A stretch of 64,000 bases of DNA from the NCBI GenBank assembly GCA_964019335.1, contig OZ025758.1:145183-209182 (forward strand). The letters are read 5' to 3'. Numbering within the stretch: position 1 is the stretch's first letter; every line of letters begins with the position of its first letter. The stretch is from Diplonema japonicum. Taxonomy: Eukaryota > Protista > Euglenozoa: Diplonemea. The translations under genes and the position numbers were made by a program. Under the pieces are notes generated by a model that saw only the letters and a program-made list of their open reading frames with translations, searched no databases and was not told the DNA's origin. Shown piece by piece: positions 1 through 64,000 of this stretch.

Positions 1-3000
1 GCACCACGCACTCGTCCAGCTGGCACCACGCCACCTGCGCCGTCGCGCTCCCGTTCGTCGGAGGCTTGCACTTGCACATCCAGTCCCCGAGCTTCGCCGG
101 GTTCGGGTCCAAGCAGGTCTGGTCCGCGTTCTCGCAGGTCGACTTGTGCAGCTTGCACTCGTCGACGTCGCAGCTCGGCACCGCCGCCGTCAGCATGCTC
201 TGCGTCGACGGAGGCGGGCACGTGCAGGTCCAGTCGCTCAGCGTCGTCGTGTCCGGGTCGTGGCAGGTCTGTCCCTTGTCGCTGCAGGTCGTCTTCGCGC
301 AGGTCGGGCAGGTCTGCACCACGCACTCGTCGAGCTGGCAGACCGCCGCGTTGGCCACCGCCATCCCCTTGTACGGGTCCCTGCAGGTGCAGGTCCAGTC
401 GTTCAGGCTCGTCGTCGTCGGGTTCGGGTCGTTGCAGTCCTGGTTCGCGTCGCTGCAGGTCGTCCTCGCGCACGTCGGGCAGGTCTGCACCACGCACTCG
501 TCGAGCTCGCACTGCGCGGCGAACTTTCCGGGGCTTCCGCCCCCGACCCGCACCGCCGGCGGCACGCAGTCGCAGTGCCAGTCGTCCTTGCACGGTGCGG
601 GGTTCGGGTCCACGCACTTCTGGTTCTTCGCCCCGCAGGTCAGGGCCCCCACGTTCCCGGGGGCGCACTGGTCGTGCTGGCACGCCCCGCTGGCCGCGTC
701 CCACTGGCACTTCGGGTCCGATCGGCACATCTGCTCGTCGTACACGGGGTCCCCCGTGTTGAACTCGCAGTCGCACTTCGGGTCCGGCGCGTTCGTGCAG
801 ATGCTCCCGTTCACCCAGGTGCACTTGTTGTTGGGGTCCGCTCGGCAAGCCGAGTCGCTGCAGTGCATCAGGCACGGGCTGTTCAGGCACACCGCCCCGA
901 CGTCCGACCACGAGCAGCCGGGGTCCTTCTTGCAGGTCCCCTGCGTCTTGTAGTCCGGGCACGGGAGGTGGTATCCGCTCGAGGGCTGCGGAGGGTTCTT
1001 CACGATGAGGTGTCCCCACGGGCCGTTCGGGTCGCAGATCCCCCTCATCAGGTCGGGGACCTCGTCGATCATCACGTTCTTGAAGTGGTCGTCGTGCGGG
1101 TCCGAGGTGATCGGCTTCAGCGTCGCCTCCGCGTCCCAGTCCGCCTTCGTGTGCTGCACCGCCTTCCGCACCACGATACCGAAGGTCTGCACCCCCTCGC
1201 GGTCCAGCTCCGCCCTCGCCCCCGACAGGGAGTTCGGGTCGTAGATCTTTCCGTCCGTGAAGATGAACAGGACCCTCTGTCTCCCGTCCACGGGGGACTC
1301 GTGGAAGATGTCGGCCGCCATGCTCAGACCCATCTCAATCATCGTTCCCTCTCCCATGTAGTTGTCCTCGTGCCAGTCGATGTCGTCCTCCAGCTCCGGG
1401 AGCACCCCGGACAGCCTCCCCGCCGTCCCCTTCCCCCACGGGGTCTTCCTCGCCTCGCTCCTCCTCCTGTTTCGTCCGGAGAACTGCACCATCCCGACCC
1501 TCACCCCGCCGTTCCCTTGCTTGCTGTTGATCCCCACCGTCGCCGGTTCCCCGTTCAACGGCAGCGTTCGGATCCAGTCCCGCATCATCTCCATCAGCGC
1601 ATCGAACCCGTGCGGGTGGTTCCCGAACCTCGCGGCCATCGACCCGCTCCCGTCCAGCACCAGCACGATGTCCAGGGTCGGGCACTCCCCGAACTGGATC
1701 GTCACGCACCCGCCCGCTCCCGTCGTCCCCGCTCCGGGCTTCCAGTAGCACTTCGAGTGCTGGTTGCAGGGGCACATGTTCGGGAACTTGCTGCAGTCGA
1801 GGTCCGTGCAGTGCGCGGGGTTCGCCGTCGCGTCCCACATGCAGTCGCTCTGGGTGTCGCACTTCTTCTGCGTCTTGATCGCCGGACACTTCTTCACCGC
1901 GCAGAGCGCGGGGCTCGCCGCCGGGTCCCACTTGCACAGCGGGTCCTTGTCGCAGCAGCGCTCCGTTCGGAACTGCGCGCACTGCCTGTCCTTGCACGAG
2001 GACAGCGCGGGGTCCCACACGCAGTGCACGTCCGCCGTGCAGGTCGAGCGCGACCCGATCGTGTCGCACCCCTTCTGCATGCACTGCAGGTTCGTCGTGC
2101 TCCCGCACAGCGGGTAGTCCCACTTGCAGTTCGGGTCCGCCAAGCAGGTCGACTGGAACGCCGACGAGCAAGGACTCACGACGCAGATGCTGTTCCCGCC
2201 GCCGTTCGGGTTCGGGACCCACGAGCACCCGTTCTGGTCGGCGTTGCAGTCCGCTTGGTTCTTGTTCGGCGTGCACGGCGGCGACACACACTTCCCCGTC
2301 TTGTCCCAGGTGCACAGGTCCGGCGAGCTCAGGCACGACGTCCTGTCCGTGTACGCGCACTTCGTGTCCTTCCAGCACTCCTGCCCGTTCCAGGTGCACA
2401 GGTTCGTGAGGTCCTTCACGCACGAGGTCTTGTCGCAGTGCGCCATGCACGGCGAGTCCTTGCACTCGAACCCTGCGGGGTGCCACTCGCACCCGGGGTC
2501 CACCGAGCAGGTGTGCGGGTCGTTGTAGTTCCTGCAGGGCTGGTGCTTCCCGCCCTGGGTCTGCGTCCCGCCGCCGCCGCCGGTCTTCTTCGCCAGTGCC
2601 GCCACCAGGTGTCCCCACTTCCCGTTCGGGTCGCAGATGTCGCCCAGCACGGACCCCGGGACCTCGTCCAGCATGAGGTTCTGGAAGTGGTCGTCGTGCG
2701 GGTCCGAGGTGATCGGCTTCAGCGTCGCCTCCGCGTCCCAGTCCGCCTTCGTGTGCTGCTGCTGCTTCCTCAGCACGATACCGAAGGTCTGCACGTCCTC
2801 CTGGTCCAGCACCCGCCTCGCCGGGGCCAGCTTGTTCGGGTCGTAGATCTTCCCGTCCGTGAAGATGATGAGGACCCTGGGACGGACGGCGTGCTGGTGC
2901 GAGGCGTCGAACATGTCCCCGACCATCACCAGACCCTTCTCAATCATGGTCCCCTCTCCCATGTAGTTTCTCTCGTGCCAGTCCAGGTCCCTGTTGATCT

Positions 3001-6000
3001 CCCTCAGGTCTCCCGAGAGGTGGCCCCCGGTTCCGACCCCGCCGGGGGTCTGGATCGCCTCGCTTCTTCCCCTGCGCCTCCTCCAGGGGTTCTGTCCGGA
3101 GAACTGCACGAAGCCGAGTCGGAGCCCCCCCGATGCGGGACCGGGTCCCGTGTTCGTCCCCGCCGGCTCCCCGGTCAGGGGAAGCGTTCGCACCCAGTCC
3201 CTCAGGATCTCGATCAACCCGTAGAAGCCGTGCGGGTGGTTCCCGAACCAGGCGTCCATCGACCCGGACCCGTCCAGCAGCATCACCACGTCCATCGTGG
3301 GGCACCCCCCGAACTTCTGGTCCGTGCACTTGTTGTGCTGCGCGTCCCAGTAGCAGTCCGGGTGCGCCCTGCACGGGCACTTTGCCAGCTTGCTGCAGTC
3401 CTCCTCCACGCACAGCAGCTTTCCTGAGTCCCACATGCACTTGCTGTCCGCGTCGCACTGCGTCTTCGTCCCCTGCGACGGGTAGGTCCTCGGGCAGTAC
3501 TTCTCCGTGCACACGGGCGGGAAGGTCGTCACAGACCAGTGGCACGCGTCGTTGTGGTCGCAGCACTTTTCCGTCGGGTACTTCGCGCACAGCCCCAGCT
3601 CGCATGTCAAAGAGCTCGTCCACACGCACCACGAGTCCGCCACGCACCCGGCCTGCGTCTGGTGTCCCGGCTGCGAGCAGCGCTTCGGCACGCACTTCTG
3701 GTCCGACGGGTCCGCGCACACCTCGTCCCACTCGCAGTTCGCGTCCGCCGCGCACGGCGCCTTCGACGGGTAGAAGCACGGCGTCTTCACGCACATCGCC
3801 GTCGGTCGGATCGACGCGTCCCACGTGCACTGCGGGCCCAGGTTGTTGCAGGTCATCCTGTCCGTCGCCTGGCACGGCCCGTCGTAGCACGGCGGGTTCT
3901 TCGACGGGTCCCACGTGCAGCCGCTGTTCCTGCAGTCCGGCGCGTTCGTGTTGTCCGTGCACGCGCTCTTCTCGCACTGCAGGGTCCCGCTGTTGAACTT
4001 GCACTTGTTTGTCGTGTCCGCCACGCAGTCCGTCTCGCTGCAGTGTCGGAAGCACGGGTGGTCCGTGCACGCCGCTGCCAGCCCGCTCCACTCGCAGGTT
4101 TTCCTTGCCTCGCAGTCTGCCGTTCTTTGGATCGTGTTGCAAGCAGGGGAGTGTACCGCCGAGCCGCTACCGCCACCGCCACCTCCGTTGGTTGAGGACC
4201 CGCTCGTGATGAGAGCCCCGAACACACTGTTCGGGTTGCAGAAGTCGTCCAGCACCTGGTGCGCCTCGTCGATCTGCATCATCAGGGCGTGGCTGTCCTC
4301 GGGGGGGGTCACGATCTCCTTCAGAATCTCCAAATTCTGCTGGTCCTTGTTGGTGGGGTTCCCCCTCGACAGCACGATCCCGAAGGTCTGCACCCCCTCG
4401 GCCCGGAGGACCGCTCCTGCAGGGCCCAGAGACCCCTTGTCCTGGATGCGGCCGTCCGTGAAGATCAACAGGATCTTCTTCCTGTAGGAGGGAGACTCCT
4501 TGAAGACCTCCCCCGCAAACTCTTCGGCCTCCTTCACCAGGGTCTGCGACCTGCGGCCCACGCTCTCGTGCCAGTCGATGTCCGCGTGGAGCTGTCCCCT
4601 GTCTCCCGTGAGCTTCCCGCAGTTGTCGGCGGGGCGGTTCATCCCCTGGCGGTTCATCACGCTGTTCGTGGGGATCCCGTCCCCGGTCGTCCCGGGGGCC
4701 GGGACGCACGCGCACGACGGGCACTCCGCGAGACGCACCCCCTTGTCCCACTGGTTGAAGGCGACACGCACCTTTCCGTTCCTGTCCGTGGAGGGGACCC
4801 CGGCTCTCTCGCCCGTCAGGGGCAGCGCCGTCACCCAGTCCCTCAGGGCCTCCATCAACCCGTCGAACCCGTTCGGGTGCGTTCCGAATCGCTTCTTCAT
4901 CGACGACGATCCGTCGAAGGCCACCACCACGTCCAGGTCCGGGCACTGCGTGAAGGTCTGGTCCCTGCACACGGGGTTGCTCGGGTTCGACCTGTCAACC
5001 ACGCACCTCGGGTCCGCCTGGCAGTCACACATCCTGTTCGGCCCCATCGCAGGGTTGTTGTAGGTGTCGCAGAGCTTGTTGACGCACTTGTTGTTCGCCG
5101 TGTCCCAGGTGCACTGGCCCTTCGGGTCCGCGTTGCAGCTTCCGGAATCCTTGAAGGTCTTGAAGCAGTACTTCTCCTTGCACCCGGCGCACCCTGTCGG
5201 GTCCCAGTGGCAGTCCGTGTCCCGGTCGCACGTCGGCTCCGTCGCGTGCTTGTAGCACTTCGACTCCGCACAGCTCGACCCGCTCCACACGCACGCCTCG
5301 TCCGAGATGCACGCGTTCTCCGTGAAGGCTGTTGTGCAGCGCGTCTTCTGGCAGGCTCCGCTCCCCGCGTCCCACGAGCAGCCTGCGGGGCTCCCCTGGC
5401 ACGCTCCCTGCGAGGTCTCGCCGCACACCTTCTTCACGCACTTGTCGGCGTCGCAGTCCCAGTCGCACGACCCGCTCACGTGGTTCAGGCAGTCCAGCTT
5501 GTCGTAGATCGTCCCGCAGTCCGGGGTCTTGTCCTTGCAGGTCTGCGACGCAGGGTCCCACTGGCAGCTCTTGTCCGCGTTGCACGTCCCCTGGCTGAAG
5601 TGCAAGCACGTCTTCGGCACGCACGTCGCCGGCACCTTAGACGTGTCCCACATGCACATCGAGTCCGGGTCGCTCTCGCACCTGTTCTTGTCCGGGTACT
5701 GGCACACCTTCCTCTGGCACCGGTCCACGTCCCAGAAACAGTCGTTCGCGGTGTCCTGCTCGCAGGGTCCCTGGGAGCAGTGCTCCTCGCACTTCGTCGC
5801 CCCGCAGTAGCCGCTCCCCACCGGGTTGTTCGTCCCGAAGGAGCAGCTCACCGCACCCCCGGACAACAGGCAGTTCGAGCAGCTCATCCCGGCCGCCCTC
5901 TGCGCCGACGGGAGCTCCAAACAGTTCAGGTTCCTGCAACCGTTGTTCCCGGGGCAGGACGAAGGGGCGGGGGTCTTCCAGTCGCAAGCCTGGTCCGACC

Positions 6001-9000
6001 TGCACTCCAGCTTCACCCCCCACTTGGAGCACGGAACTGCTCCCGACTGCGCGGGAGGGTTCGTCGTTGTGCTCCCACCACCACCACCGTTGTTCTGGAT
6101 CTGAACCTGTTGAGCGATGGCAGCCCCGAACCTCCCAGCAGGGTTGCAGAAGTCGTTGAAAACCTCGTCAAGCATGTCGTCCAGCGGCACGTTCACGAAG
6201 TGGTCGTCGTGGTCGTCCGAGGTGATCGGCTTCAGGGTCTCCTCCGCCTCGATGTCGGCCTGGGTGTGCTGCCTTCCCTTTCGCACCACCACACCGAAGG
6301 TCACAACCCCTTCCGCGTCCAGCTTCCTTCGGATGGGCGGAATCTCGGTGCTCTTCTGCGGCTCCAAGGGGTTCATCTGCCCGTCCGTGATGATGACGAG
6401 GACGTGCGCGCGGTGCGAGGGAGACCCGTGGAAGATGTCGACCGCGTCCTCCAAAGCTGCCGCCATGTAGGTGAGGGAGCTCATGTGGTTCGTCTCGTGC
6501 CAGTCCAGGTCGTTCTCCAACTCGGACAGGTCGCCCGTGAGCTGGCCGTTGGAGCAGGTGCGGCCCCCCGAGAGGCGCGGCATCGGGCACTGCTTCCGGT
6601 ACTTTCGCCCGTCGCATCCGTCGGCCCCGTTCCTGCACACCCAGTACTCGTTCTCGATGGAGAACTGCACGAAGGCCAGACGGAAGGTTCCCCCCGTCAC
6701 CTTCGAGTTCACCCCGACCGTGTTGTCCTCCCCGGTCAGGGGAAGCGTTCGCATCCAGTCCCGCAGCATCTCCAGCATCCCGTAGTAGCCGTTCGGGTGC
6801 GACCCGAAGCGCGCGTTCATCGACCCGCTCCCGTCCAGCACGAACGCGACGTCGAGGTCTGGGCAGCTCGAGGTCTGCACGTCCTTGCACTTCGGTGCGG
6901 GCGGCGTCACAGACGGGTCCCAGTAGCACTTCTTGTCGGCCGCGCAGTCGCAGTTGTTCGTGTGGTCGGAGCAGCGCGCCGGGTAGCAGTACGGTCCCTT
7001 GTTGTCGCTCCCCGGTCGGCACTCCGGGTCGCTCGTGCAGGCCCCCTGGTCGATCGTCCCCATCGTCGTCGGGTTCGGTCCCAGCCCGGGGTACTTCGTG
7101 TTGTGCTTCGTGGTGCACACGGTCGGTTGGCACGAGGCCGGCGTCGTCCCGGAGCTCCAGTGGCACCTCGGGTCGTGGTCGCACTTCACCTCGTCGTCCC
7201 CGTACTGCGGGCAGTAGTCGGGGACGCACTCGTTCTTCGTCGCGTCCCAGTGGCACAGCCCCGTCTGCCTCCCGCAGTCCGGCTGGTTCAGAGGCTGGCA
7301 GCGGTCCTGCGAGCAGACGCTGCTCGCGGCGTTCCACGAGCAGCTGTCGCAAGCCTTGCAGTCTGCCTGCGTCCTCGCCACCGTGCACTTCTTCTCCACG
7401 CACATCACCCCCGTCCACTCACAGTCGCTGCTCACCGCGCAGCTCCCTGGGGTCGGGTACGGGCACCGCGTGTCCCTGCACACCGAGTTCTCGCAGTCCC
7501 AGGCGCAGTTCGGGTCGCTCTTGCACGCCGCCGCGTCCGTCGTCGCCGTGCACGTCGCGACCGGCTTGCACACCGGCGGGTCCACCGCCGTGTCCCACTG
7601 GCAGTCTGCGTTCGGCGCCTTCAAACACTTCTCCCGCACGAAGATCGCTCCGCAGGGCTTCGGGTCGCACTTGGTCCCGTCCCACTTGCACAGGAGGTCC
7701 GGGTCGTTCACGCAGGCCTGCTGGTCCGTGTACTCGCACACCTTCCTCACGCACACGTTGTCCGGGGTCTTCCAGTTGCACGTGGGGTCTGCATCGCAGC
7801 AGCTCTTGTCGCAGCACTTCGCGCAGTGGGTCTCCGAGCAGGTCCCTCGGATCGCCGACTTCACCGACGACCCGCAGATGATGGTCGCGCGCTGGAGCTT
7901 GCACTTCTCACAGTCGTACATCCCCTTGTACTGCTGCGGGATCCCCTGGCAGTTCAGCTTCGGGCAGCCGGTCCCCGACGAGCAGCTCGACAGACGCGGG
8001 GTCTGCCACTCGCACACAGGGTCGGCGTTGCACTCGTCCTTGAAACCCCAGGTCGCGCACTGGAAGTGCGTCGCGGTCACCGGAGACACCAGCACCTTTC
8101 CGAACTTCGAGGTCGGGTCGCAGAAGGGTTCCAACACCTCCCCCGGGATCTCGTCCAGCATCAGGTTCATGAAGTGGTCGTCACGCGGCGTGCTCACCAG
8201 CGGCTTCAGCTTCGCCTCCGCGTTGTCGTCCTGGAAGGTGTGGTAGCTGAACCTCCTCATGATGATCCCGAAGACCACAACGTCCTCGTCCCGAAGCTTC
8301 TGCTGCGCGTCGTCCAGAATCCTCGGGTAGCTGGGCTTCCAGCGCGAGTCGCACCCCCTCGGGCACTGCCCGCAGGACGTCCCGGCGCTGCAGGCGTCGC
8401 CGTCGTAGTCCGTCAAACCCCCGTCCGCGATGATGATCACCACGTGCTTCCTGTGCGGCGGGCTCTGCGAGGGGAGGAAGGTGTGGTCCGCCACGTCCAT
8501 GAGGGCGTCGTGGATGTAGGTCCACTGCGACTGGTAGTTCGCCTCGTGCCAGTCGATGTCTCCCATCAGCTCGTTGATGTCTCCGGAAAGGAGACCGTCC
8601 GTGCACTGCCCGACCGCGCAGTTCGTGGGGTGGTCCTCGCTCGGCTTCGCCTCCGCCTTCGAGAACTGGATGAAGGTGAGACGGAAGCCGCCTCCCTTCG
8701 CGCTCGAGCTCGCCCCGACCGTGTGGTCCTCCCCGGTCAGGGGAAGCGTCCTCACCCAGTCCCTCAGGGTCTCCATCAGCCCGTAGAAGCCGTGCGGGTG
8801 GTTCCCGAAGGACCTCGACATCGACCCGGACCCGTCCAGCACGAAGGCCACGTCCAGATCCGGGCAGGTCGAGAAGGTCGTCTTCGAGCAGTGGCCGTTC
8901 GCCCCCGTCTTGTCCACCACCCACGTGCAGGCAGGGTCCTGCACGCAGTCGCACTTCTTCCCGCTGTGCTTGTCGCACCCGGTCAGCACGCACACGTCCG

Positions 9001-11233
9001 GCTGCTGCCACGCGCACTTCGTGTTCCCCGCGCACGAACCCTGCGAGGTCAGCGCCCCGCACTCCGTCGGCAGGCAGATCGACGGGCTCGACGTCACGTC
9101 CCAGTGGCACGCCCTGTCTTGGTCGCACCGCAGCTCTCCCAAATGCTTCTGGCACCGGCCCTCCTCGCACTTCGACAGCGGGTCGTTCCACACGCAGAAC
9201 GGGTCGTTCTCGCACTGCTGCATCGTCACGTGCTGGCACTTCTCCTGCGTGCAGTAGTCGACGAGTGTTGAAGGAGGCCCCGCCGGAGCCGGCGTCGTCA
9301 GCGGCACCCACTTGCACCCGGACTCCTGCAAGCACGTCCCCTCCTTCGTGTGCAGGCAAGCCTTCGGGTTGCACGCGGGCGCCCGCATCACGTCGAACTC
9401 GCACACGTTCAGGAAGCAGTAGTCCGGGTTCCCGGCGGGAGGGCTGCACGGCGCGGGCATCTCCACCGCCACCGCCACGCACGCCTGCTCGTTCGTGTGC
9501 GTCCTGCAAGGGTTCTCCACGCAGGTCGACGGGGTCGCCCACATCACGTTCCACAAACACTTCGAGTCGCTCCTGCAGGACGACGCGTCCGTGTGGCCCG
9601 CGCACCCGGCAGGCTCCCTCCTGCAGTCCGACCCGTCCCACGCGCAACCGGCGCGGGCCAAACACGTCGTCTGCGTGCACAGCACGTAGCACTCCGACAC
9701 CTGACACAGCGGCGTCTTCGAGGTGTCCCAGAAGCAGGCGCTGTCCGCCATGCACGACCCCTCGTCGCCGTTCCCGGAGCACAGGGGCTTGCTCGACGGG
9801 TCGAGGCACCGTCCGGACTCCCACGCGCACTTCGGCGAGGCGGCGAGGCACCTGCACTTCTCCGTCACGTCGCTGCACACAAGCGTCTGGCACTTCTTGT
9901 CCCCGGCGATCTGGGAGTTCCAGTGGCACGGTCCGCCCGTCGTCCTGTCGGCGTTGCAGTCCTGCTCCTCCACGTGCGTCACCGCGCAGTAGTTGTCCAC
10001 GCACTCCGCGGGGCGCTTCCTCGTGTCCCAGTCGCATCCCAGGTCCGCCTCGCAGGTCGGCTCCGTCGGGTACGAGTGGCACCCCCAGTCCACGCACACC
10101 CCGTCCTTCTGAGAGATGTCCCACTTGCACGAGCCGATCGGGAGCTGCGCCTCGCACGCCCCCTGGTTCGTCGCCCCGCCGCACCCGGAGGTCAAGACCT
10201 GCGACCCGTACACGTCGTCCTTGTTCACGCACAGGTCGCCGACACCCCCCCACTCGCACACGTACCCTTCGATGTTCGTGTGGGCGTTCGGGTAGTCGTT
10301 CCACTCGCCGTTCCCGTAGTAGTGTCCGTAGTCCTCACCGGTCGTGTCGCACGTCCCGGGGCAGGTCTTCGAGTACTCGTTCGGCTCTCCGGACTCCCAG
10401 TTCGTGAAGGCTCCCGCTGCAGGTTGGAAGCCCGCGCCCTTCCCGGTCCCGATCAGGGTCCCCTGCCCGCAGTCTGGTCCGGAGCACGGCGTCTTCGTCG
10501 CGGGGAGCGGGTACCCCAGGTCGCAGGCCGAACGCTGGGCCCCCGTCGCCGCCACGTTGTAAGGCGGGCACCCCTCGGGACCCGTCAGCCAGCGCCACTC
10601 CCCCTCCTGCGCCAGATCCCCGCTTCCGATCCACCCCTCGCCGTGCAGCTTCGCCGAGGCCACATCCTGCTCGTCCTGCGAAGTGATGGTGATGAGGTAC
10701 CCCACGAGCCCCAGCACATCCTTCGAGGTGTCCGCGCACTCCGCCTGCGCCTCGTCCCAGTGGCAGTTCCCTGCTGTGTTGCAGTTCACGCTGTTCTTCG
10801 GGTAGTACTCGTAGAAGTTTCCGGTGTGTGTGGAGTACATGGCGTGCCCGAAGTTGTAGGTCAAGCGGCGGGAGGTTCCAGCTCCCGACGTCGACTTGAA
10901 GGTCACAGACGAGATCGCCTGCGCGTACTCGTCGATCGTCGCATCCCCTGACATCTGCAGGATCCCCGTTGTCCTGTCGAAGGTGGGGGTGATCCCGAGC
11001 CCCGCACACGCTCCACAGGTCAGCGTGTCCGCCGCAGGGTCGAACCCATCCTCCACGTCCACCACGGACCCGCTGATCTTCGTCCCACAGCTGCACGCAC
11101 CAGACGTGAAGGTGATGTCCGCACACTTCACGTCAGGGAACGGCGTCATGGGCACTCCCTGGTTGTACGCTGCCCCGAAGCACGAGGCTGCTAGCGACAG
11201 CAGCACCGCAGGGCGGTGCAATGCATGCGCCAT
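1..11233 (-). CDS. Giant secreted/surface protein (>=3744 aa, 3'-partial): signal peptide, C-type lectin module, Cys-rich repeats, five vWA domains, EGF-like repeats
   Basis: ATG at 11233 (MAHALHRPAVLLSLAASCFG...). The frame was open wherever I translated it (5' end, ~9.25-9.35 kb, 3' edge) and runs off the window, so it is absent from the ORF track. Lectin motifs GYLITITS..EQ and GWIGSGD..QEGEWRW lie at ~10230-10860. Five MIDAS motifs (LDGSGSM x4, FDGSSSM) lie at ~8830, 6830, 4910, 3270 and 1650, with downstream TDG/ADG motifs. DEC..C..Q.C.DP..DW.C.C repeats lie at 1-950. Confidence 0.9.
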   Translation of the reverse strand, partial: MAHALHRPAVLLSLAASCFGAAYNQGVPMTPFPDVKCADITFTSGACSCGTKISGSVVDVEDGFDPAADTLTCGACAGLGITPTFDRTTGILQMSGDATIDEYAQAISSVTFKSTSGAGTSRRLTYNFGHAMYSTHTGNFYEYYPKNSVNCNTAGNCHWDEAQAECADTSKDVLGLVGYLITITSQDEQDVASAKLHGEGWIGSGDLAQEGEWRWLTGPEGCPPYNVAATGAQRSACDLGYPLPATKTPCSGPDCGQGTLIGTGKGAGFQPAAGAFTNWESGEPNEYSKTCPGTCDTTGEDYGHYYGNGEWNDYPNAHTNIEGYVCEWGGVGDLCVNKDDVYGSQVLTSGCGGATNQGACEAQLPIGSCKWDISQKDGVCVDWGCHSYPTEPTCEADLGCDWDTRKRPAECVDNYCAVTHVEEQDCNADRTTGGPCHWNSQIAGDKKCQTLVCSDVTEKCRCLAASPKCAWESGRCLDPSSKPLCSGNGDEGSCMADSACFWDTSKTPLCQVSECYVLCTQTTCLARAGCAWDGSDCRREPAGCAGHTDASSCRSDSKCLWNVMWATPSTCVENPCRTHTNEQACVAVAVEMPAPCSPPAGNPDYCFLNVCEFDVMRAPACNPKACLHTKEGTCLQESGCKWVPLTTPAPAGPPSTLVDYCTQEKCQHVTMQQCENDPFCVWNDPLSKCEEGRCQKHLGELRCDQDRACHWDVTSSPSICLPTECGALTSQGSCAGNTKCAWQQPDVCVLTGCDKHSGKKCDCVQDPACTWVVDKTGANGHCSKTTFSTCPDLDVAFVLDGSGSMSRSFGNHPHGFYGLMETLRDWVRTLPLTGEDHTVGASSSAKGGGFRLTFIQFSKAEAKPSEDHPTNCAVGQCTDGLLSGDINELMGDIDWHEANYQSQWTYIHDALMDVADHTFLPSQSPPHRKHVVIIIADGGLTDYDGDACSAGTSCGQCPRGCDSRWKPSYPRILDDAQQKLRDEDVVVFGIIMRRFSYHTFQDDNAEAKLKPLVSTPRDDHFMNLMLDEIPGEVLEPFCDPTSKFGKVLVSPVTATHFQCATWGFKDECNADPVCEWQTPRLSSCSSGTGCPKLNCQGIPQQYKGMYDCEKCKLQRATIICGSSVKSAIRGTCSETHCAKCCDKSCCDADPTCNWKTPDNVCVRKVCEYTDQQACVNDPDLLCKWDGTKCDPKPCGAIFVREKCLKAPNADCQWDTAVDPPVCKPVATCTATTDAAACKSDPNCAWDCENSVCRDTRCPYPTPGSCAVSSDCEWTGVMCVEKKCTVARTQADCKACDSCSWNAASSVCSQDRCQPLNQPDCGRQTGLCHWDATKNECVPDYCPQYGDDEVKCDHDPRCHWSSGTTPASCQPTVCTTKHNTKYPGLGPNPTTMGTIDQGACTSDPECRPGSDNKGPYCYPARCSDHTNNCDCAADKKCYWDPSVTPPAPKCKDVQTSSCPDLDVAFVLDGSGSMNARFGSHPNGYYGMLEMLRDWMRTLPLTGEDNTVGVNSKVTGGTFRLAFVQFSIENEYWVCRNGADGCDGRKYRKQCPMPRLSGGRTCSNGQLTGDLSELENDLDWHETNHMSSLTYMAAALEDAVDIFHGSPSHRAHVLVIITDGQMNPLEPQKSTEIPPIRRKLDAEGVVTFGVVVRKGRQHTQADIEAEETLKPITSDDHDDHFVNVPLDDMLDEVFNDFCNPAGRFGAAIAQQVQIQNNGGGGGSTTTNPPAQSGAVPCSKWGVKLECRSDQACDWKTPAPSSCPGNNGCRNLNCLELPSAQRAAGMSCSNCLLSGGAVSCSFGTNNPVGSGYCGATKCEEHCSQGPCEQDTANDCFWDVDRCQRKVCQYPDKNRCESDPDSMCMWDTSKVPATCVPKTCLHFSQGTCNADKSCQWDPASQTCKDKTPDCGTIYDKLDCLNHVSGSCDWDCDADKCVKKVCGETSQGACQGSPAGCSWDAGSGACQKTRCTTAFTENACISDEACVWSGSSCAESKCYKHATEPTCDRDTDCHWDPTGCAGCKEKYCFKTFKDSGSCNADPKGQCTWDTANNKCVNKLCDTYNNPAMGPNRMCDCQADPRCVVDRSNPSNPVCRDQTFTQCPDLDVVVAFDGSSSMKKRFGTHPNGFDGLMEALRDWVTALPLTGERAGVPSTDRNGKVRVAFNQWDKGVRLAECPSCACVPAPGTTGDGIPTNSVMNRQGMNRPADNCGKLTGDRGQLHADIDWHESVGRRSQTLVKEAEEFAGEVFKESPSYRKKILLIFTDGRIQDKGSLGPAGAVLRAEGVQTFGIVLSRGNPTNKDQQNLEILKEIVTPPEDSHALMMQIDEAHQVLDDFCNPNSVFGALITSGSSTNGGGGGGSGSAVHSPACNTIQRTADCEARKTCEWSGLAAACTDHPCFRHCSETDCVADTTNKCKFNSGTLQCEKSACTDNTNAPDCRNSGCTWDPSKNPPCYDGPCQATDRMTCNNLGPQCTWDASIRPTAMCVKTPCFYPSKAPCAADANCEWDEVCADPSDQKCVPKRCSQPGHQTQAGCVADSWCVWTSSLTCELGLCAKYPTEKCCDHNDACHWSVTTFPPVCTEKYCPRTYPSQGTKTQCDADSKCMWDSGKLLCVEEDCSKLAKCPCRAHPDCYWDAQHNKCTDQKFGGCPTMDVVMLLDGSGSMDAWFGNHPHGFYGLIEILRDWVRTLPLTGEPAGTNTGPGPASGGLRLGFVQFSGQNPWRRRRGRSEAIQTPGGVGTGGHLSGDLREINRDLDWHERNYMGEGTMIEKGLVMVGDMFDASHQHAVRPRVLIIFTDGKIYDPNKLAPARRVLDQEDVQTFGIVLRKQQQHTKADWDAEATLKPITSDPHDDHFQNLMLDEVPGSVLGDICDPNGKWGHLVAALAKKTGGGGGTQTQGGKHQPCRNYNDPHTCSVDPGCEWHPAGFECKDSPCMAHCDKTSCVKDLTNLCTWNGQECWKDTKCAYTDRTSCLSSPDLCTWDKTGKCVSPPCTPNKNQADCNADQNGCSWVPNPNGGGNSICVVSPCSSAFQSTCLADPNCKWDYPLCGSTTNLQCMQKGCDTIGSRSTCTADVHCVWDPALSSCKDRQCAQFRTERCCDKDPLCKWDPAASPALCAVKKCPAIKTQKKCDTQSDCMWDATANPAHCTDLDCSKFPNMCPCNQHSKCYWKPGAGTTGAGGCVTIQFGECPTLDIVLVLDGSGSMAARFGNHPHGFDALMEMMRDWIRTLPLNGEPATVGINSKQGNGGVRVGMVQFSGRNRRRSEARKTPWGKGTAGRLSGVLPELEDDIDWHEDNYMGEGTMIEMGLSMAADIFHESPVDGRQRVLFIFTDGKIYDPNSLSGARAELDREGVQTFGIVVRKAVQHTKADWDAEATLKPITSDPHDDHFKNVMIDEVPDLMRGICDPNGPWGHLIVKNPPQPSSGYHLPCPDYKTQGTCKKDPGCSWSDVGAVCLNSPCLMHCSDSACRADPNNKCTWVNGSICTNAPDPKCDCEFNTGDPVYDEQMCRSDPKCQWDAASGACQHDQCAPGNVGALTCGAKNQKCVDPNPAPCKDDWHCDCVPPAVRVGGGSPGKFAAQCELDECVVQTCPTCARTTCSDANQDCNDPNPTTTSLNDWTCTCRDPYKGMAVANAAVCQLDECVVQTCPTCAKTTCSDKGQTCHDPDTTTLSDWTCTCPPPSTQSMLTAAVPSCDVDECKLHKSTCENADQTCLDPNPAKLGDWMCKCKPPTNGSATAQVAWCQLDECVV

Positions 11234-11368
11234 CTTCTCACACGAGTTTTTGCTTTTTGTTTGAACTCCCTTATATCCGGGTGTTCAGTAGTAGTAGCTT
11301 TTGTTGTCTCTCGATGGATATATAGTTTTTTGTGTGTATGGGGGGGGGGGGGGGGGGAGAACCTTTGG

Positions 11369-11636
11369 TGTGTTTGAGTTGTATTGGATAAGCACGTGGG
11401 GAATAAAAAAAAAGCAGAAAAAAGAAAGAAGTGTAGGGATGAAATGAAATGGTTTCAAAAGAGCTTTGGTGTAAAATGAAACAAAATGTTTGAATCTCAT
11501 TTGACATTGGGAGTCAGAGAGAGTGCATGTTGTTTCAATTTTATCAATCGGGGGAAGGGGGTGAGGAGGGCGACCGCAAAGGACAGCACTTGTTCAAAAA
11601 AAAAAAAAAGATAAAAATGAACGAGTGTCATAAAAT
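11369..11636. repeat. ~270-bp direct repeat, copy 1 (flanks ankyrin gene)
   Basis: Near-identical to 14268-14547, from tgtgtttgagttgtattggataagcacgtg to gataaaaatgaacgagtgtcataaaat, with a few indels. Confidence 0.95.
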
Positions 11637-11832
11637 TTACGTGACGAGCAATACTGATGTGGTGATTCTATGCGATGCAAGTAGGGAAAGGTGGCACACA
11701 CAAGGAAATGAAATGAAAACTATTCTTTTAAGGTATGCGTTTTTGCGCTCACTGGCCGCGCTGTGAAAAGAAACAGGTGGCTGAAATGTTGTAAGTGGGA
11801 ACAAACAGAAGAGACGACAACACACTCGCTCT

Positions 11833-14211
11833 TCACTGCCTTTCATCGTGGTCTTCGTACTTCCTTTTCACACCCCTCCTTTCGGGAGAAGCCACCTTGC
11901 GCCTTGCCAGAAGAAGCGCCCGAATGGACTCAATGTTACTCCCCTCAGCCGCGTAGAACAGTGGGGTGAACCCCTCCCCGTCCCTCACACAAGGGTCCTG
12001 CTCGTAGGAATCCAGTAGCAGCTGCATCGCCTCAGTACAGTTTCCAGCAGCCATGTGCAAAGGAGTAAGCCCCCCATTGTCCCGCACACAAGGGTCCTGC
12101 TTGTATTCATCGATGAGGAACTTCACCACCTTCACGCTCTTACTTGCTGCATAGTGCAACGGTGTCTCGCCATAGTTGTTCATCATGCCAGCATCCAGTT
12201 TGCACTCATCGAGCAGGTACATCATCACCTCCATGCACCCCTCACTTGCTGCTACGTGCATGGTGGCTCTTCCGATGTCTGATTCGATGTAAGGGTCAAG
12301 CTTGCACTCTTTGACAAAGAACTTCACCACATCAACTTTGTTCTCCATTGCCGCCCTGTGCAAGGGTGTCATGCCTGTCCCATCCTTCATCCCAGGGTCA
12401 AGTTTGCAGACTTCAGTGAGATACCTGACCACCTCCAGCTGTCCACCCTCTGCTGCGATGTCCATGGGTGCTATGCCGCCAGTGTTCCTTGAGCCAGGGT
12501 TTTGCTTGTGAACTTCGACAAGGTGCCTCACTGCCTCCAGCTGACCATCTCGTGCTGCATACATAATCGGTGTGAATACCTTGTCCTCGACAGTCAGCTC
12601 CTGTTTGTAAACATTGACGAGACAGTCCATTGCTGCTAGCTCGCCTGTTTGCGCAGCAAAGTGGAGAGGTGTGGTGCCCTTCTGGTCCCTTGCCCCAGGG
12701 TCCAACTTGTACTCGTCGATGAGAAACCTCATTGCCTCCACGTGACCATTAATTGCTGCCACATGAAGGTAGGAGGTTCTTTCATCATCCACAAGGCTTG
12801 GGTCAAGCTTGCACTCTTCGATGAAATACCTCATCACATCAACATGGTTCTTCATTACCGCCAAGTACAAGCCTCTCCTGTTCTTCATCCCACCAGGGTC
12901 AACCTTGCAGACTTCAGTGAGATACCTGACCACATGCAAGTGGTTGTGACACGCAGCAAGGTCTATGGGTGCCATGCCTCTATTGTTTCTTAAATTGGGA
13001 TCTGCCTTTAAGTCACTCACGAGCCACTCCAGTGATTGAAGACTCCCCTCTACCGCTGCGTAGTGGACGAGAGTTGCACCGCAGGGATCCACAATTGTAG
13101 GGTCTTGCTTGCACTCTTCGATGAAATACCTCATCACATCAACGTTGTTCCTCATTGCCGCCCTGTGCAAGGGTGTCGTGCCTGTCCCATCCTTCATCCC
13201 AGGGTCAACCTTGCAGACTTCAGTGAGATACCTGACCACATGCAAGTGGTTGTGACACGCAGCAAGGTCTATGGGTGCCATGCCTCTATTGTTTGGCAAA
13301 TAAGGATCCAACTTAAAGTCACTCACGAGCCACTCCAATGATTGAAGCCTTCCCGCTTCCGCTGCGTAGTGGACGAGAGTTGCACCGCAGGGTTCCACAA
13401 ATGTAGGGTCTTGCTTGCACTCCTCAATGAGGTACTTCATCGCCTCGAACTGACCTTTTGTGAGAAGGACTGCAACAAGGCCATCGGCAGTCGGGGTCGC
13501 AGGGTCTATCTTGCACACCTCAATGAGGTACCTCAAGGCCTCCACGTGACCACCCAGTGCCGCCCTGTGAATGTGAGCATAGCCCTCATCGTCCTCACCG
13601 CTCGGGTCAAGCTTGCACTCTTCGATGAAATACCTCACCACATCAACTTTGTTCTCCATTGCCGCCCTGTGCAAGGGTGTCATGCCTGTCCCATCCTTCA
13701 TCCCAGGGTCAAGTTTGCAGACTTCGCTGAGATACCTGACCACCTCCAGCTGTCCCCCCTCTGCTGCGATGTCCATGGGTGCGAAGCCTCTTGTGGTCCT
13801 TGAGCCAGGGTTTTGCTTGTGAACTTCGACAAGGTGCCTCACTGCCTCCAGCTGACCATCTCGTGCTGCATACATAATCGGTGTGAATACCTTGTCCTCG
13901 ACAGTCAGCTCCTGCTTGTAAACATTGACGAGACAGTCTATTGCCGCAAGCTTGCCTGTTTGCGCAGCAAAGTGGAGAGGTGTGGTGCCATTCGTGTCCC
14001 TTGCCCCAGGGTCCAGCTTGTACTCGTCGATGAGGAGCCTCATGGCGGCGACCTGACCGTGCCTTGCTGCAGTGTGCAAAGCTGTCACGCCACGCGGACC
14101 AGTCACACTTCTGTGCACCCCGTACTTCTGGATGATTGCCTTCATGTGTTGCAGGTCGCCTCTCGCAGCAGCTGACTTCACCTCGCCAAACACTTCATTG
14201 TCCTCAACCAT
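11833..14211 (-). CDS. Ankyrin-repeat protein (792 aa, ~22 repeats, internal block duplications); probable retrogene
   Basis: Repeated G.TPLH.AA..G..E.V.YL motifs; intronless; basic C-terminal RRGVKRK (possible NLS). Confidence 0.95.
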   Translation of the reverse strand: MVEDNEVFGEVKSAAARGDLQHMKAIIQKYGVHRSVTGPRGVTALHTAARHGQVAAMRLLIDEYKLDPGARDTNGTTPLHFAAQTGKLAAIDCLVNVYKQELTVEDKVFTPIMYAARDGQLEAVRHLVEVHKQNPGSRTTRGFAPMDIAAEGGQLEVVRYLSEVCKLDPGMKDGTGMTPLHRAAMENKVDVVRYFIEECKLDPSGEDDEGYAHIHRAALGGHVEALRYLIEVCKIDPATPTADGLVAVLLTKGQFEAMKYLIEECKQDPTFVEPCGATLVHYAAEAGRLQSLEWLVSDFKLDPYLPNNRGMAPIDLAACHNHLHVVRYLTEVCKVDPGMKDGTGTTPLHRAAMRNNVDVMRYFIEECKQDPTIVDPCGATLVHYAAVEGSLQSLEWLVSDLKADPNLRNNRGMAPIDLAACHNHLHVVRYLTEVCKVDPGGMKNRRGLYLAVMKNHVDVMRYFIEECKLDPSLVDDERTSYLHVAAINGHVEAMRFLIDEYKLDPGARDQKGTTPLHFAAQTGELAAMDCLVNVYKQELTVEDKVFTPIMYAARDGQLEAVRHLVEVHKQNPGSRNTGGIAPMDIAAEGGQLEVVRYLTEVCKLDPGMKDGTGMTPLHRAAMENKVDVVKFFVKECKLDPYIESDIGRATMHVAASEGCMEVMMYLLDECKLDAGMMNNYGETPLHYAASKSVKVVKFLIDEYKQDPCVRDNGGLTPLHMAAGNCTEAMQLLLDSYEQDPCVRDGEGFTPLFYAAEGSNIESIRALLLARRKVASPERRGVKRKYEDHDERQ

Positions 14212-14225
14212 GTTATTTCTTTTGT

Positions 14226-14246
14226 CAATAAAGCACAGAATTCTGT
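14226..14246 (-). other. Relic spliced-leader 3' end upstream of ankyrin ATG
   Basis: Minus strand ACAGAATTCTGTGCTTTATTG versus SL ACAGTTTCTGTACTTTATTG: the last 15 nt match 14/15. It ends 14 nt before the ATG. Confidence 0.8.
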
Positions 14247-14267
14247 TAAAAAGGGAGTCTTTTAGGT

Positions 14268-14547
14268 TGTGTTTGAGTTGTATTGGATAAGCACGTGAGT
14301 AGGAAAAAAGAAAGAAGTGTAGAGATGAAATGAAATGGTTTCAAAAGAGCTTTGGTGTAAAATGAAACAAAATGTTTGAATCTCATTGACATTGGGAGTC
14401 AGAGAGAGTGCATGTTGTTTCAATTTTATCAATCAGGGGAAGGGGGGGGGGGGGGGTGAGGAAGGAAGTGTCCTGACAACAATTCTGCGACCGCAAAGGA
14501 CAGCACTTGTTCAAAAAAAAGATAAAAATGAACGAGTGTCATAAAAT
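14268..14547. repeat. ~270-bp direct repeat, copy 2
   Basis: Matches 11369-11636. Confidence 0.95.
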
Positions 14548-14799
14548 ATATTCAAGAAAAAAAGAGAAAAAGAGAGGGAGAAAAGAGAAGAATGAAAGAA
14601 AAGATATCAAAACAAACGTCGCGGCAGCTGTAGGTGGGAAGAAAAGAATGTGTTATAAAAAAAACCCCCCCCACAAAACCCTCTGGTGTGTCACAGCATT
14701 CAGGGATGGAATCCTGAGCAAAGACTGACGGCTTGCTTTGGTTTTTTTTTTCTTTCTTTCTTTCTTTCTTTCTTTTTTTTTTTTTTTTAAACCCCCTTT

Positions 14800-15861
14800 T
14801 CAGCCAATCTTCTCACCGCCCCAGTAGTTAGCCTCGGGCTTCAAGCACTGTGCGTACCACCTGCTCTGCTTGTAGCACCCAGCTCCGGGGGTGCAACAGC
14901 TCGGTGTCTTCAAACAGTTTCCCCACAGGGGGACAACGAAGGAACAACTGCCAGGGGACGGGGGAGGGGTGGCAGGAGGAGGAGGCGGTGTGGAAGGGAC
15001 CGGTGTGGGGACAGGGGTAGGGGGCGAGGGTGTCGGGACGGGCGAGGGTGTGGGAACAGGTGTGGGGAGGGGCGTCGGAGGGGCTGTCGGAGGGGTGGGT
15101 GTCAAGTTCGCTGGGGTGCAGTGCGCAAACCACCTGTTCACCTGGTGGCACTTGGCTCCAGGTGCACAGCAGTGTGTTTCGGTGGTGCATGTTGCCCAGA
15201 GAGGGATCACACGAGAGCATGAGGCAGGAGGGGGGACAGGGACAGGGACAGGTGGAACAGGGACAGGTGGGCTGTTACCACCACCACCACCACTACCACT
15301 ACCAAAGTCCAAGTCGATGGCGTTGTAGAAGGTGTTGGCAGTGTCACCCACATCCCAGACAGCGAGGACGACGTGGTAGCCCGCCTTGGAGGGGAGGGTG
15401 CAGGAGTGCGTCGTCAGGATCTGCGGGTTCATCATGTTCCCCATCACGGAGCAGAAGGGGGTCCCTTCGAAGCTGCTCCTCGCAAGCGGTGCCTCCTGGT
15501 CCCATCCGTCCCTCGTGATGTAGTACCGCCAGTCCAGAGTCGCGTGGTTCGCCTGGAACCACCAAGTGAAGTCTGTCCTCCCAGCTGACGCTGCTGTCTT
15601 CGCCCACCTCGTCGAAGACTGCTCGTTCAGAGGGGTCCACCGGGAGCTCCCCGCTGCAGCCAGCGTCCCGTCAGGAGGCCCGCTCACAGGGTACCTGTCC
15701 GGACCCTCCACGCTCTGGGGCTCGTACTGCACCGCACCGCAGTTCTGGTTCTCCCCCCCGGTCCTGCACATGTAGTTCCTCGATGGAGGGACCTTCACGT
15801 ACCCGTGGCCCTCCACACCTGACGCTGCAAGCAGCACGGGGAGCGCAAGGCGTTGTAACAT
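14800..15861 (-). CDS. Secreted AA10 lytic polysaccharide monooxygenase (GbpA/CBP21-like) with Pro/Thr linkers and two CBM1-like modules
   Basis: Signal peptide followed by His1 (HGYV); YEPQSVEG; second brace His in WWFQANH; WDVGDTANTFYNAID. Two C-terminal modules, PLW..C...CC.PG..C.....W(F/Y)A.C. Confidence 0.92.
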   Translation of the reverse strand: MLQRLALPVLLAASGVEGHGYVKVPPSRNYMCRTGGENQNCGAVQYEPQSVEGPDRYPVSGPPDGTLAAAGSSRWTPLNEQSSTRWAKTAASAGRTDFTWWFQANHATLDWRYYITRDGWDQEAPLARSSFEGTPFCSVMGNMMNPQILTTHSCTLPSKAGYHVVLAVWDVGDTANTFYNAIDLDFGSGSGGGGGNSPPVPVPPVPVPVPPPASCSRVIPLWATCTTETHCCAPGAKCHQVNRWFAHCTPANLTPTPPTAPPTPLPTPVPTPSPVPTPSPPTPVPTPVPSTPPPPPATPPPSPGSCSFVVPLWGNCLKTPSCCTPGAGCYKQSRWYAQCLKPEANYWGGEKIG

Positions 15862-16920
15862 AGTAGTTTTGTTTTTTTTTCTTCTTCTTTTTGTGTGTCA
15901 GAAGGACTGAGTGTGAAGAGCTTGAGGGGGGAAGCAATGACCATTCAATAGCAACTGGAATAGGGGGACGGAAGTGGGAGTACTAGAAAAAGAAAAGAAA
16001 AGAAAAGAAAAAACAAAAATAAAAAATAGGGAAAATGGGGTGCAGAAACTCCAAACACACCGGCAGGAGAGATGAAGAGAACCCATAAAAAAAACAACAA
16101 AGGGTCTGGAACACCCTTTTTATTTTTTTTCTTCTTCTTCCGTCCCCCCTTCATCTCCTCTTCCTTTGGGGTTCTGCTTTCCTTTTTTTTGTTTTTGTTT
16201 TATTTCCTTCTTTTTGTTGTTAAAACGTGTGTCAGAAGGACTGTGAGTGTGAAGAGTTTGAGGGGTGTGTGGTGGAGGTGGGGTTATTCTTCTTCTTGCG
16301 TGCGATATGTTTCAGACTCTCAAAAAAAATAAACTGTAAAAATTTATAAAAGAAAAAGAAAAAGAAAAAGAGAAAAAAGAAAATCAAGGGAGGTAGTTGA
16401 AAAAAGGGGAAATTAAAATTCGAACGAGAATATAAGAAAACAAGAACAAACAAGTTATTCTTTGTTTGTGTGAACGTACCCAACATTTCTTACAAGTGTT
16501 TTTGTTCATTATTCAAAAAAAAAGAAAAAAGTGGGGAGAAAGTGATTGAAAGTACGAGGGGAAAGGGGGGGGCAGTCTTGCGCGGTACTCGACCGTTGGT
16601 CAGGCAACCACCTCATGTCATGTGCGCGCGACTCGACCGTGATCTCTCCGAACAAAAGGCAGCCACAGAGGCGGCCTGGGAAAGGCACGAGAGGGCAACG
16701 CAAGCCAGACAGAGGGGCTGTGCTGGGCCCGAGGCAACGGGAGCACCTGCTGCGGAGACGGCATCAAGGGGCAGTGTTGCTGGCAAAAGCCAGAACTGGA
16801 AAATTGTGAAAAATCAAAAAAAAGGCGATGTTTAAGGGCAAATCCCACTCGAGGACCACCCTTAAACCCAAAAAAAAAAAAATCACTATGATAGGAACGA
16901 AGTGGTTAGCAACGGCCCGC

Positions 16921-16964
<44 letters not shown>

Positions 16965-17095
16965 GGAAGAAGGGGAGAAAATATGACCCCCCCCTTTTTT
17001 TTCATTGTTCATATTTGAGTGCATTTCCTGCTTCATTTCTTAAATGCGAGAGAGAAATGCGTGTACTTTGTGTGATGCTTTTTCGGAGCTTCTTC

Positions 17096-19366
17096 TCAGG
17101 CGCTGATGCAGCTGTCGCGGAGCTTGTGGGCTGCGGCGACCATGTTCTTAAGGGAGGGGATGACCTCGTCCCATTTCCTGGTTTTCAGGCCGCAGTCGGG
17201 GTTCACCCAGGTCCTGGAGGGGGGAAGGAGGAGCAGGAGGCCTTGGAGGCGGGCCGCCATGTCGTCCACAGTGGGGACCACCGGGGAGTGGATGTCGTAG
17301 ACCCCTGCGCCGAGGTCGCGGGCGTAGCCGTAGGAGGAGAGGGCCGCCACCATCTCCCCTGCGCTCCTGGAGTTCTCGATGGTGAGGACGTCGGCATCCA
17401 TCCCGTCGATCCTCCCGATGATGTCCTCGAAGGTGGAGTAGCACATGTGGGTCACTACCTGTGTCGAGGGGCACGCCCCGCAGGTCGACAGCCTGAAGCA
17501 CGCCACTGCCCACTCCAGGTACTTCTCGCTCTCCTCCTTCTTCAGCGGCATTCTCTCCCGCAGGGCTGCCTCGTCCACCTGCACCACCCTGCACCCTGCC
17601 GCCTCCAGGTCCGCCACCTCCTCCCTTACAGCGAGGGCTACCTCCACTGCCTGCTCCGCACGCGGCACGTCCACCCTGCAGAACGACCAGTTCAAGATCG
17701 TCACGGGGCCCGTCAGCATCCCCTTCACGGGTACCGCCCCGCTCGCCTTCTGGCACACCGCGAACTCACGCACCGTCATCGCCGCCCCTCCCTTCCTAAC
17801 CACCGCCCCGTGGATTACAGGGGGACGCACATACCGAGACCCGTACGACTGCACCCACCCGTGCCTCGTCAGCAGCATCCCCTCCAGCTTCTGCGCGAAG
17901 TACTCCACCATGTCGCTCCTCTCAGCCTCCCCGTGCACGAACACGTCCAGCCCGATCTCCTTCTGGATCCCCACCACCCTCTCGATCTCCTTGTCGATCT
18001 GCTCCTCGTACGCAGCCTTCCCCACCTTCCCCTCCTTCCACTCCCGTCGCAGCTTTCGGATCTCCGCTGTCTGCGGGAACGACCCGATCGTCGTGGTTGG
18101 GAAGTCCGGAAGCTCCGCCAGCTGCTTCCCCCTGCGCTCCTTGAAGGGCTCGCTTCGGGTGTACATCTCAGGTGTTACCCCCTTCGCTCCCTCCACTCCG
18201 CTGAGGTTGTCCTCCCCGATCCATGATGATGCAGACTCCGAAGAAGAGGAGTCGGATGAGGCGAGCTTCGTCAGAACCTCGAGCTTCTGCTTCGCGAACG
18301 CAAGCTTGGCCCTCACCTCCGCAGGGATGCTCCCCTCCTCCTCATGGTCCAGGTCGTAGGGAACGAACTGAAGGGAGCAGGAAGGGGCAACCACCACCCT
18401 CGCGTCGTCCTGCACCGCCTTCCGGATCCTCTGCAGGATGCTCCCAGCCGCGGCCTCGTTCCTCCACACGTTGCGCCCGTCGACCACCCCGGCACCGAGC
18501 TCCTTTGTTGTGGGGAAGCCCTGCTTCTCCACAATCTCCACCATCGCCTTGCTCCTGCAGAAGTCGAGCGTCACGCGCTTCACGGGGAGCTCCACCACGT
18601 AGCCGTAGACGGCAGGGCTCAGGGAGTCGAAGTGCACACACAGGTTCACAGCAGGGCCACCGCACTCGCCGAGCTCCTTGTAGGCGGCCGTTGTAAGAGA
18701 GCGCACCTCCTCCGTCTCCGCGTCGCTCATCACCAGCCACGGCTCGTGCAGCTGCACCTCCTTCACCCCCGCCTTGCTCAGCTCCCCCAGAAGCTCTTTG
18801 TACAAGGGCACCAGATCCTTCACCAGAGCCGAAGCCGTCCTCCCCTCCGCGTATTTGCAGAGCTTCCCGAGGGTTACAGGCCCCAGCACGATCGGGACCA
18901 CCGCATCCGGCTTCGCCGCCTTGCTGCGGAGGAGCTGCACGTGCGCCAAAAAGGGGGCGAAGTTCCCGCAGGGGACCGTGTCCGCCACCACCTCAGGCAC
19001 CATGTAGTGGTAGTTCGAGTCGAAGTACTTCGTCATGTCCAGCGCGGGGACCCCGTCCCGTCCCCTCGCCTGCGTGAAGTAAGCGTCCAGCCCACCCAAC
19101 CCCGCCTCCCTCACCCTCTTGCAGGTCAGCCCGAAGCGCTCGCTCCAGTCAAGCACGTGGTCGTACAGCGTGTGGTCCCCGACACCGATCAGGCCCACTC
19201 CGGCAGCCTCCTGGTCCTGCAGGCTCTGCAGCGCCACCTTGTCGCTCACCTCCAGCAGCTCCGACTCCGTGATCTTCTTCCCCCAGTACTTCTCAAGTGC
19301 CATCTTCATCTCGCGCTTTGGTCCCGTGCGGGGGAAGCCAACAGTGGTCGTCCTAAGGTGCACCAT
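17096..19366 (-). CDS. metE: Cobalamin-independent methionine synthase
   Basis: GFPRTG, MTKYFDSNYHY, PTTTIGSFPQT, HGEAERSDMVEYF, HMCYS and WVNPDCGLKTR (Zn ligands); 756 aa. Confidence 0.97.
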   Translation of the reverse strand: MVHLRTTTVGFPRTGPKREMKMALEKYWGKKITESELLEVSDKVALQSLQDQEAAGVGLIGVGDHTLYDHVLDWSERFGLTCKRVREAGLGGLDAYFTQARGRDGVPALDMTKYFDSNYHYMVPEVVADTVPCGNFAPFLAHVQLLRSKAAKPDAVVPIVLGPVTLGKLCKYAEGRTASALVKDLVPLYKELLGELSKAGVKEVQLHEPWLVMSDAETEEVRSLTTAAYKELGECGGPAVNLCVHFDSLSPAVYGYVVELPVKRVTLDFCRSKAMVEIVEKQGFPTTKELGAGVVDGRNVWRNEAAAGSILQRIRKAVQDDARVVVAPSCSLQFVPYDLDHEEEGSIPAEVRAKLAFAKQKLEVLTKLASSDSSSSESASSWIGEDNLSGVEGAKGVTPEMYTRSEPFKERRGKQLAELPDFPTTTIGSFPQTAEIRKLRREWKEGKVGKAAYEEQIDKEIERVVGIQKEIGLDVFVHGEAERSDMVEYFAQKLEGMLLTRHGWVQSYGSRYVRPPVIHGAVVRKGGAAMTVREFAVCQKASGAVPVKGMLTGPVTILNWSFCRVDVPRAEQAVEVALAVREEVADLEAAGCRVVQVDEAALRERMPLKKEESEKYLEWAVACFRLSTCGACPSTQVVTHMCYSTFEDIIGRIDGMDADVLTIENSRSAGEMVAALSSYGYARDLGAGVYDIHSPVVPTVDDMAARLQGLLLLLPPSRTWVNPDCGLKTRKWDEVIPSLKNMVAAAHKLRDSCISA

Positions 19367-19970
19367 CTTCGCAGAGATCTTTTGTATTCGTGTTGTTGTT
19401 TTTTGAGCTGTGGTGGGGAATTGAAGCAGTCATAGCAGAATCGAATTACAAAGAAAGGAGTGCTTCCGAAGAAAGGTGGACGGGAATCAAGGAAAGGAGT
19501 AAGGAAGGAACTTCATGAGTGGTGCTTATCTGTTTCAAACCCACCACTCACGATTCTTTGGTTTGAAAAAAAGAAGGGGGGGAGGGGGAGGGAGAGACAC
19601 CAAAGGGCCATATGCACCATATACGGAGAGAAGAAGAGGTGTGATGTTACGATACACTGGTGGCCGCTCTGCTTCTCTCAATTATTCCTTCGCTAGTAAA
19701 AAAACAGCTGGAGTTTAAAAAAAAAGAAATAAAAATGAGAGGGAAGAGAGAAACGAGAAAAGACCTGTTTTTTTTTTTGGATATTAGGGCCCGGGAAAAT
19801 ATAAAAACAGCAGCAGTGGGTGAATCGATCCAAGATCAGTCAAAAAAAAAAAATTTTTTTTGTCCGATGACTCTCTTCATCCAAGCTCCCAATAAAAAAA
19901 ATTCACCTGGTTCCATGGTGAAATGGAGGTGTTCATGTTTGTGTCTGATTTTTTTTTCTTGTGTACCTCC

Positions 19971-21113
19971 TTAAACGGAGAGTTCCCTGTTGCCCTTCTG
20001 AGAGAGAACAACGCCGGGGATGGTGTCGATGAACTTCTTTGCGTTGACGACAGTGTTGTACGCCAGGGTGACAGGGGTCGTGGTGTGGCGGTGGTAGATG
20101 TGCATCCCTGTGAGGCCCACGTTGTAGAAGGTGTTTCCCTCGTAGTGCTGCCCGACGCCACCTTCGCCAGCGGCCGTCGGCACAGGCCTGGAGTCACAGA
20201 AGAAACCGTTGCCCCCTGCCCCGATCACTGTGTTCGACAAGACCTTGTGCCCCGACCCGAAGATAATGAGACCGTTCCCCGACCCTTGCACAACCCTGTT
20301 GTGGGCCACGACGACCTCCTCCCCGTTCACCTGGATCCCGTTGTTCTGCCACTGTGCGAAGGGGCGTTGTCCGTAGTTCTCGATGAGGTTGTTCTCCACA
20401 CGGCACCCTGGAAGGCACTTGCTCACCTGGATTCCGTCCGCCCCGAGGTTTTTCAGCACATTGTTCTCCACCACGAGTCCCCGCATGTCGTGCGGGTACA
20501 CCACTGTCGGAACCCCGTTGCACTCCAGCGTCCTCTCGTATGCCGTGTAGCCGATGTACATACCCTCCCCGTCCCCCGTCTCGTGGATGTAGTTGTCGTG
20601 AACCTTTACGTTCGCCATCTCGAAGTTCTCCTTCCATGTTGCGGGGTCGCACGTGGGGTCCGTCTTCAGCATGAGCCCTGCAAAGGATGCCCCCTTCACT
20701 TCCACATGGTCGATCTCGATGTCCGACGTCATCGTGTTCGCCCCGAGCGTGCCCCCTAGTTGGAACCCATACTCCACAGAGGTGTCCCCCGTCCCCGTGA
20801 TGCGCAGGTACCGCGACCTCTCCACGCTGATGCTGTAGTGGTATTGCGTCGTCACCACTGCCCCCTTGCAGTTCCGTACCACGATGGGCGCCCCTTCCTC
20901 CCCCACCACGTTCCGGATGTTGATGGGGCCCCTCGACCCGCCCTCGAAGCACACCACGTCACCCCCCTTTGCCTTCGCCACCGCCCCGTCAAAGCGGTAG
21001 TGCTGCGAAGGCACCACGTGTGTGCACCCGCACGCCGCAGCGTCCTCGCTGCTCAGCGCAGCCACACCGCATCCTCCAAACAGCAGCACAGCACAGAGAA
21101 GGACAGGCTTCAT
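19971..21113 (-). CDS. Secreted right-handed parallel beta-helix (pectate-lyase-like fold) protein
   Basis: Signal peptide; repeated ..V.NN.I....G.GI strands; VHDNYIHETGDGEGMYIG. Confidence 0.8.
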   Translation of the reverse strand: MKPVLLCAVLLFGGCGVAALSSEDAAACGCTHVVPSQHYRFDGAVAKAKGGDVVCFEGGSRGPINIRNVVGEEGAPIVVRNCKGAVVTTQYHYSISVERSRYLRITGTGDTSVEYGFQLGGTLGANTMTSDIEIDHVEVKGASFAGLMLKTDPTCDPATWKENFEMANVKVHDNYIHETGDGEGMYIGYTAYERTLECNGVPTVVYPHDMRGLVVENNVLKNLGADGIQVSKCLPGCRVENNLIENYGQRPFAQWQNNGIQVNGEEVVVAHNRVVQGSGNGLIIFGSGHKVLSNTVIGAGGNGFFCDSRPVPTAAGEGGVGQHYEGNTFYNVGLTGMHIYHRHTTTPVTLAYNTVVNAKKFIDTIPGVVLSQKGNRELSV

Positions 21114-21967
21114 TTTTAGTTTTCTTTGAAACCTGAATTCGAGGTATCTAAATGAAGAAGAGGAAAGCGGTTCTGCTGCTGAGGTGGTACGTGAAGACGT
21201 TCAACCCGTATAAATTCTTGAGACGTATAATGTGAAGGGGAGGCGAATTTGTCGGGGAATTTGTGTCACCCCTCCTCAAGTTAAGAACATATATCTTGTC
21301 TTTCGAGACAAACATAACACATTTCAGGAGGGCAAGAGCGATCTCGCTGTGAGTTGTGAACAGTCAGAGAGCACATTCCCTCTGTTGAAAGGCAAGGTAA
21401 AACGCCAGGTAAAAGAACATTGAATCTCAGCCTCAGGGTTTTAAAAAAAAGTAGAAGGCAAAAAACCTCCAATGTGTATTTAACTTACACAAGCTGTAAG
21501 TGACCAGGTTGCACATTCTCCACCAAGAATTGGCAAAGGCAAACAAAGGTTGCAATCATCGCGATGCTCATGCGGTGCAAGTCTGGCCTCTGTCATCATC
21601 CAGCTTTGGTCTTGTGCCGAAGTAAGTAATCTCCAACACGAATATACTCAAAAACAGATCCTGTGTAGAGTACAGTCTTGCCCCCTGCGACTACCAAAAC
21701 ACGCTTACAGACAGAGAACAGGGCACGAAAACACCACCAGCTATGCTGCCAGTAGGAATTCAAAACGAAAAAGTAGCGCAGCTGTAAATCGAACCGGATA
21801 CCTCTGCAACCGAAGTACAACCCATTTAGCTGGGGAAAAAAAAAGAAGGAAAAAGCAGTGTTTCTTGCCAGTGAATAAGAAAAGGGAGGGGCATTTCTCA
21901 CTGCATGAAAGGCAGTTTTGCTACAGGTGCTTTCTTTAAAAAAAGATTGAAAAACTGTAAATCTAGG

Positions 21968-22049
21968 ATTGCATTTTACAAAACCCATTTATTAAAGTTA
22001 AAACCCATACATTGCATTTTACAGAAAACCCATTTATTAAAATTAAAAC
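21968..22049. repeat. Two-copy ~43-bp AT-rich tandem duplication
   Basis: attgcattttaca(g)aaaacccatttattaaa(g/a)ttaaaac occurs at 21968 and at 22011. Confidence 0.8.
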
Positions 22050-23258
22050 GTTCTTTGTTGCCCCGGGGGGGCAAGAGAGAGAGGGAGAAGAGAAAGGAAT
22101 CTGCGTTGCGATCAGAGAAAAATATGGCAAGGAATTCAAAGTACAGGACAACACCCCCTCATCATGGAGGGCCGCCCTTGGCAAGGAAGAAAAACAAAAA
22201 AAGAGTGTTCTGGGTATGGGTTATGTTTGCTGGCTTATTGTGCCCTGTCCGCCTTCCAAAGGCCACTTATGCTGTTCACTCCAGAGTCCCGAGAGGCCAA
22301 CCCAACCCCTGCAACAACTGCTGTTGCTGCAGCAGCACTGCACCATTTGCCTGTTTTTGGCAATGTACCCCATTTTTCGGTGCATTTTTGACAAGTTTGC
22401 GTGATTGCTTTCTTCATTTTTTTTCTTTTTTTTTTGTTTTTCTTTATTTTAAAAGCTAAAAGCCTGTGTGTGTGTGCAAATTTGAGATCAGCATCATGTC
22501 AATTTCAATGAATAACACCGTGAGAGATTGATTGGGCGACAAAAAAAAAGGGAGGGGGAATATTTTAAAGAAGGGAAGTGAAAAAAAAAAAAAAAGAGGA
22601 GGAGGGGGGAAATGAAAAATTTTCTTCTTCTTTCCCTCTATTCAATTTTCTTGTTTTTTTTTTTTCCCAACGTTTTTTTTTTTTTTCTTCTTTTTTTCTC
22701 TTCTTTCTTCTCAAGTTCAAAAGCTCAGTGATGGATATACAAAGCACAAAAAAAAGGACACGTCAACATACAGCCAGCCCTTTACCTCCCCCCCCCCACC
22801 TTAATTCGAAATATTGTTCAATAAATAGGAAAAAGAAATGTTAGTTTCACACAAACCGCCCTACTTTTTTCCCCCTCCCCCCCCCCCCCCCCCCCTCAAG
22901 ATAACAAGGCACCCTTTTTTTTTTCATTTGGCCTTTTCCTCTCAAAAGGGGGAGGGAGGGAGGGGATGGTTCTGTGGGACCAGTACACTACAACTAGCTC
23001 CTCTCCCTCTCTTTCCTATTATGACTTGATTTTATTCTCTTTTTTTTTTAATGTATTTCCTCGTTCTTATTTCAGTTCAAATTCTGCATTCGTATTGAAT
23101 GCGATAAAAAGGGGAGGGGAAGGGGGGGGTCAACGGGAAAACCTCATCGCAGGAGAGACCGAATAAAGTGGCCTGCTATCAAAAAATACTGCATGAGGGG
23201 GGAAATGGGAGAATAGATGGGTAGGGAGTAGGGGAACAGGGTGGGGTTCTCCTCCACT

Positions 23259-24494
23259 CTACAGCGCCTTGAGGCCCTCGGGGATGTTGAGGGTCTTGGG
23301 CTTCTCCCAGGTGAACCCCTTCTCGGAGGTCCTACCGAAGTGGCCCATGGAGGAGGTCTCGGAGTAGATGGGCCTCCTGAGGTCGAGGTCCTTGATGATG
23401 TCGTAGGGCCTGAGGCGGTAGTTGTTGTTGATGATCTTGAGGAGGTCCTCGTCGGAGTACTTCCCGGTGCCGTAGCTGTCCACGTAGACGGAGAGGGGCT
23501 CCGCAACACCGATAGCATAGGCAAGCTGCACAATGCACCTCTTGGCAAGACCGCCGGCAACGATCGACTTGGCGATCCACCTGGCAGCGTAGCACGCAGA
23601 CCTGTCCACCTTGGTGGGGTCCTTCCCGGAGAAGGCACCACCACCGTGCGCACCCCACCCACCGTAGGTGTCCACGATGATCTTCCTCCCGGTCAGACCA
23701 GCGTCACCCTGCGGCCCACCGATCACGAACCTGCCAGAGGGGTTCAAGTGGTAGATGGTCTGTTAATTTTTTTGTTTTAGGGGGGGGGAAAGAAATTTAT
23801 TGTGTACCTTTTCGTCGAGGTATTTTGCGGGGATGACCTCCTTGCAGAGGGCCTTGAGGTCCTCCCTGATCTTCTCGTTGGTGACCTCCTCGCAGTGCTG
23901 GGAGGAGATGAGGATGCAGTGCACGCGGAGGGGGGTCAGGAGCTTTGCGGCGCCCTTCTCCTCGACCCTGTACTCGACGGTGACCTGGGTCTTGGCGTCC
24001 GGGCGGGCCCATGCAAGGGTGCCGTTGTTACGCTTCTCGGAGTGCTTCTGGGCAAGCTGGCGAGCAAGCTCGTAGGAGAGGGGCATCAGTGTCTCGGTCT
24101 CGTCGGTGGCGTACCCGAACATGAGGCCCTGGTCACCGGCACCGAGGTCGCCCTCGTGCTCGTACTGGGTGCACTGGCCGATGTCGGGGGACTGCTGCTC
24201 GATGGCGACGAGCACGTTGCAGGTCTTGTAGTCGAAGCCCTTCGCGGAGTCGTCGTAGCCGATCTTCTTGACCGTGTCGCGGAGCACTGTCTGGTAGTCC
24301 ACCACTGCCTTCGTCGTGATCTCACCGAACACCATCACCATCCCTGTCTTGCAGCAGGACTCGCACGCCACCTTCGACATGGGGTCCACAGCAAGGCACG
24401 CGTCCAGCACAGCGTCGGAGAACTGATCGCACATCTTGTCAGGGTGACCCTCTGTCACGTGCTCAGACGAAAACATGAAAGTACGGGTGGACAT
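23259..24494 (-). CDS. MAT: S-adenosylmethionine synthetase, 395 aa; exons 23808-24494 and 23259-23759
   Basis: [17 protein letters not shown] and GGGAFSGKD motifs. A 48-nt GT-AG intron (23760-23807) joins YLDEK|TIYHLNPSG in frame. Confidence 0.97.
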
Positions 24495-24740
24495 TTTTTT
24501 TGGTTTTTATTGGTTTTTTTTTTTTTTTGTTTAGATACACTGGGGGGTTTCTTAAAAGAGAGAAAAGCAATGCAACAAAAAAGTGAGAAAAAAAGATCTT
24601 TTTTTTCATAGCAATCTAGTCTCCCCCCCCCCCTTTTTTTTTGAAACATTTCACCGGTATACATAATAATAATAAAAACACAAAAAAAAGATAACAACAA
24701 CAATATAGAAAAAAAAAAAGAAGAAAAAACGTTCTTTCAC

Positions 24741-26420
24741 TCACACATCCCTCCTGTCGGCCATTTGGTACGACACATGCCTGTCTTCTATGTATCTCCC
24801 TGCAAGCCCTGCATGCCCCCCGCACTCCCGTAGTGCGTCTAGCGCTTGCGCTGGAGAGATGTTGTACTTTGTGGTGAGGTTCGCCACGCGCGGGGCCCAG
24901 TCGGAAACCCACGGGGAGTCGGACGGCAGCCCCGGTGCGGCACGCTGGAACAAATCCAGGTTGGCGTGCTTTTCCAAGGGAAGGTTGTCAAGAGAAGCAG
25001 GCACTTCACGCTGCAAAGGAGAAGCCGACTCCACATCAGAAGGATCCGAGTCCAAACCCAAGTCTTCCGTAAACCCCGTGAGAGGGAAAGGCGTTGTCAG
25101 TTCCACCGCCCGAACATCCGTCCACGGCACAGCATCTGCCTTCTGCTTGTGCCTGTAGAACAGCAACGCCAGTATGAGAATCACACAGCACAGCATCAAA
25201 CCCAAAATGACCCAAAATATAGGATTATCGTCACCATCAATGGGAACCTCCGTTGGTGTCGGCGGGGGTGTGATTGTCACGCTCAATGTAAGCGATTTCG
25301 ACTCGCTCTGAGTGATGCTCTCAGTCAACGTCGGGCTCAGCGAAACCGAATGTGATTCGGTCTCCGTTTTTGTCAACGTCGCTGTGGGAGTTGGTGGGAA
25401 CATCGGTGGGAGATACTCTTCAGGCGCCCATGGTCTGTTCCCAGCCTTGACCTGACACAGTGATTGAAACTCGTTCTCGCAGTTCTCCGAACACAGATCC
25501 CCTGTGTTCGCACCACACGTCACCAAAGGCGTGTAACTAGGACCCGAACCGGCTATGTAAGCACACGCTCCCAATTGATTTGTTGTGTCTCTGCTGTCGT
25601 ACCACGATGGTACGTATGTTACAAGCGGGTCCACCCACGTCCATGCCTGGGTGGCGACAGGTGCGGTTCTTGATGCCGAGAGCCATGCTCGGTCTACGCC
25701 TGTTAAGAGATTTTGAATCATCTCTCCTTCGACGTTGTCCAGGAGCGATGAGAGGATGGCTCTGCCGTTCCCGCCTTGTGCTGGGTCTTTGCATACGGCC
25801 TCCGCAGCCGCACCGCCTGATGTCAAGACGTTGAGGAGCTTGTAGCAGGCTTGGTCGAAAAGCTTCCATGTGGCGATGTCGGGTGGGTCGCAAGCGTTCC
25901 CTGCAGCCGATTTGTAAAAACACAAAACCGGCATCATTACGGAGCAGTCCTCCTCGCATATGACAGGGGCTCCGGTTGGGTAGGCTACGGTTGGGTATTT
26001 GCACATTGTGCCTGCGCCACCGCCGACGTAGGCGCAGTTTTTTGTGAGGTCGATGTCAGGCCGCGAGGCGGCCCATCGGTCTTTTTTTACATCTTCTGGT
26101 CCCGTTGGGAGCTTCCATTGCCATCCAGACCTTGGTGCTTCGTCACGCATGCCGACCCAGAATTCACTGCCGTCTTCAACCAAACCTCCTATCCTGATCT
26201 GAGTGGCGGCAGACTCTACTGAGTACAGCTCTGCTCCAAGTTGCATCCTCTCACATGCTGCGGACCCCCACGATGTCTTCTCTATGGTAGCTTTTACGCA
26301 TCTTGCGCCACCGTCGAACGCCCACCCAGGCTCGCACGGTTCTCCACCTGTTACGTTCCTCGTGTGTATCAGAAGCGTCAGAAGCACAGCAGTCAATGTT
26401 TTCGATAAGCGGTTCATCAC
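24741..26420 (-). CDS. Type I membrane protein: two C-type lectin-like domains, Thr/Ser stalk, TM, C-terminal UBA-like motif
   Basis: Signal peptide; C.PGW..., FWVG and AWLS lectin patterns; TM PIFWVILGLMLCCVILILALLF; ISPAQALDALRECGGHAGLA. Confidence 0.8.
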   Translation of the reverse strand: MMNRLSKTLTAVLLTLLIHTRNVTGGEPCEPGWAFDGGARCVKATIEKTSWGSAACERMQLGAELYSVESAATQIRIGGLVEDGSEFWVGMRDEAPRSGWQWKLPTGPEDVKKDRWAASRPDIDLTKNCAYVGGGAGTMCKYPTVAYPTGAPVICEEDCSVMMPVLCFYKSAAGNACDPPDIATWKLFDQACYKLLNVLTSGGAAAEAVCKDPAQGGNGRAILSSLLDNVEGEMIQNLLTGVDRAWLSASRTAPVATQAWTWVDPLVTYVPSWYDSRDTTNQLGACAYIAGSGPSYTPLVTCGANTGDLCSENCENEFQSLCQVKAGNRPWAPEEYLPPMFPPTPTATLTKTETESHSVSLSPTLTESITQSESKSLTLSVTITPPPTPTEVPIDGDDNPIFWVILGLMLCCVILILALLFYRHKQKADAVPWTDVRAVELTTPFPLTGFTEDLGLDSDPSDVESASPLQREVPASLDNLPLEKHANLDLFQRAAPGLPSDSPWVSDWAPRVANLTTKYNISPAQALDALRECGGHAGLAGRYIEDRHVSYQMADRRDV

Positions 26421-26698
26421 ATTTTCTTCTCTCTATTATGTTTCTTTTTTCCTGACGGGTGTTTTTTTATAGACTTTTAAGAGAGAAGGAATCGCGAGAG
26501 AAGAAAAAAAAAAAAAGAAAGAAGAAAAAAAAAGATACGATAGATGAAAAAAAAGGACCAGAGGAAGGAACAGAATTAGAAAGAAAGAATTTTTTTTCTT
26601 TAAAAAAAAGGGGTACAAAAGATCAGATATCTTGTATTCCCCTTCCATCCTTTCTTCTTTTTATTTTTATTCTTTTCTTTTTTTTAACATGGGTGTTC

Positions 26699-27883
26699 TT
26701 AGTCCACACCAAGTGCAGGAGGCTGTGGTGGCGGTGTGGGTTGATGGTATTTTGCCTGTTGTCTCTGCTTTGCGGCAACTCTCTGCTGTTTCATCTTGGT
26801 AGATGATCGAAGAGCTGCAAGCTGGGCTTCCCGGTCCCTCACCTTGCTCTCCGCCAAGGAGAGCTCCTTCCGAAGCGACATAACCTCCTTCACAAGGTGA
26901 TCCTTAGTAAGAACCCTCGAAGAGGGCCTTCTACTAGGCAAGGATTTCGGTGGAAAAGGTTGAGGAAGTGAATTTCGAACCGGTGCCCCGTAGACGGATA
27001 TTTTCCTACGGTGCTGGCTGTTTTTTACAGGGCTTGGTGCTGCACTCTGAACAGGAGGCAGACAGGCCCGCAAGGCATACCCGCAAAGGTCCATCATTCT
27101 CTCTTCAGGAACATCATCTTCGCTTGCTGCAGACGTTTGGAGGAGAAGGTACTTTGCAGGGACTTCTTCTGGTGGGCTTTCCGAAGGGGTGGTCTCAAAG
27201 ATGACAAGAACGACACCAGGACGCGTGGCGGAGCACCCAACAACCTTCCCAAGAATGCTTGGGGCGAGCTGCGAAATGACAAGATCCCCGGATTTGAACA
27301 GACATGGGGACACGTTTGCAACAGGGGGCTTCGTTTTCATCGCTGCTAATGAAGATTTTATCGGGTAGAAGGTCGAATAGCTGTCGAGTTCGAGAATGGA
27401 GGTTGCTTTCTTGTCGAACAGAGTTTGGGAAGGGTTCGGGTTCGGGGGCCGTTTTTTTATTTTGTTCAGCATTGTGAGCAGGAAGAAAGGGTACTTTATC
27501 TTGCCCCGTCGCGGGGACACCAGGGTGCTGCTGTTCCCAGTTGCAAAATAACCCATGGCGTCGTTCAGGACGCTGGTGCTGATGGACCCGTTGCCTTCGC
27601 TCCCCCCTCCCAGTCGAATCCAGACTTTTCTCAGATCGGTGTCCCAGTGCCATGCCCACACCGCACGTAAAACCTTTAAGAACTCCAACCCTGTAAGTTG
27701 CCTCTCCTCAACTTTCCCCAACGTGTTTAAAATTTCAGCACAACAGGCATCTAATGCTTTTGCGTGTAACTCACTGTCCCACCAAGGGACCTTGGCAGAA
27801 GCCACCTTTACCGCATCCCTTCCCTCTTCCCAGTCCTGTCTGAGCTGCTGGGCTCCGTCCCGGGTTAATTGCCATTTTTTCAT
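26699..27883 (-). CDS. Hypothetical protein with C-terminal coiled coil
   Basis: 394-aa ORF with an A-rich start context; on the cluster strand. Confidence 0.65.
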   Translation of the reverse strand: MKKWQLTRDGAQQLRQDWEEGRDAVKVASAKVPWWDSELHAKALDACCAEILNTLGKVEERQLTGLEFLKVLRAVWAWHWDTDLRKVWIRLGGGSEGNGSISTSVLNDAMGYFATGNSSTLVSPRRGKIKYPFFLLTMLNKIKKRPPNPNPSQTLFDKKATSILELDSYSTFYPIKSSLAAMKTKPPVANVSPCLFKSGDLVISQLAPSILGKVVGCSATRPGVVLVIFETTPSESPPEEVPAKYLLLQTSAASEDDVPEERMMDLCGYALRACLPPVQSAAPSPVKNSQHRRKISVYGAPVRNSLPQPFPPKSLPSRRPSSRVLTKDHLVKEVMSLRKELSLAESKVRDREAQLAALRSSTKMKQQRVAAKQRQQAKYHQPTPPPQPPALGVD

Positions 27884-28907
27884 TTTTGGCCCTTCTTTTT
27901 TTTGGTGGGGTGTATTTTGTTTTTTTTTTTTTGAAACGGTTTAAAAAAAGAAAAAAAGAAAAAAGAAAAAGAAGAAAAGGAGGGAGAAAAAAAAGGAGAA
28001 CAGAACAGAGCACAGGAAAGAAAAAGGAAAGGAATCTCTCTTCTTTTCCCCCATTTCTGTGTTCCATCCTGTCCGTCACTTCCCCCCCCCCTTTTTTCTT
28101 TTCTTTTTTTTGCGGGCTGGGTCAGACGTCGAGATGCCTACATAAGGTGCAATGGGAAAAAAAAAGAAGCTGTAAAAGGCCCCTTTTCTTCTTCAATAAA
28201 AGGTGGAAAAAAAAAAGGAATAGGAAAAAAAAAAGAGAACAAACTCTCCCTCCCTTCAGTTGGGTTTATATTTCCTTCGCCTGGTTTCGTGCTCCCACAC
28301 CACCTTATTTTGTTTAGTTTTTTTTATAAGGAGCTTGAAACGGGGGAAAAAAAAGGGGAAAGAAAGAGAAAGAAAAAAAAAAGGGGGGAAAGGAAAGGGA
28401 AGAAGCAAAAGAAAGAAAAAAAAGAGTTTTTGTACAAAGACTGCAAAGCAAGGTTTTAAATCATCTCCTCCCCTTCTTTTTTATTTTTTTTTTGTTTTTT
28501 TTAAAGGTAGTGTTGATGCCTTGATCCATGCCGTTTCGCCCTCTTACGTGGCTTTAGGTGGCAAGATTGGCTATTCTGTATTTAAAAAAAAAAGGGAGAA
28601 AACCCATTGCTCTGCATTTGCCTCATGTTCCTCTTTTTTGTTCGCTTCCCCCTCCCCCCCCTTTTTTATCTTTTTCATTTTATTTTCCCCCCTTTCTATT
28701 CTTCCCGACAGCTTACTGGGTCACAAGGAAAAAAATAAACACCGATCTGCTAGGGAATGGATGTACTGGGACGAGATTTTTTTTTTTGTTTTCTTGTTCT
28801 CTTTTTTTTCAATATGCAACAAGATTTTTTTTTTTTTTTTTTTTTTTTTTAAAGGAGAACAGAAAGTTATTTGTGTCCACACGCCGTAAAAAATTTTTTT
28901 ACGGCGC

Positions 28908-29232
28908 TTAGGCACCTCAACCTGCAGAGGCCCCAGATTGCACTGTTATTGTTGTTTTTTTTTTTTTTTTTATTATTATTATTATTTTCCACACCTTGGC
29001 CTTTACCAATACCGTGGATGTTTCCACCGGGCCCAGACCCACCACCACTGCCACCGCCATTTCTTCTAGATTTTTGTAAAACGTCTTTGTGCTCATCCAG
29101 CGACTGGTTAGGCAACATAGACATAAAGAAAAAAGCAACCAAGTTCAAGAAAGCGAAAAAGAACTCTTGGGCTTTAACAAACAGAGGCTTTTCCACCACC
29201 CGGCCACCGCTCAAATACATGCCTTCCTTCAT
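28908..29232 (-). CDS. SelK: Selenoprotein K-like, 90 aa; exons 28995-29232 and 28908-28942; UGA (Sec) at 28917-28919
   Basis: YLSGGRVVEK, single TM, Gly-rich GGNIHG. Removing a 52-nt GT-AG intron (28943-28994) gives ...VQSGASAG-TGA-GA-TAA, matching the G-U-G-x-stop end of SelK. Confidence 0.85.
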
Positions 29233-31036
29233 TTTTTTTTCTTTTATATTTTAGTATTATTTTTTTTCTCTCTCTCCCCCCACCCCACCCACTCACTACC
29301 ACCTGGGTTTTTTTTTTTTTTTTTTTTTTTTTTCGTGGTAAAATAAAGAAGGAAAAAAAAAAGCTGCCAAGGAAAAAAGAAAAAAAAAAAAAAAAAAAAA
29401 GGTAAAAACAAAGAAACCGCGAATCCCTCTTTTTTTTTTTCTTCCCGCTCCCCTCCTCCTATAGTTTCTTTCTTTTTTTGCTAGCTTTCTTCTTTCTCTC
29501 TGAAAAAGAAAGAAAAAAAAAAACTCCCCCCCTTCCCTAGTAGTGTCTTTCTTTTTTTTTCTCCCCCCTTTTTTTGCCTTTGAAAGAGAAAGCAGAACAA
29601 GAAGGAAACAAAAAAAAGGGAAAAAAAAAGACCGATATAATTAAATGTAAAGAAAATGGAGGGAGAGGGGGGGGTGTGAGAAAAAAATTTGAGGTTCTTT
29701 GAAAGGGTGTGAGGGATGGGGGATAGGGGAAAAGAATCGTACATTTCTCTTTCTTCTTTTTTTTTTCCCCAATGTTTGAAAAAAAAACTTCATTTTTTGG
29801 TCACTGAATGTTTACCCCCCTGGGCTGAAGTGAAGTTATAACGAAAAAGAAAAGAAAAGAAAAGAAAAAGAAAAGAAAATTTACGCAGAGAGGAACGAGA
29901 AAAAAAAAACAAATACAAAAAAGTCATACCATGCACCTTGAACCAAGAGAAACAAAAAAAAAGAAAGGGATGGGAAAAAAAAAAAAAGGCATTCCACTAA
30001 TTAAGCTTCTTTCTTCTTCAGGTTTCTTTTTTATTTTTCTCTTTGTTCCTTGCGCCTCATTGTTTTGTTTTTTTCTGTATTTTTTTTTCTCCTCTCTCTT
30101 TATTATCACAAATTGTATCCACCAAAAAAAGTTGTAAGATTCAAAAAAAAAAAGAAAGTGAAATAACTTGGTACTTTTACTGAAATCTGTAGTACCGTGA
30201 GTGCATAACGAAATGCTATTAAACCTCTTTTTTATTTCCTCTTTTTGTTCTTCTTTTTTTACATGCACCTCCTCTTATATTGGGCCATAGGGAGCCCTTT
30301 ATCTGGCCACCTGTTCACGAATAAAAAGAAAGAAAGAAAGAAAATCTTCAGCAAGATTTTCTTCTCACCGTTGTATCAATTTTTATATAAGAAATTTTGT
30401 GTGAACCGAATACCATAGGATGGGCACCTTGGGGCCTTGTTTTTTTTTTTTTTTTTTTTTTTTTTGTTTTTGAAACAAAAACTTTTAAAAAAAAAGAGAA
30501 AAGGGTTCGAGGGCTCAACAAACGTCTTCTTCTTCTTCTTCTTTTTTTTTTAAAAAAAGAAATAGGCTTGAAAGGTTTCCTCTAACAAACAGGAAACAAT
30601 ACTTTAGGGTAAGAATGGGAGTGACAATGGACCTGTCAAGGTCGAGGGAAGAAGAAGGTGAAAAAACAAAAAAAAAGGGGGGGGAAGGTATTTGACAGCT
30701 TTTCGAGGGGAAGATAAAAAAGTATGGAAAAAAAAAATAAAGCAAGCTGGATGCGAACTGCACCTTCAAAACAAAGGGAGAATTTTTTTTTCCGTCTCAA
30801 GAGAAAACATACGAAAGTGGGAACGGGGGGGCAGACGGCACGGGGGGTAAAAAAAAAAGTACGTACAGAGGTGGGGGGGGGGCTTATTGTCAGTACAAAA
30901 ATATCGTACCTTTTTTTAGTGCCTCAGCATAATCCCCCCCCCAAAAAAAAGAAAGAATACAACACGCTCAGTTCACTTTCAAGTCACATGATTTGGTTGT
31001 AGTCCCCCCTCCCTCTTTCCGCACTCCCTCGCTGTC

Positions 31037-32960
31037 TTACTTTTCTGTGGCCTCATCGTCATCCTGCTCTGAATTCTCGATACGCGTCTTATTCAAAGCA
31101 AGCAGGTGAGGGCAGCGAACTGGCGCGCCAACATCTCTCCCTGCTTCAGTGGCCTTTGCGATGGACAGCTTCGTGTGGAACTTAGGGTCAGACACGGTGC
31201 GGGGAAGGTTGACCTCATCGAACACTGATGTCAGGCTCGATGTCAGCTCATCAAGCATTTCCTTGGTGTGAACAGGCGACGCTGTGACCCTGAGCCTCTC
31301 CCTCCCTCTTGGGACGGTGGGGTAGTTAATCGGTTGAACGTAAGCACCGTGTTTGTTAAGGAGCACATCCGACGCTTGCTTCGCCAGGACGGAATCGCAC
31401 ACCAGGACTGGAACGATGTGCGATTCACCGCTCAAAACGGGAAGCCCCGCCTCTTTCAACCCGTCCTTAAGGTACTTCACGTTGTCCCAGAACACCTTGC
31501 GCTTTGCGTCGCCTTCCGGGGATGCAAGAATCTGAATGCTCTTTGCAGCAGCGGCCGCCACAGCAGGAGGGATAGACGTGGTGAATATGAACCCTGATGC
31601 AAGAGAGCGGATGGCATCCACGATTTGATGGCTTCCGGCAATGTATCCACCATGGCAGCCGATGGCCTTGCCCAAGGTGGATTGAATGATGTCGACTTGG
31701 TCCGCCACACCGTCGCGCGCACAGACTCCAGCACCGCGGGGACCGTACATTCCCACAGCATGGACCTCGTCGCAATAGGTGAGCGCTCCGTACTTCTTAG
31801 CGAGCTTGATGATGTCCGGGATGGGTGCGATGGTGCCAGACATGGAGTATACAGACTCGAATGCGACAACAATCGGCGCCTTCGGGGAATTGAGCCTGAT
31901 GTCTCTGAGAAGATCCTCAAGATGTTCAAGATCGTTGTGGCGCCAGATACGCTTTACAGCCTTTGAAGCGACGATCCCACGGATCATTGACGCGTGGTTC
32001 TCCTCGTCTGAGATGAACACGCAGTCCGGGAGGATCGATGTTAGGGTTGACAGCGTTGCCTCGTTGGCAACGTAGCCCGACGTGAAGACCAAAGAGGACT
32101 CTTTCTCGTGGTACGCTGCCAATCGTTGTTCCAGCTCGACGTGCGCTCGTGTGTTGCCCGAGATATTCCGTGTGCCTCCTGCACCCGTGCCGTACATTTC
32201 CACCGCTGTCTTCATCGCCTCCATCACTTCCTTGTGTTGTCCCATGGCCAAGTAGTCGTTGCTGCACCACACCGACACACTCTTTTTGAGTCCTTCTGGC
32301 GAGTACCACGTTGCCAAAGGGAATTCATTAGCGTGTCTCTGGATCTGTGTGAAGACCCTGTATCTCCCTTCCACCTTGAGCTGCTTCAACGCCTTCGTGA
32401 ATCGGGTTTCATACTGTGGGTAATAAAAAAGATTGAGAAAATGGGTAAAAAACACCCATGGTGGGGATCGAACCCACAATCTTTTGCTTAGGAAGCAAAC
32501 GCCTTATCCATTGGGCTACACGGGCCACGTTTTGAATGAACGTGGCAAAACAAATCCGATGTGATCCCAAGAATCCAAGTCAGGTTGACCTTTCAACACC
32601 CTCTTCCCACTTTTATAGTTTTCAACTTTCTGCCAAAAGACACAGTGGGACTGGATTGGGCCAAACTAAATAAACATACCAAATCATCCCAATTCTTCTT
32701 TGCATGCTTGCAAACTTTGGGTGGCGAGAGCTGGCGTTCCGTGAGAGAGAGCTTGGTGCGGAGAGCTGCAATTTCTTGTTCTTGGTGGGCAATGGTCTGC
32801 TCACTTTCAAGAATCTGTGTTTTTTTTTTTTCTCTTTTTTTTTTTCTTCCCACCCTAGTCTACTCACCTTGGCTTGGAGAAACAGGGGATTGTTGATGAG
32901 CTGCTGTGTTTGGTTGAATTGTTGCTTCTGGTAGACTGCCCTTACCAATGATCGCCTCAT
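31037..32960 (-). CDS. ALAS: 5-aminolevulinate synthase, 534 aa; exons 32868-32960, 32680-32814 and 31037-32413
   Basis: [24 protein letters not shown] and STLGKAIG (PLP Lys). GT-AG introns 32815-32867 and 32414-32679 keep the frame. Exon 1 resembles a mitochondrial presequence (MRRSLVRAV). Confidence 0.93.
32453..32525 (-). tRNA. tRNA-Arg(CCT) inside ALAS intron 2
   Basis: GCCCGTGTAGCCCAATGGATAAGGCGTTTGCTTCCTAAGCAAAAGATTGTGGGTTCGATCCCCACCATGGGTG: a 73-nt cloverleaf with anticodon arm TTTGC-TTCCTAA-GCAAA and GTTCGA T-loop, followed by a T6 Pol III terminator. Confidence 0.95.
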
Positions 32961-33109
32961 GATGTTTATTATTATTTTTTCTTTTTTTTTCTCCCGTGTG
33001 TTGTGTGTTGAACTATCAACCCCAACCACCTGTAATAGTTTAGAGAAAAAGATGGAGGCAGGAAATCGAAAAGAAATCCAAAAAAAAAAAAAAAGACTCA
33101 CAGTCAAGT

Positions 33110-33850
33110 CTGTAAGCAGAATTTTTACCACTGTTTACGGTAACCCACAACCTTTTTTCCACTCAAATGGCTTTTTGTAAAAATTTTCCACTCTCCACGG
33201 CAACCTATTTTTATTTCCACTAAACCATGTAAGTAAGAACTTTTTTTCCAACGTCCACGGTGGAGGTGTGTGTGCTTGGGAAAAACGTGTAGGCACAACC
33301 AGGGCTCGAAAAAGACACCAAGAATTTCTCCTGGAAGTTGGCAAGGGCGATTTCCAAAGACGATTTAAAGCCAAAGCCGAGGTATCTGGCGTCGATGTAC
33401 TTCTCCACCCCTCGCCCCCCTGCCTGTGAAGGATATGCCAAGGATGACCTCAAGCCCCCTGTTGTCACGAAGTCACAGATAGGCAGGCCAGCAAAGAGGA
33501 AGCGAAGTGAGAGAGAAGGGGAAAATAAATGCAGCAACTTGTAAAAACCTTTATTACTCAACCGCTGCGCCACAGCCACAATCATCCCAGCCTTCAGGGT
33601 AGTCACCTATTTCTCTTAAAAGGTCTCTTTTCCTTTTCTTTTGCTATGACATCATGCCCCCCCTCCCTACATTTTGTACCAAACCCCAATGAGGCATAAA
33701 AATGTCGGAGGTTACCGTGGACGGTGGAAAAAAAGTTAGTGGTTGCATAAGGGAAATTGTTGGTGGTTACAGTAAAAAGTGGAAAAAAGGTTGCAGGTTA
33801 CCGTGGATGGTGGAAAAAAAGTTATTTGGTTACCATGTACGTTGGTTTCC
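33110..33850. mobile_element. Putative non-autonomous DNA element (MITE-like) with degenerate ~150-bp inverted ends
   Basis: 33137-33163 versus rc(33778-33804) is 25/27; 33238-33261 versus rc(33714-33737) is 23/24. Boundaries are approximate. Confidence 0.65.
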
Positions 33851-33917
33851 CCCCCCCCTTTTTTTTTTCTTTTTTAAATTCCACTTCCTTTTCGGCTTGC
33901 TAAGGCCGCTCACTCTT

Positions 33918-34602
33918 CTACTCGTCGTTGAATTTACCAGCTGGCAATTTGGCCTTAAAGCACTTGTAAGCACCCGGGTTTCCTCCCAAGTCGATGGGTT
34001 CTAGGTTTTCACAATGCGTCAAGAAATCAGAACCGATGGAAGAAACCTCGGTCATTCCTCGCAAGCCGAAGTTTTTAGAAACCCGTCGCCGATGGAAGAA
34101 ACCTCGTTCGGGTCGCTGAACTCGACAGACTCCAGCTTCTTCTCTAAGAAACCCATCGTCAATGCTTGTGATAACGCCGGTGGGGTCGGTGGATACGACT
34201 GTTCGAATTTCAGAAGGAAGCTCCTGTGAGTGCACAGACAGTGAATTCTGTTGGCTGAGTCCCCCACCTCCACTTCTAGGATCATATCTGGCCGATCTTC
34301 TAATTCTATTTTTAACTCTTTTTGTACATTTTTGTCGGACAGGGTTTTTCAGGCCCACTGTTTTAACACGTGACACCACTTTCACCTCACAGCCATCCAC
34401 GAGCCCGATCTCCACGACGGTCTCCTCTCCCTGCATGTCCAGAACCTTTCCCTCCCAAAAAATCTCGCGTCTTCGAGTTCTGCAGTGTCCGCGGCATCAT
34501 GATACAGCTGCATAACGGAGTCCTCCACCCCCGGTTCCAATTCGTGCAGAACTCCGTCTGGCGTGTAGTCATGAAGACTGCTATCTCGTCCGGGTCAGAC
34601 AT
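33918..34602 (-). pseudogene. Frameshifted ubiquitin-like + BspA-type LRR gene fragment
   Basis: Pieces in different frames: TPDGVLHELE..VEDSV, IFWEGKVLDMQGEETVVEIGLVDGCEV (Ubl-like) and ITSIDDGFL / VSSIGDGFL / VSSIGSDFLTHCENL (LRR_5-like). Confidence 0.6.
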
Positions 34603-35464
34603 CTTTCTTTCATTCTCTTGAACTTTCTGTGATGCTACTAAAAGTTGGTCGTGATAATAACGATAATAATAGGCTGATTCAAGAAGAATCAGAAAAAAAA
34701 AAAGTTAGGTGTTTTGTTGGTTCAAGATCTCGTTTTTTTTTTTTTTTTTTTTTAAACAACAAGAGAATCGTGGGGGGGTTTTTTTTTCTTTTTTTTTTTC
34801 TCCCCGTGTTAGGGGAACGTTCACTCTTCTGTTTCTTTTTTTTTTTGTTGACGTTCTTGTTCAATTCCATGTTCACTCTCATTTCCTTTCTTTTCTTACC
34901 ACCCCCTATAATTCTTCATGCTTTTACTTGCTGTTTTGCACCCCCTTTTTTTTTCCTCTTCCCCTCTCCCCTTTTTATTTTTTTTCAACACACATCAAAA
35001 TCCATGTTGAATACAAGAAAATCAGGGGAATAAAAAAAAAAAAAAAAGCAACAACAAAACAAAAAGCAAGGCGAAAAGAGGGAGTAAACAAGAAAAAAAG
35101 TTCTTTTTTTTTTCCTGTTAAAAGTTGTATTCATCAAGCTGTAGATAGCTAGATTAAAAATATTTTTTTTTTTCTTATCCATTCTGGCTTTTCGCATTGC
35201 GCACCTTTTGGGCAGTTGACAGCAAAAGTTTTTTTTTTTTTTTCTTTTGCATGAACAAGAAAAACAATATATTGATAATGAATTGTTAGTGCTAAAAAGA
35301 GTAGTGGTAGGTACAACAATCAACCGACTCTTTTTTTCTTTTCCAGTATTTTCTTTCAACCTAAAATCTGCGCCCTTTTTTTTTTCTGCCAAGGAATATG
35401 AAAAAAAAAAATTTAAAATAAAGTCGGTTTATTGACGTGAAAACCAGATAATAATATATATATA

Positions 35465-35524
<60 letters not shown>

Positions 35525-35681
35525 GAATCAGGCTTCACATCAAGTATCGCGCAGCAACAAAACTGCTGCAAGATCAAAAAAGGTGTCTTTGAAGGGAACC
35601 TGCAGAGAATGCCAGGATCGCCTAACGACAGTAAGGGGGGAAAAAAAAGGAGGGAAAGGGAGGGGGGGGAATCTATGACAT

Positions 35682-38600
35682 TCAGATGTTTCCGCACTCC
35701 ACATCAGGGGTGGAATCTTTCGTGGGTGCAAGTGGTTGCTCCACGTCCTCCAGAAGCTGCTGCATCCCACTAGTGGGCTGTCTCCTTTTGGTGTAGACTG
35801 TGAGTGCAATTGCCGAACCCATACACAAAGCACCTACGCCACCGAGCAATCCGTAGAGCCACGTCTGCGATGAAGAGGAAGAAGCATCAGAAGGAGGTGA
35901 CGAGTTTGTAAGTGCCGTGTTCCCCTCAGCCACTGGCTTCACCACGAGGGACTGCCCGTCTGCGTTGTCCGTGAGAGGGCCCTTGCCTTGTGCTGCCTCT
36001 TCCACAGCCCCATTCACCTCGGCTTCGATCTCCTCGGCTTTGCTCCCTTCGATCTTGTACTCCACGAAAACACCATCTTGAGCCGCTGCCTGCTGCAGAC
36101 CTGACTTCCTTGTGTACCTCCCCATCCTGTCCTTCTCCTCCACAAGGTGCTCCATGTTCCACTTCCTGTCGACCTTCACCGTCCACTGCTTCTTCTCCTC
36201 CTCGGTGGGCATTCTCTCCCCGTCCACCAGTACTCCCATCTCAGTCACCACAAGGCTTGCAGGTTCATCCCCCAACTTCTTCGACGCCTTCAACATTGAC
36301 ATCCGGAACTTGCTGAGGAACTCCTTCGGCTTCTGCATCACCTCCGCTGCGTCACCTTTAAGCTTCAGGCGGTAGTTCGAGGACACCACAGGTGATGTGC
36401 TTTCTTTCCTTTCGGTGCTCACATCACGGTCCTTCTTGTCGGCATCGAAGTCACGGTCCTTCTTGTCGGTATCGAAGTCACGGTTCTTCTTGTCGGCATC
36501 GAAGTCACGGTCCTTCTTGTCATCAGTCTTGACATCACGGTCCTTCTTGTCGGCATCGAAGTCACGGTTCTTCTTGTCGGTATCGAAGTCACGGTCCTTC
36601 TTGTCATCAGTCTTGACATCACGGTCCTTCTTGTCGGCATCGAAGTCACGGTCCTTCTTGTCGGTATCGAAGTCACGGTCCTTCTTGTCATCAGTCTTGA
36701 CATCACGGTCCTTCTTGTCGGCATCGAAGTCACGGTTCTTCTTGTCGGTATCGAAGTCACGGTCCTTCTTGTCATCAGTCTTGACATCACGGTCCTTCTT
36801 GTCGGTATCGAAGTCACGGTCCTTCTTGTCATCAGTCTTGACATCACGGTCCTTCTTGTCGGCATCGAAGTCACGGTTCTTCTTGTCGGTATCGAAGTCA
36901 CGGTCCTTCTTGTCATCAGTCTTGACATCACGGTCCTTCTTGTCGGCATCGAAGTCACGGTCCTTCTTGTCGGTATCGAAGTCACGGTCCTTCTTGTCAT
37001 CAGCCTTGACATCACGGTCCTTCTTGTCATCAGCCTTGACATCACGGTCCTTCTTGTCGGTATCGAAGTCACGGTCCTTCTTGTCATCAGTCTTGACATC
37101 ACGGTCCTTCTTGTCGGCATCGAAGTCACGGTCCTTCTTGTCATCAGTCTTGACATTACGGTCCTTCTTGTCGGCATCGAAGTCACGGTCCTTCTTGTCG
37201 GCATCGAAGTCACGGTCCTTCTCGTCAGTATCTAAGTCACGGTCCTTCTTGTCGGTATCGAAGTCACGGTCCTTCTTGTCATCAGTCTTGACATCACGGT
37301 CCTTCTTGTCGGCATCGAAGTCACGGTCCTTCTTGTCGGTATCGAAGTCACGGTCCTTCTTGTCATCAGTCTTGACATCACGGTCCTTCTTGTCGTCAGT
37401 CTTGACATCACGGTCCTTCTTGTCGGCATCGAAGTCACGGTTCTTCTTGTCGGTATCGAAGTCACGGTCCTTCTTGTCATCAGTCTTGACATCACGGTCC
37501 TTCTTGTCGGTATCGAAGTCACGGTCCTTCTTAGCCTTGACATCACGGTCCTTCTTGTCGGCATCGAAGTCACGGTCCTTCTTGTCATCAGTCTTGACAT
37601 CACGGTCCTTCTCGTCGGTATCGAAGTCACGGTCCTTCTTGTCATCAGTCTTGACATCACGGTCCTTCTTGTCGGCATCGAAGTCACGGTCCTTCTTGTC
37701 ATCAGCCTTGACATCACGGTCCTTCTTGTCGGCATCGAAGTCACGGTCCTTCTTGTCGGTATCGAAGTCACGGTCCTTCTTGTCATCAGTCTTGACATCA
37801 CGGTCCTTCTTGTCGTCAGTCTTGACATCACGGTCCTTCTTGTCATCAGTCTTGACATCACGGTCCTTCTTGTCATCAGTCTTGACATCACGGTCCTTCT
37901 TGTCGGCATCGAAGTCACGGTCCTTCTTGTCATCAGTCTTGACATTACGGTCCTTCTTGTCGGCATCGAAGTCACGGTCCTTCTTGTCGGCATCGAAGTC
38001 ACGGTCCTTCTCGTCAGTATCTAAGTCACGGTCCTTCTTGTCGGTATCGAAGTCACGGTCCTTCTTGTCATCAGTCTTGACATCACGGTCCTTCTTGTCG
38101 TCAGTCTTGACATCACGGTCCTTCTTGTCGTCAGTCTTGACATCACGGTCCTTCTTGTCATCAGTCTTGACATCACGGTCCTTCTTGTCGGCATCGAAGT
38201 CACGGTCCTTCTTGTCATCAGTCTTGACATCACGGTCCTTCTCGTCGGTATCGAAGTCACGGTCCTTCTTGTCGGTATCGAAGTCACGGTCCTTCTTGTC
38301 GGTATCGAAGTCACGGTCCTTCTTGTCATCAGTCTTGACATCACGGTCCTTCTTGTCGTCAGTCTTGACATCACGGTCCTTCTTGTCGGCATCGAAGTCA
38401 CGGTTCTTCTTGTCGGTATCGAAGTCACGGTCCTTCTTGTCATCAGTCTTGACATCACGGTCCTTCTTGTCGGTATCGAAGTCACGGTCCTTCTTAGCCT
38501 TGACATCACGGTCCTTCTTGTCGGCATCGAAGTCACGGTCCTTCTTGTCGGTATCGAAGTCACGGTCCTTCTTGTCGGTATCGAAGTCACGGTCCTTCTT

Positions 38601-38792
38601 GTCGGTATCGAAGTCACGGTCCTTCTTGTCATCAGTCTTGACATCACGGTCCTTCTTGTCGTCAGTCTTGACATCACGGTCCTTCTTGTCATCAGTCTTG
38701 ACATCACGGTCCTTAGTTGTAGCTGATGCGTCCTGTGCACCTGCCAGGAGCACAACAGCCCCCAAAGCAAGAAGCATCCTGAAGCTTAACAT
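35682..38792 (-). CDS. Membrane-anchored protein with ~82 tandem charged repeats (DRDVKTDDKK / DRDFD(T/A)DKK)
   Basis: Signal peptide, repeat array, ~170-aa unique domain, TM WLYGLLGGVGALCMGSAIALTVY and short tail. Confidence 0.9.
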   Translation of the reverse strand: MLSFRMLLALGAVVLLAGAQDASATTKDRDVKTDDKKDRDVKTDDKKDRDVKTDDKKDRDFDTDKKDRDFDTDKKDRDFDTDKKDRDFDADKKDRDVKAKKDRDFDTDKKDRDVKTDDKKDRDFDTDKKNRDFDADKKDRDVKTDDKKDRDVKTDDKKDRDFDTDKKDRDFDTDKKDRDFDTDEKDRDVKTDDKKDRDFDADKKDRDVKTDDKKDRDVKTDDKKDRDVKTDDKKDRDVKTDDKKDRDFDTDKKDRDLDTDEKDRDFDADKKDRDFDADKKDRNVKTDDKKDRDFDADKKDRDVKTDDKKDRDVKTDDKKDRDVKTDDKKDRDVKTDDKKDRDFDTDKKDRDFDADKKDRDVKADDKKDRDFDADKKDRDVKTDDKKDRDFDTDEKDRDVKTDDKKDRDFDADKKDRDVKAKKDRDFDTDKKDRDVKTDDKKDRDFDTDKKNRDFDADKKDRDVKTDDKKDRDVKTDDKKDRDFDTDKKDRDFDADKKDRDVKTDDKKDRDFDTDKKDRDLDTDEKDRDFDADKKDRDFDADKKDRNVKTDDKKDRDFDADKKDRDVKTDDKKDRDFDTDKKDRDVKADDKKDRDVKADDKKDRDFDTDKKDRDFDADKKDRDVKTDDKKDRDFDTDKKNRDFDADKKDRDVKTDDKKDRDFDTDKKDRDVKTDDKKDRDFDTDKKNRDFDADKKDRDVKTDDKKDRDFDTDKKDRDFDADKKDRDVKTDDKKDRDFDTDKKNRDFDADKKDRDVKTDDKKDRDFDADKKNRDFDTDKKDRDFDADKKDRDVSTERKESTSPVVSSNYRLKLKGDAAEVMQKPKEFLSKFRMSMLKASKKLGDEPASLVVTEMGVLVDGERMPTEEEKKQWTVKVDRKWNMEHLVEEKDRMGRYTRKSGLQQAAAQDGVFVEYKIEGSKAEEIEAEVNGAVEEAAQGKGPLTDNADGQSLVVKPVAEGNTALTNSSPPSDASSSSSQTWLYGLLGGVGALCMGSAIALTVYTKRRQPTSGMQQLLEDVEQPLAPTKDSTPDVECGNI
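36418..38713. repeat. Coding tandem array of mixed 27- and 30-bp units (rare 24-bp) with higher-order duplications
   Basis: The core tcacggtccttcttgtc recurs throughout; the marker variant tctaagtcac recurs 789 bp apart. Confidence 0.97.
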
Positions 38793-40433
38793 TTGAAGAT
38801 GACGCGGTGGTTCTTCTTTTTTATTATCCCCTCCTTTTTTTTCTTTGTGTATTAGACCTGTTTATGTGTGTTTCAAGCAGGAGCAGTAACGAGAGGAAAG
38901 AAAAAGAGAAGAAGAATGACTTTGGTTGCTTCATAAACCGCCTGGCGTACGAGCAACTTCTTAACCGTGCTAGCGGATGTTGCACCCTTCTGTGCTGAAG
39001 GATGCATGGCTGCGGGAAGAAAAAAGAAGCTGCGCCTTACTGACTGGGATCTTACACGTGTCTGTCACCATTCCGAGGTTGCATCTCTGGTGCTGAGCTG
39101 TGCTGAGAACATCAAATAAAGAGCTGTTCGAGTAGACGAGAATAACTAACTGTCGCAGAGTGAAAGTCATGCGATGAATTGATGATTTTTTTAAAGATCA
39201 TCATGAGAAAGTTTGTCTTTCAAGAAAGGCTTCAAACCGAGAAATTCAGAATGGCCGAGGCCACGTGGTGAACTGCATCAATGTGACCCATGTGCGTTCA
39301 GACATTTATCTTCCGGTGATCTTTGTTTTACAGTTTTTTTTTTTTTTTTTTTTTTTTTTTTGTTTTTAATTAAATTCCGAAGAGGAAAAGGGGACCTGTG
39401 GAGGAATCTTCAGGGTACCTTGTGGAGATATCAGACGAGAGCCCGCAGTTGAGGGCCGCGTAAGGGACGCATTGGTCCATGCGGTATCCGAAGGCCACGT
39501 GGAAGCTGCCAGGGGCCGTCATGTGGGGCATGATGACCCAGCTGAAGGTACCTCATATGCGAAAGTGGATGTCGGAGAAGGCCAAGGCTCTGCAGGCGGG
39601 AACAGCGACCTGGAGCTCGAAGGCTGCGATAAGTCCACGATGACGAGTCGTAGAAACTATCTCGTTGTTCCTTTGGAAGTCCCGCTTTTCGGAGCGGGTG
39701 GATCTGTCTGGGTTTTGTTAGTCACGTCTCTGAAAAGCATGCTATTTTTACGCATTCAACTCTTAAATTAAAACATCTGAGGGGGTTCTCGGAATGTAGC
39801 GAGAAACGCCATTTCGAGGTCACGTGCACGATACTTGAGCAGTCCCGGTATGCGCATTCTAGCTAAGGAAAAAAAAAAAAAAGAAAATAATAGGGTTGTT
39901 AAGAAAATGTTGGTTTCTTCAACGGTTCGATTCAAAAAGAAAGGTGCTAGACCTTTATAAAAATTACGTTATCACTTAGTGATCCATGTCCACGGTCATC
40001 TTTAGTAAAAGGCGAAAGATGAGTTCGTTATGAACAAGAATCGTGAGATGCCTTCTCAAGACAAAAACAAACCTCCTTTTACAAAGTATGGTACAACGAA
40101 AAGGGGTACGAAAGCTTCCAGGTTAATGGGAAAAACCAAAGCAATGGAACCCGAACCCACGTACATCGGGGTAACTGAGCAAAATAAAAAGCGAAAATTA
40201 AAAATGAGTGAAGAAAAGAAAAGAATACAAAAGAATAAAAGAGACTCCTCAAGAGGAGCCTCCCACGTACCAGGAATTAAGCAGAGGTTGCTTCCATGGC
40301 CCGTATCAGTCTATCGCCGGAAAGAATAATGAAAATAACAGAACGAAGCGAGAAAGGAAAAGAGAAAAGACGGTAGAGGTCCTAGAGGTCTGTGAAACCT
40401 TGCATAGCCTATCGCCCTCGTAGCACGCCTATA

Positions 40434-40604
40434 TGCGGAAAATCACCCCTTTCTTTGCGGAAAATCACCCCTTTCTTTGTGGAAAATCACCCCTTTCTTT
40501 GCGGAAAATCACCCCTTTCTTTGTGGAAAATCACCCCTTATTTGCGGAAAATCACCCCTATGTTTGCGGAAAATCACCCCTATGTTTGCGGAAAATCACC
40601 CCTT
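40434..40604. repeat. Minisatellite, 8 x ~22 bp (tgcggaaaatcacccctttctt)
   Basis: ggaaaatcacccc occurs eight times at 21-22-bp spacing. Confidence 0.95.
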
Positions 40605-41503
40605 TAAATGCGAAGATGACCACGCCCTGCCGACCCTGCAGAGGCTTCCCCAAGCCCTGTACCCCCACACACCCCCGAAGAATTCCAAAGCCCTGGGAAA
40701 AGCTTTAAAAAATGGATTCTTTGGGTTCTCGGCCTTGCAGGTGGCGCTGCGAGTCCGGATAAAAGACCCCCAACCCAAAATAACGTAGGATCAGGGGGGT
40801 TTGCTACAGGCTTCGATTGCGCGAGGTCCTCCAGATGTGGGGGGCCTTGGCCCCATGTCTGGCGTAATGTGCATGCCACCTTTCGTTCTATTGAACCATG
40901 TTAGCCAGCTCCCCCATACCCCCTTCTTCCAGTTCGTATTTAGGATCTATAGCTGCATAGTCGATGTCCTCGATGCCATTCTGCCAGTGCTAGCAGAATC
41001 TGGCTTTTGGATTTTGGCACATGTTAAAATGCAACACGACTTTAAAACCTATCGAAAGATGGATTACTGATACGGATGTCCCATCCTCTGACCAGCAGCT
41101 CACTGCTGTACAACTTGCTGAAATCACAAATACTGCACCCTCGCACTCTCTTAAAGTTCCCCCACCTCTTCTCCTGCAAAGCCGCACACTTCTTGTAACC
41201 TTGAACCTTCTTGGCATGATTGCTTCCTTAAAACGGTCATTGCATGGTTGTACCCATTAAAGACTAGTTTTCATTTGTAAGTAGTGTAGTGTTCCCTCTC
41301 AATGTTGCTGTTTCTTTTTTTTTTTGTTTTAAACAATAGATGGAATCCCAATAACGTCAGGATCAGCTACCTTGGAACGTCCACATACTTCCGCTATTCT
41401 ATTCCATTTTGGAGGAGATGTACTCTTATTATTTCCTCCGGCGACGACGGACGCAGCGGCAAACCCAAGTAGAGGTGGCAGGCACCAGCAGAACACGAAC
41501 GAC

Positions 41504-41542
41504 CAATAAAGTACAGAAACTGTAGCTTTAGAATCATTGGTC
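41504..41542 (-). other. Full-length 39-nt spliced-leader sequence (isolated genomic copy)
   Basis: GACCAATGATTCTAAAGCTACAGTTTCTGTACTTTATTG. The 3' half CAGTTTCTGTACTTTATTG is the conserved kinetoplastid/diplonemid SL end, and the length is exactly 39 nt. Confidence 0.9.
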
Positions 41543-42006
41543 TTTACTTTTTTCTTTTTCTTTTTTTTTTTTTTTTTAAAGCCCGACCACTCTCGTAACC
41601 TCTCGTAACAGTCTGAGAAGGACTCTCTTCGCGCCTCATCCACACCTGGGAACACCACATCCAACGATCTTTGGCTGGGTTGCAGGTATTTTAAAAAGGA
41701 CTAGTTTTTGTGATATAATGATGGAAAAAAAAAAAAAGAGTAAGAAGAAAGAAATGTGGGGGTGAGAAAATGTTTGTTGATGTTGAGCATTTATGAAACT
41801 AACTTGGGGTACTACGCAGAGATTTAGGAAACCTTGGGAACCGGATCAGAAACTCTTTCCTCCTTAAAGATAGACCTTGAACATTGCTCAACTTAACTAA
41901 GGGGGTGGATTTTGAGCATTTCTTTGGTCCCCCCCCCCCCTTTTTTTCCCACAAGGAAGGGATCTACAACCACCCCTCGCAATTCCGTTCGCTTCCGCTC
42001 CTGCAG

Positions 42007-42208
42007 TATTTGGCATGTTAAAATTTCCCTCAGGAAGCCTCTCCAGGGCCTGCAGAGCGTGTAGCCCCCCGAAAGTCTCTGTCCAGTGACGTGTGGGTAT
42101 CTCTCAGTTTCGGGTTCTTGCAACTCCTCCAGGTGTTGTCCTCATCAGGCAAGAGGCACCCTTCAAGGGCTCCTACTAGCGTCTTAGCAGGCCGGAGAGT
42201 ACCGTTCC

Positions 42209-42250
<42 letters not shown>

Positions 42251-43045
42251 GTCTCGATTTTAGTGGTGCCATGCAGTATGTGACACAGCGGCCACCCTTG
42301 TGAAACTTCGCCCCGAAGCCTCCCAAGTCCCCTGTGGTCCCGTAGAAAGTAAAAGTGGAGAGGTAAAGAAAGCTTGGAAATTGAAATAGGGAGAGGGGCC
42401 ACAGAAGCAATTAAACACCAACTGGAGAGTTGTGGGAGGCTTGCTTCACTGGCACGATGCCGCGGGGAGGCTACTTGCCTGGTGAAGCCACCTCCTTGTT
42501 CGATGTAATGGGATAAGGGACTCTCCGTTGAGGGCGATGCTAACTGGCGCCACGCGTAGGGTGGGCTCTCCACCCCCGTCCAGGTTTCCCCACGTGTACG
42601 GCTTTAGAACGAGAGTTTCCCTTTCGCTTGTGCTTCTCCAAACCACAATTACCAGGAACCACCACAGGGAGGTTGGAAACATTGGTCCCCAAAAAAAAAA
42701 TCTATGGACAATTTCGACTGCTGCCTTCGACCATTCTCAAAAAGCAGGCCACACCCCCTCGACATGGAACGACCCACCCTGGTATAAACACGCACCCTCC
42801 TCTTGTACATATTATTTATTATTTACCCCCTTTTCTATTACATCCAAATACAACATTCACGGGCACGGGTTTGCAAGAGGCTTCTCCAGGGCCTGCAGCT
42901 ATAGGGGGATTTTTAACATAGTGCCAAATAGTGCCAAAATCATGTTCAAGCCCATTTTTTTTTTTTTTTTCTTTTCCTAAGGGAACTTTTAACACGGCAA
43001 AATCTTGCACGCTCTGCAGGCCCTCTGCAGGCCCTGGAGAGGGCT
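42007..43045. mobile_element. Putative non-autonomous element with modular inverted repeats
   Basis: agcctctccagggcctgcagagcgtg (42036-42061) is inverted at 43008-43045; tatttggcatgttaaaatttccct (42007-42030) is inverted at ~42903-42930 and ~42980-43003. Confidence 0.55.
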
Positions 43046-43397
43046 ACGCCGTGTATCTCTTGGGAGTAGTTGTACTTCTTCTGCTGTGGCATCACGGGCG
43101 ATTTGTCTTGCTCAAGGTCGATTTTTGTATTGTCACCTCACTCCACGGTGTGTAAGAACCACCTCTTCGTTGCATTATTCGTATTGCAGCTGCTGTATTT
43201 CCCAGCACCCCGTTTACCAAACAAAGAAGAAGCAGTAGGACCCGCATTGTGATGATTGTGTAGTTGTATTTTTTGCGAAAGCCTGTGTGACACGTGTGAA
43301 CCGTCAGACAACTTGACAAAAAAAAAAAAAGAAAAAATAGGAGATGACTACTTTTTTTTTTTCTTCTTCTTCTTCTTCCCCCCCCCCCCCCCTCCCC

Positions 43398-44669
43398 TCA
43401 CACTATTGAGGGCTCTCTTGAGAAATCTACCCAGTTTTTCCGCACGCGGGATGTGGTCATCGGTTTGTCGAAAACGAAAATGGCGGTGTCGAGGACGCTG
43501 AGGGGAGCCTTCGCAGGGCCTTTGGAGAGGTAAGGGCATCTGACGATACGGGTGAGTTTTAACTCGGAACCGCTGTACCTGTTCAGAATATACCCGGAAA
43601 ACCATGCCACGGAGTGTTCGAAGGCACAGGGCTGGGTGGTGTGAGGCGGCCATAGAAGTTCTTGAGCGGCACCGAGACGATGCTGGGCCTGTCGGAGGGG
43701 GAGAGGAAGCCCTACAACAAGCCGGCCTCCTGGAGCAACAGCTTGTATTGCTTCGTCGAGGAGTTTAGTTATGGAAGCGCATCTGTCGAGCACGTTTAGG
43801 CACAATACCAAATCGAAGTTTTCGTTCCCCCCGATCCACTGCGGTGCTGCTGTGTCTGATAGATACGCCTGGCAATTTTCCACGTTCTTCTTTAAATCCT
43901 TCACCAGCTTCTCCGCAACTTCCGTTGCAACCACCTCTTTGAAAAAACCGGCCCATACTTTTGTAACGCTCCCCGAACCCGCTCCGATGTCGAGCATTCT
44001 CTCCCGTTTCGCTGGGGGGAAATCCTGCAGCAGATCCTCCACATGTTCCCTCGAGGTAAGGAAAACCTCACCGTTCCCTGTCCAGGCTGCAGCTACATAT
44101 CTGTACACACCAAAGTCCACCATGGTAGTGTAAAGCCAATGCTTCCAAGGGGAAACTGGTGAATAAATCGCAGATCGTACAAAAGCGATCGTTTCTACAT
44201 CCAAGCGTAGGGGGTTGTTGAATAATTCTGTCTGCGCCGTGCAGGTTTCACAGAATTCTTCTGTGAGGGTGTACAAAGGTTCGTAGGTGGTGTCGATGAT
44301 GTACCTAAGGGTCACCTCAGCTTGGAAGACATCTAGCGCATGGTACAAAGATGGCCATGGAACCCCATATTTTACTTGTACATCGGGTAGAGTTGCCTCC
44401 TTTACTTTGAGGTGTTTGGGGGGCCATGTGACCTCTACCCAGTCTATGCGGCCGCCGTCCCCGGTTACATAGGTGTGGCATTCTTTTTTGCCGTCCGCGG
44501 TGCGGGTTTTAAACATCTTCATTTTTTGAAGCTCGCCCTCCGGTTTTTTTTGGTTCAGGTCACGCTGGGTTGCGTCTTCGTACGAATCCTTGTGGGGCAG
44601 CTTCTTAGATTTACCCCTGTGCGGCCTCACAGGGAACACAAGGGACTGCAGGAGAGTTGAGCGTCGCAT
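43398..44669 (-). CDS. Class I SAM-dependent methyltransferase, METTL9/DREV-like
   Basis: MLDIGAGSG, VVATEV, LCLNVLDRC and RCPYLSKG motifs. Confidence 0.75.
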   Translation of the reverse strand: MRRSTLLQSLVFPVRPHRGKSKKLPHKDSYEDATQRDLNQKKPEGELQKMKMFKTRTADGKKECHTYVTGDGGRIDWVEVTWPPKHLKVKEATLPDVQVKYGVPWPSLYHALDVFQAEVTLRYIIDTTYEPLYTLTEEFCETCTAQTELFNNPLRLDVETIAFVRSAIYSPVSPWKHWLYTTMVDFGVYRYVAAAWTGNGEVFLTSREHVEDLLQDFPPAKRERMLDIGAGSGSVTKVWAGFFKEVVATEVAEKLVKDLKKNVENCQAYLSDTAAPQWIGGNENFDLVLCLNVLDRCASITKLLDEAIQAVAPGGRLVVGLPLPLRQAQHRLGAAQELLWPPHTTQPCAFEHSVAWFSGYILNRYSGSELKLTRIVRCPYLSKGPAKAPLSVLDTAIFVFDKPMTTSRVRKNWVDFSREPSIV

Positions 44670-45217
44670 TTTTTTTTTCTCCCCCTCCTCCTCCTCCTCG
44701 CTCCTTTTTTTTTTGCCGTGTTTTTGTTGTAAAATAAAGCAAAAAAAAAAAATTCGGAATGGTTATAAAAAAAAAAAATCTTTTTTTTTTCAGAAGATAG
44801 GGGAGCGAATATAATAATAAAAAAAAAATAATAATAATAAAAACAAGAAAATTTGTTGCCTGTCACCCCCCCCCATTTTTTTTTAACATGAGTATCTTTA
44901 AGGCCCGAAACAAAATCGCCACTACGACAACACAAAAAAAAAATATGAGGGGGCAGAGAACCGTGATTTCTCTCTCTCTCTTTCCCCCTTTCTACGGGGT
45001 ATTCATGTTCCTTGCATTATTTATTTGATGCTTCAAGGCCGGTACCGATCCCACATCGTGTAAGGGTAGTCACCTTTCGGATTTTTTTAAATTTTTTTTT
45101 TTTGGGAACAGAAGGGGCCGACGGCATCTTGGGACGGGGGTTATTGAATACCATGTCTAATATCCCCCTTCCAACACCTCCTTTTGTCATCAACAGAAAA
45201 AAAAAGAGAGAAAAAAA

Positions 45218-45265
<48 letters not shown>

Positions 45266-45579
45266 CAACTCCAATCCTTTAAGATGACACAGGTCAAACA
45301 CCTTGTATCTCAAGGAGCGGTGCGCTACACACCTATATATAAAAAAAAATAAAAATAAAAAAGTAGTGGGGCCGACGGCCTTCCTGAGCAGCCTATTGAC
45401 AACATATCTGCAGATACAAGGCTTCTCAAAGGTGGGGGGAAGGTGGGTGGGGGGCCGACGTCCTTCTGCGCGTAGTTATTTTTCCAAGTAATAATGAAGA
45501 GGGAGACAAAAAAAAAAAAAAATATGGGCAAAAACCATCAGGCCTTGCTCTCAAGAATCGATTTTTTTTTTTTTTTTTT

Positions 45580-46881
45580 TTAGAATCTTGAAATATCCCT
45601 CCCGAACATCCAGGCCTTGAACCAGTACATTGGGATCAACACTTTGTTGATGAGCGACACCTGCTTGCCCCAGTAAGCGGTTCTCCACAACAAGAATGCA
45701 GACAACCCGGTAACGGATCCGTAATCTGTCGGAGACGTCGGACTTCCAATATGAGAAAAATCCGCCACCGCCCTCCAACCCCCCAACATGGCCATTGACC
45801 CAAGGGAAGAGTAGGTAAACGGTTTGAGGGTGGACGAAGGAGACGGACCGGTTTCTTCAGGACACTTGTTGAAGGCTTTTGCAAGGTATTTCGCCTGTTG
45901 CAACGCGCTCTGCGCGATCGGAGGAAGAGGCTGTGATTCGATAACGGCACAGTCGCCGATGGCGTAGATGTGCTCCTTCCCCATTGTCCGCAAGTAAGGA
46001 TCGGTTAAAATACGCCCGGTTGGACCCTTCGTGAAAAAATCTGAATTACCAACCAACTTAATCGGCTGCAACCCGGCCGACCACACCATCATCCCAAACT
46101 TTAAGAACGACCCGTCTGAGAGAATCGCCTTCGAACCGTCTTCTGCGACCTCCTTGACGGAAATACCTGTTTTTACGTCGATTTTTCGTTTTTTGAAACG
46201 ACGGCTGACGTATTCTGCAAGCTTTCCATCGAACGTTCCCAGTAGTTGCGGTCCGGCCTCGACCAGTGTCACGGTTGTGTAGTTCTTCAGATCAGGGTAC
46301 CATCGGGAGCAGTCTTCCGTGATAAAATCGTAGAGCTCACCGACGAACTCGCACGAGGTGGGACCACCCCCTACAACAACAAATGATAGAAGCCGTTTCT
46401 TCTCATTCTCTGACATATTCGGCATTGCCGCTCTCTCGAAACATTCAAGAGTTCGGTTTCTAATTTGTCTCGCGTGGTACAGGTGTTTCAAAAATAGAAC
46501 GGTCCGGCCTTCGCTCTCGCTTACCCCGGGTGTCTTGAAGGTGTTTGTTTTGGAACCACACGCCACAACGAGAAAATCGTACGGAACCTGGAAATTTGAC
46601 TCTTTGAAGATGTCCCTGCATTGAATAGAATTATCCTCAAAACCCACCGCCTTGGCTTGATAGTACTGAACATTCTTGATAGTGCGTACGGGTTCCTGAA
46701 TGGCGCGGAACTCCAGGGTGCCCACGGCGCAGCTCGGCAGCAGTGGAGTGAACAAGAAATGGTTTGCCGGACTGATGCATACCACCTCGTATTTCTTTGC
46801 ATCGATGTTCTTGAGAAAGTTAAACCCCGCCCAACCCGTCCCCAGCACGACAATACGCTTCTTGGCAACGTTGATCGCCAT
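45580..46881 (-). CDS. NDH2: Type II (alternative) NADH:quinone oxidoreductase
   Basis: VVLGTGWAG, FTPLLPS, VVGGGPTSCE, AIGDCA and C-terminal FGRDISRF. Confidence 0.95.
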   Translation of the reverse strand: MAINVAKKRIVVLGTGWAGFNFLKNIDAKKYEVVCISPANHFLFTPLLPSCAVGTLEFRAIQEPVRTIKNVQYYQAKAVGFEDNSIQCRDIFKESNFQVPYDFLVVACGSKTNTFKTPGVSESEGRTVLFLKHLYHARQIRNRTLECFERAAMPNMSENEKKRLLSFVVVGGGPTSCEFVGELYDFITEDCSRWYPDLKNYTTVTLVEAGPQLLGTFDGKLAEYVSRRFKKRKIDVKTGISVKEVAEDGSKAILSDGSFLKFGMMVWSAGLQPIKLVGNSDFFTKGPTGRILTDPYLRTMGKEHIYAIGDCAVIESQPLPPIAQSALQQAKYLAKAFNKCPEETGPSPSSTLKPFTYSSLGSMAMLGGWRAVADFSHIGSPTSPTDYGSVTGLSAFLLWRTAYWGKQVSLINKVLIPMYWFKAWMFGRDISRF

Positions 46882-46929
46882 TTTTTTTTTTTTTTTTTTC
46901 CCTAAAAAAAAAATTTTTTTTTTTGGAAG

Positions 46930-46965
<36 letters not shown>

Positions 46966-46966
46966 C

Positions 46967-47929
46967 TCACCTCCACATGCAAACTTTCTTGTCGTAAAAA
47001 CTGCATGTTACAGCGTAAGGATCCTCCGGTTTGTTGTGGACCCACTCGCACCCGTACACCATCGACTCGTGTTGGGTGAAATGTTTGACAATGTAGTTCT
47101 CTGGATCGCTGTCCGGCTTCGATATATCGATGACATACCCACCGCCTTGCATAGCTGCGACTAGGTAGTGGGAGGGGTTTACAGGAGACTGCTTTGTACG
47201 CCAGATTCCACCACCAAACGGGCCGAATGTGGCGAGGTCTCGCCGCGGGCGGGTAGGGGTCAAGATGTGAATATTTTCGTCGTAGCTCCCCACCACCAAG
47301 TCGGTTCCATTGGGGTGTGCTGCGATGCTGGTGCACCCCGCGTCAAATCTTCTCGAAACTATTGGGTTTTCAGGTGTTCTAACATCCCAGATTTTTAAAA
47401 GGCCGTCGTCAGAGCCAGTTGCTAAAATGTTTTCAGATATGAACGTGGTGACCCAGACTTCATGATCATGGCCTGTTTCCTCATGTATTATTTCCCCCGT
47501 ATCAGCATCAGCGTAATGAACAATTCCAAGCCTTGAGGAAAACGCAATTTTGTGATCTGTTTCAGGTTCCCATCCGACCGATAGGCAATAGTCGTTCTCT
47601 GTGTCTGACAACGAAGTGCTTCCTTTTTTTTCGTAGTTTTCATTGTAAAAATGCGCTTTACCGTCGCCCCCCGCCACCGCGAAGCCGTTAGAACCGTTTG
47701 TTTTCCACTTTAGATCGAACACACCTGGGCTGTCGACACCCTCCACCGCATACTCACCGTTTTCTTCTACATTCATTTTGTATATTGTTCCTGCTCTCTT
47801 GTCGGGCTTGCCGTCCTCTTGGATCAGCTCATAGGTTCCAATAGCAAGCTGAGAGGGGTTCTTCGGGTTCGCCTCGACCATGTCACAAGGGCGTGCCGGC
47901 CTCCATTCGTTGATTTTTTGTATCGACAT
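46967..47929 (-). CDS. DPH7: WD40 protein, DPH7/WDR85-like (diphthamide synthesis)
   Basis: GTYEL, GVFDLKW, HDHEVW, GSYDE, GGGIWR, HESMVYG and CSFYDK. Confidence 0.85.
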   Translation of the reverse strand: MSIQKINEWRPARPCDMVEANPKNPSQLAIGTYELIQEDGKPDKRAGTIYKMNVEENGEYAVEGVDSPGVFDLKWKTNGSNGFAVAGGDGKAHFYNENYEKKGSTSLSDTENDYCLSVGWEPETDHKIAFSSRLGIVHYADADTGEIIHEETGHDHEVWVTTFISENILATGSDDGLLKIWDVRTPENPIVSRRFDAGCTSIAAHPNGTDLVVGSYDENIHILTPTRPRRDLATFGPFGGGIWRTKQSPVNPSHYLVAAMQGGGYVIDISKPDSDPENYIVKHFTQHESMVYGCEWVHNKPEDPYAVTCSFYDKKVCMWR

Positions 47930-48229
47930 TTTTATTTTTTTTTTCCTTTTTTTTTTTTTTCGCTGGAGAACAAAAATTTTTTTTTGAATTTTTTTCCCCC
48001 CTGAATAATAAAAAAAAAAAAAGTTGGAACTATCACACGGGAGGGTGGAAAGAAAATATGAACATAGAAACGCCAGGGGTTTTTTTTTTTTTTTTTTTTT
48101 TTAAAGCTTCTTTTTTGTTACGATCAGCTGACCCTGGAGAAACTATGGGGACAAGTGGATGGATATAAAAAAAAAAAAAGAAGAAGAACTAAACGACACT
48201 TTTGGTTCACTCGTTTTTTCCCCCCCCCC

Positions 48230-48511
48230 TCAACTTTTCACCAATCTCTCGTTCATTTTTTTTGCCAAGCTGGGGGGCGCTACCTTCTTTTCAAAATAAT
48301 GCATGTCTTTCAACATCTTTGCAACCGTGTACCGCAGAGAGTGAACTTGGCTCTGTGGAATTTCAAAAGTTTTAATCTCACCATTACTCAACTCCAGGCG
48401 CATCAACACCACAGGAGTCAATACTTTTTGCATCACTGAAGTCGTAATTGTTACATCGATCCTCCACCTAGCCTGCACCAGCGATGGTATTTCAGTACCC
48501 AAAGACCCCAT
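48230..48511 (-). CDS. COMM-domain protein (COMMD5-like); ends uncertain
   Basis: WRIDVTITTS...PVVLMRLELSNG...FE...LRYTVA.MLKDM. Confidence 0.8.
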   Translation of the reverse strand: MGSLGTEIPSLVQARWRIDVTITTSVMQKVLTPVVLMRLELSNGEIKTFEIPQSQVHSLRYTVAKMLKDMHYFEKKVAPPSLAKKMNERLVKS

Positions 48512-49047
48512 TTTATTTTCTCTTCTTCTTCCCCTCTCGCCCCCCTCTGATGGATGCTGTTATTTTGTGCTACGACATGGGGAAATGAAAGAAAAAAAAA
48601 TAAGAAGAATAAGAAGCCATATACAATATTACAGGACTGAATAGAGGGGATGGGGGGGGGTAGAATAAAAAAAATGCGGACCATCACACCCATGACCTTT
48701 CTTCGCGGTGAGCCGAGCTGCTGAAATATTAATTAATTTTTTTTTTAATTTGGGGTGGGGGTGGGGTGATTCAGGTTAGGGTTACTGTTTCAACCACAGG
48801 GAAAAAACCAAAATAATTATTGAAAAAAAAAAAAAAAAAAAAAAAAACTAGTTTTGTCCACCCTTTTTTTTTGACCAAAATGAACTGAAGCAGTACACGT
48901 GTGGGGGAAAGCCCGGTGGCCCTCCCCCAACACATCGAAACAAGGAGGTGGACAAATAGCCTCTCGGTGTTAACAAAACAAAAAAAAAAAAAACCAGATT
49001 TAATAAAAAAAAGGACCGCTGGGGGGGGGGACAAAAAAAAAAGGGAG

Positions 49048-50178
49048 CTAGATCATCCTTTCTTGTGAGGCGCTTGTGACCCTTTCCGACATCTGCAGCA
49101 GCTGCTTCACCATGAGATGGCTTTTCTTCACAACGGCTGCTGGTCGACCGCTGTGTGTTGCGAGCGTTAGTTTTTTCTTGAAAAACCCACTGGCAGAGGA
49201 AGGTGTCGAGGCCAAGAGCTCGATCGTCTCCGCATCTTCCTCCAACAACAGCTGCTTCTGAAAGCACGGAGGGTAGTGAGGGGGAATGGAATGAAGAAGC
49301 ACTTCTGGGGGCTTAAAACACCGCAGATATATGTTGGCTATCGCAGCCACGAATTTTCCGAACAAATGCGTCTCGATACATAATGCCCTTCTAAGTGTCC
49401 GTGGCAGTTCCAGCTGCAAGGCTGGGATGCCGAGCAGAGCTGACTGGTGGGTTGTTGTGTGAAAGCCCCGATTGTTGTGCCCTTTTAACTGAGGTTCTGA
49501 TTCGACCCCCATCCGGAGTCTCTTGTACCCGTAACACCTTCTTCCCAAGAAAACACTGCGGAATTCTTCAGTTGCGATTTGTTTCACTTTTTTCGTCACT
49601 TCATGGTCGCGACCCCACACTGCCTCCATCGCACCCGCCCCGAGGTCCATATCCAAATTGTCTTTTCGGTCCATCTTCCCATGTATGTCAATGTGTAGAA
49701 TTGGTAAATTCGTTCGTTGAAAAGCATCTTTCCACTTGAGAAGCGCCTTGTGCCAAGGGGATTTTTTGAAGTCGGAAGCGGTTAGATAATTCGGGTCGAG
49801 GTTCATGGGGTCTTGGGAAACAGCTGTGTCGGGGTTCCAGATTATGAACGACGAGGTGCCCATGTGTTTTGACAAGCGGTCGCCCACGGCTATTGAAAGT
49901 TTGAGGACCAGCTCGGTCACCCATCTTTCTTTCAGGTGTACCCTGCGACGTTCCCCGAATTCCCCTCCTCTGTACAGTTCCAGCCCGTGCGGTGCTGTGA
50001 ACATCACGGGGCCTTCGATGTGCTCGGTGTGTGCTGTTTCCCTGCTGTATAGTATTTGCTTGCCCAAATTCACACACTCCTCTGATGAGCTGGACTTTTG
50101 CCGGTCTGCTGGAGCTAGCACCGAGAGGTCCATGGGTGGTTTTGTTGTTTTACAGTGATCCATAGTTCGTATTGACAT
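49048..50178 (-). CDS. Hypothetical protein, possible N-formylglutamate amidohydrolase / Zn-exopeptidase-like fold
   Basis: FTAPHG, LHIDIHG and ALQLELP motifs; start taken at MSIRT after an A-tract. Confidence 0.6.
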   Translation of the reverse strand: MSIRTMDHCKTTKPPMDLSVLAPADRQKSSSSEECVNLGKQILYSRETAHTEHIEGPVMFTAPHGLELYRGGEFGERRRVHLKERWVTELVLKLSIAVGDRLSKHMGTSSFIIWNPDTAVSQDPMNLDPNYLTASDFKKSPWHKALLKWKDAFQRTNLPILHIDIHGKMDRKDNLDMDLGAGAMEAVWGRDHEVTKKVKQIATEEFRSVFLGRRCYGYKRLRMGVESEPQLKGHNNRGFHTTTHQSALLGIPALQLELPRTLRRALCIETHLFGKFVAAIANIYLRCFKPPEVLLHSIPPHYPPCFQKQLLLEEDAETIELLASTPSSASGFFKKKLTLATHSGRPAAVVKKSHLMVKQLLQMSERVTSASQERMI

Positions 50179-50488
50179 TTTTTTTTCTTTTTTGGGAGAG
50201 GAAAAAAAAAGTCCCCCCACCTCTTGTCAAAATGTGGGGGGGGGGTGGGTGGGATGGGAGAGGACAATGGTAAAAAAAGAAAAAAGCGGGGGGGGGAAAG
50301 AAGAAAAATGCAAGATGTTTTCAACACCAGACGGAAGCCTAGTCCAACCCCCCCCTCCTAAAAATAGGTTTTGTTTTTCTTTTTTTTTTCTTATTTTTTT
50401 TTTATTTTTTACGCTCACCGGATAGACTACAGCTTCTCCCCTCCCGTCCTGTCCCGAAAAAAAAGAGCGTGAAAAAAGGAGGGGGCAT

Positions 50489-50523
<35 letters not shown>

Positions 50524-50597
50524 TGTTGAGACGGCCCTTTGGGGAGTGTATATGTGGGGCGGGGAAAAAAAAATACAAAAAAAAAAAAAAAAACAAC

Positions 50598-51080
50598 TCA
50601 AACAACAACTTGGTGTTGGTTTGCAAACATCGGAAGAGTCATCTGTGAAAGGGTAGGCGGGGACCTCCTGAAGGCGGTTGAAGCTTCTTCCACCGCACGC
50701 CGCCTGGCCAGCAGCGCCTTTCCCTTGACAGGACATAAAACCCTTGCGGCGAAGATCCTGAGCAAGGGGGCAACCAAAGGAAGAGGGAGGCACAGCCCGT
50801 CAAGGAGCGGGCCGGCAATCCGTTCCAGCTTAGAGGCAACGGACAACCGTACCAAATTGTGTCCAATGTACTGCAGCACCACCCATGTGTGTGCATTGGG
50901 CGTGTTCACAGTGTGGGTGTTGTAAGGCTTGTTGTCCTCCGTCCAGATTATCTGCAATGTGTCACCGGAGATCATCCTCCTCCGTTGCTCCTGCCCCGCA
51001 TCATTGACCCCGCCCACTATAGTGCACACGTGGAAGGCGATCTCAGTGGTTGGTGTTGCGTAGTAGACCATGCTTGGGTG

Positions 51081-51118
<38 letters not shown>

Positions 51119-51259
51119 CAAAATCCGCACCTCTTCATCGTATTGTACGCCCCCTGTGTAACCCTTGTGCGTTTTCAGATCGACTTTCCAACCCAGACCG
51201 TTGACGAAGCTTTTGTACTCGTTCCCACAGGCTGCGTGGCTGTTCGAAAGTATCTGTTG

Positions 51260-51292
<33 letters not shown>

Positions 51293-54200
51293 GAAAAATC
51301 CGTACCTCGCTGGAGTTCACTTGTCCTTCGAGGACGCACATCACCGCGACGCAGATTCGTTCTCTTTCCGGTGTTTCGTCTAGCTTCAGCAAACTGTGCA
51401 GAACGGAGTTCGGGTCGTCCCCAGCAAGCCGCAGCCCCACAGGCGGCGTGGGCGTCGCAAACGTCGGATAAGCCGCTTGATGAAAATCCGCAAGAACATG
51501 GCTTGCAAGAAACTCACGGGACAAAATACCGGCAGGAGGGTTGCACGGGGGACACGACGGTGTGGTCGAAGAAATGCACGCGTTACCCGTTTTAGAAAGC
51601 GGCGACAAAGGCGTGGCAGAAACTGAAGATGGAACGGGAAGCGACACCGAGACCGGTGTGTGGTGTATCTGGTACCCCGGCGTGTACAAATGCACCAAAT
51701 CTTTCAACTGATCGTTCCCTGACCCGGAGGCCGCAACACTGCAAGATTCGTGCATCGCACAGGTACGAACCCGTCCCATAACAGCGCCGGACTTTGATCT
51801 GAAGTGGCCGTACCCCACACCTGAATTGGTGGAGAAAAGAGAAGACTGTAAGTCTCGAACCTGTTTAACCTTCCACGAAGCGCGTCCCACCTCGCTCCTG
51901 GACGTTAACAAGAAGTCCCGCGTGTCCTCCGACTCTGAGAGTGACACCAACGCCTCACCGCTTTTCAAATACGTTTGGTGGAAGTCAAAACAGGTTAAGT
52001 CTGGTGTTGTCGCTGTGGATACCATCGACGGTCCAAGCCCTTCTACCGGGTAGAGTCTGTACCAAGTGACTATGTGGTGGAGGACTACCGAAGCTGTGTC
52101 TTTGATGGTTTGAACCGTGGTGGCTTCAACACCGGTCCACCATTTCTTTTCCGTGATCAAAACAGCGTTTGCGTAGGGTGTTGTGGAGGCCTGAACAGGG
52201 GACGTCAGGTTCTGTGTTGTGATGGGAAGGTACCAGTTTGCTTGCGTCCGCCCGGAGATAGAGTACGAGAGGGAATCGATGGCAAGATTTAAAATTTTTT
52301 CCGACGGGCGGAAGTTTAACAATGCGGTGTGGACTCCGTGCGTCAACGAGCTGGTCACTTCTATGGGTGTTGAGATGCTTGTGTTGCGGTTGTGAAATGT
52401 GCTGAACAGCAGACCCGACGCGAGGTACGCGATGAGTTCGTCTTGAAACGCCTGCGGCAGGTTGTCCCTGCACACCTCAGCTATCGTCGGCGTTTCTTCC
52501 GCAGCGGCAACCGCCACCCTCGCATCCGTGTCGAAAAATCGCATCGACAGGCATTTCAACAACGCCGGGTCCTTGTTTTTCAACATACACACGGACAATG
52601 CTTTAATGGACAGAACCCGTGTTTCTGTATCTTGGTACCCACCCATACCAGCCGTGATGCCTCCGACAGCAATGTTGAACAGATCCTTGTATTTTTTCGG
52701 GCGGTTTAAACTGCTTTGAAGCATTGTGGAGGCTACGATTCCGGCTTCCTTGTATCCGACAGGCCATTCCACGGTTTCGTCCGACCTCCCAATGCACACG
52801 GACGCCGCCCATAGCAATAGAGAAACTGCAGCGCAGCGAACAGAAACTTCGCGTTTTGGGTCCCGTTCTGGTGACGGTTGCGTAGTGAGGTACACATAGG
52901 CACCAATGACCATTGGTGCAAGCAATGGTAAACAACCTGTGTGATGGCTGACAAAAACATGCGCAGCTTGTGTGTTAGAACCGGTACTGTTACACGGAAA
53001 CAACCTGTATATGACAACCCTTAGGAGCCGTGTGTCCGCTCCCGATAGCGCCTTCGAAATTGCAACGATGATAACTGATAGGTAGCTCGACTCGATTTGA
53101 TGTCCCATTGTGAGTAGGTCGCAGATGGTTGCCACGGAGACGATGGGCAGTTCGGCGACGGAGGACCCACGGCGGAACCCCCTCAGCAAGATAGGAAGAA
53201 ACAGTTTGCACAGAACCCTGTGGGGCAACACGGATTTTTGAAGCGGGAGCGGCCGCTGTATTGAACTGAGCAAATGCGACGGGGCCGTTAGCAAACCATC
53301 GTGTACCACCTTTCTCCTTGGTTCCACCATGCGGTGCGAGTGTGCGGCAAAAAGCAAATCAGCCACAACATCGCTAACCGTGTGCATTTTCGCGAGGTGG
53401 ATCGGTGGTGGGCTTTTTAACTCGGATCCGTTACACATTCTCATCACGAAGCTTGTCCATAGTTTTGCGATTTGTTTCGTGTCCAGTCCCTCGACTAGCT
53501 TTTGCACGGTGTACTCGATCGGCTGTTGCCGTTGCTTGTGAACCCCGAGCAGCCCCACAACATCTTCATCCCCACCGCCCAACCCGGCAAGCTCCGTTTT
53601 CACGACCAATGACGAAAACGGGAAGCTCAACGTTATATCGCTGCAGGTTCCAATCATGAGCCGCAGCATAGCCAGGACAGCGATCCTCCAATGGGTTACA
53701 ACAGGCGAAACGGAAAATGTTTCTATCGGCCCACCAACGATGCATGATGTACAAGGGATGAACGCAGCTTGGACTGTCTTTTTTTCGTTAGGTTCAGGTG
53801 AGCTAGTGGCCGCGTCGAGTATTGGTTGGATAGCCTCGAATTGTTGCTCTGTGGGGCGGTTGAGGAGCAGCAGTGTCCAAAATGCACGCGAGGTCAGCTC
53901 CCGTTTGGCTTCGGTCACAACCGACCCTATCATAGTGCCAGTCTCGCCGCCCGACTCCGGGAGAAACATCTTTCGAAAAATCTCCATCGTGAACGTCTGC
54001 AAAACCTCGTTCTTCACGTTGTCTAAGCTCGACGATTTGATCCTCTGGACCAACCCGGCGCCTATCTGCGTGTTTATAAACGCTTCCACAACCATTTCTA
54101 TTGTGCAGTACCACACGCGAAGCGCGCCGGGTGTCGCTGTTTTCAAATCGGGGTTGCATTGAAACACACCGCTTAGAACGGCCAACAACCATGACAAGCA

Positions 54201-55121
54201 TTCTTCTGGGTGTTCCTGTATCACATTTGGGGATGGACTGTACTGTTCGGAGACCCAGCCTGTCGTGATGCGGACTAGTTTGTACCCTAGAATCAGATCC
54301 TCTTGAGTGTCGACGTTGCACACGTTAACCTTTAGAATGCTGATTACAATTAGGACATCTTCCCTTGTAGACAGGATTGTGTTGATGGTATTTGAATTCT
54401 GCAACAATGGGTACAGGTAGTGCGTGATGAAGGTGTGGCAGCGTCGACCTGTAACACGCGGGACAATTTCCTCCTTCGCAAAACCCCACCAAAACGGACG
54501 GGCTTCTACGGGATCTGCCACAGAACGCGTGTGGCAGTGCGTGAAAAAATCAGAGTACAGCTCCACAGCGTCCGATGGGTTGGGACATCCTGGGAGAAAT
54601 GAATACCTCGGTGCTGAAGAAGGAGTTTCCCGAAGCTCCATTGCCACAAGAAGTGTGAATTTTAAATTTCTATCGGAAAACCCCACCGTGCTAAGGAGAG
54701 TCAGGAGGATGTCAAGCGCGTATCGGCGAATATATAATATATTGTCTGGGTGGGTAGCTTTTGCGAGTTCGTTTCCAAACCACTCGCGCTGCCAGCCGGA
54801 GCGGACTTTTTCTTTGTTCACCAGAATCAGCAGTTTTATAACGTCAAGAACTGCAACCACGAGTTCCATGCCTACTTGTTTTCCCTTCACCACGTGGAGG
54901 GTGACCATGCCCCTGAGCTGCTCTGCGCACATTTCCATAATTGCATCGGAGTTCTTCTGGTAGAAGGTGTGGACGTCCCGTTCCTTGATGCCGTCGTCCT
55001 GCAGCGCGTACAGGGCTCTCCACCTGTCCTTTAGCTTCGCGCTGGTGTCCAGTATCTTCTTCTCCTTGCTTCGAATTTTCGGGTCTGTCAACGGGGACCC
55101 CGTTTCCGCTGTGTGGTGCAT
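50598..55121 (-). CDS. Large Rap/Ran-GAP-domain protein (RalGAP-alpha/tuberin-like), ~1474 aa; exons 51306-55121, 51131-51253 and 50598-51083
   Basis: GT-AG introns 51254-51305 and 51084-51130 rebuild ...GQVNSSE|ILSN...FVNGLGWKVDLKTHKGYTGG...|...YYA...EIAFHVCT...IIWTE. Confidence 0.85.
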
Positions 55122-55401
55122 TTTTTTCTTCTTTTTTTTCCCCACTATGTAACGATAGATTTGCGCGGAGGTGGGAACGGTCGGAAATATTTCTAAAGGA
55201 AATATAAGATACCGAGTGAAAAAGAAAACTAAAAGGAAGAAAAAAAAGAAAAAAAAAAAAAAACGAGAACCAAATCCAAAATCATTTTTTTTTTTTTTTT
55301 TGTAAAACACAAATAAAAAAAGCTGCCAGTAGGTTTTTGTTAAAAATTCTACATTCCTCTTCTCCCCTCCCCCCCCCCCCCCCCCACACACACACACCCA
55401 T

Positions 55402-56210
55402 TTATCCCCCTAGATTTAGCACGACAAGCGCGAACACCACCCAGAGCAGGCTTCGTGAAAGGACTCCACGTAAGGAGTGCCCAGAATTAAGGTTGAGCTG
55501 CATGGGGTTACACCGCCCTCGGAAAACGCCATAAGACGAGGTGTCCCAATCGGTGTCGGACCCCCAGTTGGTGTATGAAGAGTCGGTTGGACAGTGGAAC
55601 TTTTTTTTTTCTCCAATTTTTTTTTTTTTTTTTTTCCCTTGCAAACCTCGAGCTCCACGGGGCACTTCCTGACCACCTCGTGACAAACATCAGCGCAAGT
55701 TTTTTGCAACCGACCAAAAACATCGTTCTCACTATCGTCCCGACACTTTCTTGGGAACACAACACTGCAGACCCACGACCTGTAAGCCATCTGGCACGGT
55801 GTGCAGTTGAAGTACGGGTAGAAGTCTCTGCAGTTGAACCGTGCGAGGATCTTGCTTGCTGCTTCGTGGTACCTCCTAGCTTGGTCGTCCATGGCCTCCA
55901 CTGTGGTGGTCCTTGGTATTACTGTTGTGTAGTTTGAGGAGCAGCAGAACAGCGATTTGCTGTAGTTGGCAAGGTAGACCGTGGTGTACTTGTTGGTGAA
56001 GTCCGCGAGAGGTTCTCCGGCGTTCTGACTGTCGTCTGCCATGCAGTAAGGAGGCTCCGCCCACTCCTCCGACCCGAATCTCGTCTCGACCGACCCGTCG
56101 TTGCAGTACGAACCATACCCGGGCAGACCTGCCCCGGCGACCCCCCGCCACAAGGATGTCATGATGCACAGAAGTGTAACGGTTGCGAAAGGGTGTGCAT
56201 TGGGGAGCAT
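55402..56210 (-). CDS. Mid1/FAM155(NALF)-like Cys-rich secreted or GPI-anchored protein; exons 55647-56210 and 55402-55599
   Basis: C..AYRSWVCSVVFPRKC...C.DVC.EVVRKCP.ELE|FHCP across a 47-nt intron (55600-55646); signal peptide and hydrophobic C-terminus. Confidence 0.75.
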
Positions 56211-56308
56211 TTTTTTTTTTTGTTTTTTTTGTTTTTCCCCTTACCCCACCCCCCTCCTTTTTTTTTTTTATAAACAAAGGTTCACGAAGAAAGCAATAAG
56301 GCGCAGAA

Positions 56309-56341
<33 letters not shown>

Positions 56342-56359
56342 AGAAGAAAAAAAAAAATA

Positions 56360-57127
56360 TTACACCAGCTCATCCCACGCGGTCATCCTGTTATTCACAA
56401 CGGGGACCAACCACAGTGCAGGCTGGTCACCAAGAACCTCCTTCAGGTTCGCACACAAACCTTTGCTGTAAGGCGTGCCGGGAGTGAAGTCTGCCTCGAT
56501 GGTGGTTTGGTTCAAAAGGATCTGCTTCCAGGTCATGTAAAAGAACGCGGAGGCAAAGAAAAGCAGCGCCACCGCGAACACCGAGTAGATGGAGAACGTG
56601 AAGAGAAGTGAGAGCGAGACCCAGATGGAGTGGGCGGGCGCGGGAAATGTGCGGACAGGACTGTTCACAGGCCGCGTATAGAACACGTAAAACAGCACCC
56701 CGAAGTAGTGGTAAGTCGTTGCTGTCACGTAGAGCATGAAAAGCGCAAAAAGCTTGTGGTTGTTGGCACCAACACAATTGTCTATCCAATCGCAATGGTG
56801 GTCGTACCTCTCCACGCACCTCTTGCAATATGAACAGTGATGAGCTCTAGGTGGTCGGTGTTGCTCACATGACCGACAGTAACTGCTCTCCAAAATCACT
56901 CGGCTCATGCCCGGGTCGTCAGGTGGGGACCACCCCTTCGCCACCTCCCCTGGTGATCGGACCACACATCCCCACAGGCACCACAGTGCCAAACCCGAAT
57001 CAACAATCGCAAATCTAAAATTCTTACCGAACCCCACAAGGACCCCTACAATGCACACGTATCCAAAGAGCATCACTGTAATAAAGATCGGGAGGGCCAG
57101 CGACTGCTCCGGCCTGTTGCGAAACAT
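56360..57127 (-). CDS. DHHC palmitoyltransferase
   Basis: RPPRAHHCSYCKRCVERYDHHCDWIDNCVG, TM helices and the TTIE motif. Confidence 0.95.
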   Translation of the reverse strand: MFRNRPEQSLALPIFITVMLFGYVCIVGVLVGFGKNFRFAIVDSGLALWCLWGCVVRSPGEVAKGWSPPDDPGMSRVILESSYCRSCEQHRPPRAHHCSYCKRCVERYDHHCDWIDNCVGANNHKLFALFMLYVTATTYHYFGVLFYVFYTRPVNSPVRTFPAPAHSIWVSLSLLFTFSIYSVFAVALLFFASAFFYMTWKQILLNQTTIEADFTPGTPYSKGLCANLKEVLGDQPALWLVPVVNNRMTAWDELV

Positions 57128-57203
57128 TTTTTTTTTTTTTTTGGTTTTACTTAACGGTGTTTAGTGTGTGCGGGGGGAGGGGGAAGGGAATTTTTTTATT
57201 TTT

Positions 57204-57748
57204 TTTTATTTCACTCTTCGTCATTTTCTTCACTCACTAGGGGCCTCATTATTTAACGCGAAATGGCCATTATTTAACGCGAAATCGCCATTATTTAACT
57301 AGTTAAATAATGAGATTTTGCAGTTAAATAATGGCCCTTCAGAGTGGAAAAATGGGTCTTGTCGTGGAAAAAAATGCACCCAACCCCTTGAAAAATTTTT
57401 TTGGGGTGGGGGTATTTTGACTATTTTTGGCCATCTGAGGCCATTCCAGCCCTTAAAAGTGGGAATAAGTGCCTTACTTCCCCTTTAAATGCCACGGCGA
57501 AATAGTTACCCTGTATTACCTTAGGAAAATCCCCAAAAAGCTGACCTGCGTGAAAAAAAACAGCAGTGAAAGCAGTGAAGAGTGAGTGACTCAAATGACG
57601 AAAAGTGAAATAAAACGACTTACTTGCCGTCAAATGAGCCATTATTTAACACTCGTTACCGTTTTTTTGCACGAGGGCCCGCAGGGCCCTCGTGCAAAAA
57701 ATTCGGGAACTCGAGTTAAATAATGACTCATTATTTGTTGGCAATAAA

Positions 57749-57752
<4 letters not shown>
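57204..57752. mobile_element. ~550-bp non-autonomous element with asymmetric inverted repeats, phased 11-bp motifs and terminal hairpin
   Basis: 57204-57238 versus rc(57581-57615) is 31/35; CATTATTTAAC occurs 7 times in both orientations; perfect 18-bp hairpin at 57663-57701. Confidence 0.7.
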
Positions 57753-57790
<38 letters not shown>

Positions 57791-57813
57791 AAGACACCTC
57801 GTAGGTGTGTTTA

Positions 57814-58992
57814 CTATCTATTTGTGGTTTTCGGTCTCAAACCGCGTTCCGCTACTCTTTTGAGCAATGTGTTCAGCTTTTGTTTGCTAAGCGGGTCCGC
57901 TGCTCGCCGCGCGGACTTTTCTTCCGCGAGACCGTTCAGGTGGTGGGACGTGGGTGGGGTACCCCATCTCGGGTCAGGGGGGCCAGAGTACCCAACAGCA
58001 AGTTGTCTCAGCTTCGATCCCTGCGAAAATGCTCGCACGACCTCCAGAACGGCCTTGAGAATCTTCAACGATTCCTGCTTAGGAGCGATTTCCCGCTTAC
58101 TCTGAGGTAAGGTAGGCGGTACGGTAAGAGGTACAGGTTGAACCACCACTGGATAACGGCGCTGCGGAACCACGTGAACGGGAACAGGCCGGGTTTGCTC
58201 GTATTCATCCGTTTCTTCCAAAACCCGTTTTTTTCGCAGAACAGGACGGGCAAAAGGTTCTATGACCTCTTGATCCAGTACTGCACGGGGGCTCGGACCC
58301 TTGAACACAGGGGGTGCTGTTGGGATTACCTCAGTTTTCTCAGACTTCAACACAGTGGTCCTGTGCACCACAGGAACGTTTCCCCTAGTTGCTTCCGCTT
58401 TGCACGTCACCACTGCTGGTGCCGAGCGTCTCGTCACACTCACAGGAACCGGGATGGGCGGACTTGGGGCATATCCGTATATTTCAGTGTTTGTTGGCCC
58501 CGTTGCAATAACCTGTTTTTTCTTCGGCGGGAGTACAGGGAGGTTGAACCCTTCTATAACCTCATCTTCTTCCGAGTTCGGCCCCTTCCAATTCAAACCC
58601 TGAGCTGGGATCACGTTGGGCACTACATTCTTCTTCATCACAGGCCCCCTTGGAAAGTTCCGTCCCAGCTCATCCAAAGACATTCGTGGCAGAGGAGGAG
58701 GAGGAGGTGGTGACACGATCGGCGGTGTCGGAGTGGACCCCTCCACCTTAACAGGTATGTTAAAAGGCAAGCCGTCGTGTAGTTTCGGCTGTGTCTTCCC
58801 CTTTGCTTGGTACCGAAACATGCGTTTCTTCTCATCGATCTCAATATCCAGCCGTCCCCTTGGGCACTCTGTAACATGTTTAAACAGCCAAAAGGGGCTG
58901 TTTGGGCTCTTCACGGGTACCCACCCCACTGGCAGCTGTGGTAACTCCTTCTCTGATTCATAGACCACTCGCTGGGTTCCCTGCACATTCAT
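57814..58992 (-). CDS. Hypothetical Pro/Val-rich protein
   Basis: 392-aa ORF on the cluster strand; WW-like LPVGW start. Confidence 0.65.
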   Translation of the reverse strand: MNVQGTQRVVYESEKELPQLPVGWVPVKSPNSPFWLFKHVTECPRGRLDIEIDEKKRMFRYQAKGKTQPKLHDGLPFNIPVKVEGSTPTPPIVSPPPPPPLPRMSLDELGRNFPRGPVMKKNVVPNVIPAQGLNWKGPNSEEDEVIEGFNLPVLPPKKKQVIATGPTNTEIYGYAPSPPIPVPVSVTRRSAPAVVTCKAEATRGNVPVVHRTTVLKSEKTEVIPTAPPVFKGPSPRAVLDQEVIEPFARPVLRKKRVLEETDEYEQTRPVPVHVVPQRRYPVVVQPVPLTVPPTLPQSKREIAPKQESLKILKAVLEVVRAFSQGSKLRQLAVGYSGPPDPRWGTPPTSHHLNGLAEEKSARRAADPLSKQKLNTLLKRVAERGLRPKTTNR

Positions 58993-59485
58993 CGAGTAGG
59001 AGCAGGTCGTTCCAACTACCTCTTTTTTTTTTCCCCCCCTTTTTTTTTTCTTTCAATAAGAGATTAAGGAGGCCAGTGTTGGTGGCGCCCTGAACAAGTG
59101 CTGTCTACAAACAAAAAATCGAGGGAGCGTCTTTTTTTTTGAAGGGACCCCCTGCAGCTCCCTTGTGGGGGGGGGGGGGGGGGGGTGCAGATGGGAATGA
59201 CACTGTCACCCAACGCAACATGTGGGTCGTCCAAAGCCGCTGCTACTAACCTACTCCTCCCCCCCCCCTTCTTTTTCTTTGTTTCCCGGCCAAAACTTGT
59301 TAAACATAAAAAAACAAAAGGAGAAACACACTCCCTTCCGGGAGAGGCGCGCGGGGGGGGGGGGTATTTTTTTCCTCTTTTTCATTTTCTTTTCTTTCCC
59401 TTTACAGAAGTAAAGGCTGGAGGGAGGGGGGGGTGGGAGAGATTAAAATGTTAAGGGGGAGGAGGGAGGGGGAGGAAGAATGGTT

Positions 59486-60022
59486 TTACCCCGACAACGG
59501 AGGCAGCGAATTATTATCGGTGAAATGCAACCCGCCGCAGTGGTCGACAGCGATGCCGGATCGTGCTGCAGTTTTAATGTGGCCGCTGGAATTACCTCCG
59601 TTTGTAGCAGGGCGGTGGCGGGGGGGCCGGGAGGCAGCTGCAGAGTTGTCATTCACGATATCCCGCAGGCAGGTCATGACCTGATGGAGGCGATGGCTTG
59701 AAGTGGTAGAGTTCGGGGAAATATTGCCATTGCTACGGGTGTGCCGCGACCTCTGCTTTGTCACCAGGGTTTTCAGTGTATCTTCAGCGGCCTTTCGGGC
59801 CTTACGTTCCCTCTCCAGCAATGCTTCCAACTTCGACAATTTTTCCAAAGCAACTGAGCTCGAAATGCTCCCCTGCGTGCTGCTTCTTGCTGTACATGAC
59901 CCTGTGCCTGACACCTGACTCGGGGCTCTTGGGGTTATTCCAGAACCAGTGCTTCTGGTGATACTTTTCACACTCCCGGGGTGCCGAGAAGACCCTGATT
60001 CTGAAAAATTAATCGAAACCAT
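59486..60022 (-). CDS. Hypothetical Ser-rich coiled-coil protein
   Basis: Start at MVSINF; LEKLSKLEALLERERKARKAAE coiled coil. Confidence 0.6.
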   Translation of the reverse strand: MVSINFSESGSSRHPGSVKSITRSTGSGITPRAPSQVSGTGSCTARSSTQGSISSSVALEKLSKLEALLERERKARKAAEDTLKTLVTKQRSRHTRSNGNISPNSTTSSHRLHQVMTCLRDIVNDNSAAASRPPRHRPATNGGNSSGHIKTAARSGIAVDHCGGLHFTDNNSLPPLSG

Positions 60023-60575
60023 GTTTGTCTTTCCTTTGCAGCTTGTTAACACACCAAAGGGGGGGGGGAGAAAAAAACATGAAATTGTAAATGAAAAAAA
60101 TGAAGAGGGAAAAAAAAAAGGGAAGAGAGCAGCAAAAAAAAAAAAAAAAAAAGGAGGGGGTTTTAGTGCAGAGGGGACGTCGCTAAAAAATTTTAATGCA
60201 AAGAAAAAAAGAAGAAAAAAAAAAAAAAAAAAAAGGCAAATTCGCAGTTTCTTTTGACTCCACGTCAGAGCCAAAAGGGGGAAGAAGAAAAGAAAAAGAA
60301 AACCCGGAAGAAAAAAAAAAAAGCAAGTAGCAGGGGAAAGGGGTAGGAAGGGTCACATGATTGTGTGGGTAAAACGGATTCTTTCAATTTCCCCCAGTGC
60401 AGACTACGGAGGCAAAAAAAAAAAAAAAAAAAAAAATTGAGGCATATTATTTTCACCAAAAAAAAACCCTTACTTCTACGGAACATAGCAAAGAAGGAAA
60501 AAAAAAAAAAAAAAAAAGAAAAAAAACGGTTGGAAAACCATTTTAAAAAAAAAAAAAATTTTTTTTTTTCCTCTC

Positions 60576-63500
60576 TCAGTTTTCGCATACCGAGCTTTTT
60601 GTTTGTGGTGAAAGAATTTTGATCAGCCTTGCTGCGGGAATCTCGCTTCCGGGTATGCTGGAAGCGGTGTGCGCAAACTTCAAAGCCTCTGCAACCATAT
60701 GTCGACCGTAATATCGATATGCCATCGTGATCGCTTCTTTCCTGCTCTCCAGCTCTTCCATTTGGTACATCCACTCCTCCTCCCTCGCGGTGTTGAAGCT
60801 AATGTGGTACACGAGCACCATGTCCCTCAGCGGGAATGTCTTCCCGCAGCAGGTCGTCACACCGGTGATATCGACCCAGTCTACGGGTTGGGTCTGAAAT
60901 GACTCCAACCCTCTGCATCCAGGTGTTACCAACGAGCAGGAATAATGCACAGCTGTTTTAAGCAGAGTATCTACACAACCCCCGTGTGGATGGATAATGG
61001 AAGGAGCTTTCTTTGATGTACACCCCAACACACCCCCCCACGACAAACTTCGAGTAATTGCCATAACCGTCTTGAACCCAGCGTCGTCGAGGCACGACTG
61101 GATCTTGATGGCACTCTCCACCACTCTTGTGAATCTACAGACACCGAGATATCCCCATGCAACGGATAGCTCAGATATCCCAAAATCTTGTTTTATAATA
61201 GTGGCCTTGAGGCCGCTTGTAACACCGAGGAATGTTGCGAGAAACCTCGAAAATGTTGCTTTGATGTTCCCCACCGCCACTCCAGCAGTGTCCAACAGTA
61301 GGGAGTGCCATGAGAACGACTCAACAAGACGGACAGTCAGCACTGCGATTTCACGGAGGCATGGGTTTGTAGCTCCCGACGACGTAAGGCTCCACATTGT
61401 CCGTGACATTTTTGTGGCCCGGCGTTCTAAAGCAAATGTTGTCCTTGAAATCGACGAGACTGATGGGATGGGGTTGGACTCCGCCGACGAACTCGAGCTC
61501 AACTGCTCCTCTATTTCTTGCACGAGCACACCGCTCGGCATGAATGTTCTCAAGTGTTTTAGCTCCCTTACCAGGGTGTACAGGGTGCCGTGTAAGTCAT
61601 GCACCTCTCCGATAACAGAGACTCGTCGCACTTCGTCCTCAGGAAACACCATTTTCCCTGCATCTCGTAGATCCTGACTCACCTCTCTCAATGGCCTTAA
61701 TATCATCCTCAATACGGCCCATGTCATGAACAGGCTGGCCACCAAGACGCCGATGGAAAGCGCTGCAGATATCCATAGCATATCGCGGCTTCCGTTTTCG
61801 GCCTCTTCTGTAGCTTTGTTGATCTCGCCGAACAAGTCTGTTCTCGGGACCACCACCACGAAGGCCCAGGACAGGCCGTATCTATCGGTGATCGTGCGTG
61901 TCTTAACGACGACCTGTTCGGTAGAAAAACCCGTCATTTTGCTGGCATTATTTGCGTCACCATCACCATCACCATCTGTGTTGGTGTCGCCATCAGTGGC
62001 GTCAGTCCCTGCATCAGTGTCGCCATCGGTATCAGTCCCTGCATCGGTGTCGCCACCATCACCATCTGTGTTGGTGTCGCCATCAGTGTCGCCACCGGTA
62101 TCAGTCCCTGCAGTACCGCCATCAGTGTCTTCTCCTGCATCGTTGTCATCTCCATTGCTTGTGTCTGCATCGGTGTCGCCACCATCACCATCTGTGTTGG
62201 TGTCGCCATCGGTATCAGTCCCTGCATCAGTACCGCCATCAGCATCGTTGTCATCTCCATTGCTTGTGTCTGTATCTGCCGTTTTGGTGTTGCAGTTGAC
62301 CACTGGCTCGGAGTACTCTGCCCTGCACCCCTTCTCACAGGAAATCGTGTGTTGAGTGGTTGTGTCCCACGAGTCCTGTGTTTCGAGGAAACGGACGGCT
62401 GACCGGAGAGCAGGGTCAGGGTTGTCACTCGCACGCCGAGGGACCTTGATGCAGTAGTCATAGTGGGTGAGGGAGTGTGCCACCTCCGCATGGGTTGGGG
62501 TGTCGATGATGATCCCCTTGGCGTTGGGGGATATACGCGTAATTTGCTTGCGGAGGTATCTTGAAAAGAACTCGACCTCCACGTCCACTACTGCAAGGAA
62601 CACACTTTCCTTGTCCCACGGAACGGCCACCCGTTGCACCATAGGCTTCACAAGCTTCATTATACACTCCTGGTAAAACATTGGGGCCCATGATGGTACT
62701 TCGGGGTCTTTGATGGCCGTGCCGATTTTGTACCAATCTGTTTCTTTTACGTTCCAGTTTGGTTTCATAAGGGTAGGGATTGGGCTGAGCCAGTCTGCGG
62801 AACTTGATGTGTTCTTTGGGTACATCAACAAGTTGAAATTTGTGAATATGGATGATTCGCCCCATAGAAAGGTTTCCGGCCCGTTTACCCAACCGTGAGG
62901 GGTCGTCATAGCAGCAAGATGTGCTGTTCCATTGTTACCAGCCTCACTGTTTGCAATCGTAAAGTAAGTCGAGACGGTCCCGTCCAGACGAGGATGCACG
63001 GAAAACGCGAGAACGGTTTCCAACACAATATTTCTAATGGATAGTTCCCGTGGGTTGGATGCTGTCCACGCCACCGGTAAGTTCTTCACCTTTTGCTTAA
63101 TCCCGGCCAACAAGATCAACGGGGAGGTGGTGAAATCACTCGCTGCTTCCACAAAAGCACTCATACTAGCCTCAGTAAGACCACCCCAAAGCGTATCAAG
63201 GTTTGCCGAAGCAGTATCGCTGATCCGGTCTCGAGCATGCTTGTCACCTATCACTATTGCTCCCATGGTTACAGATACAGAAATAACCATCCCGATTGTG
63301 AAGACACACATTAGGATTAGTTGCAGGCCTACCTTGACCTGTTTTTCTTGGGGTTCGTTTTCTTCTGGCATTGCAGTGCATGTTTCCTTTTCACCCATAT
63401 ACATGCTGTTGGTGTCGAGCGAAATGCAAGTGTGTTTCCTGAACGCGTCCTTGTCACTCAAGTGGGTACTCTGATACTCCAGCGATGCTGTTGTGTGCTT

Positions 63501-63629
63501 CCTGCTCGCATCCTTGTCATGTACACTCTGGAAGTTACACATCTCTAGTGAGGAAGCCGTAGTAGTTTTCCTCATCATTGACTCTATATCGAGAACATTT
63601 CCAAAACTCTGTTTCCCCGGTTCGAGCAT
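60576..63629 (-). CDS. Two-TM receptor: Cache-like ectodomain, HAMP-like segment, degenerate class III nucleotide-cyclase-like domain
   Basis: Two TMs; WNVKETDWY and WAFVVVVPRTD (Cache-like); ILRPLREV (HAMP-like); LRTFMP linker; C-terminal EEWMYQ. Confidence 0.75.
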   Translation of the reverse strand: MLEPGKQSFGNVLDIESMMRKTTTASSLEMCNFQSVHDKDASRKHTTASLEYQSTHLSDKDAFRKHTCISLDTNSMYMGEKETCTAMPEENEPQEKQVKVGLQLILMCVFTIGMVISVSVTMGAIVIGDKHARDRISDTASANLDTLWGGLTEASMSAFVEAASDFTTSPLILLAGIKQKVKNLPVAWTASNPRELSIRNIVLETVLAFSVHPRLDGTVSTYFTIANSEAGNNGTAHLAAMTTPHGWVNGPETFLWGESSIFTNFNLLMYPKNTSSSADWLSPIPTLMKPNWNVKETDWYKIGTAIKDPEVPSWAPMFYQECIMKLVKPMVQRVAVPWDKESVFLAVVDVEVEFFSRYLRKQITRISPNAKGIIIDTPTHAEVAHSLTHYDYCIKVPRRASDNPDPALRSAVRFLETQDSWDTTTQHTISCEKGCRAEYSEPVVNCNTKTADTDTSNGDDNDADGGTDAGTDTDGDTNTDGDGGDTDADTSNGDDNDAGEDTDGGTAGTDTGGDTDGDTNTDGDGGDTDAGTDTDGDTDAGTDATDGDTNTDGDGDGDANNASKMTGFSTEQVVVKTRTITDRYGLSWAFVVVVPRTDLFGEINKATEEAENGSRDMLWISAALSIGVLVASLFMTWAVLRMILRPLREVSQDLRDAGKMVFPEDEVRRVSVIGEVHDLHGTLYTLVRELKHLRTFMPSGVLVQEIEEQLSSSSSAESNPIPSVSSISRTTFALERRATKMSRTMWSLTSSGATNPCLREIAVLTVRLVESFSWHSLLLDTAGVAVGNIKATFSRFLATFLGVTSGLKATIIKQDFGISELSVAWGYLGVCRFTRVVESAIKIQSCLDDAGFKTVMAITRSLSWGGVLGCTSKKAPSIIHPHGGCVDTLLKTAVHYSCSLVTPGCRGLESFQTQPVDWVDITGVTTCCGKTFPLRDMVLVYHISFNTAREEEWMYQMEELESRKEAITMAYRYYGRHMVAEALKFAHTASSIPGSEIPAARLIKILSPQTKSSVCEN
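61950..62280 (-). repeat. In-frame Asp/Gly/Thr low-complexity repeat (DTDGDTNTDGDGG)
   Basis: Repeated ccatcaccatctgtgttggtgtcgccatc units within the ectodomain. Confidence 0.9.
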
Positions 63630-64000
63630 AATTTATATTTTCCCTCCTCGTTTCATGCCATTTTTTTTTTTTTTTTGTGTATTCCCTTTTTTTTTTTTTT
63701 TTTTTTTTTTTTGGGAGGGAGGTGCGTGTGTGTTACAATTTTTTTAGGAGCTTGCAAAAATAATTCTTTATGACTATATGTCTTTGTTGTTCGCACGAGC
63801 AAAAAAGGTTTTTTAAAAAGCTGCGAAAGTTTTTTGCTCGGCACAAGTTGTCATATAGTTATAAAATCATTTTTTTGAAAGATAAATATTTGTAACAAAA
63901 AAAAAGAAGAAAATATAGTTGTATTTCATTTTTTTTTCTTGGTTTCTTCCACAGTAGGGGAAGGTGTCGAGGCAGGGTCAGATGCGGTGGAGGTACGTGC

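Follow-up and report, generated by a model that had tools for sequence, protein, structure and literature searches.

The window, a 64-kb stretch of the Diplonema japonicum genome (64,000 nt), carries an intact ankyrin-repeat gene on its minus strand. Its upstream neighbour is a gene for an AA10 lytic polysaccharide monooxygenase (LPMO), and another minus-strand gene lies downstream. The ankyrin gene is bracketed by two copies of a direct repeat, R1 upstream and R2 downstream, and a sequence resembling the 3' end of the spliced leader (SL) lies just before its start codon. The features are listed here in ascending order of coordinates.

11369..11636, minus strand: R2, the downstream copy of the direct repeat of about 270 nt, which separates the ankyrin 3' UTR from the following minus-strand gene (its ATG is at 11233), from the repeat comparison.
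11637..11832, minus strand: 3' UTR and downstream spacer, with about 100 nt of homology to parent-type 3' UTRs after removal of the LINE tail, and no A-run.
11716..11764, minus strand: young 45-nt 3' tail of a T-tailed LINE plus TTTT, in the T-tract of the 3' UTR, specific to the copies on contig C111 (the contig of the window).
11833..14211, minus strand: intact ankyrin-repeat ORF, 792 aa, with ATG start and stop included, from the ORF list and Pfam.
14212..14225, minus strand: remaining 5' UTR, ACAAAAGAAATAAC, expanded from the GCAAC of the paralogs on C96 and on C87 and C34, from the paralog alignment.
14226..14240, minus strand: core SL relic, TTCTGTGCTTTATTG, matching the SL 3' end at 14 of 15 positions and terminating at the final base of the SL exon.
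14241..14246, minus strand: ACAGAA, a probable extension of the relic (the SL has ACAGT here), containing the SL-internal CAG, from local alignment to the SL.
14247..14258, minus strand: ACTCCCTTTTTA, a short C/T tract separating the conserved upstream AG from the relic, the counterpart of a longer (C)n(T)n in the C96 copies.
14259..14260, minus strand: AG of CCTAAAAG, the predicted main trans-splice acceptor, kept in 5/5 relic-lineage copies and used in the mRNA of the C75 copy.
14268..14547, minus strand: R1, the upstream copy of the repeat, between the LPMO gene and the ankyrin gene, from the repeat comparison.
14800..15861, minus strand: LPMO gene, also found upstream of the C75 copy.
41504..41544, minus strand: reference SL, consisting of the exon followed by GT and an SL-RNA intron-like sequence, with intron homology to other SL RNA genes.

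A Pfam search with the 792-aa ORF gave Ank_2 with E = 2.3e-128 (419.5 bits over 11 stretches, above the gathering score) and Ank_4 with 334 bits. The dN/dS of the ORF against its paralogs is 0.36–0.54 over the first 90 codons, and contigs of the RNA-like run X5 match the ORF exactly. In the preliminary description of this locus, the ORF was noted as intronless. However, the parent-type ankyrin genes discussed below are likewise single ORFs, of 558–1130 aa, so intron loss is unusable as a test, and the intronless state of the window gene carries no weight.

The SL is normally joined to mRNA only post-transcriptionally. In the SL copy of the window, TTCTGTACTTTATTG occupies 41518–41504 on the minus strand; the remainder of the 38–39-nt SL lies before it, and GT and the intron-like sequence come after it. 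The minus strand at the ankyrin locus reads, from 5' to 3', CCCTTTTTAACAG (14255–14243), AA, TTCTGTGCTTTATTG (14240–14226), ACAAAAGAAATAAC (14225–14212), and the ATG (14211–14209). Thus, the 3' end of TTCTGTGCTTTATTG is 14 nt from the ATG of the ankyrin ORF, and the coordinates and sequence of the 14/15 match originally pointed out were verified. With one gap, the alignment to the SL reaches ACAG, giving 18 identities in 21 columns. The retained portion is about 20 of the 39 nt of the SL, and the 5' half is missing rather than decayed, so that either a 5'-truncated cDNA or a later replacement has to be assumed. A full 39-nt SL exon with GT and the conserved intron was sought at the relic, and only the 3' 15–21 nt were found. 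The base following the relic is A in the window, and GC follows it in the C96 copies, with neither GT nor the SL-RNA intron. This lack of GT and intron, together with the exact stop at the end of the SL exon, fits an origin from a spliced mRNA and not from SL RNA or SL gene DNA. An Rfam search at the gathering threshold gave no match in the ankyrin locus, and the relic itself is probably without function.

The whole ankyrin locus has a duplicate, 99.95% identical, at a distance of 45 kb on its own contig (C111). An independent public run contributed a 180-nt contig that covers 14174–14353 with zero differences, and the same A>G variant of the SL end precedes two diverged ankyrin paralogs, 88% identical, on contig C96. 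An assembly artefact had been named as a way in which the relic could be spurious, and these observations show that the junction is real. In the 64-kb window, 0.13 matches to the 15-mer are expected at ≤2 mismatches, and 3 are observed. At ≤1 mismatch, there are 350 matches genome-wide compared with 7 for the reversed control, and exact SL ends that are not followed by GT number 33 + 27 compared with 0 in the controls. SL sequence fused to non-intron DNA is thus strongly enriched genome-wide. The A>G variant of the 15-mer has only 5 occurrences in 62.5 Mb, and four of the five lie directly 5' of ankyrin paralogs, two on C111 and two on C96. A variant SL RNA gene with the same A>G change was considered as the source and rejected, as the sole other instance, on C81, is an SL joined to non-intron sequence.

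What did the parent of the relic lineage look like? In the two C96 copies (C96a and C96b), ...TTTATTG is followed by GCAACATG. In six paralogs on C87 and C34, ...GCACAG is followed by GCAACATG, and a pyrimidine-rich stretch precedes the GCACAG. The ungapped identity between the C96 and C87/C34 genes is 88–93% over the 60 nt after this junction and 27–32% before it, and the last base of the SL relic in C96 falls at the exact position of the AG in the parent-type genes. A homology break that coincides with both the parental AG and the end of the SL exon is as expected for a reverse-transcribed, trans-spliced mRNA. A parent paralog with an acceptor matching the 3' end of the relic had been predicted, and the C87/C34 type has its AG at this position, as seen at the C96 copies. 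The GCACAG of the C87-type genes would then contain the trans-splice acceptor of the parent mRNA; these genes have two further AGs, 5 and 8 nt before GCACAG/G. In the window copy, an indel has turned GCAAC into ACAAAAGAAATAAC, and the relic adjoins ACAAAAG instead of GCAAC, so that the exact parental junction is visible in C96 only.

A tree built from the first 270 nt has three clades, one with C96a and C96b, one with the window and C75 copies, and one with the six C87/C34 genes, and one split, with support of 89/84 in this unrooted tree, separates the C87 type from the relic lineage. Over the same 270 nt, the window copy is about 90–91% identical to the C87 type and 88.5% identical to C96. 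As the window copy is slightly nearer to the C87 type than to C96, the monophyly of the relic lineage rests on the unrooted tree together with the shared relic and flank. Gene conversion among the ankyrin paralogs is possible. No younger ankyrin retrocopy that still has a full SL was found in a search of the genome. We conclude that the 15–21 nt before the ankyrin start codon are very probably a fossil of the spliced leader, in a lineage derived from a reverse-transcribed trans-spliced mRNA. The C96/C87/C34 junction thus agrees with the original reading of the 15-mer as a DNA-encoded SL relic that marks the RNA-mediated origin of the ankyrin lineage.

The same 15-mer might have reached this position in other ways. 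Chance would require only that an AT-rich 15-mer near a start codon agrees with the SL by coincidence at 14 of its 15 positions, and, as the reversed control has about 7 matches per genome at ≤1 mismatch, a survey of about 1000 windows would yield a few of these. However, the expectation for a single window is the 0.13 matches given above at ≤2 mismatches, and this match is on the correct strand, 14 nt from an ATG. The variant is also kept before 88%-identical paralogs on another contig, where its end coincides with the parental AG, which makes coincidence hardly credible. Alternatively, the SL-like piece could be the remnant of an SL-headed retrotransposon, or a fragment of an SL RNA gene or cDNA, that landed at the DNA level and of which the rest was deleted, in which case the ankyrin gene would never have passed through an mRNA. 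The genome is rich in elements that have a T-tract and then TTCTGTACTTTATTG or a full SL as their 5' end, a C/T tract also precedes the relic in the ankyrin copies, and an RT-like ORF lies upstream of C96a. Nevertheless, in all the LINE heads and SL genes seen, TTATTG is followed by GT, whereas the ankyrin copies have GCAAC-ATG, the parental 5' UTR. The break in homology to the C87 type occurs exactly at the last base of the relic and at the parent-type AG, which would need a double accident, and the entire upstream region, unrelated to that of the C87 type, would still be unexplained. We regard such a landing as improbable and prefer the reverse transcription of a trans-spliced ankyrin mRNA.

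Which AG is used for trans-splicing in the relic lineage? A contig of run X5 has ...GTTTCTGTACTTTATTG joined to ACTAGACAAGAAG, which is the 5' UTR of the C75 copy. The SL/ACTAGACAAGAAG junction was searched for in genomic DNA and is absent; thus, it is an RNA junction. This junction of the C75 sister copy, at CCCAAAAG/ACT, is the only RNA junction recovered, and its AG is conserved in all five relic-lineage copies (14260–14259 in the window). The preliminary description proposed that the SL-internal CAG is reused as the new acceptor in the window gene. At this position, the C96 copies have AACAATTC, that is, ACAA without the G. Because C96 lacks that G and the sister mRNA is spliced at the conserved AAAAG 17 nt upstream, the comparison of the copies does not support reuse of the internal CAG. 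The acceptor of the window copy is more likely the upstream AG at 14259..14260.

The LPMO gene and the 270-nt R are common to the window and C75 loci, and R-like sequence is also found at C96. This shared flank and the twin of the locus at 45 kb indicate arrival by DNA-level duplication of an older retrocopy. The window gene is thus a DNA-level descendant of an older retrocopy, with a flank shared with C75 and C96. It had been described as a functional retrogene, which holds for the RNA-mediated origin of its lineage and for its intact ORF, but the gene does not stem directly from the retroposition. Once C96 is added to the comparison as a third copy, the C75 copy is better explained as having lost the relic. 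Insertion of the relic exactly after the CTAG of the C75 copy was considered and rejected, as the C75 mRNA is spliced 5 nt further upstream, at AAAAG.

The R copies could be seen differently, as a giant target-site duplication that arose as the window gene, a fresh retrocopy, landed between the LPMO gene and its neighbour downstream. R1 and R2 do bracket the unit exactly, with R1 stopping at the C/T tract and R2 at a poly-C before unrelated sequence. Each also lies upstream of a minus-strand gene, and the C75 gene has no second R copy after it. However, the upstream gene, R, and the start of the gene are common to the C75 locus at the DNA level, and no tail separates the 3' UTR from R2. Furthermore, R1 and the C75 R group together to the exclusion of R2 (13 informative sites compared with 3 and 4; 92% compared with 96% identity), and the R1/R2 divergence of 7.7% is far too low for an event of the age of the relic. 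For reference, the dS between the window and C96 copies is about 0.2, and the C96 flank is barely alignable. An empty site, with the LPMO gene, R, and the downstream gene and no ankyrin gene, was sought in the D. japonicum genome, and none was found. A fresh insertion is therefore unlikely, and judging from these divergences the flanking 270-nt repeat R1/R2 is younger than the relic. We are likewise doubtful of a broader proposal, that SL-tagged mRNA retroposition is a working route of host-gene duplication in diplonemids and that R1/R2 is an integration by-product duplicating intergenic trans-splicing and polyadenylation signals. If it were true, the incoming and the downstream gene would each keep a processing cassette, and the retrogene would plug into the polycistronic unit. 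The folding of R has a modest z-score of −2.8. A Pfam search with the long ORFs downstream of R2 gave no match.

At the 3' end of the gene, the segment at 11716..11764 has an approximately 100-fold higher depth in all four runs. It is present in 160 copies in the genome and is exact in all 100 among the matches listed. At other loci, this sequence ends LINE bodies, with T-runs next to it. The high-depth 37-nt patch in the 3' UTR had been a candidate hallmark of LINE template switching; it was rejected, as the patch is a young, C111-specific insertion of a LINE tail into the T-tract. The tail is absent from the C75 and C96 copies, and its removal restores the homology to the C87-type 3' UTR. 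Neither a remnant of a poly(A) or T-tail nor a short target-site duplication was found at the window, C96, and C75 copies.

From these comparisons, we infer the following order of events and the enzyme responsible. The ancestor would have been an ankyrin gene of the C87/C34 type, members of which now form arrays on these two contigs, and it would have been transcribed and trans-spliced at ...GCACAG before GCAACATG. Its mature mRNA would have been reverse-transcribed, most likely by one of the abundant LINE reverse transcriptases of the genome. The cDNA may have entered the genome 3' of an R-like sequence that had a C/T tract, retaining at least the last 20 of the 39 nt of the SL fused to GCAAC-ATG. 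An AG in the new flank (CCAAAAG) would then serve the trans-splicing of the new copy, leaving the relic within the 5' UTR. Later DNA-level duplications would have given the two C96 copies, the C75 copy, and the C111 copy. In C75, the relic probably disappeared by a deletion of about 28–30 nt, and this copy is now a frameshifted, still transcribed pseudogene. On the C111 branch, the 5' UTR presumably expanded from GCAAC to ACAAAAGAAATAAC, the young LINE tail would have entered the 3' UTR, and the copy was itself apparently duplicated 45 kb away.

Slamovits and Keeling (2008) are said to have given the original description of relic SLs. To our knowledge, a relic SL is the only internal label proving the passage of a gene through an mRNA stage, and relic SLs have been used in this way only in dinoflagellates and their relatives so far. 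The relic SLs of dinoflagellate retrogenes, the 'recycling of processed cDNAs', have been reviewed and quantified (PMC5585692, PMC6050394, PMC12014239). As in dinoflagellates, the DNA encodes a sense SL remnant at the 5' end of the UTR of the ankyrin gene, and this remnant runs with its 3' end into the parental 5' UTR. The gene is expressed, with renewed trans-splicing at an acceptor further upstream, as seen here in the C75 sister RNA and predicted for the window copy, and the remnant is a natural tag of RNA-mediated duplication. The present case differs in that it belongs to the Euglenozoa (Diplonemea), with an unrelated 39-nt SL, and in that several duplications at the DNA level separate the window copy from the retroposition. 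It also differs in the form of the relic: at the window relic, no tandem relic or second SL was found, and the ACA(G) 5' of the 16-mer is kept, so the relic was not clipped at the SL-internal AG.

Reverse-transcriptase-mediated intron loss has been proposed for Kinetoplastea on the basis of precise intron loss, with no SL remnants reported (PMC11613528). That proposal also has cDNA of host mRNA re-entering euglenozoan genomes, whereas in the ankyrin lineage the SL itself is the footprint. A relic SL had been thought undescribed for diplonemids, and no report was found in the Euglenozoa literature searched, among it the genome papers of D. papillatum and D. japonicum and the study of intron loss in kinetoplastids. 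The mechanism itself is already known from other trans-splicing lineages, and our claim is modest in this respect. That a relic stands before a host gene family that is intact and transcribed, and whose parent type can be recognised, indicates that host cDNA enters a euglenozoan germ line and can yield working genes. Relic SLs may also be used to estimate the number and age of RNA-mediated duplications in diplonemids.

The retroposition of mRNA also occurs elsewhere in the D. japonicum genome, which contains dozens of full-length SL-headed retrocopies. The SL-headed LINE and SINE-like elements carry the same SL as the ankyrin relic and presumably use the same reverse-transcription machinery, and their copies begin with a full or partial SL, often after T-tracts. 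However, these elements are multicopy and mobile and inherit the SL head with its GT, whereas the ankyrin family has a decayed relic of single origin on its own 5' UTR and an identifiable parent type without the relic. The retrocopy L029, on contig C91, is closer to the ankyrin case, as a host mRNA with its SL has been copied into DNA and the parent gene has none: L029 has a full SL and a 570-nt stretch with 99.6% identity to an epimerase gene on C39, and the upstream region of the C39 gene lacks an SL. L029 is young, with a complete SL, and is 3'-truncated after the 570 nt, fused to a subtelomeric element, and non-functional, while the ankyrin relic is old and 5'-truncated and stands before a complete, apparently functional gene. 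The clipped form of relic, typical of dinoflagellates, is also found elsewhere in the genome, as a full SL followed by a relic that begins right after the SL-internal CAG.

The ankyrin gene of the window is preceded by a short sequence resembling the 3′ end of the spliced leader (SL). The features of the locus and of the window's own SL copy are as follows.

14255–14243, minus strand: upstream stretch CCCTTTTTAACAG, then AA
14240–14226, minus strand: relic core TTCTGTGCTTTATTG, then ACAAAAGAAATAAC, then the ATG at 14211
11833..14211, minus strand: ankyrin ORF, 792 codons, ATG start, with ankyrin repeats
11764–11716, minus strand: LINE 3′ tail of 45 nt (…CAGCGCGGCCAGTGAGCGCAAAAACGCATACCTTAAAAGAATAG) plus TTTT, in the ankyrin 3′ UTR
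14547–14268, minus strand: R1, direct repeat with R2 around the ankyrin gene
11636–11369, minus strand: R2, direct repeat with R1, upstream of the next minus-strand gene
41544–41504, minus strand: the window's own SL copy, an exon ending ...CTACAGTTTCTGTACTTTATTG, with an A-run before it and GT and SL-RNA intron-like sequence after it
39941–40048, minus strand: U5 snRNA gene (Rfam, 81 bits), 1.5 kb from the SL copy

The preliminary description had reported a 14/15 match to the SL 3′ end before the ATG of the ankyrin ORF, and this is borne out by the window sequence. When one gap is allowed, the match reaches ACAG, with 18 of 21 columns matching, and shuffles of the window give an expectation of 0.13 SL-end matches at ≤2 mismatches. 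The ORF is intact (Ank_2, E = 2.3e-128), with 0 differences in the coding region to the matching contigs of X5, a public RNA-like sequencing run, and a dN/dS of 0.36–0.54 against its paralogs over the first 90 codons. The gene is probably functional, and the relic is most likely a neutral passenger within its 5′ UTR. Elsewhere in the window, a run of about 50 T leads into TTCTGCGCCTTATTG at 56294–56308 (minus strand), which matches the SL 3′ end except at 3 positions. Its layout is that of the heads of LINE families, a T-tract plus an SL end, and the site may be such a head in decay or a chance match.

The variant TTCTGTGCTTTATTG occurs at five places in the genome (G000): two on C111, the contig of the window, two on C96, and one on C81. 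On C96, each of the two sites immediately precedes an ankyrin paralog with 88% identity to the window gene, in the form (C)n(T)n..AACAATTCTGTGCTTTATTG|GCAAC-ATG; six other paralogs, tandemly arrayed on C87 and on C34, have ...CCTCCACAAGCAGCACAG|GCAAC-ATG. The C96 and C34 copies are 88–93% identical over the 60 nt after this junction, but only 27–32% over the preceding 60 nt. Local alignment of the SL to the 45 nt ahead of the junction scores at best 13–14 for the relic copies and 5–7 for the C87/C34 copies. A parent-type paralog with a matching acceptor had been sought, and the C87/C34 type provides a candidate: the 3′ boundary of the SL exon falls exactly at its AG, which follows a pyrimidine-rich stretch. 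Since the SL ends at the parent-type AG, the arrangement fits the prediction for a reverse-transcribed, trans-spliced mRNA. SL RNA, SL gene DNA, and LINE heads are unlikely sources of the relic because all of them go on with GT and leave the junction unpredicted. We conclude that the sequence before the ankyrin gene is a real relic SL. The C81 site (L061; G000:C81:9715-9729, minus strand) is a near-complete SL with the A>G change of the ankyrin relic, joined to non-intron sequence. The shared change is either a recurrent mutation or a trace of a former SL variant with G.

SL sequences across the 62.5-Mb genome (132 contigs) were surveyed by pattern counts and 53 fetched sites. The expected enrichment of SL 3′ ends over background was found, with 350 matches to the SL 3′ 15-mer at ≤1 mismatch, compared with 7 for the reversed control. 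Exact SL ends lacking the GT donor comprise 33 in which the next base is not G and 27 in which a G is not followed by T (controls, 0); all 33 of the former and 20 of the latter were fetched. Most of the fetched sites consist of the full 38–39 nt SL, a short UTR, and an ATG, in several multicopy families, and some are SL RNA gene variants. One site, L029 (G000:C91:5469-7070), carries the full SL and the first 570 nt of an NAD-dependent epimerase (RmlD-like) mRNA, 99.6% identical to the parent gene on C39 (L048), upstream of which there is no SL. It is a chimeric retrocopy of a host mRNA, cut within the coding region and joined to a subtelomeric repeat present at >40 contig ends. The full-SL copies and the host mRNA of L029 thus show that trans-spliced RNAs get copied into this genome.

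At several fetched sites, a second TTTCTGTACTTTATTG comes after the full SL, as a relic beginning directly after the SL-internal CAG. Five SL RNA genes (L003, L005, L008, L019, and L024, on C8, C12, C20, C58, and C76) have an exon composed of the full SL and a second TTTCTGTACTTTATTG, beginning exactly after the SL-internal CAG, and then the GT donor. These doubled exons look as if the SL RNA itself had been trans-spliced and then copied back; alternatively, they arose by a tandem slip of 16 nt. At L017 (G000:C51:133898-133914, minus strand), TTTCTGTACTTTATTG stands as a perfect relic of 16 nt directly after ...GGGATCGAG, with no other SL sequence. It precedes by 187 nt an ORF of 306 aa that weakly matches a FYVE-like zinc finger, and may be a second host-gene relic. 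At many contig ends, (CCCGCAAA)n repeats adjoin SL sequences (L021, L023, L024, L030, L035); L030 (at least 1151 aa) represents a contig-end gene family with AlkB-like 2OG-Fe(II) oxygenase and OTU protease domains and an SL at its start.

Dinoflagellates are known to have relic SLs and SL-tagged retrogenes (PMC5585692, PMC6050394, PMC12014239). In the literature searched, there is no report of either in Euglenozoa: the D. papillatum genome, diplonemid intron, and kinetoplastid intron-loss papers do not mention genomic SL remnants, and the D. japonicum YPF1604 genome paper (PMC13598402) is silent on spliced leaders, retroelements, and transposons. The mechanism is therefore already known from dinoflagellates but, within this literature, new for diplonemids, in agreement with the preliminary description.

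Three clades emerge from a tree of the first 270 nt, namely C96a with C96b, the window with the copy on C75, and the six C87/C34 copies, with support of 89/84 for the split of the C87/C34 type from the rest. The C75 and window loci have in common the upstream gene for an AA10 lytic polysaccharide monooxygenase (LPMO), the 270-nt repeat R, and the gene start (86–96% identity). The C75 copy reads AAAAGACT-AG-ACAAG where the window reads AAAAGACT-CCCTTTTTAACAGAATTCTGTGCTTTATTG-ACAAAAG; because both C96 and the window carry the relic, it was lost from C75. The C75 ankyrin copy (L001:3741-4250 and about 6086-6215) has a frameshift from a 58-nt deletion, and about 1.8 kb of other sequence splits it. 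Of R, the C96 copies have only a proximal, diverged portion in common with the window, and their upstream genes differ. From the flanks shared with C75 and C96, the window gene descends from an older retrocopy by DNA-level duplication and is no fresh insertion. Thus, the core of the earlier proposal, a retrogene with a relic SL, stands, but the window gene is not the primary copy. The dS between the window and C96 copies is about 0.2, an age that fits the few changes in the relic but not the absence of the first 19 nt of the SL; probably the original cDNA was 5′-truncated, or these nucleotides were replaced early. The 3.7-kb locus (R1, relic, ankyrin gene, R2) is present once more on C111, at about 111,000–114,700 (L002), 45 kb upstream of the window locus and 99.95% identical to it, within a larger segmental duplication that includes the LPMO gene. 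Just upstream of the C96a ankyrin gene is an ORF of 736 aa (L075; G000:C96:148400-152400, minus strand) whose YIDD motif resembles that of reverse transcriptases.

R1 and R2 might be taken for a target-site duplication of the original retroposition. There are five copies of R in the genome, four on C111 and one on C75. A 32-nt block is present in R1 and the C75 copy and missing in R2, and a three-way comparison places R2 as the outgroup to these two (13 informative sites vs 3 and 4), with 92% identity for R2 compared with 96% between R1 and the C75 copy. The C96 flank is barely alignable to R. Judged from these alignments, the R1/R2 repeat is older than the C111/C75 split and much younger than the split from C96, and a target-site duplication is therefore unlikely. 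Folded as RNA, R has z = −2.8, with a hairpin near 14400. The LPMO gene upstream (14800–15861, minus strand) encodes cysteine-rich C-terminal modules; the next minus-strand gene, from 11233, has a signal-peptide-like N-terminus (MAHALHRPAVLLSLAASCFG...) and long spurious ORFs on both strands of its body.

The classical 3′ hallmarks of a retrocopy were also sought at the ankyrin copy, and none survive: there is no A-run, T-run, or short duplication at the 3′ end of the ancient insert. Once the LINE tail and TTTT are removed, the 3′ UTR is homologous to the C87 type over about 100 nt. The LINE tail, absent from the C75 and C96 copies, has 160 copies in the genome (exact in 100/100 among the matches listed), which accounts for a depth spike of about 100-fold at 11764–11716. 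Elsewhere it forms the end of LINE bodies, with T-runs after it, and some copies are just about 50 nt.

Four public runs were compared with window positions 11300–14900, among which X5 is RNA-like (longest record 7.4 kb, no depth over R2). One X5 contig ends ...GTTTCTGTACTTTATTG|ACTAGACAAGAAG, the latter being the C75 5′ UTR. This junction is absent from genomic DNA and is therefore a trans-splice junction at CCCAAAAG|ACT in the C75 copy. According to this RNA-like contig, the C75 copy is still transcribed and trans-spliced despite its frameshift. The AG of CCCAAAAG is kept in all 5 of the relic-lineage copies (14260–14259 in the window). The earlier suggestion that the SL-internal CAG is reused as the acceptor finds no support from conservation, since this CAG is absent from C96, which has AACAATTC. 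Among the matches listed from the four runs, there is no SL junction for the window copy; its main acceptor is predicted from the sequence at 14259|14258, possibly with a minor one at 14243|14242.
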